64,000 nucleotides of DNA from Octopus vulgaris (Eukaryota). The DNA is taken from the NCBI GenBank assembly GCA_951406725.2, contig OX597814.1, forward strand, positions 15,314,001 through 15,378,000, written 5' to 3'. Below the pieces are notes generated by a model. That model did no database searches and was not told where the DNA came from. It was given only the letters and a program-made list of their open reading frames with translations. How positions within the stretch are numbered: the first letter of the stretch is position 1; every line of letters begins with the position of its first letter. The translations under genes were made by a program, and so were the position numbers. Of this stretch, positions 1-64,000 are shown in pieces.

Positions 1-37
1 AATATATGAAAGGTAAATAGTTTGTCAGCTATGGATG

Positions 38-46
38 AGAGAGAGA

Positions 47-105
<59 letters not shown>
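38..105. repeat. (GA)n microsatellite
   Basis: Direct tandem GA run. Confidence 0.95.
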
Positions 106-109
<4 letters not shown>

Positions 110-1734
110 TTTGCTAAAAGACACGGAATAGTAAATTCATATTTTGTGCTTCTTGCTATACTAAGTTCCCCTTAGTATATTCTCTTATTTCCACACATTT
201 TTTCTTCTTTATCTATATCTACTATTGTAATTGTTGCACTCATCAAACACAAGGATTTAAGATTCATTTCGAACCTGCCACAAGCTAAATATTCGTAACC
301 GAAAAGTGTCAATTCCTGTTTGCTGATATCTATATCAACTCACCTGCGCATAATTTTGTTTAAACTATCTAAATTTAGTTCATGGTTTAATGCTGCCTCT
401 AATAACGCTGGCACTGAATTGACTAGATTGGTCCGTGTCAGGAACCTATTTAAACCGATCTGTTTAAGCTTGTATTATAATTGATTTGAACATTTATTTG
501 CAACAAAACATTTATAGACTGGGTCTCACGTAAATAGCTCCTCTTTCATACAAGGTTTATTAATAAATACAAGTGTTGAAATAGAATTCAAACAATTTTG
601 ATGTCAGAAGGCGCAATTGTATGTTTATTTGTCAACAAAACAAAAAAAGTCGAAATAGAGTTTATCATTTATATAAATAACGCATAAATCTCAAATAACA
701 AGGCTATTCTTAGAAATTTTGTTTCATTTCATTCATGTCTGTGTAAACAATTCATCGTTGTTTGGTATTGGTATTCAGTTTTCTATGGTACTAATCACAC
801 ATGGTTATAAGTTAACTTTAGGCTTTAGAAATGAACTGAATGATCAGTATATTACTATTTCGTTGTAAGAATCCAAATCAAACGAGAGAAATGTTTTCAG
901 TTCAAGTTGCAAGTAACTTTATACTTTCCAAATTCTATAAATTTTCAGTTGATTAACAATCTCTTTATAGAAAATAACAGCAAACAATGATATTATCGAT
1001 CGTATAGTTAATACACTGCGCAAATTAACACGACAACTTAATATTTAGTTGCATTTAATATTATTCAAAATTGCTGAAATCATTTCGGTCCAGTTCTGCA
1101 GTCTGAAGATAATTTAGGACCTATTCCCTTTCTGGGTTTAACAACAGTACAACCCGGCCTTTGGGCGTCTTGGACAGATTCTACGTTCTTGAAATCATCA
1201 GGACAGTTGTTCTTTCCTCACTTAACTTTGCCCCCCACCCACCAGCCACAGATGCATTCAAACGGCGCTGCCTTCATACACTAAATATGCCATTAAAATC
1301 AAATTCCTTTGACAGTAATAACTGCTTTGCTGTCGCCAAACAAGATAATTTGATTTCGATCTTTTATTTTTTTCCATAAAAATATCGCTAAGACTATATT
1401 TTTAAACGATAATTAAGGACATCAAACTCACTTTACGTTAGTCAAGCAGTCTATATACCAACTATAAATCGATGTTTTGCTTTGCTTTTATTTAATTTAT
1501 CGAATATTTTCCAAACGTTTTCGTGATTAAAATGTGGTGTTGTTGATTACATATGAAATTCCGCTTAAATTATTGACATTTTATAGAATTTAGACGATAA
1601 AATCAATAACTGAAATTTGCTGTGAAGCCTTGAGTACGCTAACAAACATAGCTCATACACAAATACAATCACACAGATATAAATATATAAGAAAGCATGT
1701 AGGTAAACATACATGCACACACACACATACATAA

Positions 1735-1818
1735 TACATACATACATACATACATACATGCGTAAATAAATACATACATACATACATACATACATACATA
1801 CATACATACATACATACA
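1735..1818. repeat. (CATA)n microsatellite at the 5' junction of an R4/Dong-like LINE
   Basis: Tandem CATA units ending where LINE homology begins. Confidence 0.95.
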
Positions 1819-2218
1819 TGCTACTGATCTGTAGGAGACATACGTTCCATAGACGTTAAACCCGCAAGATACTGACTTCAACTGCAAATCTCTGAAATAG
1901 TGATATCCACTTAAGGAGGGATAAATGCGGCAGAGACTTGAGATTAGTGCATACAGCCGTTGAATGTCGTATAATCTCTCTCAGATAGCACTTGCTAAAC
2001 AAAAGCAGCAAAAATAAATACATTAACTTAGTGCTGATAAGAGAAGAGAGCAATATCCTCAGTGAGCCCCTCAAGGAGCATTCTCTTCCTGATGAGCTCC
2101 CATACAATCACAAAACAGCCGAACTAAGATACTTCCACGAACACCTAAATGTGAAACTCTCAGCGTAATAACAAAGAACCATGTATGGGTACGTTTCCCG
2201 AATAACTGAACAGTAATA

Positions 2219-2332
2219 CTCTTTCTATTATAAGCATAAAGCCTGACATTTTCAACTGGTACTCATTTTATCGACCTCGAGAGGATGAAAAGCAAATTCG
2301 ACCCCGGTGGAATTGGGAACTCCGAACGTGCA
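2219..2332 (-). mobile_element. SINE family A fragment (A2-type tail)
   Basis: Degenerate match to the family A core (GTCGACTTTGCCTTTCATCC...GTACCAGTTG on the minus strand). Confidence 0.7.
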
Positions 2333-2339
2333 GATAAAA

Positions 2340-2556
2340 TACCTATTTCTTTACTACCCACAAGGGGCTAAACATAGAGGGGACAAACAAGGACAGACAA
2401 ACGGATTAAGTCGATTATATCGACCCCAGTGCGTAACTGGTACTTATTTAATCGACCCCGAAAGGATGAAGGCAAAGTCGACCTCGGCGGAATTTGAACT
2501 CAGAACGTAACGGCAGACGAAATACCGCTAAGCATTTCGCCCGGCGCGCTTACGTT
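2340..2556 (-). mobile_element. tRNA-derived SINE family A (A1 tail), 5'-truncated
   Basis: Near-identical to copies at 3059, 3868, 32714, 38875 and 49464; B-box GAGTTCAAATTCC on the minus strand. Confidence 0.9.
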
Positions 2557-3058
2557 TTTCTTCTTTTCTTCTCTTCTTTGGAGGTTTCGGCGAGGTCCAA
2601 AGAAGAGAAGAAAAGAGACAAAAGAGGCAATTGTCCGACATGCTAATGATTCTGCCATCCATGAAGAAGACAGTGATATCGACATGAAAAGAAACCTCTC
2701 TTGGACATGTGGCCGCTACATCACAGCACACTTCGAAGACTATGCATTTGCAATCCAAGGACGGGACAGATTACGTCATATATCTGTGCGATGTGCTAAC
2801 ACATCACCCTTGTTGTGTTAAGCAGCTATCCAAAAATGTCATCAAAGTACTACCTCCCGATATGACGCGACGTGGTCACAAAAAACGATATACAATGTCA
2901 TTCGGGAAACAGACTGCCCTGGACTAAATATAGAGAATCCCCTTAATATTGAATGCATACACAAACATCAGCAGAAAGTATACTAGTTTAATATTCCCAT
3001 CATTTACTCCTGGGATAGAAAGACAATCTTTTACTCTTCGTCGGAAATTCTGAAAATA

Positions 3059-3292
3059 TATATTTCTTTACTACCCACAAGGGACTAAACACAGAGAGGA
3101 CAAACAAGGACAGACAAAGGGATTAAGTCGATTACATCGACCCCAGTGCGAAACTGGTACTTTATTTATCGATCCCGAGAGGATGAAAGGCAAAGTCGAC
3201 CTCGGCGGAATTTGAACTCAGAACGTAACGACAGACGAAATACCGCTAAGCATTTCGCCCGGCGCGCTTACGTTTCTGCCAGCTCGACGCCT
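3059..3292 (-). mobile_element. SINE family A1, full length, with TSD
   Basis: Pol III A-box-like TGGCAGAAACGT and B-box GTTCAAATTCC; flanked by AAATTCTGAAAAT (3045-3057) and AAATACTGAAAAT (3295-3307). Confidence 0.92.
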
Positions 3293-3867
3293 CAAAATAC
3301 TGAAAATGTAACTAAATGAACGTATATACATACATGAATGCATACAAACTGAATATATACGGAATACGTATAGGTGTTTTCAGGCAGACAGCGTAGCAAT
3401 CAGAGACGAAAGATTAATGTTATTTTTACTACAGCCTCGCGTGAAAGTATTTATTTTTAATCTCGAAAACATAATTAGCTCCCAATAACTCCATTATGCT
3501 AAATGGATATCTATCATTTCCATATCAGTAGAAATATATGAAATTAGCAGAGTAATAATGATCTCAGTATTATCTTGAAACAATATACAATAGCATGATT
3601 TAAATGATTGATTTCCTCAGTCATTTGTGGACATTATCTTTGAAGATTGTCACATTATTATTCTTAAATATATTGCTTCTTGCACTCCAATAGCTATCAA
3701 CGAAAGCAAATAAATCGGTTATCACCCTCTTATCCCCACACGATTATGCGTATGTGTGTCCAGTGAGAGATAGAGTGAGTAAGGGAGAAAGAAAGGGAAG
3801 GATCTAGATAGCAAGATAGATACTTACAGATAGATATGTACGCATGCATGTGTAAATACATGTATAT

Positions 3868-4097
3868 TTTTATCTATTTCTTTATTACCCACAAGGGGTT
3901 AAACATAGAGAGGACAAACAAGGACAGACAAATGGATTAAAACGAAACCCGTGCGTAACTGGTACTTAAATAACCGACCCCGAAAGGATGAAAGGCAAAG
4001 TCGACCTCGGCGGAATTTGAACTCAGAACGTAACGGCAGACGAAATACGGCTACGCATTTCGCCCGGCGTGCTAACATTTCTGCCAGCTTGCCGCCT
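3868..4097 (-). mobile_element. SINE family A1, full length, 15-bp TSD
   Basis: Family match; TAAATACATGTATAT at 3853-3867 and 4098-4112. Confidence 0.92.
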
Positions 4098-5351
4098 TAA
4101 ATACATGTATATGTATATCAACTCTATCCTGTAATAATGTCAACTTTTTCACATACACATATACCCCATTGACAGCATCGACTGAATTTGCTGATATCTC
4201 GAAAATGTTTTCTTAATTTTCTCTCTAATCCCATCTTTACCGAATTTTTCACCAACTCTTATGTACATTTGTCTAGAAAACCTTGTTTTGAAATAGAATT
4301 CTGTGTGTATTTTGAGCTGTGCGTTCAGTAATGAGTTATTATTATTTGAATTCAGCTTAATCATATCGTCTACGTCTCGACAGAATCATCGCAATATTTC
4401 CAGTAATAATAGTTTTACTTCTATTAACTAATAGGCGTATTACTTCTATTAGCTAATGGACGTTTTGATCTTAATAGCTAATAAGAATGTTGCTCTTGTG
4501 CGCAAAATTGCTCCTATTATACTATCGATGAAAAGGATTCTGTGTGTGTGTGTGTGAGTGAGTGTGTATGTGTGTTTGAATGTGTATGTGTGTAAGTGAG
4601 TGCGCGTACTGGTTTTGATTAGCTAACCGGAGGAAGAATTTTCTGATTTTGCTGACACAAGTAGAAATTATATATTTAGAGTTTTCATAAAACTAACAAA
4701 ATAATTCATCTGAATTTTGGAAGTCTAAACTCTCGTTTATTTCACAAAATGCATTTAGATTTGCGTCGCTTATTTCATTGGTTTCTAGTCAAGAATTATA
4801 ATATCTTTCAATATTTCTGTGACGGTGCAGAGGAAGTGAAAACCCGGATTTCATTAAAGTTATTAATCGAAAGTTAATACATAATTAAACTTGATAAGCA
4901 TAATCTTTAATGAAACAAACAGTCTAGAAAATTCAAACATAACTAAAGTGGTGATAGTCTATTTAGGAATTAATATTTGGATTGGCTAAACGTTAATAAT
5001 AAAAGAACGCTTCTTGCCTGCTATAATGGAATAAAACACCCGTGTAAAGCCATTGTAGAATTCTTGAAATTAAAAGATTGTTTCCGTAACTCACCTGAAC
5101 TAACTAAAGAATATATCAATAAGCATGGAGTAATTAAGTGATATCTGTGCCAAGAATGCTGAAAAAAGAAATCATCCAAAGAATAAGTCTTCGTTGAACA
5201 GAAAATTTTAACAGCAATACTTGTATTTCATAGATAAATATACGTATCTGTGCATCGTTTATATCTATATATGTATGCGTACAAAATTCCACATGTATAA
5301 AGACATATAGGTGTATATGTGTGCGTCTATGTAAGAAAGGTATAATCAGGA

Positions 5352-5486
5352 AGGCGTGGCTATGAAATTAGAACGTTGCTTCCCAACCACACATGTGGCT
5401 CAGTCTCACTGCATAGCACCTTGGGCCGACCAATGCATTGTGACTGAACTGGATTTAGTAGACAGAGGCTAAAATAAAAGAAGGCT

Positions 5487-5490
<4 letters not shown>
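5352..5490 (+). mobile_element. SINE family B, degenerate 5' half
   Basis: CCAACCACACATG...CCTTGGGCCGACCAATGCATTGTG matches the 5' half of family B. Confidence 0.7.
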
Positions 5491-5560
<70 letters not shown>

Positions 5561-5567
5561 CATACAT

Positions 5568-5598
<31 letters not shown>

Positions 5599-5626
5599 CA
5601 TATAAATATATATATATATAATATAT

Positions 5627-6007
<381 letters not shown>

Positions 6008-6203
6008 AGAGAAATGATGGCGAGAGACAAAAGATAGGTAACCTATTTTAGTAACATATCTTTTGTCTCTTCATTATTTCTCCTGTTTTTTTTATGGCTC
6101 AAATACACGGAGGACTTCAATTTGCCCTATATAGAGAGATAATTCTATCTCTAAAAAGTATATTACACACACATATATACACACACACACACACGTGTAT
6201 ATA

Positions 6204-6241
<38 letters not shown>

Positions 6242-6284
6242 CACGTGTGTGTAAGTGCGCGTGTGTGTGTGTGTGCGCGCGTGT

Positions 6285-6485
6285 CTTTGCGCCTGTGATT
6301 ATTCCTACCACTGCTTGACATCTGGTGTTGGTGTGTTAACGTACTCGTAACTTAGCGGTTCTTTAAAAATAGACCGATACATGGCTTTAAAAAAACTAAG
6401 TATTTGGGTTAATTCGTTCGACTAAAATTCCGCAAGGCGCTGCCACAGCATGGCCACAGTCTAATGTCTGAAACAAAAGATAAAA
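6285..6485 (+). mobile_element. SINE family B, 3' half
   Basis: CTTGACA...GTAACTTAGCGGTTC...CAGCATGGCCACAGTC...CTGAAACAA matches the family B 3' half. Confidence 0.75.
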
Positions 6486-8078
6486 GCCCCAAACCCACCA
6501 AAAGTATCAGAGAAAAACAAGGAAGTAAATGGATAGCCGTATGGCGTCTTGTGTTTACAATTTCAAGGATATGCTGGAGTTTCTTTCTTTGAAAAATGAA
6601 TGGTCATAAGGAATATGATTGAATTGACTTAATTCCCTATGGAATTAGCCGTAACCCAAAGCAGCAAGAACAAAAACGGCTATATAGCTCTTAGGAAGGG
6701 AATGACATATAGTTGTCAGTATGTGAATGTGTTAAACTGGGAAGTCATTTGTATTTGAATGTGTTGTGTGCGTGTATGAATGCATATCTCAATGTGTATG
6801 AAATTATCTGAGCTTGAACGCCAATGAACAGCTGACTATGTGTACTGTACGCAGCGGTGTTTGTATATGTACGTATGTGTGTTTCTATACACGTGTGGGT
6901 GGGTGGGTGTGCGCCCGTGTGTGTATAATGTTGTGATTGTGTCGCGTGCATGTGCGTCAAATATTTTTAGCAAGAAATGTAGAGTAGTTTATAAATAAGC
7001 TTCCCCATTGAGTATACTTCCTGTTAACTCATTGCCATTCCCTCCTGGTTTCACAAAGTTGATGCACCTGTAACAACCAAATACATTTATGATACAAATT
7101 TGCACCTGTTCATTCATTCCTCTCTCAGATTACTGGCATGGCCACACCCTTTATCTTGATCTATATACATATAATACATACACTCAGCCTCACACACACA
7201 CACACACACACACTCACACACACACATATATATATTACACACACATGCACATGCATACATATATGTATGTGTGTATCTGTATATGCCTCTGTGTGTGTTT
7301 ATGTGTGTTTGTTATGTGTAGATTTGTACGTATTCTTTCATTATTACCTATTTTTACTATTTTGTTCTTTCTAGTCTCTTTATCATGCTCCTGTTTCAGA
7401 CAACTTTTGTCTTGACTTTTCTTTATACATTTACATAATTCCTTATTAACTTTATACATTTACCTTTTCCCTCAAAAATATATTCTGTACATATTCCTTT
7501 ATTTTTTATTCTTGCAAATTTCCACATTGCTTCGTTCAGTTTCATTTCTTTTCGTTTCTTTTTAATGAATTTTATTTCTTTCCCATCTTTCTTTTTTTTA
7601 TTAAATTTCCGTTCACTTTAAACCGTTTTTATCTACATTCATTACATACTACTTTCATTATTCCTTGATTGTTTAGGCTTTTTTATGTACCTTTTTAAAT
7701 AACTTTTCATCAATTTCAAATGTTCCGTGTAATATATTTTAACTTACAATCCATAATATATTGCAAAAGTGTGTTATAAAACATTAAATGTTGCGAATTA
7801 CTTCCTGAAGAAAAACGTATTTTTACTTTCATATTCAAACATACATGCATAGTTGAAATTTATAGATAAACAAAAGACGAAGACAGGTGTATGAACAACA
7901 AGCAAGTGTATTAGTTTTACGCTTGGGAAAAATGAAAAAGCCCTTTACGTTTCGAGCCTACGATCTTCAATAGAAACGGAATAAGAGGAAGTAAATAGAG
8001 AATTAAAAGTAAAATGGTAAAGAGTTCAGCGGTCCAACATGGCATATGAATACACACACACACACACACACACACGCA

Positions 8079-8146
<68 letters not shown>

Positions 8147-11108
8147 GCATACATCTAACTTCCTAGTAGAAGATAGTAAACCGGTTTTTCAAGTGCGCTG
8201 CCATTTGCTATCTATTAACATATGTGAAAAAACTGGCAAACGTAGAGTTTGGTTCTCTTCGCTGAAGTTAAATAAAATGCTGGTACTAGTTCTGAACTTG
8301 AGTTCTATGAATTATCTGTTCTAAATTTCATTTACTGAGACAAGAAAATATAGTTAATATCATTAATATAATAACTGGGAGTCAAAGTCATGATAACATA
8401 CGTTAGGCAGCTGACAAAGGATACTTCTCAGTTGCTTTAAATTAAATTTTGTTCTGCAGTTATGTTTCTGCTTTGTGTTAATGTCCAGTGGGTCGTTTCC
8501 TGTTATCTTTTTTCTTCTCTGGTGTCATTTAAAGGCATTCTATATAGATTTTTACTTCATTTTCCAAATTGGATGGAGTTAGCTATAGAATAAGCGCCAT
8601 AATTTCATTCATACAGTCCGCAAATGAATATCCTCTAGCATGGTTAAATATACTGTTGTAAGATTAATATAATGCTTAAATAGGATCGTTTATTCTTTTT
8701 TATATAGAAATAAGGAAAGGAACCGTATTAAATTTAAGCATGAATTCCAACCATATTTTGAAAGACGTATATATACTATTACCAATGCTAGATTCGAGGA
8801 TGTAACTGATAGTAAAAGTATAAAAAAGTCGACGTCGATAAGGATAAGGCATGAATTAAAATGTATCAATCCTCTCGTGTTGAATTTGAAAAAGTCAGAA
8901 GCAACAAAAGAAAAACAGAAATGCATTGAGGAAGCATTTCTCTTCCTATGGCACAATTCAAATGATGATTTAATCGGAGGTTTTCCTTTATCTTTCAGGA
9001 GGAATGGTAATTCCCACGTCCTTTTTAGGGCTTCGGATGATAATTAGATGGTATCATTGAATATGTGTCTACACTTTGTCCCTAAAATACCATGTATGTG
9101 TGTTTTATCACGGGTTTCCGTATAAATTACTGATCAGGAACAGTATATGGAGGAAAACATTTATTCAAGGTGTTGTGCAGAGGGATCAAATTTAGAACCA
9201 TGTTAACCATGAAACTACACACCAATAACTTGTTAACCACGCAACCAAAACTGCTTCATTTTCACCACGAACTTCAACAAAATTCTTCACCACGATCCTC
9301 ATTCAACAGTATATCATTTCTGTCTCTGCCCTCGAAATGTTGATTTCACATTTTCGCACAAGGCCATCAACATTTCAAGCTAGCATTTAAAGGGACTTAA
9401 CTAAATATTGCTAAGCATTTTCTTTGTGCGTCATCGTTTCTGCCCTCCATTGCCTTACGACCCAAACTATATAACGACGTTACACAACAGCACAAAACCG
9501 AAAATATTAAGAATTGAAGCATGGTCGTTCTCACTGACTGCATTTATTTCAGGACCCGGAGGGAAGAAATCTAAAGCCAACGTAGTCATGGTTTGAACTA
9601 ACATTTTAATGTAACATACATAAATATCCGTGGGTTTCCTCGATGAGTAATCAATAACTCGATCAGCAAAACAAACGTCTTATTATAATAACGTGTAAAT
9701 GGTCGAGTATTCCGCAGAGATATTTACTCTTAATGAAATCCTCTCACAGAATCAGCGTGACATATGTGCAATCCATTCAATATGATGGGTTTCTGCATAA
9801 TTTCCGTCTGCCTAACTTCACATACAATGCCTAAGTCGATACAAGGCTATCGACAAACGATGAAAAAAATGCTTAAAATGCTGTGCAGTGAGATTGATCC
9901 TGGGATGTCTCTGTTGTGCAGCAAGCTTCTCAACATTCAGCTTTATTGCGTGGTGCGAGTCTGTAATCAGGCATACATAAATACGTATCATTTTGTGTCG
10001 TTCTACGCATCCTGCGATGATATACGTTTTGCGTATTTGCGTATGACCGTGGATATGTGAGTATGTAGCAGTGAGCGCGCGAGCGGTTGCATATATGAAT
10101 TATCTGTGCGTATGTGCTCGCGTATGTCTCGATTTCATTGCCATTTGGCTAGATATACGAAACTGAAACTATTACGCAGAGATTAAGTTCACACTGTTTT
10201 CGTAAACTTCAAATATATCCAACGTAAAAATCGTTATCAGTAAGTTATTCTCATTCAAGTTTTCAAAGATAAATTACACATCCAAAATATTTTGAAATTT
10301 TATATATGGAGATCATAAATTTTCTATTTATTGTCGAGTATCATGTTATGATTCAACAAAATTATTAAAAATTGTTCTATTAACATCTTTCTTTTAAATT
10401 ATATTTTCAGCAATATCACTTCTGTTAACATTGCTATATTATCAATTTGATTACTTTGTTTATGCAAGTACAGACAGTTTGTTTTTTCACACAAATTATA
10501 TTTGTTTATTTTAAAACTCTGCTATCGTTTCACCTCCATACTCTCCTACTTTTCTACATGTTATTCCTTTAATTAAAACAAATTAGTGTGTTATGTAAAT
10601 TATCTTCGTTTACAGCTCTTTTGTTTTCTTTTTCCATTTACAATGTTTTGTAATGAGGCGAAGCCACTTCATATTTCAAAGAGTTTGAGCTATTTCATAT
10701 TTTAAATTCATCTTAGTTATTCTGTTATATAATTCATTGAGATAGCAATAGATATTACTTTGCTAAATATTGACATGTTCAAAATTCTTCGGCATATTTC
10801 TTACACTGCTGTGTCTTTCCTGCAAATTCAACCGCGTTCAAATATATCTTAACTTAGAATGTTTGTGCAAGCGTAGGAGAACATCCATATCTCTCGAAAC
10901 ATAAAAGAAACATATGAGATATATTCTCTTACCATTCAATAACATACTGATTTCTTTTGGACTTGTTTTATAATGTTAAAGCAGTCAAGTATTTAATTTA
11001 AACACTCAAACAATTACTATATCAAAGCTAACAGTAACAAGGTAGCAGGAGCATGGGCAAGATGATTAACTAAAATGAAAGCATTAAATACAGGCAAATA
11101 TTGATATA

Positions 11109-11674
11109 TTGGGTTGTCTGGAAAGTTCGTGCCGATTTATAGTAGCTTAACATTTGACTTATTTTAGAACATGGTTGAGTCCATAAAATAGGATTTGACT
11201 ACACCTCCATTTAGAGCACAGTTTAAGCTATCTTTTTGAGGAAGAAGGTACATTTTCCTATAACCTGTGTTAATTCTGTAACCCTTTAAAATGGAAGATA
11301 AGAAAGTTCATTTTCGGCACTTGATGCTTTGGAAACCAGACAAAAATCGCTGCAGCTCGGCTAGGATGTGTTACCCTACCCTCCATATTCACCAGATATT
11401 TCTCCTTCGGATTTCCACTTATTCAGGTCTCTGCAGAATAGTCTTAATGATAAAAATTTCAATTCCTTGGATGACGTAAAAAGATACCTTGATGAATTCT
11501 TTGCCATGAAGCCACCTCAATTCTGGGAAGAGGGTATTTTCAAGCTAAAGGAAAGATAGAGACACATTGTGCAACAAAATGGTTCATATTTGGTTGATTA
11601 AAAATGTAATGGCAAGTATTTATCGACCCTTTTCTTTCCTTCAAAAATCGGCACGAACTTTCCGGACAACCCAA
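11109..11674 (+). mobile_element. Internally deleted mariner (Tc1/mariner) DNA transposon
   Basis: 30-bp TIRs TTGGGTTGTC(T/C)GGAAAGTTCGTGCCGATTT (11109-11138, 11645-11674; one mismatch) with TA on both sides. Transposase N-terminus MEDKKVHFRHLML is joined to the C-terminal PYSPDISPSDFHLFRSLQNSL motif. Confidence 0.95.
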
Positions 11675-11689
11675 TACTTTCATTATGCG

Positions 11690-12065
11690 TGAGATGACGG
11701 AATCGTTAGACTGTCGAAAATATGCTTTCCAGTAATTGTTTCTGCTCAGAGCTCGTATCCCGCCGAGCTTAACTGGAGCTTTCAACCTTAGCCGGTCGAT
11801 AAAACAAAATACTACTGCATGAATGTTATCCTCTCATACCTCCGCTTAAAGTTATTGGCCTTCTGTCTAAACCTAAAATCATTATTTGAATCTTAAAAGA
11901 TGGAGAGGAGGCAGAATCGTTAGAGTGTTAATAAAATGTGTTACAATGTATTTTTGCATTCCGAGTTACAGTAACGCCGAGATCGTTTTCGATTTTTATC
12001 TTTTCGTGATCGATTTCAATTAACCCATTCCCTTCGTAATTGTTGGCCTTGTGCCTAAAATGAAA
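11690..12065 (+). mobile_element. Two old, degenerate family A SINEs in tandem
   Basis: GAATCGTTAGA heads near 11700 and 11915; GTCGATAAA core; TGGCCTTGTGCCTAA tail. Confidence 0.6.
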
Positions 12066-12289
12066 GCATCATCTAGCTCCAAGAGAGTTATGAATGTTGG
12101 AAAGGTAAGGTGCAGGATTACAATACACGTAGTATTTAGTTGCGAGCGTTTATATAGCGATATCAAATCTGAAGAGGTTTACTTAGAATTTTGTCATTCT
12201 GAGCCCGATGAAATAATTATTATTAGAGTAATGACACGTATTATAACAGTTATATATCTTTCCTCATGTATTTACCATTTACAAAAATG

Positions 12290-12560
12290 TTAAAAATTTT
12301 GTTTTTGGATTTGGTTTGCAAGTGATATGAGTTCGTGTGTTGAAGCATATTCTGTTGTGTCTGGGGAGTCATTTTTAACATTTTTTGTGTGCCTTATAAT
12401 TTACTCACCAGTAAAATTTCCACTTATTTCTTATTTTTTATTTCCCTATTTTCAATAGTCTTGACCATTGAAAAGGTTGCAAGACACAACGAAAATTTTA
12501 GGAAAATAAAAATAAGAAATAAGCGGAAATTTCCCCGTTGAGTGTGTTAAAAATTTTGTT
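12290..12560. mobile_element. Fold-back repeat (Penelope-like pLTR family, second copy at 19830-20075) with HHR-like motif
   Basis: Inverted arms at about 12403-12448 and 12499-12543; sequence shared with 19830-20075. Confidence 0.6.
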
Positions 12561-12899
12561 TTAAACCAAAGAGCCTAGGAGAGCAGTGGCCGTAACGTTT
12601 TAAAGCAGTTACAGAATAATAAAATCGATGATCTATTGAAGTTTAACCTCTGTTGACTGACGTTTGCTGGAAAGAGCAAAATAGTGAGGTAAAATAATGG
12701 TGAGCAGTATTAGGAGTAGATTATGGGATTTGGGAGCTTCAAGCAGTCCGGATGACAAATCAAGAAGGTCTTGATTAAGACAGAACAATGCATCATATTT
12801 TGTGAAACACTGTAGTATTGTAGGACATTAGAAAGTGATATGGCGGATACATTGTCTCGGTGACCACCTAAATGGTTCTAATATGAGAGAAAGTCAATC

Positions 12900-13145
12900 T
12901 TTTGAAGGGATGTACTCAAGAATGTTTAAATCTAAGGTGCATGAACAACACTCCAATGTAGGAAATATTTCAACTTTGTGTAGCTTCAACAACTATTGAA
13001 AGCTGAAATGATTTCTTACCCTGATGCATAACTAACCGTTGGGTCTTCTATCATCTTGTAATTCACCGATTTTAATATGATTTATGTTCTGTTACGATAT
13101 TATCGCGTATGTCGCAGGGGTAACGCTACAATGTTCCTATCTAAA
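12900..13145 (-). pseudogene. Possible highly decayed Penelope-like GIY-YIG endonuclease fragment
   Basis: Frameshifted manual translation NIV/RYPCDI.D...KSY/IGE...LCIRVRNH...LNILE resembles VY..C..C...YIGET.R.L..R..EH; several frameshifts are required. Confidence 0.3.
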
Positions 13146-13316
13146 GGAAACCTAATAAGGTACATCAATAATAAATGTGAAGTTCAAGATTTATGCCTAA
13201 CTCTGCACCTGTCTATAGGAACTATTGAAGACAGGGCATTGTTCATTATGGGGGACCAATCACTGGTTAAGGAATATGTTTACTGAATACTATATTGACC
13301 AAATAATTCATAGCAA

Positions 13317-13358
13317 TGAGATGATGATGATGATGATGATGACGATGATGATGATGAC

Positions 13359-13390
<32 letters not shown>
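13317..13390. repeat. (ATG)n microsatellite
   Basis: Tandem ATG with ACG variants. Confidence 0.95.
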
Positions 13391-13391
<1 letters not shown>

Positions 13392-14679
13392 ATCGATAAT
13401 TATCGATAATTTTACTCTTTCCCTGCCAATTTCGAAACTTCGAAGCAAATACTGAAGATATAAATGTTAGAATCAGCAACGTGGAAGAGATTTATTGAAC
13501 CATACGCATACAATATCTCCAGCATACACTTACTCATTCATAACATACACGTCACAAAGAATTAATCTATAAACCTATTCCAATGAATTATTGCTAACAC
13601 ACAGTAAAGTAATGGAACAAATAAACTGTTGTAAAAAGAGACTGCGTACGCTTATCATTAAACTTCATAAAAATTAGTGTTAAAGTGAAAACACAAGCAC
13701 GAAGAGGTACCAAAAAAAAATAAGGTAGTTTTAAATGCTTCAGAAAATGTTCGTGGTAGGGATTAAAAAAAATTTGCATGAATATTATAGGATACATACA
13801 AGTACTTAATGACACATCTTGTCAGCCATTAAATTTTCAGAGATATCTTGTTATGTTTGTTTTTAGTTATCCTAATGTGCTCAATTATTATTTTAAGTCT
13901 TATATTTCGAAATATTGTAGAAACTAAAAAGTTCGTTTCAGTTCTCTTTTGGAAATATCTCCTAGGAAACGCAATCGAATCAAATGCTATGAAATCAAAG
14001 TTTGTTCGTTAAAGTATTTGATTCAATGCGAATAAACCGGCGAATGGTCGATATTTATTATAAGAACGTCAGATGAAAATATCAGTAATACATTAGAAGA
14101 TCAATATCGATAATCTAACAACTAGACATCTTGAAGATGTCCTGAAAGATAATAAAACAGTTTTTATATTCAACTTCACACTGCTAATACTTTACGCTCA
14201 ATTATACGATTCCAGTGCTAAAACAGAAATGCTCTATTTAGGTGATTTGAAAGTTAACGTTTGATGTGTCCATCTATCTTAATTATAATGAACGGTTATA
14301 TGTCAATTGATATTATATAATTACGTAAATGAGAAGTCAATGAACTGCGTTGCTGTTGTTTGTATTTTTTTTTTTTTGCTTTAAACATTGATTATTTCTA
14401 ATTTGTGCCTGAGACAAGGGGCTGTTAGCAGCAATAAAATTTATCCTGATGCTTTGTACAATCAAATGTCAGGTTTAATAAGCTGTTTCACTAAGTTAGC
14501 TTGCATTCAGTAAGAAAAATGCACCAGAAAAATACTAATTTTTCATATAATCATAACACCATTTTGCAGACATCAGATATCGTAATTCCAAACGATGGCT
14601 GGCTTTTAAAAAATGGTTTTGATATTGGTAATTGAAAACATATAACGCCGGCTTGTCATACAACAGCAGGATTAATTAA

Positions 14680-14815
14680 TTTCAACTCCGCCGAGGTCGA
14701 CTTTGCCGTTCATTCTTTTGGGGTCGATAAAATAAGTACCAGTTAAACACTGAGGGCGATATAATCGACTCATCCCCTGCCTCAAATTGCTGCCCTTGTA
14801 GCAAAATTTGAAACC
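14680..14815 (+). mobile_element. SINE family A (A2 tail), 5'-truncated, followed by (ATT)n
   Basis: CCGCCGAGGTCGACTTTGCC core; tail AAATTGCTGCCCTTGTAGCAAAATTTGAAACC. Confidence 0.85.
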
Positions 14816-14819
14816 ATTA

Positions 14820-14880
<61 letters not shown>

Positions 14881-14882
14881 CA

Positions 14883-14955
<73 letters not shown>
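14816..14955. repeat. (ATT)n microsatellite, probably an expanded SINE tail
   Basis: Tandem ATT directly after the SINE 3' end. Confidence 0.95.
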
Positions 14956-14956
<1 letters not shown>

Positions 14957-14969
14957 ATTAATATTCTTG

Positions 14970-15182
14970 CGGCGGCGAGCTGGAAGAATCGTTAGCACGC
15001 TGGACAAAATGATTGGCAGCATTTCGTCAGTCTTTACGTTCTGAGTCCAAATGTCACTGGGATCGGCTTTGTCTTTCATCCTTTCGGGATCAATAGAATA
15101 AGTACCATTTGAGCACCGGGGTCGATATAATCGATTTACGCTCTCCATCAAAAATACTAACAGCGTGCCAAAATTTGAAACA
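14970..15182 (+). mobile_element. SINE family A (A2 tail), full length
   Basis: GGCGGCGAGCTGGAAGAATCGTTAGCACG head; GTGCCAAAATTTGAAAC tail. Confidence 0.85.
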
Positions 15183-15357
15183 GTTATCATTACTATTATT
15201 GTCGTTGTTAACTGCTCACAACTATTTAACTGTTAACTGCTATTATTGTCGTTGTTGCTGCTAACATAATGCCGACATACAAATGCATATACGCTTAACA
15301 CATATAGGGCTCTATGCACACACACACACACACACACACGCACACACACACATACGC

Positions 15358-16241
15358 ATATAGTCTGACAATAAGTATCCAGAATGTTGCCATAGTAACG
15401 AAGCTAAATCACGCAGAATAAAGGCGCTTGACACAGATTGAACTTGAATTTTGCTGCGCATATGCATAAAGATTTAAAGTTCTAGCTTAAATTCGCTTTT
15501 TGCAACAGTGCTTGGGAGGGAGGTGTGTAGCGTGTGATCATCGCTTTGGCAATGACAGAGAAAGTTGATCAGAAAACCTTCATCTAATTTTGGCAAAAGC
15601 TTGGCGACCCCCTCTCAGAGGTCTACGCAAAGTTTTCAAAAAGTTTTCATCGTTCTCGACACAATCAAGGAGATTCTGTGCAACTGAAACTCCGGTGTTT
15701 TTTTTTTCTTTTGGCCAGCTGAAGGCAAGTTTGGAACAAACTTGGCTGACACGCGTCTCATACACAAATCTTTATTAATAATGGACGGAACTGAACCATC
15801 ACTCATCTACACATGTTCTGATGATGCACAGATGATGATTCGACGATTTCCCTTCACAGCTGCACACATATCTGCGATGTTCTTCTCATCTCTGCTGGTT
15901 GTGTGTCTCACAGAATGCTCGTCAATATCGACATTTTTCAACCATCTTGGAAATGTCTGAATCTCTTGTACACTTGTGTGCGGCTCATACACACCTCTCC
16001 TTACAGTTTCTGCAATTTGTGTAGGCCTTGGAGAAGGTATCACCGTGATAACTTTGTCTCTTAAGGTCAATGCGACGATCACATGCCAAACAATGCTGTA
16101 AACAGCAGAAGTGAACTTGGACGTTAGAACTTTGTGTGCATGCACAGTAGGGCGGTAGATCAATATTTGCCAAGCAGCTTTACTCTGAGTGTTTTAGCTT
16201 CGTTACTATAGCAAGTCCGGATACTTATTGATCAGACCTAG
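15358..16241. mobile_element. Mariner-derived non-autonomous element built from two inverted 5' ends
   Basis: Inverted termini GTCTGA(T)CAATAAGTATCC...ATAGTAACGAAGCTAAA. Plus arm encodes MTEKVDQKTFI*FWQKLGD; minus arm encodes N-terminal mariner motifs (VDIDEHSVRHTTSRDEKNIADM..VKGNRRII; VSVAQNLLDCVENDENFLKTL). Confidence 0.85.
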
Positions 16242-16419
<178 letters not shown>

Positions 16420-16479
16420 GCAAGTGTACAAATATATATGTATCTAACTATAGCTAGGGGCCTCCTGCCTTTAATTATT

Positions 16480-17050
16480 TCAATCTCTACAACACCAATC
16501 ATGTCAAGGTGAGCCACTCCTGCTTAGACAACATTGCACCTAACATCGCACGCATCAACAGACGTAAAAATTCTCCGAAACCCAAACTGAAACTACCGAA
16601 ACCCTACCATGTGCTCTCTAGAGTGATCCCGTATCTCAAGTGCCATAGTATACAGTGCTACCTTTACACGATCCGATGGTATTACAAGGCACTATATGAG
16701 TATGACAGCTAATGGCTTCAAGGTAAGATACTTCCAGCATGTGCACTCGTTCAGGTCCTGTGATACTGAGAACTCTACTTCCCTATCTCGTTCTCTCTGG
16801 AGACTCCGTGACCTACTAGACGAAACACCCAGCATCAAGTGGACTATTGCCGACAGAGTGCCACCATATATACGCGGCTCCCCGAATTACCAGTTCTGCT
16901 CTGCGAAAAACTGCATATCCTCCAACATGCCACAGTATCCATCAACATGAAATACTATTTATCTTATTGCAGTCATCAGAGATATGCCCTTCTGGCAACT
17001 TTGAAGCCTGTGAACGCCGAGAACCAGGATATACCACCGTAAAACTAGCT
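16480..17050 (+). pseudogene. Penelope-like element remnant: GIY-YIG endonuclease C-terminal region
   Basis: [17 protein letters not shown] (cf. FNRNTVKVSYSCM.N), MTANGFKVRYFQHVHSFR..ENSTSLSRSLWRL..PSIKWTI and LCEKLHIL..IN..CSHQRYALL match the conserved PLE endonuclease tail; frameshifted. Confidence 0.8.
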
Positions 17051-17773
17051 GCTACCCTGCACTGCCTGCACCAAGGTCACCGTCACAAACCAACCTCATG
17101 AGTAGGACTACCAATTACCAATTCACAACGCTTACCAATATCCAACGCTTGTTATGCACACGTATACTCATGCATGCATGTGCACGCGAGTACACATGTG
17201 CATGCACACACTAATATGCATGTATATGTACATATCAATTAATACGCATATGGGGGCGTCTATGCGTGCTTATGTATGCAGGTATGTGTGTGTGCGCATG
17301 CTCATTCATGTTTGCGTGTGTGGCTGTGTGTGTGGACATGTGCCTGTGCGCCCATGTAGAGATACGCACGCTCGTATAAATATACACATGCACGCAAGAC
17401 AATATAAGCGCATAAGCGTCCACATACAAACATATATATCAATATACTTGCACATAAAGCCCCTTCATAATTTCCCCTCCAACAACGTGACCGATATCCT
17501 GTTCACGCAGTATTTTCAAAATAACTGTTGTCGCTGAAATTTATCAACATCAAACCACAAACCACGCGATCTTGCTCGACCAATCGTAGCCCATGTTACG
17601 GTAATAACAATCAACTTCTCTCATTCGAATCCAAAAGACATTAAAATTTACTCCACACTGGAAACTCCGAGTACCATAGAATTTGTATCAAACTGATTTC
17701 ATCCCTACATAGATACATGCATGTACATACATACATACATACATACATTCAAATATATATATATATATATATA

Positions 17774-18180
<407 letters not shown>

Positions 18181-18611
18181 CATACATGTATATATAAAAG
18201 AATTTATATAATATATCTTATATATTATATATAAAAAAATTCTTATATACACACGCTGACATAGAACCAACGTTGAAACCTTTATTCGCAATATTACCGA
18301 ATCTGGAACTTTACTATGGTCTGTCTATAGCACTTATTCAGCATTACCTGACACCATTATCTCTTATATACGCGCGCACACACGCACACACACACACATA
18401 CATGTACTTAAACATATTGATATATGAGCATTTGTATGCATATATAGTTTTTATATACACATATCCATATACTTACGCAACTTCACACCTTAAAATATTG
18501 TGAGAGTCAGCCCAACTGCTATCACATATACATAATTCCAACCGAATATGTGGCCTTCTTTCACTCATCCACTCACTTGTGTGTGTGTGTGTGTGTATAT
18601 ACATACATATA

Positions 18612-18720
<109 letters not shown>

Positions 18721-18747
18721 GTATATATATATATATGTATGTATATT

Positions 18748-18781
<34 letters not shown>

Positions 18782-19116
18782 TGTATGTGTATGTGTGTGT
18801 GTGTACGTGTGTGTGCGTCTGTTTGTACAAACGCTAGTACATATATGTTCTGCAAGAAACAAATGTGTCAAATTTTACAAGAATAAGGTTATATATAACA
18901 ACAATATTATGTATAAAACAAACTTGGTACATAAGCACCGGTCGAATGATATTCTTGCAGTTTATATAGACTATTAGACCTAACCGATTGAAAAAATACG
19001 CTCTTGAGCCATTCAGCCGTACATTATATTAAATATACGATCGATAATATTTATGAAGGGCAGATTCAGAGACAAGTGAAAAAATCCTACTCTTACTCAT
19101 TTACATATATAAATAA

Positions 19117-19207
<91 letters not shown>

Positions 19208-19218
19208 AATGTATATAT

Positions 19219-19312
<94 letters not shown>

Positions 19313-19829
19313 CAAAGATACACATAAAAAGAAAAAAACGACAGTGTACGAACAAGTAGTTTGAGAAAGAATGGAAGTCTTTGACGTTTTGAACCTACGC
19401 TATTCGACCGGAAAAGGATGAAAGGGAATGGAACGGAGAGAGAGAGAGGGGAGAGGGAGACGAGTGAGAGAGAGAGAGAGAGAAAGAAGCCAAAAAGAGA
19501 GAAAAATAGAGAGAGGAAGATATGTCCGGATTAATGGTTTAACATGATGAAATGACATATACATTAGTACCTCAGTTCTTATTGAGAATATTCTTTAGTG
19601 TCCCACATTTCCAGAGAATAATATTTTCTTATTTCTATTATTCTGTATTCATCCTTTTTTGTTTTCCTCTTTCCTGTTAGTTTTTCTCTACATTTATTTT
19701 ATCTGGATCCTTAAAAGCTTAAGAGTCAGTCACCTTCTCTGAAACTGGTTTGAAAATAGTGGCAACCCTTGCATTATCCAAGCTTAGTTGTCGTAATTTT
19801 GTAATTCTCTGTTTTGCACCTAATATACT

Positions 19830-20075
19830 TAGAATAATCTGTTGTGTCTGGGGAGAGTCACTTTCTTTTTGTGCCTTATAATTCAATATACTCACCGGTA
19901 AAATTTCCACTTATTTTTTATTTTTTATTTTCTTAAGCGGAAAATTTTACCGGTGAGAATGTTAATTTATAAGGCATAAAAAGAAAATGACTCTCCCCAG
20001 ACACGACAGAATATGCTTCAACACAAGAACTCATATAAAGAATCTTGCAAACCAAATCCGAAAACGAAATACTTA
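19830..20075. mobile_element. Fold-back repeat, same family as 12290-12560
   Basis: Inverted arms at about 19838-19915 and 19934-20012 (TCTGTTGTGTCTGGGAGAGTCA / TGACTCTCCCCAGACACGACAGA). Confidence 0.7.
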
Positions 20076-20080
20076 GAATA

Positions 20081-20488
20081 GAGTGGCTGAGTGGTAAGTA
20101 GCTTGCTTACCAACCACATGGTTCCGGGTTCAGTCCAACTGCGTTACACCTTGGGCGAGTGTCTTCTACTTTAGCCTCGGGCCGACCAAAGCCTTGTGAG
20201 TGGATTTGGTAAACGGAAACTGAAAGAAGCCCGTCGTATATATGCATATATATATATGTGTGTGTGTATGTGTGTTTGTGTGTCTGTGTTTGTCCCCCCA
20301 ACATCGCTTGACAACCGATGCTGGTGTGTTTACGTCCACGTAACCTAGCGGTTCGGCAAAAGAGCCCGTTACAATAAGTACTAGACTTACAAAGAATAAA
20401 TTCTGTAGTCGATTTGCTCGAATACATGCGGTGCTCCAGTATGGCCGCCCATCAAATGACTGAAACAAGTAAAAGAGTAAAAGAGTAA
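20081..20488 (+). mobile_element. SINE family B, full length, with internal TA/TG microsatellite
   Basis: A-box TGGCTGAGTGG, B-box GGTTCAGTCC, CORE-like CCTTGGGCGAGTGTCTT, (GTAAAAGA)n tail. Confidence 0.9.
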
Positions 20489-20673
20489 CTAAGCATGATT
20501 TGTTTAATCCACCTGTTTTCTATGATAGAATTTTGGAGCACTGAATGGTTACTAGAATTCCTAGTAGTAACAATATATGAACCAAAATTATGAACAATCC
20601 GAACCAAGTATGTAGTCCCGGATTCACCTTCCTTAATATAAATGCGATTGTCATGACTAGAAGGTATTTGATT

Positions 20674-21001
20674 CCGAATCAACGGAACAGCCTGCTCGTG
20701 AAATTAACGTGTAAGAGGCTGAGCACTCCACGGACACGTGTACCCTTAACGTAGTTCTCGGGGATATTCAGCATGACACAGAGAGTGACAAGGCCGGCCC
20801 TTTGAAATACAGGTACAACAGAAACAGGAAGTAAGAGTGAGAGAAAGTTGTGGTGAAAGAGTACAGCAGGGATCACCACCATCCCCTGCCGGAGCCTCGT
20901 GGAGCTTTAGGTGTTTTCGCTCAATAAACACTCACAACGCCCGGTATGGGAATCGAAACCGCGAGTCCGCTGCCCTAACCACTGGGCCATTGCGCCTCCA
21001 C
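20674..21001 (-). mobile_element. SINE family C with tail i
   Basis: Same head as 17774-18077; tail GTACCTGTATTTCAAAGGGCCGGCC...CACGTTAATTTCACGAGCAGG. Confidence 0.9.
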
Positions 21002-22214
21002 ATTTGATTATATTTCCACCTAGTGAGTGTAACTATGAAGCAACAACAGCAACGACAACGATGACGATGTCGACAGCAGGCACACAGACCTTCTTCTCAG
21101 GGCTACGTTACACAAAGCCAATGCTTACACAAACTCGAAATAGGGAACATTGTCAAAAATCAATCCACACAATTTCAAAACCCTACTTTCTCTTCCTACA
21201 ATATTCGGATATGGCTTTGTTGATCAGATCAGTAATTGATCTTCACAACAATATAAGGCCGGCAGAATCCTTTATTTTCTTCTGGAAGTCAGTTGTTTTT
21301 TTCCAGGTCACTAGTTATCCAATGTAGTATTATTGCAGTTAAGGCTTTGTATATTGTAGACACGCAAGTTATGAATTTATAGTTTTTCGGGGTTTGTTTC
21401 AAGTTCTTTTTTTTTTTCGTGAAGTCATAGTGATTAATATGGCTTCCTTCTATGTGAGCCATTCATGAGTTGTTTCTAGCTGTTTCAATAAATCAATGAA
21501 TATTTTTGCAAGTAATTTTTGTGTGCTTATTAATGTATATATATGTATGTGTTTGCGTGTGTATATGTGACAGTATGCGTGTGTATATTTGTGCGTGCAT
21601 ATATGCATGTAAGTGTACATGTATCTAAATATACGTGAGTATGCCTGTATACATTTGCACATGTATATATATATGCATATGTATAATATACATATATATA
21701 TAATATATATATAATACACACACATATATAATACATCTATCAATCTATGTACACACACACACACACACACACATATATATTCGTACACTTTTGAATGTTA
21801 AATATATTTTATATTTAAGAATCTTATTGTTGGGTTGTTATTGCTGGTGCTGTTACTATATAAAGACAATGCGGAGTAAGTTATAACTAAAAAGAATTCG
21901 ATCATTTCTTAAAGTCTCGAGCTTCTTGATTTTTTTTTTTCTTCTAAAAGCATTTCTTGTTTGATTCGTTTAAATTATCAGTTTAATAAAAGCCAATAAA
22001 ACAATTTTTCTTCTCAGACTTTTGTAGTGCTTCACTCTCCCTCATCTTTTCTTTCTTTCTTTCTTTCTTTCTTTTTGCCTTTCTTTGTTCCTTTTTCTTT
22101 CATTCTCTCTTTCTCTGTCTCTCTCTCTCTTTCTCTCTGTGTCTCTCTCTTTCCACTCATCTATTTAACTTTCTAATCATTCTAATTCCTTTTTAATATT
22201 TTTCTTCTGTAAGA

Positions 22215-22400
22215 CAGTAAGCTGGCAGAATCGTTAGCACGCTGGGCGAAATGCATAGCACTATTTCGTCCCGTCTTCAAGTTCTGAATTCAAATTACGC
22301 CGATGTCGACATTGCCTTTCATCCTTTCGGGGTCGGTAAAAATAAGAACCCGTTGAGTAGTGTTATCGATGTAACCGACTTACCCCTCCCCATAAATTGC
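22215..22400 (+). mobile_element. SINE family A (A2-type)
   Basis: AGCTGGCAGAATCGTTAGCACG...GCCTTTCATCCTTTCGGGGTCGG. Confidence 0.85.
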
Positions 22401-23559
22401 TTCTGTGTTCTTCATTCATTTAAGATCATCGAAGGAGGTAATACACCCAACAATAAGGATACGAGTGAAATTACGTTCTATATTGTATGATAAAACGTTT
22501 ATAAAGATAGAGATGCTCAGTAGGCGAGAGAAAGAGAGACGCAGGAAGAAAATGAAGTCGGTAGTAACAAAACCCGCATTGCTCCAAATAGCCATGCGGT
22601 CTCCTCTCAATCCCACTTTTCCACTCATTCAGTGTAAAATGTCTATGGTAAAACCATTTCATTTTTCGTTGCATCACTGCGATTATTGATGGTTATCAAA
22701 AGGGAAAGACATTACATTTAAAAATAAACAAATACTGAGTAATGAATTCTGACTGAATTAATCAATCAACGTTATTATCACACGCAATCTGAAGCAAAAA
22801 ATAAACTGAGAAGTTTAGCTTAGTTCAAGTTTGTGCGCGCCATAAATAGTCACAAACTACTAAACTTCTTGCCTTTTGTTCTACTTCAATAAAATGAAAT
22901 ATACTGTCTACAGGTTAGAAGCTCGTCGAATCATACCCCATCTTTGTGCCCGGGAGGAGAGAGACAAATACCCTGATTCACTGTAATTATTTTCCTCATT
23001 GAGGTTATACTTTATAGTACATCAGAAAAATGTACACATGTTAGTGAATTAGAGCCAAAGGAAAAAATGGATTTCCTATGATTTGCAGCAAAGGAATAGA
23101 AGAAGCTCAGCTTTTCAAAATTATTGCATTAATATCTATATTTCTCTTTTAGCTCTCTGTGGGCAATAAATAAATAAATAAATATCTATACTTCCCAATG
23201 TGTGCTAACGGCATGTTTCTGAGAAATTTTGAAATGGAAAGATGTAATATTTGTTTATTTATTTATTTATTTATTTGCCTCACTAAATTTCATCATGGAA
23301 GTAAGTTGAACGAACTTTCCTTAGCTGTTTGGAAGTATTCAATTGGCCCTGAGTATTATCCGTTATCTGCTTCTCTAATTACAAAATTATTGTTGGCGAG
23401 ATTTATGAAAGTCACAAAATTTTCTTTCATCTCGTCCAAAATACTGAAAGTTAGCAGGAAAAAAAATATTTGTTTACTTTTCTGTATTTTAATTTTTTCC
23501 TTTTTCTTTTTGTCTTCCCCATTTTCTCTGTCACATGACTCTGTAAATGAACAATCTGG

Positions 23560-24137
23560 TGTGCTTTTTTAATGGCCTACCAATGTATACCCTATATTTC
23601 TCTGCCCTTTGTGTTTGTTTTCAGATTTGAGATTACATAGAAAGTATTTTGCGTAGGATAAGGGCAGTTGCCATGAGCACTATCTTTTGAATTTCCGCCA
23701 TTTCGGGGTTTCCTGGAATCTGAGCCAGGTAGCAATCAGCCCCTTTTGCTATCATTCCTAGGGCACTTATAACAACAGGTATTGTTTTAGTCTTCAGGTT
23801 CCACATTTTGCTAATTTCTATTTCAAGATCTTTATACGTGCTCAGTTTTTGGTAGGTCTTGACAGATACGTTTATATGGATTGGGACAGTCATATCAATG
23901 AGGAGGCATGATTTTTGTCTGAAGTCTTTCAATATGATGTCTGGCCTATTTGCATCCATCTTTATGTCAGTTTGAATGGTGAAGTTCCAGAGGAGTGAGA
24001 ATTGATCATTTTCAAGCACTGGTTTGTGTTCCCACCAGTTTTTATCATGGGGCAAGTTCAGGTCTTTGCAAATTACCCAGTGAATATATTGTGCAGCTAT
24101 ATTATACCTGTTGAGATACTCTCTAGGCACAAAAAGA
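23560..24137 (-). mobile_element. R4/Dong-like LINE 3' end with restriction-like endonuclease domain (second subfamily)
   Basis: ORF 23633-24151 has EYLNRYN..YIHW, LLWNFTIQTD..ANRPDIIL.D..CLLIDMTVP..KLSTYKDL..IPVVISALG, the RPD/PD-(D/E)xK-type signature of RLE retrotransposons. Confidence 0.9.
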
Positions 24138-24325
24138 CTCCCCACCAGCACCTGATAACAGATGTTGGTGTGCTTACGTACCCTTAACTTCGCGGTTCAG
24201 CAAAAAAAAAAAACGATAGAATAAGTACTAGGTCTACAAAGAATAACTTCTGGGGTCGATTTGTTCGAATAGAAGCGGTTCTCTAGCATGGCCGCAATCG
24301 AGTGACTGAAACAAATAAAATAATA
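24138..24325 (+). mobile_element. SINE family B 3' half, inverted duplicate of the adjacent copy
   Basis: Reverse complement of 24330-24516, sharing non-consensus variants. Confidence 0.8.
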
Positions 24326-24329
24326 TATA

Positions 24330-24536
24330 TATATTCTTTTAATTGTTTCAGCAACTCGACTGCAGCCATGCTGGAGCACCGCCTCTAGTCGAACAAATCG
24401 ACCCCGGAGCTTATTCTTTGTAAACCTATTACTTATACTATCAGTTCTTTTTGCCGAACCGCGAAGTTACAGCTACGTAAACACACCAACATCTGTTATC
24501 AGGTGACGGTGGGGAGACGAACCCAGATACACAAAC

Positions 24537-24590
<54 letters not shown>

Positions 24591-24750
24591 GACGAGCTTC
24601 TTTCAGTTTCCGTCTACCAAATCCACCCATAGGTTTTGGTCTACCTGAGGCTATGGTAGAAGACATCTGCCCTAAGTGCCACGCAGTGGGACTGAACCCG
24701 AAACCATGTGTTTGGTAAGCAAGCTACTTACAACACACCCACTCCTACAT
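24330..24750 (-). mobile_element. SINE family B, full length
   Basis: Family B match with internal (TA)n. Confidence 0.88.
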
Positions 24751-24839
24751 ATTTATATACATATTTATATATATGTGTGTGTGTGTATGTGTGTGTATGT
24801 ATATATATATATACATACACACGTACACATACACGCACG

Positions 24840-24919
<80 letters not shown>

Positions 24920-25026
24920 CTTTAGGATGAGATAAAAAGTCAAGGCTGTGAAGAATTAAGAACGTTTATAAATAGAAAGTCTTACAGCTCTTTCCAGGAT
25001 ATTTATTGTATCAGCATCTCATAATA

Positions 25027-25757
25027 TCAGAGACATAGGAGTAATTGTTGATAACAATCTAAATTAGAGTGCCCACATCAACAATAAGGTCGATGTAAAT
25101 TTCGTAGGATGGGTTCCTGGATCCTATGGTGTCATCATACCACTTTTCCCCTCATTTATACGGCCATACCGCGAATACTAGTGCCCCCCGTGGTCTCCTC
25201 ATACAAAACAAAACATTTTGAAAACTGAATCACCTCAGAGGGCATTCACTAAACGAATTGAGACCGTGAGTGATCTCGATTACTGGGACCGCCTTAAACC
25301 ATTGAAACTCTACATTTTCCATCGTTGCCGCAAGCGATACATCATTGTCCAAATGACCTCAACATCAGCTTCACAATTCATCCAAGGCTTGGAGCACGGG
25401 CCATACGTCCCCTACCCAATTCAGGATCACAACACATAAATACACTGCAACACAATTTCTTTTCCTCAACAGGCCCTGTCCTATTTAGCATTGTCCCAAA
25501 ACAGATCAAAGAGAAAATGGATATTATCACCTTTAAACGAAATCTGAACAAATTTCTTGAAGAGTAGTATTGTTTCTACTAGATAAGCCACCCATACCTG
25601 GATACAACTCACTCAACAAGAATTCCCTACTTGAATGGACCATGGTACCACAAAACTTCACTTAAAATTTTTTAGATAATCCTATCAGGTTGTGCTATTA
25701 AGTTAGACATAGCCTGGACCAATCTTTGGTCGAAACATACCTAACTTTCTAAGTTTT
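25027..25757 (+). mobile_element. CR1-group LINE 3' remnant (post-RT region plus 3' UTR)
   Basis: IRDIGVIVDNNL, PWSP, PQRAFTKRI..LDYWDRLKPLKLY..RCRKRYII (cf. RDLGV..D..L / QR..TK / Y..RL..L.LYSL..RRERY). Confidence 0.8.
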
Positions 25758-25759
25758 AT

Positions 25760-25798
<39 letters not shown>

Positions 25799-25829
25799 GT
25801 TCTCCGTAGGTGATAACGGCGAATAATTC

Positions 25830-26097
25830 AGGTGATGCTACCAATGGACTAGCCAGCTTGTGATATTAAAGAAGAAGTGGCTAACCACCTCACTCTTAAC
25901 GCAATTCAGAGGAAAAGCCAACGTGACTCAGAATGTGAACAGGTTTCCCCTCTGAATTACTGCTACTACTAATGCTTTGGTCATCTGTTTGGACTGGATC
26001 AACATGAAACAAAGTGTCTCGCATAACGACACATGCGCTGGTGAGAATAGAACACTCGACATTACGATTGTGAGTCTAACATCCTAACCACTAGACA
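25830..26097 (-). mobile_element. Old SINE, family D head with tail-i-like body
   Basis: Minus strand GTCTAGTGGTTAGGATGTTAGACTC head and GAGACACTTTGTTTCATGTTG core; degenerate tail. Confidence 0.6.
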
Positions 26098-26119
26098 AAA
26101 CCCCTTATCTCTCTCTGTC

Positions 26120-26179
<60 letters not shown>

Positions 26180-27064
26180 CATACATACATACATACATAC
26201 ATACATACATACATACATACATTATATATATATATACAGCAAAACTTACTTTCTAGATCTGTAATGTGAACTGCAAGCACTGTGCATTGATACAATTATG
26301 GTTTCGCCGCAAGCATAGTCCATCAAGTGTGTTAAATAACTAAGGTATAAAACTCCGCGTAAGATTGTTGTAAACAATACCACGACTCTCACACACGCAC
26401 AGGCACACACACAATCACATACTCACGCAGATACACACACACTGTCACACAGACAGTCAGTCCCCCCTCTCAAACACACACACACATACACATACACAGA
26501 AACGTATGTATAATGAATTCTCTCGATAAGAACAACTTACGGGCGTCCAGTTGTTCGATCAGCAGCATGCTTTCATCATTGCATTAGCACAGAAATTAGA
26601 TTAATCTTTAACAGACATGTATTGTCTCGACGAAGTTAACAATGTCACGGCTTTGTTCGACACGAGCAAAATGGTACATAAATACATACAAACGTACATA
26701 CATACACAATCATATATGTGAGTATGTGCGTAAATGCGCGCGTGTATAAGCATATCTCTGTTAGAATTTATGCTTATGAGATATTTGTTAATTAACTGTA
26801 GTAATAACCGCATTTAATTAGCTGAGTATTTTCAGACACAGGTACCCTAATATAATTTTTTGTCAGCTGTTTCAGTCTCAATGCGAGTCAACTAAAGCCA
26901 CGGGTTGACCGAAATCTTACAAGTGAATATGGTAGACGAAAACTGAAAGCAGCTTGTCGCATCTATAAATATATCTGTGTGTGTGCGTGTGTGTGTCCAT
27001 CCTTGTGTCTGTTTTTGTCAACCATCCCCTCTTGAAAACCGTTGTCCGTGTGTTACTGTTTCTC

Positions 27065-27490
27065 TTATTCTCTTTTTTTCTCTTTTCTCTTTTACTTGTT
27101 CCAGTCATTTGACTGCGGCCATGCTGGAGCACCGCCTTTAGTCGAGCAAATCGACCCCGGGACTTATTCTTTGGAAGCCCAGTACTTATTCTATCGTTCT
27201 CTTTTGCCGAACCGCTAGGTGACGGGGACGTAAACACACCAGCATCGGTTGTCAAGCAATGCTAGGGAGACAAACACAGACACACAAACACATACACACA
27301 CATACATATATATATATACATATATACGACAGGCTTCTTTCAGTTTCCGTCTACCAAATCCACTCACAAGGCATTGGTCGGCCCGGGGCTATAGCAGAAG
27401 ACACTTGCCCAAGATGCCACGCAGTGGACTGAACCCGGAACCATGTGGTTGGTTAGCAAGCTACTTACCACACAGCCACTCCTGCGCCTA
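27065..27490 (-). mobile_element. SINE family B, full length, young
   Basis: Near-identical to 37838-38230 and 39107-39508. Confidence 0.92.
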
Positions 27491-27828
27491 TATATAGCAG
27501 TTCAGCCAAAAAAAAAAAGAAAACTGGTAGACTTAGCACATGACATTAAAAAAAGAGAATAAGTACCAAACTCGATTCGTTCGTCTTAAATTCTGAAAGG
27601 CAATGCACCAGTATGGCCGCAAATTAGGGACTTAAACAAGTAAAAGAAAAGAAGAGAGAAAATATATATTATTCGATGACAGTTTGATAAGTAACTTAGG
27701 CCTGAAGAGGTAGGTTAGTTTTGCGAGCCCTAGAAACATTAAGATGCATCTATACTAATCAAACAGTTATTAAATAACTCCATCCAAATGTGTTCAGTAC
27801 CACTTTCTCATGTCCCTTCAGTCAATCG

Positions 27829-27890
<62 letters not shown>

Positions 27891-27893
<3 letters not shown>

Positions 27894-28062
27894 ACTCGAA
27901 GTGAGGTAAATAAGAAGCAAATAAGTAACAAGGATGTCCAGGCATTACGGCCGTTTCATGCACCTCGATTTAATCGATCAATGCAAGCATTACATCAATT
28001 TGAAATAAACCACTCTCCTCGGCTAATACCTGGACATCCTTGTTACTTATTTGCTTTATAAA
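27891..28062. mobile_element. Fold-back insert in (TA)n with 33-bp inverted arms
   Basis: 27915-27947 vs 28024-28056, one mismatch; minus strand GAAACGGCCGTA (HHR 3' half). Confidence 0.6.
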
Positions 28063-28074
28063 TATATATATATA

Positions 28075-28395
28075 TAAAGAATAACATTTTTGAATGGTAC
28101 AACAATGCACTGTAATAAAGTCAACTCCTGTTGTAATTTAGTCACCCATAGTCTGATATATTTCGGAATAATATTCCTTCCTCAGATACATTAGGAAGCC
28201 GATTATAGCAGCGACTCCATCTAAGAATATCTGAAGAAGGAATATTATTCCGAAATATCATATAATACTATGGATGACTAAATTACAACGGGTATATAGC
28301 CCATTGCCTATATTATAGTGCATTGTTGTACCAGTCAAAAACTTTTTATTCTTTACAAACAATACACAATGCTTCAAGCGAACTACAATACTTTG

Positions 28396-28400
<5 letters not shown>
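28075..28400. mobile_element. Fold-back insert between TA tracts with an HHR motif on each arm (Penelope-like pLTR remnant)
   Basis: Imperfect inverted arms at about 28075-28190 and 28225-28355. Confidence 0.7.
28151..28189 (-). ncRNA. Minimal type I hammerhead ribozyme motif
   Basis: Minus strand GTAT-CTGAGGA-A-GGAA(TATTA)TTCC-GAAA-TATA-TC^AGAC: intact core, helix II, palindromic helix III, helix I with 3 of 4 bp. Confidence 0.65.
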
Positions 28401-28448
<48 letters not shown>

Positions 28449-28456
28449 AAATAAAA

Positions 28457-28675
28457 GCGCCCTATTAAAACCTAGCCAAGCTCATGGGCCCGGTTTTCCT
28501 GTTTCAATGTCGTATGTGTCGCAGCGCTACTTATTTTTGCCAGTTGAGTGGACTTGAGTAACGTGAAATGAAGTGTTTTGCTCAAGAACACCACGCGTCG
28601 CCCGGTCCAGGAATCGAAACTACAATCATGCAATCATGAGGCTGACACCCTAACCACTAAACGACAAGCCTCCAC
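28457..28675 (-). mobile_element. SINE family D (CORE-like) with tail iii
   Basis: Matches 36492-36738 in reverse, with an internal deletion. Confidence 0.85.
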
Positions 28676-28991
28676 ACACACACACACACATATCTGAGAG
28701 TAAACGTAAGGACAAGCAAGTTATGCAAGTCGATGAACAAAAGTGTGAAATGCATTTTAATGCAAAAAAATGTACATATGTATACATATGAAAAAGTCCG
28801 ACTTACACAGAATAATTCCTGATATTTCCATTCTGTTTAAGTTGTTTTGTATTAAATGTATGTAATATTTTTTGTACATCGACTTCCCTAACTTACTTCT
28901 CCTTACATTTACTCCCCTACCTGCTCAAATCCAAATCTCTCAAGCACTACGAGATATATTCTATCAAGAGAACACCTGCCTCGAATCTATA

Positions 28992-29046
<55 letters not shown>

Positions 29047-29909
29047 TAGATGTATTATGTATGTACATGATTAATAAATAGATGTAACGAAGTGCATTTT
29101 ACCGGTGACTGTGCAGCCTTTTAAGCGTTATGTGTTATGTAGTATTACATTATCGAATGAATTGTAGATTCGCATATACCGATGAATGTCAACGTTTCTT
29201 TATTCAAAACGAGGGAAGTGAACGAAGATTCCCCCTTTTGTTTTCTTATATATCGGGCGATCGCTCAAAGGCTTCCTTTTTCTTTGTACATCCGGTAAAA
29301 TTTGAGGAGATAAAAATCTCCATATCAGAAATATGTGTTTTGGTGGATACTGTTTAGTTACTAGCATTCACCTTTTGGAACTGGCAACAGGAAGAGTCGG
29401 ACCATTGATTTCATAACATTTAAGAAGCTAATATCGCTGGTCTCTCTTATCAGAATATTCAATGACGAAAAATAAAAGACTACATACATGTTTATCAATG
29501 CGTCCTACGATCATTATTTACAAACACGGAAAGATAGACCGTTAGACATGTATGTACATAAGTATTTATATGGTCATAGACTTTTCAATCGTATCTTTAT
29601 ATACAGTTTTGATCTTCAGATGTTCGAAATGAAAGAATAGTGGAAAATTTTTCACAAACAAACCAAAAATTACTACCATATGAATGAAAAAAAAAATATG
29701 ATTATAAAATACACGTTAAAATTAAGCTGTCTGAAAAGGCGTTTGATCTGTTAAAAGAACTAAGCTGAGAGTAAATTATATATATATACATACGTAAGCA
29801 CTCATAAAAGCTCACACAAGCTCACACATAAATTCTCTCATGCTTTTATACTCATTCATATATAAATATACATTACATAAATGAATAAATATGCGCGTAT
29901 GTATACATT

Positions 29910-30115
29910 CTTTTATTCTTCTACTTGTTTCAGTCATTTGTCTACGGCCATTCTAGAGCACTGCCTTTAGTCGAGCAAATCGAACCCATGCCTTATTCTT
30001 TGTAAGCCTAGTACTTATTCTATCGGACACTCAGGCCAAACCGCTAAGTTACGGGGACGTAAACACACCAGTATCGGTTGTCAAGCGATTTTGGGGGACA
30101 CAGACACAGACACAA

Positions 30116-30148
<33 letters not shown>

Positions 30149-30174
30149 CATACGACGGGCTTCTTTCAGTTTCC
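29910..30174 (-). mobile_element. SINE family B lacking its 5' part, abutting the HHR-bearing element
   Basis: Family B match stops at TTTCAGTTTCC (30174). Confidence 0.85.
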
Positions 30175-30225
30175 ATTTTATATGTATATGTAAAAAAAAT
30201 TTTTCACACTTATAATAAATTAAAT

Positions 30226-30336
30226 TCTCTGAAGAGGCCGTGGGACATCCTTGTTAATGTCTCATTTATACCTGCCTTATATGGCTTATAGGTTAAATGA
30301 GGCATACTTGTCCTCACGGCCGAAACAGCTGTCAGA
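30226..30336 (+). ncRNA. Type I hammerhead ribozyme motif with long (~86 nt) helix II
   Basis: TCT-CTGAAGA(30229-35)-GGCCGTG...CACGGCC-GAAA(30322-25)-CAGCTG-TC^(30333)-AGA. Confidence 0.7.
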
Positions 30337-30740
30337 TATGATATAATTATATATTATATTTTATATTTTATATTTCTATTCCCTTGTCTAATTATATTTA
30401 CAATATATTTTGTATAATGCCTTTGCTGTTATGTAATGGTGTAATAAAGTATTGATTGGGTATCATCTGATGGTTGATGTTTGATTGATTTAAGTATGTT
30501 TCTCCATTTTCTAATTTTGTATTATTAATTTACGGTAATATTTTTACCCTTACCCACATAATACAGTAGATGAATTAATTGCATGGCAATTTTTAACATT
30601 TATGTATTAGTCTTGTTGGGTACCTCTCTAGCAGTATATTGGATATATGTTATCCCATGGTGGGTTGAATTTTCAACCCCTATCTCATTTTATAATATAT
30701 ATATATATATAAATATGTATATATGTACATGTAAGTAAAT

Positions 30741-30786
<46 letters not shown>

Positions 30787-31081
30787 GTATATATATATGT
30801 GTGTGTGTGTATAAGATTTACAGAAATATATATGTGTACATAGATATATACAAATGCACAATATATAATACAATTGGTGTTCATATATATATTGTTGCAT
30901 TTGGGGATGGTAATGTTTGATTTTTCACCAAATAAAAGCACGCACTATATATTCCTTCTTCATTCGTTTATGAATGTTCTTAATCTAACTCGTGTCGATT
31001 GTCCAGAAATATTACGTTACACAGCTATGACCTCTTCAGCAACACTTTCCGTCTTCGTGTGTCCTCTCACTCAGCTTATTC

Positions 31082-31169
<88 letters not shown>

Positions 31170-31419
31170 GGTGGTGGTATTTATGGTGAGCTGCTGGCTC
31201 CCATAATTACTCAAAGTACGATGATGGGAAAGTAATAAGGAAGACGAGTCATTCCGCAAATTTCGCTTTACCGATTTCTGTTGCTAAGAGGAGATAACCA
31301 ACCCAACATCCATGCATCCATCAAACTGTTCAAGGAGCAATTTGAGCCAACTATGTGTGCTTACAGGTATTTATCTCTAATAAGAAATTTTCTGCCCTAC
31401 AAAATATAATGCCTAGTTT

Positions 31420-31660
31420 CCATTGAGATTGGACCAAGAAAGTTCCCCTCCCCGGCACAATTCCGGGCTAGGCTGTTGGTCGAAATCCAGCACTTGCCAT
31501 GCATACCAGTTCCCACTCTCAACATCACTGATGTTGTTCAAAATAAAGGCAAAGGGTGATACAGCTTTACATTAGTGACGTTGCAACTAATTTCCTCAAG
31601 ACTGGTGCGGGAATCGAGCTCACAAAACCGAGCCTCTAATCACTGTGTCATGCGCCTTTA
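31420..31660 (-). mobile_element. Degenerate tRNA-derived SINE with a further tail type
   Basis: Minus strand AAGGCGCATGACACAGTGATTAGAGG...CTCGATTCCC head; tail unlike i-iii. Confidence 0.5.
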
Positions 31661-31701
31661 CACACTCACACGGACACACACTCCCAAACTCTCAAACACA
31701 C

Positions 31702-31785
31702 ACGATGGGGTGCTGGAAGATTGACCATCCACCCAGGCCTTTCTCGGCACCCTTAAAGCCAATAATTATTCTGCACCCCGTAGTA
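31702..31785. mobile_element. Tiny mariner-type MITE remnant related to 57015-57237
   Basis: ACGATGGGGTGC / GCACCCCGTAGT termini; CAGGCCTTT..CCTTAAAGCCAA shared with 57184-57213. Confidence 0.5.
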
Positions 31786-32069
31786 TAAAAGCTCTTATCT
31801 TATAGCTATATAGTCATTGGACTGCAGCCATGCTGGGGCAGGGCATTGAAAGATTTATTCGAACGAATCGTCAACAGAACTTATTTCTTTAATCATGGTA
31901 ATCATCCCTTTTGCAGAATTACTTGGTTAAAGAGACGTAAGCACTGCAACACCGGTTTGTTAAGTGATGATTTTGAAAGCATACACAAATACATACAGAC
32001 ACACATACACACAGACATATATTCTTACATATGAATTACCTTGTCATTTCATAGATTGAATTTCCATTA

Positions 32070-32362
32070 TAAGCCATTTAAGAAACACACAAAAACCCTT
32101 AGATTCACTTGAACATTTAAATTAAGTTGCCAAAATATTTTCGTCGCTTTGAGACCGCGACCTGTTCACCATGCAACACGGAATTTTGTCAGTGATCAGG
32201 TCGCGGTCTCAAAACGACGAAAATAATTTGGCAAATTAAATTTAAATGTTGACGTGAATCTAACGGCTTTTGTGTGTTTCTTAAATGGCTTCCACGATGC
32301 AATTGTTTTCGTTCCAGCACACGATCTCAGATCAGGTCACTAGGTGTGCAAGTACATTTCCG

Positions 32363-32365
<3 letters not shown>
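32070..32365. mobile_element. Fold-back insert with ~100-bp inverted arms carrying G3-C8 variant HHR motifs
   Basis: Arms at about 32071-32169 and 32192-32291; followed by (TA)n. Confidence 0.7.
32185..32235 (+). ncRNA. Hammerhead-like motif with G3-C8 core
   Basis: TTTGTCA-GTGATCA-G-GTCG(CGGTCTCAAAA)CGAC-GAAA-ATAA-TT^TGGCAAA; 7-bp helix I. Confidence 0.55.
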
Positions 32366-32413
<48 letters not shown>

Positions 32414-32417
32414 TATT

Positions 32418-32637
32418 CTTTTATTATTTTATTTGTTTCAGTCATTCGACTGCAGCCATGCTGGAGCACAGCCTTTAGTCGAACAAATCGACCTTAGGAC
32501 ATATTCTTTGTAAGCCTAGTGCTTATTCTATCGGTCTCCTTGACCGAATCGCTAAAGTACGGTGACGTAAACACGCCAACAACGGTAGTCAAGCAATGGT
32601 GGAGGTACAAACACAGATACACAAAAGCACACACACA

Positions 32638-32640
<3 letters not shown>
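32418..32640 (-). mobile_element. SINE family B 3' half
   Basis: Family B match. Confidence 0.85.
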
Positions 32641-32704
<64 letters not shown>

Positions 32705-32713
32705 TTATATATG

Positions 32714-32939
32714 TCTTTACTACCCACAAGGGGCTAAACACAGAGGAGACAAACAAGGACAGACAAACGGATTAAGTCGATTACATCGACCCCAGTGCGT
32801 AACTGGTACTTAATTTATCGACTCCGGAAGGATGAAAGGCAAAGTCGACCTCGGCGGAATTTGAATTCGGAACGTAACGGCAGACGAAATACGGCAACGC
32901 ATTTCGCCCGGCGTGCTAACGTTTCTGCCAGCTCGCCGC

Positions 32940-32941
<2 letters not shown>
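32714..32941 (-). mobile_element. SINE family A1, full length
   Basis: Family match; lies within a TA tract. Confidence 0.92.
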
Positions 32942-33026
<85 letters not shown>

Positions 33027-33821
33027 GGGGAGAAAGATTTAGAGAGTGAGATGGATAAATAGCTTGAGTGAGGAGAGAGTGAGTGAAAGCGATAGACAGG
33101 CGAATAGACTAATAAATGTGCGTATATATCTATAACTATCTCCAATAACCGAACGGTACATTACACATACATATACATTACACATAGATATACATGCACA
33201 CATATGTTTATGTGTGTGTGTGCATATAATGATGTTTAGTACTGATATTATTACAGTGAGGCATTAAGCAATCTTTGCTCTCTCTGTTCCTGAAGATAAC
33301 AAGCTATATTTAAATTTTATGTCCAACCAAGTCGAGATAATATTCATCTGGATTTATAAACACTTAGAATTTGAGGTGAAGCTACACAATATATTACATA
33401 AACTTGGAATTACACATTTGACTGTACTGATAACTTTAATATTGTTGTACTTAACACTAAAGAAGCACATGTTTTCTCACAAACGCATACGTACATCCAA
33501 GGAGGTACATAATGCATATATGAATATTTATATGTGTGTGTGTGTGTGTACCACAACAGGAAACGGAGATGATTTATGCTTGTAATCTAACATGTTGCTA
33601 ATTAGAGTGATGATTGTTCAAAGAACAAGAACTCTAGAGTAGTGACAGACTGATGTTTAAAGTTGAAGAAATAAAACACACATACACACATCATATATAT
33701 ATATACATATATTCAGTAAGTTCAGTAACTTTTCCTTGCAGTAGAATTTGGACAGGATCATTATCACGCATGCACGCTTCTACTGTGTGTGTGTGTGTGT
33801 GTGTGTCTCTCTCTCTCTCCC

Positions 33822-33874
<53 letters not shown>

Positions 33875-33883
33875 TTATATCGT

Positions 33884-34048
33884 AGGAGTGACTGTGTGGT
33901 AAGTAGCTTGCTAACCAACCACATGGTTCCGCGTTCAGTTCCATTGCGTGGAACCTGGGGCAAGTGTCTTCTACTATAACCTTGGGCCGACCAAAGCCTT
34001 GTGTGTGGATTTGGTAGACGGAAACTGAAAGAAGCCCATCGTATATAA

Positions 34049-34111
<63 letters not shown>

Positions 34112-34325
34112 TATGTTTGTGTGTCTGTATTTGTCCCCCAAGCATCCCTTGACAACCGTTGCTGGTGTGTTTACGTTCCCGTAACTAAGCGGTTCTGCAG
34201 GAGAGACTGATAGAATAAGTACTAGGCTTACAATGAATAAGTCCTGGGGTAGATTTGATCGATCAAGGTGGTGCTCCAGCATGGCGCAGCCAAATGATTG
34301 AAACATATAAAAGAGTAATGAGTAA
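33884..34325 (+). mobile_element. SINE family B, full length
   Basis: Family match; internal (TA)n(TG)n. Confidence 0.9.
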
Positions 34326-34685
34326 GGAGTAGACAGAAGGAACACAACAAACGGAAACCAACAAAACACAACACGCGGGAAAATAGACGAAAACACGACA
34401 ATCGACAAACAGGACAAAAACAAGTTACACGGATCATTTGCAGCCGATTACTTCATCAGTCAGTGTCCCGAAAGTCCTTTTAGTTTCGGCCCTTTATCTC
34501 AGATACTACACGAATCCGGTGGTTGCAAGGTACATAAGCTAAAAGCATTAAGCCTCTTAGAAAGGTACACGAATGAATACAAGAACGAAAGCAAGAACAG
34601 AAACAAGAACGGGAAAGCTAGAATTATTCACGTGCTACACAACGCCTTTCGGATATAGAATATAAGCAAAAATATATTGTATATA

Positions 34686-34961
34686 TCACGTGACCGACCA
34701 GACCATCAGCTGTTGTTACACATCGGTGGTCACAATGCGTTCGCATTGTTTTAGCCTTCGAATGACGCCACCCCGCTGGTTAAGCGAGCAGGCCAACAGA
34801 AGAAAGAGTACAGCAGGGATCACCCCGCCCCTTCCGGAGGCTCGTGGAGCTTTTAGGTGTTTTCGCTCAATAAACACTCACAACGCCCGGTCTGGGAATC
34901 GAAACCGCGATCCTGCGACCGCGAGTCCGCTGCCCTAACTACTAGGCCATTGCGCCTCCAC
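34686..34961 (-). mobile_element. SINE family C with tail ii
   Basis: Matches 17774-18077 with a short internal deletion. Confidence 0.9.
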
Positions 34962-35579
34962 ATATTGTGTATATATATACGAATGCAAATATGTAAATAA
35001 CAGAAAGGACCTTTCGGCTATCGAGTAACATTATGAAATAATAATGTAAGTGCAACAGAGGAAGAATTCTAAAATATACAAACACCTTTCGGCTATACAA
35101 CAAATGACAAGGTAATTGTACAATTACAACAATGATAACAGAAATAATATTTCGATTATCAGACAAGCGTAGTGAGCTGGCGCAATGGAAAAATGGAAAA
35201 TCTTAACCGACCGGGCGGAGGGATAGACGGACGCGAACAGCCTGAAGGGTGGCTGGTCGAAAAAGGATGAAAATGCCTTAACCGGACAGCGAACACGTAG
35301 TAGGAGACGAAAAGAGTTGAATATGGCCGAGGGACTTAGGAACAGGAGAGAGGGGAAAGAAGTCTGAGTGACTAAGGAATGAGAGGGAGGGGAGAGAGAG
35401 AGAAAAATGTACAAGGGTCGTATGTTAGGAAGCAAAGAAATTGAAAAATAAGAGTGAGGGAGGAAAAGAGATTAAGGAATACCAGAGAGGGAAAATAAAA
35501 TCGGAGGGACAGAGGAACGATAGAGAGAGAGAGAGAGAGAGAGAGACAAGGAGACAAAGAGAGAGAGACAAGGAGACAA

Positions 35580-35624
<45 letters not shown>

Positions 35625-35783
35625 AGGAAGAAAGAAATAAGGGAGAAAAGCGAGGAAAAGAGGGTGAAAGTCCTATACAATATTCAAGGAATATCTTTTT
35701 TTAACAAAGTAAACAAAAGAATGTACGGAAAGCCGCGTAGATTAATCAATGGTAGAACAGAAAAACCCAACAAACGGAAATCA

Positions 35784-35864
<81 letters not shown>

Positions 35865-36491
35865 AGTGTACGTGCGTTGTGTATCATATATATAATATAT
35901 ATTCAATATATTCTATATATTCTCTCTTCTCTCTCTCTCTCTCTCTCTGAATATATATATATATATATATATATCATGTATATATACTATGTATATAAAA
36001 CGTAAGCATATGTATCCCACAAATGCAAACTCGTATTATTATCCTCTCGAAATATAGTAGTCAAGACTGTGTCAGTGTGTTAATCATATCTTAACCCGAA
36101 GTCTTCACATGAAGATAAGATAATATATAGTGGAAATAAATTTTATAGAAACTTTAATAAATGACTTCGATTAAATGTTCCCTCTAGCGATTATATTATT
36201 ACGTTTATATATTGGCAAAATTGGCAAAATGACCATTCCTAAATACAACAATAAGATTATATTATTTATTTCCGAGAACATGTTTGCGATATATTTTTCG
36301 TCATTCCGGGTTCAAAGTCGAACGAGTCTGTAAAAATGCTATCACAATTACGTATTCTTTCAATCCAATTGCGGGGAATTTGTTCATTTAGTAACGACCC
36401 CACGCAAGCTGTCTTCAGAATTCATGAAACACGAAAAATCATATTATTTATTGTTTTCTGTGATTTTTTTTGCACCTCATATATTACGAGG

Positions 36492-36738
36492 GTGGACGCG
36501 CGTAGCTTAGTGGTTAGGGTGTCAGCATCATGATCGCAAGATTGTGGTTTCGATTCCTGGACCGGGCGACGTTTTGTGTTCTTGAGCAAAACACTTCATT
36601 TCACGTTACTCCAGTCCACTCAGCTGGCAAAAATGAGTAACACTGCGATGGACTGGCGTCCCGTCCAGCTGGGGAACATATACGCCATTGGAACCGGGAA
36701 ACCGGGCCCATGAGCCTGGCTAGGCTTTAAGAAGGCAT
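36492..36738 (+). mobile_element. SINE family D (tRNA head, CORE-like segment, V-like segment; tail iii)
   Basis: TAGCTTAGTGG A-box, GGTTTCGATTCC B-box, TTGTGTTCTTGAGCAAAACACTT CORE-like, CTGCGATGGACTGGCGTCCCGTCCAG V-like. Confidence 0.85.
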
Positions 36739-37837
36739 TTATTTATTTTTTTTTTATTTATATAAAGGCTTCAATTATTAGATACATTCTGATACTAATA
36801 TTCACGCATACATGACTTGTCAGTTTTTTTCTATCTTCAATAATATATGTCAGAAGAACTTCTGAATTAACGATAACCTTGCGTAAGTTAATACGTGAGT
36901 TGCAAGATAATGCTTCAGCAGACTTTGTTAGCTAGAGAGTCTGAGCCGTTTGCTTTTAGTTATAAGATGTCCTAGGAATATTTTCGCTATACCAATTTCG
37001 CTATACCATTTGAGATACTGAACTGGAGCCAGGAAAATATGTGCAACATGACCATGAGACAAGGAAGGTACTAACCATTACTGGTATTTAATAAGAAAAT
37101 TACAGTTCTCATCTACATGTTGTACATATTCATTCATGCTTAGTGTTATAAGTGGACTACGTAACAAGAAGTTCGCATAAAAGGCTACAAATGTCGGACT
37201 CCTTCAAGAATGACCAGAGCAAACTAATTTACTTCCTCTAAAATTCAATCAATTGGTCATACAGTGAAAGTTTAAAACTATTTCCATAGATTTTTCCGTT
37301 TCGTTGTTTTGGATTAAGCATAGAAAGAGAAATAATAGCGACGAATACACTCCCACACACTCACACACAAAAAACGCATGTATAGTACTCAAATGTCAAG
37401 CGCAATGCACACCCACTACATGAACACGAGTTTATTCACACATACATCTACACACATACACGCATCTCTCTCTGTCCCTCTCTCTCTCTTCACATACACA
37501 CACATACACACACACACATACATACACACACACACAGACATACTGGTCTAACACATTCAAAAGCAACGAATGCGCCAGAAGTCTTGACTTTATTTAACAA
37601 AAGAACTTGCCGTTAGTAACCGGCATAAATTCTGCAAAGTAAAAAGCGAAGCTTTTTGTAAAGCATAAACATAAATTACTAGGAATGTTTGTATGTGTGT
37701 TTATTGTATATGCGTGCATGGGTGCTTGTCTGTTGATTTTGTTTCATGGCCCTGCAACTTAGAGGTAAATGGAACAAAGAATTCAGTGGAATTTACGCTG
37801 AATACGGTCTGAATAAATTGACATGGAAAAATAATAC

Positions 37838-38230
37838 TCTCTTTTACTCTCTTTTACTTGTTTCAGTCATTTGACTGCGGCCATGCTGGAGCACCGCCTT
37901 CAGTCGAGCAAATCGAACCCGGGACTTATTCTTTGTAAGCCCAGTACTTATTCTATCGGTCTCTTTTGCCGAACCGCTAAGTGACGGGGACGTAAACACA
38001 CCAGCATCGGTTGTCAAGCAATGCTAGGGGGACAAACACAGACACACAAACACACACACAAACATATACATATATACGACAGGCTTCTTTCAGTTACCGT
38101 CTACCAAATCCACTCACAAGGCATTGGTCGGCCCGAGGCTATAGCAGAAGACACTTGCCCAAGATGCCACGCAGTGGGACTGAACCCGGAACCATGTGGT
38201 TGGTTAGCAAGCTACTTACCACACAGCCAC
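37838..38230 (-). mobile_element. SINE family B, young
   Basis: Near-identical to 27065-27490. Confidence 0.92.
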
Positions 38231-38684
38231 AACGTAAGAAATTATATGTCCTAATATGGATTCAACCAAATGGAATCAAATACAGTGGCAACAAAGTCAG
38301 GATAATGAAGCTACCATTCCTCTAAATATTCTAAACCCACACAGCCTCCCCGAAGAACCGCGAAGCCAAGGATTATAGGAAGCTGTCCAAAATTTAAAGT
38401 CCCCCGAGAAAATGTTATTTCGTTGATTGTTGCCACTAATAACATTTAGACGATCCGTTGAGAAGAATGTGTAGCTGACAACATTCTCGAAGCTAGCTGT
38501 CTAATTATGGTTTCCGTTTGACCGAGCTCTGTAAATCTGTGAAACGGATGAACATCAGAAAAGGTCTTAGATTTCAGCAGACTCCGGAAACAAAGCGGAA
38601 GCTTGCACATAAATAGTCATGGCAAACGAGCCGTCAATGTAGGGTACGTTGACAGAAATAATATAAATAATAACGGGAATACTG

Positions 38685-38855
38685 ATTTCAAATTTTGGCG
38701 CAAGGCCAGCAATTTCGAAGGAGAGGATAGTCGATTAAATCGACACTGCTACTCAATTGGTACTTATTTAACAGACGCCAAAAAGGATGAAAGCCGAAGT
38801 CGGTCTAAGTGGAATTTGAAACCGGCGCACTGATGATTCTGCTAGCTCGCCGCCT
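38685..38855 (-). mobile_element. SINE family A (A2 tail), degenerate
   Basis: TTTCAAATTTTGGCGCAAGGCCAGCAATTT tail; GCTCGCCGCC head. Confidence 0.75.
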
Positions 38856-38874
38856 TAATAATGATGAGAATATT

Positions 38875-39508
38875 TATTTCTTTACTACCCACAAGGGGCT
38901 AAACACAGAGGGAACAAACAAGGACAGACAAAGGGATTAAGTCGATTACATCGACCCCAGTGTATAACTGGTACTTAATTTATCGACCCCGAAAGGATGA
39001 AAGGCAAAGTCGACTTCGGTGGAATTTGAACTCAGAACGTAATGGCAGATGAAATGTCACTAAGCATTTCGCCCGGCGTGCTAACGATTCTGCCTGCTCA
39101 CCTCCCTACTCTTTACTTCTTTCAGTCATTTGACTGCGGCCATGCTGGAGCACCGCCTTTAGTCGAGCAAATCGACCCCGGGACTTATTCTTTGTAAGCC
39201 CAGTACTTATTATATCGATCTCTTTTGCCGAACCGCTAAGTGACGGGGACGTAAACACACCAGCATCGGTTGTCAAGCAATGCTAGGGGGACAAACACAA
39301 ACACATACACACACACACGCATATATATATATATACATATATATACGACAGGCTTCTTTCAGTTTCTGTCTACTAAATCCACTCACAAGGCTTTGGTCGG
39401 CCCGGGGCTATAGCAGAAGACACTTGCCCAAGATGCCACGCAGTGGGACTGAACCCGGAACCATGTGGCTGGTTAGCAAGCTACTTACCACACAGCCACT
39501 CCTGCCCT
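38875..39508 (-). mobile_element. Composite SINE B (39508-39107) plus SINE A1 (39105-38875) within one 14-bp TSD
   Basis: ATGATGAGAATATT at 38861-38874 and 39509-39522. Confidence 0.85.
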
Positions 39509-40872
39509 ATGATGAGAATATTAATAATAAAGTTCACACGTTAGGACAAGTGCACAATTTATCTTTGGATGAAGCAGTCTATTAAACTAAATGACCCAGC
39601 ATTGTCTCAATACTGATAGTTATTTTATTGAACTTTGAAGGAGAAAACGTATAGCTGAACCCAAGGATTTCAAATGAAATTGTATGATAGTAGCCATACG
39701 ATAAGGAATTAACATGGACTAGTTCCACCAAGTTCACGAGCTGAAGCTTCTGCCAATATATAAAGGTTTATATTATCTATTAAACGGGGCCAAATTAACG
39801 GAAGTACTTGTCTTCACAAGATTTGAGAAGGGTCGATGTCCACATTGCAATCCAATAAAACACATGATGCATAAAGACACGATATGTTGTTGCATACTAT
39901 TTCTCTTGCATTTGCTGTTAATGCAATAGGCCGTTGACAGCTATTCGTCATAGATGTCACGCAATCCTGCTATCAATATTTGAGGTATTGATTGTGGTGT
40001 CTCTATGAATAATCAATCTCATCTCTTTTCGTCTCTTTCTCCCATTTTGTCTTCGCCATCCATCAGTCTTACTCTTTATCTCTCCCGAAATCTTTCTGCC
40101 TAAATACACACACACACACACACACACAAACACGCATATATTCATTTATATATAAGTATATATATGTGTGTGTGTGTGTGTGAATGCATGAAGATGTATG
40201 TCTTTATATGCATAATAGATGTGACGAACACAAAGCTGACGCCAGTGGGCTTTTATCTTCCGCGCACTCGAGCATCCACTGGCAAAATATTATTCAGAAC
40301 CAAGTCTAGCTATCAATATCTGAGAAGCATCAAACATGTTGCGTGCATGTGTTACTGGTTGATTCACTATTGTCATCTTTTCCAGGTGAACACCTCGTTG
40401 GAGATGAAATAAGTAGTTCGAAGACTAGCCGCAGGAGGGTAAAATTAGTCATTCAAGAGTAAAAAAGCCTGTCTACAAGGTATTAAATTTACCAGTGTCA
40501 GTGTGGTAAAGTGAAACCGAGGATATATAGGTGAAAAATAATCAGGGGAAGCTTCAAAAGGCACATGTCTACACACAAAAGCCCCTTACCGTCTCCAACA
40601 AAATATTTAGATATTCTGTGAGCGAAAGAATTTGAAATTTAAGCATTGGGATAGTGTTTTATAAGGATTTGGCTTTGAAGAAGACAACTACCATCGAAAT
40701 CGGTGGACGAGCAGAAGCATATTGAAAGAATTTTATAACCATACAGAAATATAGAGATGAATTCATACAATACATAAAATAAACAACAGATATATTAGCA
40801 TCTAAAATCATATGTGTGTAGATATGTATGTGCGAATATATATATATATATATATACATATATATATTTTTT

Positions 40873-41270
40873 TATTATATTAAATTAGAGATAAAACCAC
40901 TATTAAGCAAATCAAACAATGAAAAACTTAAGCCAATACATAAAATTAATTAATTTATATTATTTTAAATATATATCAAAATTATTAAAAGTTTAATAAA
41001 AGATAATGAGTAAAACACTACGACCGTTTCATGGCTGTCCATTTCGTAATAATTCGAGTTATGGTTACAGTCAATCTTTGATATATATTTAAAATAATAT
41101 AAATTAATTAATTTTATGTATTGGCTTAAGTTTTTCATTGTTTGATTTGCCTAATAGTGGTTTTATCTCTAATTTAATATAATATATTATTTTACCATAA
41201 AATTGGATTCAATCCTAAATCTGATTTTTCCCTGTAAGTTTGGATTTATTCCCTAATATTTTATTATATA
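40873..41270. mobile_element. Fold-back insert in (TA)n with 108-bp inverted arms
   Basis: 40873-40980 vs 41077-41184, one mismatch; spacer minus strand GAAACGGTCGTA. Confidence 0.75.
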
Positions 41271-41744
41271 TATATTTATATATATATGGCGGGAAGGGGT
41301 CTGTTTGTGTGTATGTGTGTGTCTGGTTCTGTGTATATGTGTGTGTATGTAATACATACATACCCATTGTGCATGTGAGTCAATTCCTATGTGGTGCGGT
41401 TGCGTAGATCTGTATATCTGCCTATATTCATATAACGGACTTAAAGTGGATAGAAAACGATACAGACTTACGATTAAAGGAGGACAGATTTATGCAAAGA
41501 GGTTGTACGAATAAATAACTGCATCAGCGAAATGATACTATATGTATCCTTTATCTCTTTAAGACTTAGGAGTAGGAGCAACACAAAAAAATTGAAAACA
41601 CAGATGAAAGTTTTTCACCAGTAATAGGTCTTATTACATTGAGAAAATTTTTAAAAAGGGTCTCTATATAAAAAGCAAAAAAACAACATCACCAATATTT
41701 GTAGATTTTCTTTCTATTATGCACACATAATACATTCATATATA

Positions 41745-41977
41745 TATTTCCTTATTAACCACAGGGTGCGAAACCCAGAGGAGACACACAAGGACAGACA
41801 AAGGTATTAAGTCGATTACATCGACCCCAGTGCATAACTGGTACTTAATATGTCGACCCCGAAAGGGTGAAAAGCAAAGTCGATCTCAGCGGAATTTGAA
41901 CTCAGAACGTAACAGCAGACGAACTATCGCTAAGCATTTCGCCCGGCATGGAAACGATTCTGCCAGCTCGACGCCCT
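41745..41977 (-). mobile_element. SINE family A1
   Basis: Family match. Confidence 0.88.
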
Positions 41978-42007
41978 TATGCCAGTGTATATATACATAC
42001 ATACATT

Positions 42008-42075
<68 letters not shown>

Positions 42076-42153
42076 TATATACATACATATATAAACATAT
42101 ACATACACACACACACATATATATTCATACATGTATGTATGTATGTACGTATG

Positions 42154-42289
<136 letters not shown>

Positions 42290-42632
42290 AGAGCATTTAG
42301 AAAAACCGTCATTATAATAGACATGCTATAAAATGTGAGTGTACATTTGTGAGTTTAGAATATAATTATCTATATTTTGAATATAAGCATTCCGAAGGTA
42401 CTACCGTTACAAATCTCATATCTTCTCTCGGTGTTTAGTATTTTATCTGGCACTCGCCCCACTGACTGCAATAGATCGTGAACCGATTGAACTTCTCTTG
42501 AGTTTATGTTCAATATAAAATTACACGCCTACACGCGCATATTCACAAGCATACCTACAGTATATTTCTGAATCCTTTTTTTTTACATTTAAAAGAGTAA
42601 ATACATAAGCTGCATAATCTACATAAGCTATA

Positions 42633-42724
<92 letters not shown>

Positions 42725-42854
42725 GAGAGAGAGAGACAGACAGACAGTGTGTGTGTCTGTGTCTGTGCGTGTAAGAGGAGAGAGATATTTTGCACGTACA
42801 TACATTTAAATATACACAGGTACATACCTATCTACCTATATATACATCCATGTC

Positions 42855-42889
<35 letters not shown>

Positions 42890-44050
42890 TTTAAAATCTG
42901 AAACCAATACGTAAAAACAATACATCAAAGAACGTTAAGAAAGACCGGTGTTATATTGATAGTTCAAAGAAAGTTATTAGCTTGGCAATAGTGTAAACGA
43001 GACGGTTATCCATGACTGTTTACATATCTAAATCATTAAATCCTAATAAATGAATTTCTAAGTACGTAACTCAAGCTAGTCTTTTTGAAGAACTTCAGAG
43101 CAGCAATCTTTCAAGAGCATCAGTGAAAGTAATGAGCTATTTTTAGATTTTACAGTAATTATTTCTTTTGGCTTTAGACTAAGCAGATACTAAGGCAAAC
43201 ATTTTCAGATGTGAGTTACAAGCGTGATGTCGACTTTCCCTCTTGGTACTGAAAACAACAGAGTGGATGTCTTTTAACTATGGTGAAGAAGCTGTTTGAA
43301 TATTATTGTCTGCTTTAAAAAATGAATAGTAATCTTTTGTTTGGTCTACTCTGCATTTCATTGATGACATTGTTTGCAATCTATGCAGTATTAATTACAC
43401 AGTCCTCTGGAGAAAGGCGTTCCAGTTGTCTGTATTGTCTTTTAGGAATATGTAAAATTATCTGTAGTGAGCTTGTGATTTTTAAGAGGCGAGAAGAAAA
43501 TTGAGTCGCAAGCTCCTCTTAATCTGACATCGACAGAAGAATACGATGCAAACTACAAATAGGGCTTCGCATCAAGAAAACAATTGACTTTCATTTTGAT
43601 GATTGGGAATCTCTATAATTGAAAGTAACAAAAAAGAAAAGGAAAAAGAAAAATTATTCCCCATGGATTTTCGTAGCTTAAAACCTCATTTGGTGAATAT
43701 CGCATGCAATCACACTTAATGTACTAAAATGCGAGCTGGCAGAAACGTTAGCACATCCGGGCGAAATGCTTAGCGGTAACCTTTAAATAAAAGAAATCAC
43801 TTAATGTACTAAAATTTCTTTCTGAGTTAGAACCAAAATCAGAAAACTATTGACTGTTGTTCGTATGACGTTAGCAGTTGAATAGATAATTCGAAAAATT
43901 TAAGGAATTTATATTTCTCAATGGAGCCAATGCTCTATATTCTATTTCAGTTTATTAATCAGAAGCACATTCACATAAATATGTGTGTGAGTGAGAGTGT
44001 GTGCCTGTGTATCTGTATGTGTGTGCGTGTGTGTGTCTGCATCGATGTAT

Positions 44051-44091
<41 letters not shown>

Positions 44092-44394
44092 CTAGGACAC
44101 ACGCGCGCACACACACATACACTCACATAGTGCTAGGTTAAAGCTAATTGATTTACTATACGCATCTCGACAACAATACAGTCTCGACATTTTCTATGCC
44201 CAATGGACCAGCCATTCAGACAAAATAATACTAAGAAGACGTAATCATCGATTAGGAAGTCAGTTTTGCTCCATACAATTTTACAGGCCAGAAGCCACAA
44301 CTACATTAAATATGACTTGTTTCACTTCATTTTATCTATGTACCTGTAAAAGGAATTAATTTCTACCAGTAAATTATGCAGTGTTAACTAAGAC

Positions 44395-44530
44395 AGGATT
44401 CCACCGTGGTCGATCTTGCCTTTCATTCTTTCGGGGTCGACGAAATAAATACCAATCAATTTATAGGGTCGATGTAAAGGACTTTGCCCCAACTCCCAAA
44501 ATTTCAGGCCTTGTTCCTATATCGAAAGTA
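44395..44530 (+). mobile_element. SINE family A (A2 tail), 5'-truncated
   Basis: GCCTTTCATTCTTTCGGGGTCGA core; AAAATTTCAGGCCTTGT tail. Confidence 0.75.
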
Positions 44531-44668
44531 TTATTAAATTGTAGGAGAAAATGTACATTAATACTCAGGTTTCCTTAAATACCGTTATATACAATTGTTT
44601 CTCGATATAATTTACCGTTTATATCCTGTAAAACGTGTGTGATGCGCTTTTCTTCTAATGTCGTATGA

Positions 44669-45055
44669 GAGAGGAAGCACTCCGTCGGTTACGACGACGA
44701 GCGTTCCGTTTGATCCGAATCAACGGAACAGCCTGCTCGTGAAATTAACGTGTAAGTGGCTGAGCACTCCACAGACACGTGTATCCTTAACGTAATTCTC
44801 GGGGATATTCAGCGTGACACAGAGAGTGACAAGGCCGGCCCTTTAAAATACAGGTACAAGAGAAACAGGAAGAAAGAGCGAGGTAAAGTTGTGGTGAAAG
44901 AGTACAGCAGGGATCACCACCATCCCTGCCGGAGCCTCGTGGAGCTTTAGGTGTTTTCGCTCAATAAACACTCACAACGCCCGGTCTGGGAATCGAAACC
45001 GCAATCCTACAACCGCGAGTCCGCTGCCCTAACCACTGGGCCATTGCGCCTCCAC
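44669..45055 (-). mobile_element. SINE family C with tail i, full length, 12-bp TSD
   Basis: AATGTCGTATGA at 44657-44668 and 45056-45067; intact A and B boxes. Confidence 0.93.
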
Positions 45056-45675
45056 AATGTCGTATGATCGTGCTTATAAATCTGGAATCTATATGTATAA
45101 ATTAGTAAATTCATATAACACCGAATAACTTGAAGTTTAGGGGACAGAGAGGCATGCATAGATCATTAAATTTCTATGGCAAATGAGTAAAGGAATAAAA
45201 ATGTCTTTGAAGTGAATCTACTTTAGGGTCTTGAATAGTAAACCCTGGTTTCATTTTGAAAATGATAGTATAGGGAAAATAAAGCGACAATACATTATCT
45301 TGTAATGTTCTTCCATATTATACAAAAGACGTTCTAACAGCGACAATTCGTTCACTGCTAATAAGATCTGACCTAATGTGACTTTACTCAGATGCTATTT
45401 CATTCATTTGGGATGTGCTTCAGAGTGCACCAGGAACATTACAGATTATGTGACATTGATGTTAGATGTGGCTGATTTTAAGTAAATGGTATGTTGGAAC
45501 TGTTTCTGATGTATATCTCGATTGTTGACGAAAGGAACCATCTCATTTCGGCATTGGATAATTAAGGCTGAGTGGACGACATAAAATCTTTTCCTGTGCT
45601 GTTGTGTGGGTGTGGCTAGAAGAGCTCGGCATCAGTGAATATATGTGTGTATACACAAACGTATATGAATCCTCG

Positions 45676-45860
<185 letters not shown>

Positions 45861-46239
45861 ATCTGTCTGTCTGTCGTATAGGTATCTACACATATTTGTA
45901 TGTGTATATGTGTGTGTTTGTATATTTGTATATATTATACATACACATATACATGTGTCTGTGTGTGTCTGTGTGTGTGTGTGCGTGCGTGCGTGAGTGC
46001 TTGTGTATGTATAAACCTAAAAGTCGGAATACTTCGGTTGGCAAGACACAAAATGTGGTAACATTAGTATTCCAGAAACCCTTGCGCCAATTAACCGAGT
46101 GCTTTATGTACAGGATGTTGGTGTAAAAGAGAGAAGTTGTTTACCTGTGACATACACAACGCCAGCTAGCATAATACTATCTGAATCTATCGGAAAGTAT
46201 TGAGAATAATAACGTTATAACGTTCATATATCGTTGCAT

Positions 46240-47465
46240 GTATCTTCTATTTTCTAATTATGATATACCCTCCACCGAGGAGGGAGCCAGTTTCCAACAA
46301 AGATACAAGGCACCATCATTGGGATGTAGTTAACACAGAGAAACTTACATTTGAAATCTGGGAAAAGTCTTGCATATTTTTTACTGTACCACTCACATAT
46401 TGCACTTGTAATGTACGAATTAGCCGGTCGATTTCTCTTCCTGAAAATCCCAGTTTATCCAGATTCTCCTTTAAGCATTTACCAACAAAACCTAGTAGTA
46501 TTATTGGTGCGAATATGAATTCGTAATCTGGATATAGTAGTTGGAAGTTTCTAAGAAGTTTCATAGATATCCTATTTATTTTTCATTTTCAAAGATATAC
46601 TTATATCTGCAGGGTAGTTGACCTCTATGATAGTACATACCTTTGCAGACTCGTTAGCACGCCGGGCGAAATGCGTAGCCGTATTTCGTCTGCCATTACG
46701 TTCTGAGTTCAAATTCCGCCGAGGTCGACTTTGCCTTTCATCCTTTCAGGGTCGATGAATTAAGTACCAGTTACGCCCTGGTGTCGATATAATCGAAATA
46801 ATCCGTTTGTCAACCTCTCTGTTTAGCCCCTTGTGGGCAGTAGTGAAATACATACCTTTGCCTCTCTGTCCCAAACAACAATAATCGGCCTGTTATGTTT
46901 ACATTTGCCGGAATTTAATGGGAATATTCCACCAGTATTCCTTGAGTTGGTGTTTATGAATGTATTCCATAACAGAGGGTTTTTCTAAGTTTATTTCAGA
47001 ACAGTCTTTTTGCAGATTGTATTGTAAGTTGTTTTAGCGATAACATTGTGCCGCATAGGGAGGTAGTAGCATGATGACACTTCAGAATGGCTGCTAATCA
47101 CATGCGTGATGTCTTCCAGAAGAATGACATAGCCTGCACATGCGGTTGCACCTTGAGATTACAAGAGCGTCAATGTCTCTCTTGTCCCAGAATTGCAAAC
47201 GAATAGCCTTCAAAGTGTGATGTGATGTAGTGGTCTGGTGCCCAAGAAAGGCCGCGTTTCGTGTCAATTCTACTGTCTTCTTCAGGCTTCTGGGCAACAT
47301 ACCAATGCATAGTCTTTATTTTTTGTATGCTGGTCTTCTCTTTTCCATCCAGGTTTTCTCTCAGGTAAGAGAACCCAGCTATTTTGGGGCTGTATAGGAG
47401 CTCATCAGGATGAGAGTGCTTTTTGAGGAGCTCAATGCAAACTTGTATAATGTTGCTCACTCTAC
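46240..47465 (-). mobile_element. 5'-truncated R4/Dong-like LINE (copy 2) with zinc-knuckle and RLE domain
   Basis: YITSHFEGYSFAI, CRLCHSS, frameshifted HNRP/IVVWDR, IIEVNYPAD, LRNFQLLYPDYEFIFAPII..GFV; homologous to 1819-3322; 5' end abuts (CATA)n. Confidence 0.85.
46647..46848 (+). mobile_element. SINE family A1 nested in the LINE, 13-bp TSD
   Basis: TACATACCTTTGC at 46634-46646 and 46849-46861. Confidence 0.92.
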
Positions 47466-47466
<1 letters not shown>

Positions 47467-47496
<30 letters not shown>

Positions 47497-47802
47497 TGTA
47501 TGTATGTATGTATGTATGTATGTATGTATGTATGTACGTACGTATGTATGTATGTATGTATGCACGTATGTATGTATGTATGTATTATTGTATGTGTGTA
47601 TGTATGTATGTATGTATGTATGTATGTATGTATGTATGTATGTACGTACGTACGTACGTATGTATGTATGTATGTATGTATGTATGTATGTATGTATGTA
47701 TGTATGTATGTACGTACGTACGTATGTATGTATGTATGTATGTATGTATGTATGTATGTATGTATGTATGTATGTACGTATGTATGTATGTATATACGTA
47801 TG

Positions 47803-47836
<34 letters not shown>

Positions 47837-47845
47837 TGTATATAT
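47467..47845. repeat. (TATG)n microsatellite with TACG variants
   Basis: About 380 bp tandem array. Confidence 0.97.
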
Positions 47846-48603
47846 ACCGCAAAAAAATGATATTTGTCAGAAATATATCGAAAAGAAAAGTGTAAAAGTA
47901 AAACGAAAATAACTTCATGACATCCGCTTCAGTTACCTCACCAAGATTTGGTGGATATGAAGACAGGGCTAGCAAAAAATCCTAACATATTAATACAAAC
48001 AGTGAAAGCAAAAATATTCACTTCTGATTTCATAAACATATACTTGTTTACGTATTCGATTCGCCATCTCTTCGCTCTTCCTGATCTTTCTCATTATATT
48101 TCTCGGTTTATATATGTGTGTGTGTGTTTGTATGTATGTATGTGTGTGTATGTGTGTGCGTGTATCTATGTATATATTTATAAACATTGCATAAAATGTA
48201 CGGTAACTATACGTTTGTGCTTATATGCTATAATCTTTTTATGAATAAATAACTACAAAACAACATGGGAAGCCTTTGCTTTTCTTTGATACCCTAGATT
48301 CTTAGTATCTAATAAAATACTTTGGTTGTATATTGTAGCATAACATGTGTGTGTATATATATGACTACATGCATATTTATATACAATATGTTATTATAAT
48401 ATTACATACTTTATTCAATACTAATAGGAAAATGAAAATAATGTATATGTGTGTTTCGATGTATTCATGAATTCATAAATAACACTACTTGATAAATACG
48501 AAATCATATGATTACTATATAAATCTTATTTGCTATCGAGATTTATATGTACCTGTTTGCGTGTGCGAAATAGTACGCTTCTGTCTTCATATACATATGT
48601 ATA

Positions 48604-48645
<42 letters not shown>

Positions 48646-48761
48646 TCAATATATATTTCTATCTATCTATCTATCTATCTATTCATACATGCATACATAT
48701 ACATATATTTATATATTTATATATGTATATAAATATATATGTATATATATATATATATGTA

Positions 48762-48809
<48 letters not shown>

Positions 48810-48889
48810 TTAAGTAAATATTTATGGGTAAATTTATATGTATGTACTTATTGTATATTCATGTATAATGTGTTTATACACCCCAACCC

Positions 48890-48931
<42 letters not shown>

Positions 48932-49369
48932 CAATAATAATATAGTATATATATACAATAATATATATATATATAATACAATAATAAATACAGTACAGAC
49001 AGTAACCTATAACATATGCAAAGCGTAGTGACAACAAATTGCAATTTTCAAGTAATATTGTGGCCATACGAATTCCTCTCGGGCCACGATAGTAAATTCA
49101 TTAACAATACCAATAATAACATTATAAGAATACTTTAGTGAAATGCACTATAGGACTAATAAATATCAATATTAAAATTCATACCGTGGACATTCGAGAA
49201 TGCCAGGAGTAGATCAGTGAAAGAGATACAAATATTTGATAGATTACATGTTGTGATTTAACCATCCCTTATTATCAATTACGTCACCAATATCAATAGA
49301 CATTTAACTGTCTGGCTACTTCTGTTAATCTATCGTCAAGCAATTAAGCATGCGAATTTACATACATAA

Positions 49370-49450
<81 letters not shown>

Positions 49451-49463
49451 CATATATATAGAA

Positions 49464-49680
49464 AGGCGGCGAGCTGGCAGACTCGTTAGCACGCCGGACG
49501 AAATGCGTAGCCGTATTTCGTCTGCCGTTACGTTCTGAGTTCAAATTCCGCCGAGGTCGACTTTGCCTTTCATCCTTTCGGGGTCGATAAACTAAGTACC
49601 AGTTACGCCCTGGAGTCGATGTAATCGACATAATCCGTTTGTCCCCTCTGTGTTTACCCCCTTGTGGGCAGTAGTGAAAT
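49464..49680 (+). mobile_element. SINE family A1, full length
   Basis: Family match; shares GCAGACTCGTTAGC and GGCAGTAGTGAAAT variants with the 46647 copy. Confidence 0.92.
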
Positions 49681-49883
49681 ACATATATATATATATATAC
49701 ATACATGAAATCATTCATTTAAACAAGCATACATACATACATACATACATACATGTATGTATGTATGTATGTATGTATGTATGTATGTATGTATGTATGT
49801 ATGTATGTATGTATGTATGTATGTATGTATGTATGTATGTATGTACGTATGTATGTGTGTGTGCATGTGTGCGTGGGTGCGTG

Positions 49884-49992
49884 ATTATTCAGTTTTATTT
49901 GAAGATTTCTGGCCAGTAGAGAATGAGCCGGTTTCTAACCTAGATCCAAGGCTCCTTTATTAGAATTTCAACATCAACAACAGGGTATTTTT
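49884..49992 (-). mobile_element. Solo 3' UTR of the R4/Dong-like family (copy 3) between TATG repeats
   Basis: GAGCCGGTTTCTAACCTAGATCCAAGGCTCC resembles GAGCCAGTTTCCAACAAAGATACAAGGCACC at about 46284-46314. Confidence 0.65.
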
Positions 49993-50934
49993 GTATGTAT
50001 ATACAAGTACAGCTTTGTATTTTTTGCTTTATGGATGTCTTCTCATGCATATACTCGCATATCTACAGACGCTCATATATGTATGTTTGTATGTATGTAT
50101 GTATGTATGTATGTATTTGTGTGTGTATGTACGTGTGTGTGTATACATGTATGTCTGTATGTAAGTAGGCTTCGTTAATGCTTTTACGATAAGGTTTTTA
50201 CTTTACAATCTGTAAGATGCAGGTGATACAAATTACTCTAAAAAAAATGTCATGCATTTGTTTATTGTATTTTGTATTAAATGCCCAATCTTATACAAAA
50301 AGATAAATTATCTGTCAGCATTAAGAGTTTTATAAAAGTACCTAAATTTTAGAAGTCATTATTATCAATTTAAGTGAGTTAGGAGTTGATTAGAAACAGA
50401 AGATTTTGTAGAATACTGATTTATTACAATTTCGAAGCTGTCATTTTCCCGATGGTGTCTTTAAGAATGATATACGAATTTAACATTTATATATTTTCTG
50501 GTTTAATAGTTATCTATTTGAATAAAATAAATAGTATATGTGTCGATCAGTTCAAAATTGCTTGTTCCTCACAAAAGTAGTTTTTCTGCAAAAATTACCC
50601 TAATAATATGTTTCAGGAAAGATCGATTATTGAATTATATATATACAAGGTTTTGGAATTCTGTCAGCTGCATCGTGTCATTTCACCAAACCCTTAGTCT
50701 CAATATATGTAAGTAACATATATATATATATAAAAGAAGAATATATTAATAATCATTGATAACTAATACAACCGTAGATAAATAATCTCTTAATATAAAA
50801 CAGAATAGAAATATTAAATTATCAATGAAAAGGAAACAAATTTCAAAGAATGAAGAGTAGGAAATGAATTTATGTTGGGTCATTATTATATATCCACGAA
50901 TGTAGGCGTGTGAAAATTTGTGTGTATATGTGTG

Positions 50935-50972
<38 letters not shown>

Positions 50973-51092
50973 TATATATGAATATATATATATATATATA
51001 TATTTACATACATACATACATGAACACATATATATATATACATATAAATATATGTATATAGATTTGTACATTGACATATATATATGCATACC

Positions 51093-51171
<79 letters not shown>

Positions 51172-51829
51172 GTACATCTGTGTGTGTGTGTATGTATATG
51201 GGTTTCTTTATCGGAGAGCAAGAAATGAAAAAGATAGGACAAGATGAGATAAGATGAAAAGAACTCAACTGATATTGGAGGATATCCTAATCTCAGTTTA
51301 TTGCTCTGAATAATCAATGAAACTTTCTATTATACACACCCCATCCCCTTCCTCCTTTTGTGCAAGTGTGTGTGCATACATGTAGACACATTTACTCATA
51401 TATACATTAATGCACACACAAACACTCACACATACACATACACACATACGTATATAAACACAATATTAAATAAGAAAGAATCAATACAAAATTGCACAGT
51501 GCAATATAAATACACATACATCTTTATTATTTACCTGGATAATCTGTCGACGCATTATTGCTTGTTGTCTCGCCATTAGAGTGCTCCTCGGGTAATGCTC
51601 TTCATTCAAAATTATATAATACTTCTTAGCAAAAAACATGTGGTAATGAAGCAAATCGTGCCCTTTTATTCCTGTTTGGATTATGTAATGTGTTTTCACA
51701 CTGGTAATGATGTTAGTGGTCTATGTGTTTGTGTTCCTCTTTGTGCTTTTCTATATTATCTATGTTATTGTGTTTCTCTTTCTGCTTTTCAATGATCTTT
51801 ATGCTTTAGTATGAGAATATCTTATGTTT

Positions 51830-52048
51830 CATTTGTTTCAGTCCCTGGACTGTGGCCATACTGGGCCACTGCCTTGATGAATTTAGTCGAACAATTCAGT
51901 ACCAGTACTTATTTTTCTTTTCAAGCCTGGTGCTTATACTATCGGTGCCTTTTGACGAACCGCTAACTGACAGAGATGTAAATAAACCAATATCAGTTGC
52001 CTAGTGGTGAGAACGAAGAAACGCACCCAAAGACTCTCACACACATAC

Positions 52049-52101
<53 letters not shown>

Positions 52102-52250
52102 AACACACAATTTTGTCTTCCAAGTCCAATCATAAGGCTATTGTCAGCCAGGGGCTATAGAAGAAGACACTTGTCTAAGTTGCCATGCAGTGATGCTGAA
52201 TCCGGAACTATGTGGTTAGGAAACAAAGTACTTACCGCACAGCCCCGCTT
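51830..52250 (-). mobile_element. SINE family B, older copy
   Basis: Degenerate family B match with internal (CA)n. Confidence 0.8.
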
Positions 52251-54565
52251 CAACCTATATCGTCAACGACCTTATAAATATTAATACTACTAAATAGAGA
52301 GGGCAAAATGTAGAACACGAAAATGTAGTTCTCTTACTTTGAGATTAATTCCAGTCCAGGGAAAATGCATATTAAATAAATTTCATACACTTCTCATGTG
52401 ATATCTAACATTAAGCATAACAATATTGATGATAAGGTACAACATATACCGAGGTTTTAGAACTAGCAATATACACCAAATTATTCAATGGCAAACCTTA
52501 GATAAAGCGTCAAATTATACGGAATCACATGCTTTCTGTAGCCTTTGCATCTTAGCAAATGCTATCGATCTTGATACATCAAAATAAAATGCTGAATAAA
52601 GAAGCCCAATCGGTTTCACCAGTCCTTGATATTTTCAGTTCCTATATTTTCGTGCTGAACAAAAAATTACGCTAGGCTGGTGTCATCCATATAGAGAGAT
52701 CTCCCGTGCCATTCTCAAATATATACATATTATATACAAACTCAAAACACTTTATTCTATTATTAATTCAAGTATATATTCAATAATTTAACTCGGAAAG
52801 CTCAGTCGTAGCAGATGCATACATTCATGCAACTATGCCCCACTCAACGAGCAGAGAAAGACATCAATACACTAATATATATACTAGCAATAATACAATC
52901 CTTAATAACCCACCTCAAATAATACTTAATTCAAACCAAAATCCTACAGCCGTAATTATGCGACAGCAAATAATAGCCCTAATATCACCTCCCAATCCAA
53001 TACAAATACAAATTACGCTTTAGGTTCTCACACACTAACAACAAACCAACCAAGTTCAATCTTACTAGAAGTAAACCACAACCACAGAGCAGGTAGAAAT
53101 ACTTACAATTGTTGCGCATGAAAATTATGGTCTCTTGCAGACTTCTGTCGGCGCAAAAATATGATATACAACTGCTGTGTTATAACACACCGCTCCTACC
53201 AAGCAAGCGTATATATACTTTGAATGCTTAAAATTCTTTAAAAAATTAAACCAAATTCCACTCCACATTCCGTTGGGACACGCTGTATCACTTATACTTA
53301 TTTTGCAAATAATATTTATTGCTTATTTACAGTTCATACCACATGTTCATGAAACTAACTGAGGCATCGAATTTAGAAATAGTTTACAGGTTTCATTGTT
53401 TATGTTCGATTACTTTGAATATTGATTTTTTGTGTGTCCAATTTCTAAGTTTCGCAGACAGTATCACCTTTATACTTTATTTCACACGTGAGTAGAACTC
53501 ATGTCTGGAAACCTCGTGACATACTTAGTTGAAAAAGTCGACAAAAGGCCCCTCCAGTGAATCCTTCTATCTACTATATATTACTAATATCTTATTTAAA
53601 CAACCCAAGGGAAATAACCCACACCACTTGCAGATTTTAGCGAAGCGATCAATATTTGATTCTCACGATCAGCCGACTTAATTCTGCATTTCACTACTCA
53701 GTTTTCAACTGCTAATCATTATTATTGCACTTTCTTGATTTGAATCTTAAACCTTAAAGACTTCATTCGTACATTTCTATAAATACATACCTTTTTGAAT
53801 GTCCACTACTCCGATAATCCTGCATTTTTACAGTTACACTTTTACATGACAGAAGATAATTTTTTTTTATTCCACAACGTATTTGCGGTGGCTTCATGTT
53901 AGATTAGCGTGGATACGATCATCAATTGCCAAATTTCACTTAACACTTCAACAGCGCTTTTCTCACTGGAAAACAATAGTTTTTCTGTGAATAACAGCAG
54001 TTATACATTCCCAGATGACTTCGCTAAGCAGAATAATGTCTTTGCCACATGACCATCGTAACCTCTTCTAAGCCACCAGGAGCTGGAATGGAGATAATAG
54101 ACCTCCAAGGAAATCATTTGTTCCCAACAATATTTCTAACCTTCAGGTTGCTTTTCAATAGTTATAAAAATGAGAACTTTGTAAGCTAAAGGCAGTTACT
54201 GAGAGCGACCATCAGTGAGTGGGAACGGTAATATTGCACTGTCTTCATTTCATTCTTAAACAGTGAACACTTCATTCATTTATTTATATACATATAAACT
54301 ACATTTATATTTTACTTTTAGTAAATTAACCTTCATAGATTTCACCTTTATAAATAAATTAGCCTTCATACGAGTGAGAGTACTTTCTCGCCAACCTCCA
54401 ACAATCTCTCCCTCCTCCAGCTGATAGTTTTTTGTACTTGTTCGCGACGGAAAATAAACCTTTTGTGGCAGTTATAACGAAATTGCTTTTTTATATCAGA
54501 GTAATAAGGTGTTTCAATAGAACATCTTTACTCCAGGAATTACCGGGTACACCAGCTAGTATATA

Positions 54566-54643
<78 letters not shown>

Positions 54644-57014
54644 TTATTTGGGCTAAATTTAACGTTTTATGGCTCATTTTTGGAGACATGAATAAAGTTG
54701 TAGTTCGAAAAAGATAGCTATCCTGGGGGATTGGAAGCTATTTGAACAGTGGAAAAGAGTTTCTTGTAAATTGATGATTCGCACCGGATTTCAAAATATG
54801 CCGACATCACGACTTTTGCTCAGTACTCTGTGAACACTGTAAAGACTGTAAGGGATGGCAGGGACAAAGGAAGGAGAAGAAAAAGGCTTGTCGGTGTCAC
54901 ACCATAAATCGCAGTTCGAATATAACCCATTTTCTGTTGTTTCGTTGAGTGTGCAAATCAATAGTGTGTAGAAATACCGCACCCTGATAAATGGCTAAAG
55001 GAATGGTACGTTTTATTGAAACGAGTAACGATGCGTTGGCCTGAGACAATAGTAAGGGGATTGGAATGTGATCGCAAAACCGATTTGCATGGCGACTTCA
55101 TAACTCTTCCGGTGTATTCTGTGTGCAAACATTTGCAGATGATGCAATATATTGACTCTAAAAGATGTACATCAGATGTTTTGAAAGGAGAGGTGTTACA
55201 TCGCTGGACGAGGGTATTTAGAAGTATGTCGATGGGCGCCATGCAGTTTGTAACTATTGTTTTTCTAGAATGAGATCAGGTGCAGAAAAAATGCACACGT
55301 CTCTTTATATATTTCTCAGACACAAAGAAGTATGAGAGAGATGCGGAGAAATATATATGTACGGGAGAAAAACAGAGAGAGAGAGTGGGGGAGGGAAAGA
55401 GAGAGCGGAAAGTATTTGGTATTTAAAGAATTTTCTGTGCGAATTCTTGAATTACTTCAAAGTTTGAAATCGGTCTTGTGAAATGCTTACATGTGTATTT
55501 GAAAATAAATATTTTTAAATGTATGTATTTATAATTCATCACTATTTATTATTTTCTTATTCCACATTGCTTTGTATATACATAAATCATTTTCTGTTAT
55601 TTTCGTTTCGATGTTCTGTTAATTTGATGTCTAGTTATATATATATATATATAATTATTCTAAAAATACCATTAACATTCCTTGATATTTAATCTAATAA
55701 TATCTTTAAAATGTTTAAGATAGGTAATACTTTGCTTTTGTTGTTGTTTCTGTTGCTGTATGTTAGCTAAGTATTTTATTGCTTATAATCATTCCAAAAT
55801 TTGATAGTAAGATAGAATGGGTTTCAAATTTTGATAAAATAATCTCGGTTTTATTTTGATTTCTCACCAAAATATTTTATCTATACATCCAAAATCCCCA
55901 CCCATTTCCGAATTGCAACGGAGCGGAAGTATCTATAAACTTTCCCATAATATCAGACACCATACACGATGACCTTCTCTGTAACTTTATACTGCGGTTG
56001 TTACCATGTGCAAAACATTTGGGGATGTTACGTTAATCGAGTAGAAGTCTTTTATTTATTTAATCTATTTATTTACTCATTTGCGAAGCATGTCGGAATA
56101 TAATTTATTATAAATTGTGAACCAACGAGTAGATTGCTACATGGTTGCTTCACCTGTTAAAACTAACCAAGAAATATAATCTTACCTAACATTATACCGT
56201 CCGAAAAAGAAACATTATAACGGGTAATATAGTATTAAATATACCATACCTGAAAATAATAAAAGGGTTAAATCTAATATTGAGAAGATATTCAGAAGAT
56301 ATTTTTCTTAAATAATTTAAATTAAGTAAAATATAGACCCAAATTATTAAATTTATGAGACTATTCAATAAAGAGAGAAAATACTGCTAAGATAGATCAC
56401 GAAATGGTAAGTTAACAATTATACTAAGAAATTCTCAAGAACTTATTCACATAGAAACCATAATTACACTTATGCTTTCATTCCGAAGACAAAGGGTTCC
56501 ATCCATTCATAAGCATTTAGTACCATTTATCTGGAAGAATATGGTTTTCTCCAAGAGTCGGCACTTTAGGAGGGCTTGCATTGCTTGGGAGGCAATGCAT
56601 ATAAGCTGGCTTGCAATGTGTGGGAAATTTCACAAAGGTAATGTGTACCACCTCAGCTTACAAGATATGAAATTGTTGTCGATGGTGTTTTGTTGTTAAT
56701 GGTAGTGATGAATATTGTTGTAGTAGCGGTAGTAGATGTTGTGGAGGTGGTGGTGTGTGTGGTATTTTTAAACCACATATATCAGTATTTCTCAAGCAGA
56801 TAAAAAGCGTTCTAAATGTTTCAAATCAGTTTTTTTTTTTATTTTTCGTAGATACGGTGTAATTCTAACATTATAATTTTAGAAGAGCAGAGCGTGATTT
56901 TGTAGAGAGTTGACTGTTCTTTTTAGCAGTTCAGATACAATGTAGAAATGCTTTTGTCTGTTGATTCTGACCAAATGTTATGCATATCTCTATTAAATAA
57001 ATGCGGCAAATACA

Positions 57015-57237
57015 TACCAGGATGTTTTGTAAAGCTTCTGGCTTTGGATAAAAGAAAATACAGGAGGATCAGTTAACTATGATTTTATTCAACATATTCC
57101 CCCTTCAGATTCACACACATATTGCAGCGGTCATTCAGGTCTTCTAAACTCTTTAAAAGAACTTGTAAGTTTGGGCCTCCAATCAGGCCTTTTGCGACAC
57201 ATCCTTAAAGCCAAGAACTTTTCAGCATCTCATCGTA
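57015..57237 (-). mobile_element. Mariner-derived MITE
   Basis: Degenerate TIRs (TACGATGAGATGCTGAAAAGTTCTTGGCTTT at the right end); minus strand GGGGAATATGTTGAATAA = GEYVE*, a typical mariner transposase end. Confidence 0.6.
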
Positions 57238-57369
57238 TAAACTTTAGATGATATTCTCACTAGAACAATAACAATACATTTGTATATAAGCAGAATCAGA
57301 AATAATTATTCATGCAATATCATAATTTTAAGTATATGTAGGATGGCATACACTTTGGTTGAATTGATT

Positions 57370-58080
57370 CTTCCTTTTATGCTGGTGTTCAATTTATTAT
57401 TCCCTGAAGGATTTGTTAAGGTTGACCTCAGTCGTATCTGAACTCAGAATCCAGTAAAATATAACAAAATTTTACAAGGAATTTAGAATCACCATCTACA
57501 TTCACTTATTTTCTGCTTTCCTCACATTAATAAATATCAATGTCTAACTCTGAAAACTATATTTTAATACTTAACGGAAGAAAATAGTCGATTGTATCGA
57601 TCCAGATACGCGGTGAGTACTTATGTTATATATATATATATATATATATATCAAAACAGGAAAACTCAAGACCGACTTCGGTGGGATTAAATTCGAGCAT
57701 GTAAAACGACGGAATTAAATATGACAAAGTATTCAATCCTGAACTCTACTGATTTACAGAATTTCCGACAAGTAATAAATATTAATGTTTAACACTGACA
57801 CCAGATGTTCACATTTGCATGGGAAGGGGCGATAATAGAGGAAAACTACTTTGCACATATTTAATATTGTTTTCAAATTTCTGCACTAGATCAGTAATTT
57901 CAACGGAGGAGTAAGTCGATGAATTCGACCCTGTGATTAACTGGTACTTATTTGATCGACCACAAAATTATAAAAGGCAAAGTCGAGCTCGAAAGTATTT
58001 CTACTGAGAACCTAAAGACGGACGAAATACCGCTAAATATTTGGCCCTACGTGCTAGCGATGATGCCAGTTCGCTTCCTT
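57370..58080 (-). mobile_element. Cluster of three degenerate family A SINEs
   Basis: Recurring GTCGA..CTGGTACTTA and GGCAAAGTCGA..CTCAGAA motifs near 57400, 57600 and 57940. Confidence 0.65.
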
Positions 58081-58361
58081 GTACATATATAATATTAAGT
58101 GGTTGTATATTGAATATGTTGATTACTGTATTGAATATCAGTTCGGTTAAAATTATTTCCTGGTGTAGAATATAAAACAACGAACCTGCGGTAGTTTTTT
58201 GCGATTCTCAAAAGAAATGTAATTTTTTAAAATTAAGTTTGCGTACCAAAAATAATGCTTAGGAGAAAAGCAAATTTAAGCACGACACAATTTGAACCCT
58301 GAACCGATCTTGATTTTAATGAGCATTGAAAGTCATAAACTCTAATGATTTTGAAATTTAC

Positions 58362-59126
58362 GGATCTTTTCCTTTTGAACGGCAGTTTTCAACACAATTT
58401 CTAGTTAACTAAACACTTTAAAACTTCGTATACTGGTTGAATGTATAAAACATTTTTTTTGTCTTGGCTTTCTTGAGAAAATTGCAAATTGTTTGTAGAT
58501 TAATCTTTCGAATTTTAACCAATGAATCGTCTCTATTGAGCAAAAATCATTTGCTGCGTCTAAAACTGAGACAACATCCTGTCACTGTTATGTTTACGTT
58601 CGGAAAGAGTGTGTATAAAATTATAGAATTATTTTGTTTGTTAATTGTTTAAATTATTTTCCATTGCTTTTGTTTTAGCCTTTCGTTTTTTTCTTTCTTA
58701 AGCAATGGAAAATAGTTTAAACAATACACGTATCTCAAAACAAAAACAAAACGAATAATTTTAGACACACGTGTAACAATTAAATTAATTTAACAATTTA
58801 AAAAAAAACGAAAGGCTAAAATTTAGGGTTAGGGTTAGGGTTTGGGTTAGGGCTAGGGTTAGTGTAGGGTTAGGGTTAGGGTTAGGGTCAGTGACAGGAT
58901 GTTGTCTCAGTTTTAGGCGCAGCAAATGATTTTAGCTAAATAGAGGCAATCGATTGGTTAAAATTCGAAAAATTAAACTACGTTAAACTTACAAATTACA
59001 GTTTTCTCAAGAAAGCCAAGAGAAAAAAATGTTCTATTTTGACACCTTCTACCAGTATACGAAGTTTAGAAGTGTTTTGTTAACTAGAAATTGTGTTGAA
59101 AACTGCCGTTCAAAAGGAAACAATTC
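58362..59126. mobile_element. Merlin-like non-autonomous DNA transposon (long TIRs, 8-bp TSD, internal TTAGGG repeats)
   Basis: ~230-bp TIRs at 58362-58587 and 58889-59126; left end starts GG; AAATTTAC duplicated at 58354-58361 and 59127-59134. Confidence 0.8.
58823..58887 (+). repeat. Interstitial (TTAGGG)n-like array of about 11 units
   Basis: TTAGGG units with variants, inside the MITE. Confidence 0.9.
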
Positions 59127-59417
59127 AAATTTACTGTTCCGAACGATATATATATAAAATGATTTCTTGCGTAGAGACACTTTCAGTGTTGCTTTTATGA
59201 CATATAACAAAAAATAATTCTTAATCATACATTTAAATAGATTTATGGCCGATTCATAGTTTTTAAAAACCTGAGAATTTTCAATCTCGTCGATGTAAAA
59301 CAATAAATTACAAACCAAATAACTTTCTGTTAGCGTCTACGTTTTCTTTCATATTATGTTTTGAATTCATACATACAGATATACCTGCTGACATACATGC
59401 ATACATAGATACATCTG

Positions 59418-59476
<59 letters not shown>

Positions 59477-59477
<1 letters not shown>

Positions 59478-59776
59478 AAGGTGCGTGGCTTAGTGGTTAG
59501 GGGCATTCGGCTCTGATCGTAAGGTCGTGAGTTCAATTCCCGGCAGCGCGTTGTGTCCTTGAGCAAGACACTTTATTTCACGTTGCTCCAGTCCACTCAG
59601 CTGACAAAAATGAGTAGTACCTGTATTTCAAAGTAGTTGTATTTCACAATTTCACACGCTGAATCTCCCCGAGAACTAAGTGAAGGATACAGGTGTTTGT
59701 GGAGTGCTCAGCCACTTGCACGTTAATTTCACGAGCAAGCTGTTCCGTTGATCGTATCAACCGACGGAGTGCTCCT
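59477..59776 (+). mobile_element. SINE family D with tail i
   Basis: D head and CORE-like segment joined at GTACCTGTATTTCAAAG to the tail found on family C copies. Confidence 0.88.
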
Positions 59777-59809
59777 TATATGTATATATATATATATATA
59801 CATATAGGG

Positions 59810-59847
<38 letters not shown>

Positions 59848-60024
59848 CAGACCTAATGTATACTAATGAACTAATTGGTATCCCTGTTTTCTAACTCGAT
59901 AAGAATGATTGATATTTTACGATATTTTGTATAATATATTCATTGAAGAAATATCTCTTCAAAATATAATATATTAAACCAGTGTTACCTTCGATAAAAT
60001 ATACCTATGAGAGGTTTAAATATC

Positions 60025-60067
<43 letters not shown>

Positions 60068-60119
60068 CACACAGAGGGAGGGTGAAAGAGAAAGTGGTGT
60101 ATGTATATTTATATCCTGA

Positions 60120-60365
60120 ACGGACCCAGACAATCAGATATTGTTACACATCATTAGTCACAATGCGCTTTGCATTGTTTTAGCCTTCGAATGATGCAAC
60201 CCCGCTGGCTGGGCGTATAACCAACGTTCTCCGCTGATAAAAAAAAAAGGGACAACAGCCACGTGAAATAAAATTATTTGTTCATGAACACAAAGCACCA
60301 CCAGGTTTGGGAATCACACCTACGGTCTAGCGATCCTGATTTCGACACCCGAAGCACAAGGCCTA
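60120..60365 (-). mobile_element. SINE family D-like head with tail ii
   Basis: Tail ii (CACAATGCGCTTTGCATTGTTTTAGCCTTCGAATGA) joined to a degenerate D core (CACGTGAAATAAAA..TTGTTCATGAACACAA). Confidence 0.7.
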
Positions 60366-60439
<74 letters not shown>

Positions 60440-60441
<2 letters not shown>

Positions 60442-60652
60442 TTTTCTACTCTAGGCACAAGGCCCTAAATTTTGGGGGAGGGGGCCAGTCAATTAGGTCG
60501 ACACCAGTACGCAACTGGTACTTAATTTATCGACCCCAAAAGGCTGAAAGGCAACGTCAACCTCGGAGGAACTTGAACTTAGAACGTAAAGACAGACGAA
60601 ATACCGCAAAGCATTTCGTCCGGCGTGCTAACGTTTCTTTTAGCTCGCCGTC
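60440..60652 (-). mobile_element. SINE family A with A2 tail, full length
   Basis: Family A head and core; tail CCCCCAAAATTTAGGGCCTTGTGCCTAGAGTAGAAAAG. Confidence 0.88.
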
Positions 60653-61361
60653 TTAGTGGTATATATATAAACTGCATATAATACAAACGCATATATCAAC
60701 TTTTCCTGACACAGTAAATAAAACTTTCTTCGGTAATTTTAATAAATGGCAAATACAGATGTCTCTTAGTGTTGGGTAGGAAAACATTAAAGTGGATGTA
60801 TTATAGAATTTAGAAGTTTTATTGTAGACAATCATATAACGGTTAAGTAATGAAAATTAACTTTAATACCTTCCCTTCGACACCACACTATTGCTCGTCA
60901 CACGATGAATAGCAGGCATGCTTCAGGTGAGATGTCGGAATGTTATCTAATCAGATTTCGGGAGCAATTTCGCACGTCTATCCAATTAATTCTGTCCATT
61001 ACAGAAATTGTGAAATATTGTTCTAAATGTGCGACGGCAAATCTTGCCAAGTATTCAGAAATTTCACACATGCGCGTGAGCGTATATATTTATATCGAAC
61101 ACAAGACTGTTTTGCTATTAGCATGGTGTAATTTTATCTACAGAAAGCTTAAGAAGTATTTTGCCTGGATTACTAATTCCTTATCATACACACACACACA
61201 TACACACACACACAAACATACACACGCACACACACACACGCATACACAAACACACACACACACAAAAACACACACACACACACGCACACACACACGCATA
61301 CACAAACACACACACACACACACATATATATATACATCTACATGGTTAAACACACACACAG

Positions 61362-61393
<32 letters not shown>

Positions 61394-62169
61394 ATACATA
61401 TCATAATGCGCTCGTGTGAGCGTATGTGCGTGTTTTTGCGAGAAAAAAAGGCCTATAATATTACAAATTTACTTCGTTACCTATATCAACAGTTGTTATG
61501 ATAGTAGCATGTTGACTTTTAACGAAAATCATAATGTCAAATGTTTTTTTTTTCCGCCTTTATTTTATATGACTAGAAACCCATTTTGTTTCCTGACACA
61601 GGCGAGACACTTCTATAATTGTAATCGCAAAGTTCAAGGAAAACCTAATTTAATGAGTAAATTATCGAATAGCTAGAATAGCTAATTGCAGTAATTAAAG
61701 CAGTGTTATCAAAATGTCTGTGATGACTACGCACTTACAGTGTGTATGAACAGAACAATCAAGATTTTTCCTGTGCGCTTTTCTAATACACAGACAAAAA
61801 TACGCACGCTCACGCATACCTACACATATAAAAAACGCATGCACTTATACGCAAATTGTGCTTCTAGGGATAATTTGTTGCGTAGAAGTTGCCCTCAGTT
61901 GAACTAAATCATTAAAACTCTTTTCATTTTGGTTAGAGAAATAATACACCAAGAATAATTTTCCGAAGCTGACGACGAAATATCTGTGTCATTGCCCGAC
62001 ATGCTAAAAAGAGCTACTGAATTTTCCCCAATTCACGTCCGGTTGCCTTAAAAAAAAAATATGTACACGCCGAAATTACAGACTTGGCGTTGCACAATAT
62101 GTAGACAAAAGGTCTCTCACTGAAGATGTATGTTTTTAGGCTTTCCCGGTGAGAAATTACTTTCAGCTA

Positions 62170-62280
62170 AATTATACACACACACACATACATGCAAGCA
62201 CACATGCAAACACGCACACACACACACATGCAAACACACATACACAGACATATACATGCATACATACATACATACATACA

Positions 62281-62313
<33 letters not shown>

Positions 62314-62472
62314 GCATGTATATATATGCGTGCATATATGTATGTATATCTATATATATATATATATATGTTTATTTACATATATATACATATTTATATA
62401 CATATACATATATACATATATATATATATTTATATATATAGATATATTTGTATATATATATATATATATGTA

Positions 62473-62515
<43 letters not shown>

Positions 62516-62531
62516 TTTGTATATATATATA

Positions 62532-62570
<39 letters not shown>

Positions 62571-62592
62571 CGTATATATATATAACTTTATG

Positions 62593-62631
<39 letters not shown>

Positions 62632-62800
62632 CACACACAATCACACATATTAATATACATACGTACATACACATACATTATATATATAATGTGTGTGTGT
62701 GTATGAATGTATGTGCGTGCGTATATATGTACGGCTACACATATATTCACATGTATATGTACGTCCACACGTCCACCCACATTCAAACCCGTGAGTGCGA

Positions 62801-62869
<69 letters not shown>

Positions 62870-62870
62870 G
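62170..62870. repeat. Compound CA/CATA/TA microsatellite block
   Basis: Continuous low-complexity di- and tetranucleotide repeats. Confidence 0.95.
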
Positions 62871-63159
62871 TGGTTAGAAGAGAGAGTGAGCGATGGACAG
62901 AGGCAGACAGATAGACAGAATGACTGACAAACGCTTTGTAAAGCGGCTGATTATATGCATAGCGAAAACTCCTCTCCACTGTACGGACCTAACCTGTACT
63001 GGTAATACGTGTAACAACCCCCAATCTAGTACAGTGTAAATTTCATCACGGTTTGATTGAAATTCATCGATCGGGGTGTCTCTAAACATCATCACGTCGT
63101 TTTAATGTTTTATAATATTATCTTCGTAGGCCACGCTTCTTAATAAATTTTCTGTGCTA

Positions 63160-63466
63160 AGAAGCCTGCTTGCGAACTACATGGTTCTGGGTTGGTAGAC
63201 GGAAACTGAAAGAAGCCCATCGTATATATGTATATTTATGTGCGTGTATATGTGTCTGTGCTTTTCCCTCCAACGTCGCTTGACAACCGATGCTGGTGTG
63301 TTTACATCCCCGTAACTTAGTAGTTCGGCAAAAGAGACCGATAGAATAAGTACTAGGCTTACGAAGAATAAGACCTGGGGTCGATGTATTCGACTAAAGG
63401 CGGTTCTCCAGCATGGCCGCAGTCAAATGACTGAAACAAGTAAAAGACTAAAATAGTAAAAGAGTA
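63160..63466 (+). mobile_element. SINE family B with internal deletion
   Basis: Family B match with (GTAAAAGA)-type tail. Confidence 0.88.
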
Positions 63467-63494
63467 AGCTGAATTTAAGAATTCTATGTGAGTG

Positions 63495-63945
63495 CTATCT
63501 TCAGCACCAACAAAAACGCTTGTATGTGTTTGCGGACTCCAAAAAGGTATTTGCCAGGATGTAGCATGCAGCAGTCTGACCAACCATGAGGCTATATAAC
63601 ATCATCAAAGCCACTAGAGCGGTTTGTGTGAACGGCAGCTTTGGCGAGTGGTCCAAAACAACAAACAGTGTAAGCCAAGGCTGCTCGCTCTCGCCAACAT
63701 TTTCCTGGAGAGGATTATGACCAATGCACTGGAAGACCACAATGGCACGACTAGCATTGGCCGTAAAAACGTAACAAACCTGCGCTTTGCAGGTACTGTC
63801 GGAGTGGCGGGTTCAGAACAAGAGTTGAAACAACTAGTAGAGCGTCTAGATAAGACCTGCAATGAATTTGGAATGGAGATAAGCGTAGAGAAACCAAAAG
63901 TTATGAGAAACTGCTCTACGGAATCAGTACTAGGAAAGGGATAAA
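63495..63945 (+). pseudogene. RTE-clade LINE reverse transcriptase fragment
   Basis: LYVFADSKKVFARM*HAAV*PTMRLYNI (cf. VF.DFKKAFDRV) and ANIFLERIMTNALEDHNGTTSIGRKNVTNLRFA...FGMEISVEKPKVM; the catalytic FADD is mutated. Confidence 0.85.
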
Positions 63946-64000
63946 CGACTAAAACACTTGTATGTGGTTTTACAGCATTTTCGACGGCCAGTGATTGAAA

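What the first reader, a model, noticed from the sequence alone, without database searches (positions are those of the whole stretch)
32071..32291. Natural G3-C8 covariant hammerhead, present on both arms of a palindrome
Seen: the plus arm reads TTTGTCA-GTGATCA-G-GTCG..CGAC-GAAA-ATAA-TT^TGGCAAA (7-bp helix I with one G-U). The minus arm reads GTGAACA-G-GTCGC(GGTCTCAAA)GCGAC-GAAA-ATAT-TT^TGGCAA. Both keep G3 and C8 and differ at the free position 7. Known: CUGANGA has a C3-G8 Watson-Crick pair in the active state, and the swapped pair can retain activity. Inference: a PLE lineage with a non-canonical core and UUU site that standard CUGANGA searches would miss. With U3-A8 at 12.5 kb, this hints at a hidden set of variant ribozymes.
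Basis: partly seen in the sequence, partly recalled or inferred. Interest (0 to 1): 0.75.

Follow-up and report, generated by a model that had tools for sequence, protein, structure and literature searches.

The report
Swapped-core hammerhead in octopus retrotransposon family
This palindrome is a decayed scrap of a jumping-gene family with thousands of copies, nearly all carrying a hammerhead-shaped RNA motif in which two paired core letters are swapped (G3-C8 instead of C3-G8); intact copies likely cut themselves slowly and only in pairs, but cutting is untested.

Summary
The motif is real and family-wide. The window holds the 3' end (pLTR) of a Penelope-like retrotransposon plus an ordinary inverted, truncated copy. 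Three exact patterns match 1,934, 2,077 and 315 places in the genome; 94, 98 and 98 of the first 100 listed are G3-C8, the young ORF-bearing subfamily included. A full-length element carries the motif in both pLTRs. Sister families in the same clade and genome carry C3-G8 or U3-A8, so the 3-8 pair covaries across families. Corrections: the minus arm lacks the 5' strand of helix I, the plus arm has lost the helix III palindrome, the arms are not independent evidence, and the whole palindrome folds into one hairpin, so this copy is probably dead. Against strict selection: a G3·G8 sub-lineage still made at least 45 copies, a young sister family has C9, and genomic 5' ends show uncut templates (41 of 96 at one upstream start, 1 at the cut site). 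I found no natural G3-C8 in the papers I could search; key papers were unavailable. The scan noted G3-C8 earlier in other genomes. Verdict: new variant of PLE minimal hammerheads, activity untested.

The parts
32170..32364 (+). 3' end (pLTR) fragment of the PLE family, from the common 5' start (ATGCAGCACG-type) to the long tail end, followed by (TA)n; 11-nt deletion after 32291
32185..32235 (+). Hammerhead-shaped motif: helix I 32185-32191/32229-32235, core G3 32192 to A9 32198, extra G 32199, helix II 32200-32203/32215-32218, GAA 32219-32221, helix III 32222-32227 (palindrome broken in this copy), predicted cut between 32228 and 32229
32067..32169 (-). Inverted, 5'-truncated second copy (about 91% identical to the plus arm), starting exactly at G3
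32126..32169 (-). Incomplete motif on the minus arm: core 32169-32163, helix II 5 bp, intact AATATT helix III 32139-32134, U17 32133, helix I 3' strand; no cognate 5' strand
32285..32287 (+). ATG that opens the RT/GIY-YIG ORF in full-length elements (MAYKHLPRCNC...); the fragment stops within the first 30 codons
12280..12560 (.). Separate insertion of sister PLE family B (U3-A8 core), also a forward copy plus an inverted copy; approximate bounds

Best explanation
The window holds a decayed, palindromic 3'-end insertion of a Penelope-like retrotransposon family whose terminal repeat carries a minimal type I hammerhead fold with G3-C8 in nearly all copies, and in intact elements this motif likely cleaves slowly after U17, probably only when two copies pair through the AAUAUU palindrome. 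Shown: PLE identity, family-wide G3-C8, two motifs per full element 4.26 kb apart, C3-G8 and U3-A8 in sister families, and uncut templates behind genomic copies. Inferred: the swapped pair still holds nucleotide 8 so that its 2'-OH can act in catalysis, as in the laboratory C3G/G8C double mutant; the element's protein probably assists, as reported for PAc; cutting is a slow side step that copying does not need. The window copy itself is predicted inactive.
For: PLE: pLTR joined through the 3' UTR to RT (YVDD) and GIY-YIG (PF01541 above cutoff); full pLTR-ORF-pLTR element in L198; two alternative 3' ends, (TA)n targets and inverted truncated copies. Family core: G3-C8 in 94, 98 and 98 of the first 100 listed of 1,934, 2,077 and 315 matches, with N3, N7, N8 left free; 159 of 195 aligned copies. 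Fold: in a young copy all five helix II pairs have probability above 0.99, six of seven helix I pairs 0.93 or more and the outermost 0.70. Covariation: family C (54% amino-acid identity over 742 aligned residues) is C3-G8 in 98 of 100; family B is U3-A8 in 89 of 100; A, B and C form one clade on an endonuclease tree, 99/97; their pLTR DNA is otherwise unalignable between A and C. Metagenome relatives carry C3-G8 (L336, L338) or U3-A8 (L335). Literature: C3G/G8C partly restores cleavage in a PLE hammerhead, which needs its protein (PMC11167929); G8C alone lowers the rate 10^5-fold and C3G partly restores it (PMC8495972); min-HHRs have an extra nucleotide after A9 and a palindromic helix III and cut weakly as dimers (PMC4209133).
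Against: No cleavage was measured. A G3.G8 sub-lineage has at least 45 copies on contig C16 with differing ends and flanks, so a mismatched master still copied itself. The youngest sister family has C9 in 92 of 100 copies and an imperfect helix III. Within family A, constrained positions vary less than free ones between five subfamily majorities, 2 of 40 against 12 of 75, but not significantly (p = 0.13). Only 1 of 96 genomic 5' ends lies at the cut site, and that one looks like an internal deletion. The minimum-energy fold pairs G3 with U17, a possible inactive trap, and the AAUAUU duplex alone is worth only -0.2 kcal/mol. The extra nucleotide is G where the published consensus lists H.
Confidence: 0.6

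Rival explanations
1. The motif descends from a hammerhead but no longer cuts to any useful degree. The three-helix fold is kept for another job (protein binding, template positioning, translation), or the core is simply drifting in a clade where cleavage is dispensable.
For: G3.G8 master still transposed; C9 fixed in the young sister family; templates uncut; HHR mutants do not affect insertion in vitro and Naiads thrive without canonical HHRs (PMC11167929; PMC8557442).
Against: Going from C3-G8 to G3-C8 takes two transversions that land on a Watson-Crick pair. With N3 and N8 free, the dominant state of every family found was a Watson-Crick pair. The unpaired core letters U4 G5 A6, A9, G12 A13 A14 are kept in family A while neighbouring DNA has diverged beyond alignment.
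Confidence: 0.33
2. The palindrome itself is the functional unit: the two arms form a double ribozyme at this locus.
For: Both arms keep G3 and C8.
Against: The arms lie on opposite strands, so one transcript carries only one motif. The minus arm lacks a helix I strand. The 221-nt palindrome folds as one hairpin of -129.9 kcal/mol with helix I probability 0.0. Inversions occur at many different junctions in other copies and are a described PLE by-product.
Confidence: 0.02
3. A MITE or other DNA-transposon palindrome with a chance hammerhead look.
For: 221-nt near-perfect inverted repeat.
Against: Arm lengths vary freely, many copies have no inverted arm, and the sequence is the terminal repeat of an RT/GIY-YIG element. 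The descriptor gave 0 hits in a shuffle of 1.32 Mb.
Confidence: 0.01

Closest known systems
Minimal type I hammerheads (min-HHR) of metazoan Penelope-like elements (Cervera and de la Pena 2014, PMC4209133)
   Same: Sits in the pLTR, two per full element, many solo copies, opposite-strand pairs; extra nucleotide between 9 and 10.1; G10.1-C11.1; short palindromic helix III.
   Different: G3-C8 core (the paper reports CUGANGA and a U3-A8 variant in S. mansoni); extra nucleotide is G; helix I is 7 bp; no octopus entry in the supplement text I could search.
Natural U3-A8 core variants (Perreault et al. 2011, PMC3088659)
   Same: Compensated 3-8 pair in natural sequences.
   Different: U3-A8 needs two transitions and keeps pyrimidine-purine order; G3-C8 inverts it. 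That section lists no natural G3-C8.
Laboratory C3G/G8C double mutants (PAc element, PMC11167929; review PMC8495972)
   Same: Same letters at 3 and 8; same element type for PAc; uncut RNA is the insertion template.
   Different: Engineered and assayed there; natural, fixed in thousands of copies and unassayed here.
EN+ PLEs with a CX2-5CxxC linker (Neptune, Nematis; PMC8557442)
   Same: RT then C-terminal GIY-YIG, C-X3-C-XX-C linker, tail, inverted copies, (TA)n targets.
   Different: Clade not resolved here; DKG motif reads DKS; long low-complexity 3' UTR.

Membership tests
Hammerhead ribozyme (canonical core) | C3 and G8 as letters (CUGANGA) | tested here: not met
   G3 and C8 in 94, 98, 98 of the first 100 of three patterns; no Rfam hammerhead hit at E<=10
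Hammerhead ribozyme (canonical core) | Watson-Crick pair possible between 3 and 8 | tested here: met
   G-C in family A; C-G and U-A in sisters
Hammerhead ribozyme (canonical core) | U4 G5 A6, A9, G12 A13 A14, A15.1-U16.1, H17 | tested here: met
   All present and unchanged between five subfamily majorities; U4-A6 and A9 were fixed in the search patterns but free in the BLAST-collected copies
Hammerhead ribozyme (canonical core) | Helices I and II flank the core | tested here: met
   Young copy: helix II pairs above 0.99, helix I 0.70-0.995. Window plus arm in context 0.07 or less; minus arm lacks helix I
Hammerhead ribozyme (canonical core) | Self-cleavage 3' of H17 | not testable with these tools
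   Needs a bench assay; only assembled contigs were available for RNA
Metazoan PLE min-HHR | Located in the pLTR, two per full element | tested here: met
   L198: G3 at 2742 and about 7003, ORF 2836-6035 between
Metazoan PLE min-HHR | Short palindromic helix III | tested here: met
   AATATT in the family; broken in the window's plus arm
Metazoan PLE min-HHR | Extra nucleotide between 9 and 10.1, G10.1-C11.1 | tested here: met
   Extra G, then G-C; published consensus has H at the extra place
EN+ Penelope-like element | Single ORF with RT and C-terminal GIY-YIG | tested here: met
   1025-aa open frame, YVDD, PF01541; Pfam RVT_1 did not hit, RT read from motifs and homologues
EN+ Penelope-like element | Optional tail, 5' truncation, inverted copies, microsatellite targets | tested here: met
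   3' ends near positions 147 and 195-200; inversions; (TA)n flanks
Neptune or Nematis clade | CX2-5CxxC linker before the endonuclease | tested here: met
   CQSNCAVC (definition)
Neptune or Nematis clade | Placement in an RT tree with reference elements | not tested
   No named reference PLE proteins were at hand
Non-LTR retrozyme | Short tandem repeat units each with a type I HHR | tested here: not met
   Copies are dispersed and tied to an ORF; the one array seen is a 2.18-kb duplication of flanking DNA
MITE | Fixed terminal inverted repeats | tested here: not met
   Arm lengths and junctions vary between copies

The most novel reading that the evidence does not exclude
G3-C8 is a working natural hammerhead core, fixed in an active animal retrotransposon family. 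One PLE clade has sampled three of the four Watson-Crick pairs at 3-8, plus C9 and U15.1-A16.1, so CUGANGA-based surveys miss thousands of slow, protein-assisted ribozymes per genome, and slowness is favoured because cutting the 5' pLTR would destroy the element's own template.
Probability: 0.45. Interest if true: 0.7.

Novelty: new variant of a known kind. Interest (0 to 1): 0.52.

Why it matters
C3G/G8C has been a laboratory rescue that supports the C3-G8 pair. Here it is the wild type of a family with over 4,000 exact copies, next to sisters with C3-G8, U3-A8, C3-G8/C9 and a G3.G8 offshoot. That is a ready-made natural allelic series for an open question: whether PLE hammerheads must cut, or only fold. 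It also shows that standard descriptors and Rfam undercount hammerheads in invertebrate genomes. The chemistry and element type are known, so this widens a family and does not found one.

Tried and rejected
Rfam: no hammerhead hit among the 150 of 285 rows shown for the window, the region or the young copy; miRNA hits reflect hairpins and microsatellites. The GIY-YIG upstream of L002 looked like the parent but matches family-A endonuclease copies at only 32-33%, so I dropped it; the parent was reached by walking the 3' UTR. G3.G8 as an ancestral intermediate: on the DNA tree the 2 G8 rows sit inside a C16 clade with 3 C8 rows, with C8 also outside it, and only 1 of the first 100 copies of that loop subfamily on C1-C7 is G8; derived is likelier, weakly. 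Enrichment of 5' ends at the cut site: none. Spliced 5' exon: no shared sequence seen before the common start. Expression: no RNA holder listed; all runs were contigs, so no RNA ends could be read. In the protein tree row F_L061 was translated out of frame by my error and D_L074 is frameshifted; neither is used, and the bootstrap had not fully settled. Literature searches for natural G3-C8 found none. Lunse et al. (RNA Biol 14:1499), Przybilski and Hammann 2007, Martick and Scott 2006 and Lee and York 2008 were not held, one supplement file of PMC4209133 was not searched and its figures are only partly text; any of these may bear on novelty.

Full report
Observation. The arms 32067-32169 (minus) and 32170 onward (plus) are about 91% identical. 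On the plus arm a 7-bp helix I, the core G3 U4 G5 A6 U7 C8 A9, one extra G, a 4-bp helix II, GAAA and a UU^U site are all present. The minus arm begins exactly at G3 and has no matching 5' strand of helix I; a descriptor allowing any Watson-Crick 3-8 pair finds the plus arm but not the minus arm. The plus arm differs from the family at helix III (AATAAT for AATATT) and at one helix II pair. As RNA the whole palindrome is one hairpin (-129.9 kcal/mol) in which helix I has probability 0.0. This copy is therefore probably dead.

Host. The window lies in a 2.8-Gb genome. A protein that NCBI labels Octopus vulgaris matches it at 100% over residues 8-803, so the host is very likely that species.

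The family. A 27-nt pattern downstream of the motif matches 6,061 places. Patterns with positions 3, 7 and 8 left free match 1,934 (older loop), 2,077 (young loop) and 315 (third loop) places, each with 0 reversed-pattern controls. Only the first 100 of each are listed: G3-C8 in 94, 98 and 98. In 195 aligned copies, which oversample C16 and the young subfamily, 159 are G3-C8 and 20 G3.G8. In contigs of four public runs under four coded organism labels, no other letter was listed at G3 or C8 at the 3% threshold.

It is a Penelope-like element. Walking upstream through a low-complexity 3' UTR leads to an RT and GIY-YIG frame. Many near-identical endonuclease copies lie on many contigs, with open frames up to 1,025 aa, and the pLTRs linked to them carry G3-C8. 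L198 is a complete pLTR-ORF-3'UTR-pLTR unit with the motif twice, 4.26 kb apart, the first just before the start codon; its ORF is broken by at least one stop and frameshifts. Copies end at two alternative 3' sites about 50 nt apart, often in (TA)n, and often carry an inverted truncated copy. These are described PLE traits (PMC8557442, passages). The C-X3-C-XX-C linker points to Neptune or Nematis; I did not resolve which.

Covariation. Family C, 54% identical over 742 aligned residues, has 3,879 exact matches, C3-G8 in 98 of the first 100; all 53 motifs seen beside its young ORFs read CTGATGC. Family B, the 12.5-kb motif, has 3,052 matches, U3-A8 in 89 of 100. An endonuclease tree joins A, B and C (99/97), with B and C as sisters (99/95) (two faulty rows ignored). 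Outside the second core strand the A and C pLTRs do not align (best E 0.4). A descriptor with N3, N8 and N9 free, run on 1.32 Mb of fetched loci, gave A 162 of 180 G-C, B 17 of 19 U-A, C 69 of 69 C-G, and 12 other rows, 11 of them C-G or U-A; one shuffle gave 0. Among 21 metagenome loci of related PLEs the descriptor gave 4 hits: C3-G8 in L336 and L338, U3-A8 with C9 in L335, and one A.G hit inside an ORF, at the chance level of 1 in 5 shuffles; L337 reads by eye as C3-G8 with U15.1-A16.1. So G3-C8 is likely a derived, compensated state of family A.

Results against strict selection. G3.G8 matches 144 places, 45 of the first 100 listed on contig C16; those I fetched have differing 3' ends and flanks, so a mismatched master was copied. 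Family C has C9 in 92 of 100. The within-family constraint test was not significant (2 of 40 against 12 of 75, p = 0.13); the two constrained changes were a U-A to U-G pair in helix I and the C16 G8. The predicted fold pairs G3 with U17, reminiscent of the inactive C3-G17 pairing discussed in PMC3884650 (passages).

Template ends. In 96 distinct copies from 90 loci covering 99 of the first 100 matches, 41 begin within 3 nt of one site 15 nt upstream of helix I, 6 extend further upstream, 8 share one duplicated junction, and 1 lies at the cut site, where it looks like an internal deletion. In a second set 29 of 30 begin within 15 nt upstream of helix I. I infer a transcription start there, reverse transcription from the tail sites back to that start, and uncut RNA as template. 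The site also looks like a splice acceptor, but no shared upstream exon was seen. Uncut templates agree with PAc, where HHR mutants insert normally and cleavage needs the protein (PMC11167929, section 3 part 2). They do not show that cutting never happens, since cut RNA may simply be lost.

Mechanism. Most likely the two pLTR motifs of one transcript, or of two transcripts, pair through AAUAUU to complete helix III, and the swapped pair holds C8 in place for slow cleavage after U17. The dimer model comes from PMC4209133 (parts 1-2 of 4 and supplement part 1 of 3 plus a search), and partial rescue by C3G/G8C from PMC11167929 and PMC8495972 (passages). The duplex is weak alone (-0.2 kcal/mol), so protein help is plausible. 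I put measurable cleavage at about 0.55-0.6 and a non-cutting retained fold at about 0.33.

Novelty. Natural U3-A8 is published (PMC3088659, section 8; PMC4209133). Eight searches found no natural G3-C8, but four relevant papers were not held, above all Lunse et al. on PLE hammerhead variants. Other papers seen: PMC6765202, PMC7151607, PMC6155905, PMC6257768 (passages) and bioRxiv 10.64898/2026.07.22.740005 (part 1 of 5). The scan's own notes list G3-C8 motifs in other genomes, animal, protist and phage; none matches this sequence, and I did not test them. Verdict: a new natural variant of a known kind, strong at sequence level, unproven as a catalyst; interest 0.52.

Noticed in passing
G000:C16 (L092-L111): Long copies of family A pile up on contig C16 (45 of 96 matches), as does the G3.G8 offshoot (45 of the first 100 listed), mostly between 4.8 and 9.3 Mb. 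Local hopping or a contig that tolerates long insertions; unexplained.
   Followed up: partly
L149:7300-7350; L305-L334: Very young sister family C (open frames up to about 1,312 aa, 99% identical copies) has core CUGAUGC, with C at position 9 and an imperfect helix III; 5 of 100 copies keep A9. C9 recurs in metagenome locus L335.
   Followed up: partly
L337, about 90 nt behind the ORF match: PLE hammerhead read by eye with C3-G8 but U15.1-A16.1 and the palindrome UAGCUA.
   Followed up: no
L074, L095, L105, L063, L195, L263: At least three further U3-A8 minimal hammerhead families with different helices and palindromic helix III; parent elements not traced.
   Followed up: no
window 28231 (+): AT-rich C3-G8 minimal hammerhead-like hit with a 4-bp helix I; may be another PLE end or chance.
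   Followed up: no
G000:C2:206.158-206.186 Mb (L356): About 13 tandem copies of a 2.18-kb unit containing a family-A palindrome; a near-identical junction recurs at many dispersed sites on C1, so that insertion rides inside another mobile or duplicated unit.
   Followed up: partly
L198:2700-2722: The common 5' start sits at a sequence that fits both an initiator and a branch point plus AG splice acceptor.
   Followed up: partly
window 32440-32620, 32720-32920: Common SINE-like repeats flank the insertion (label recalled, from no call).
   Followed up: no
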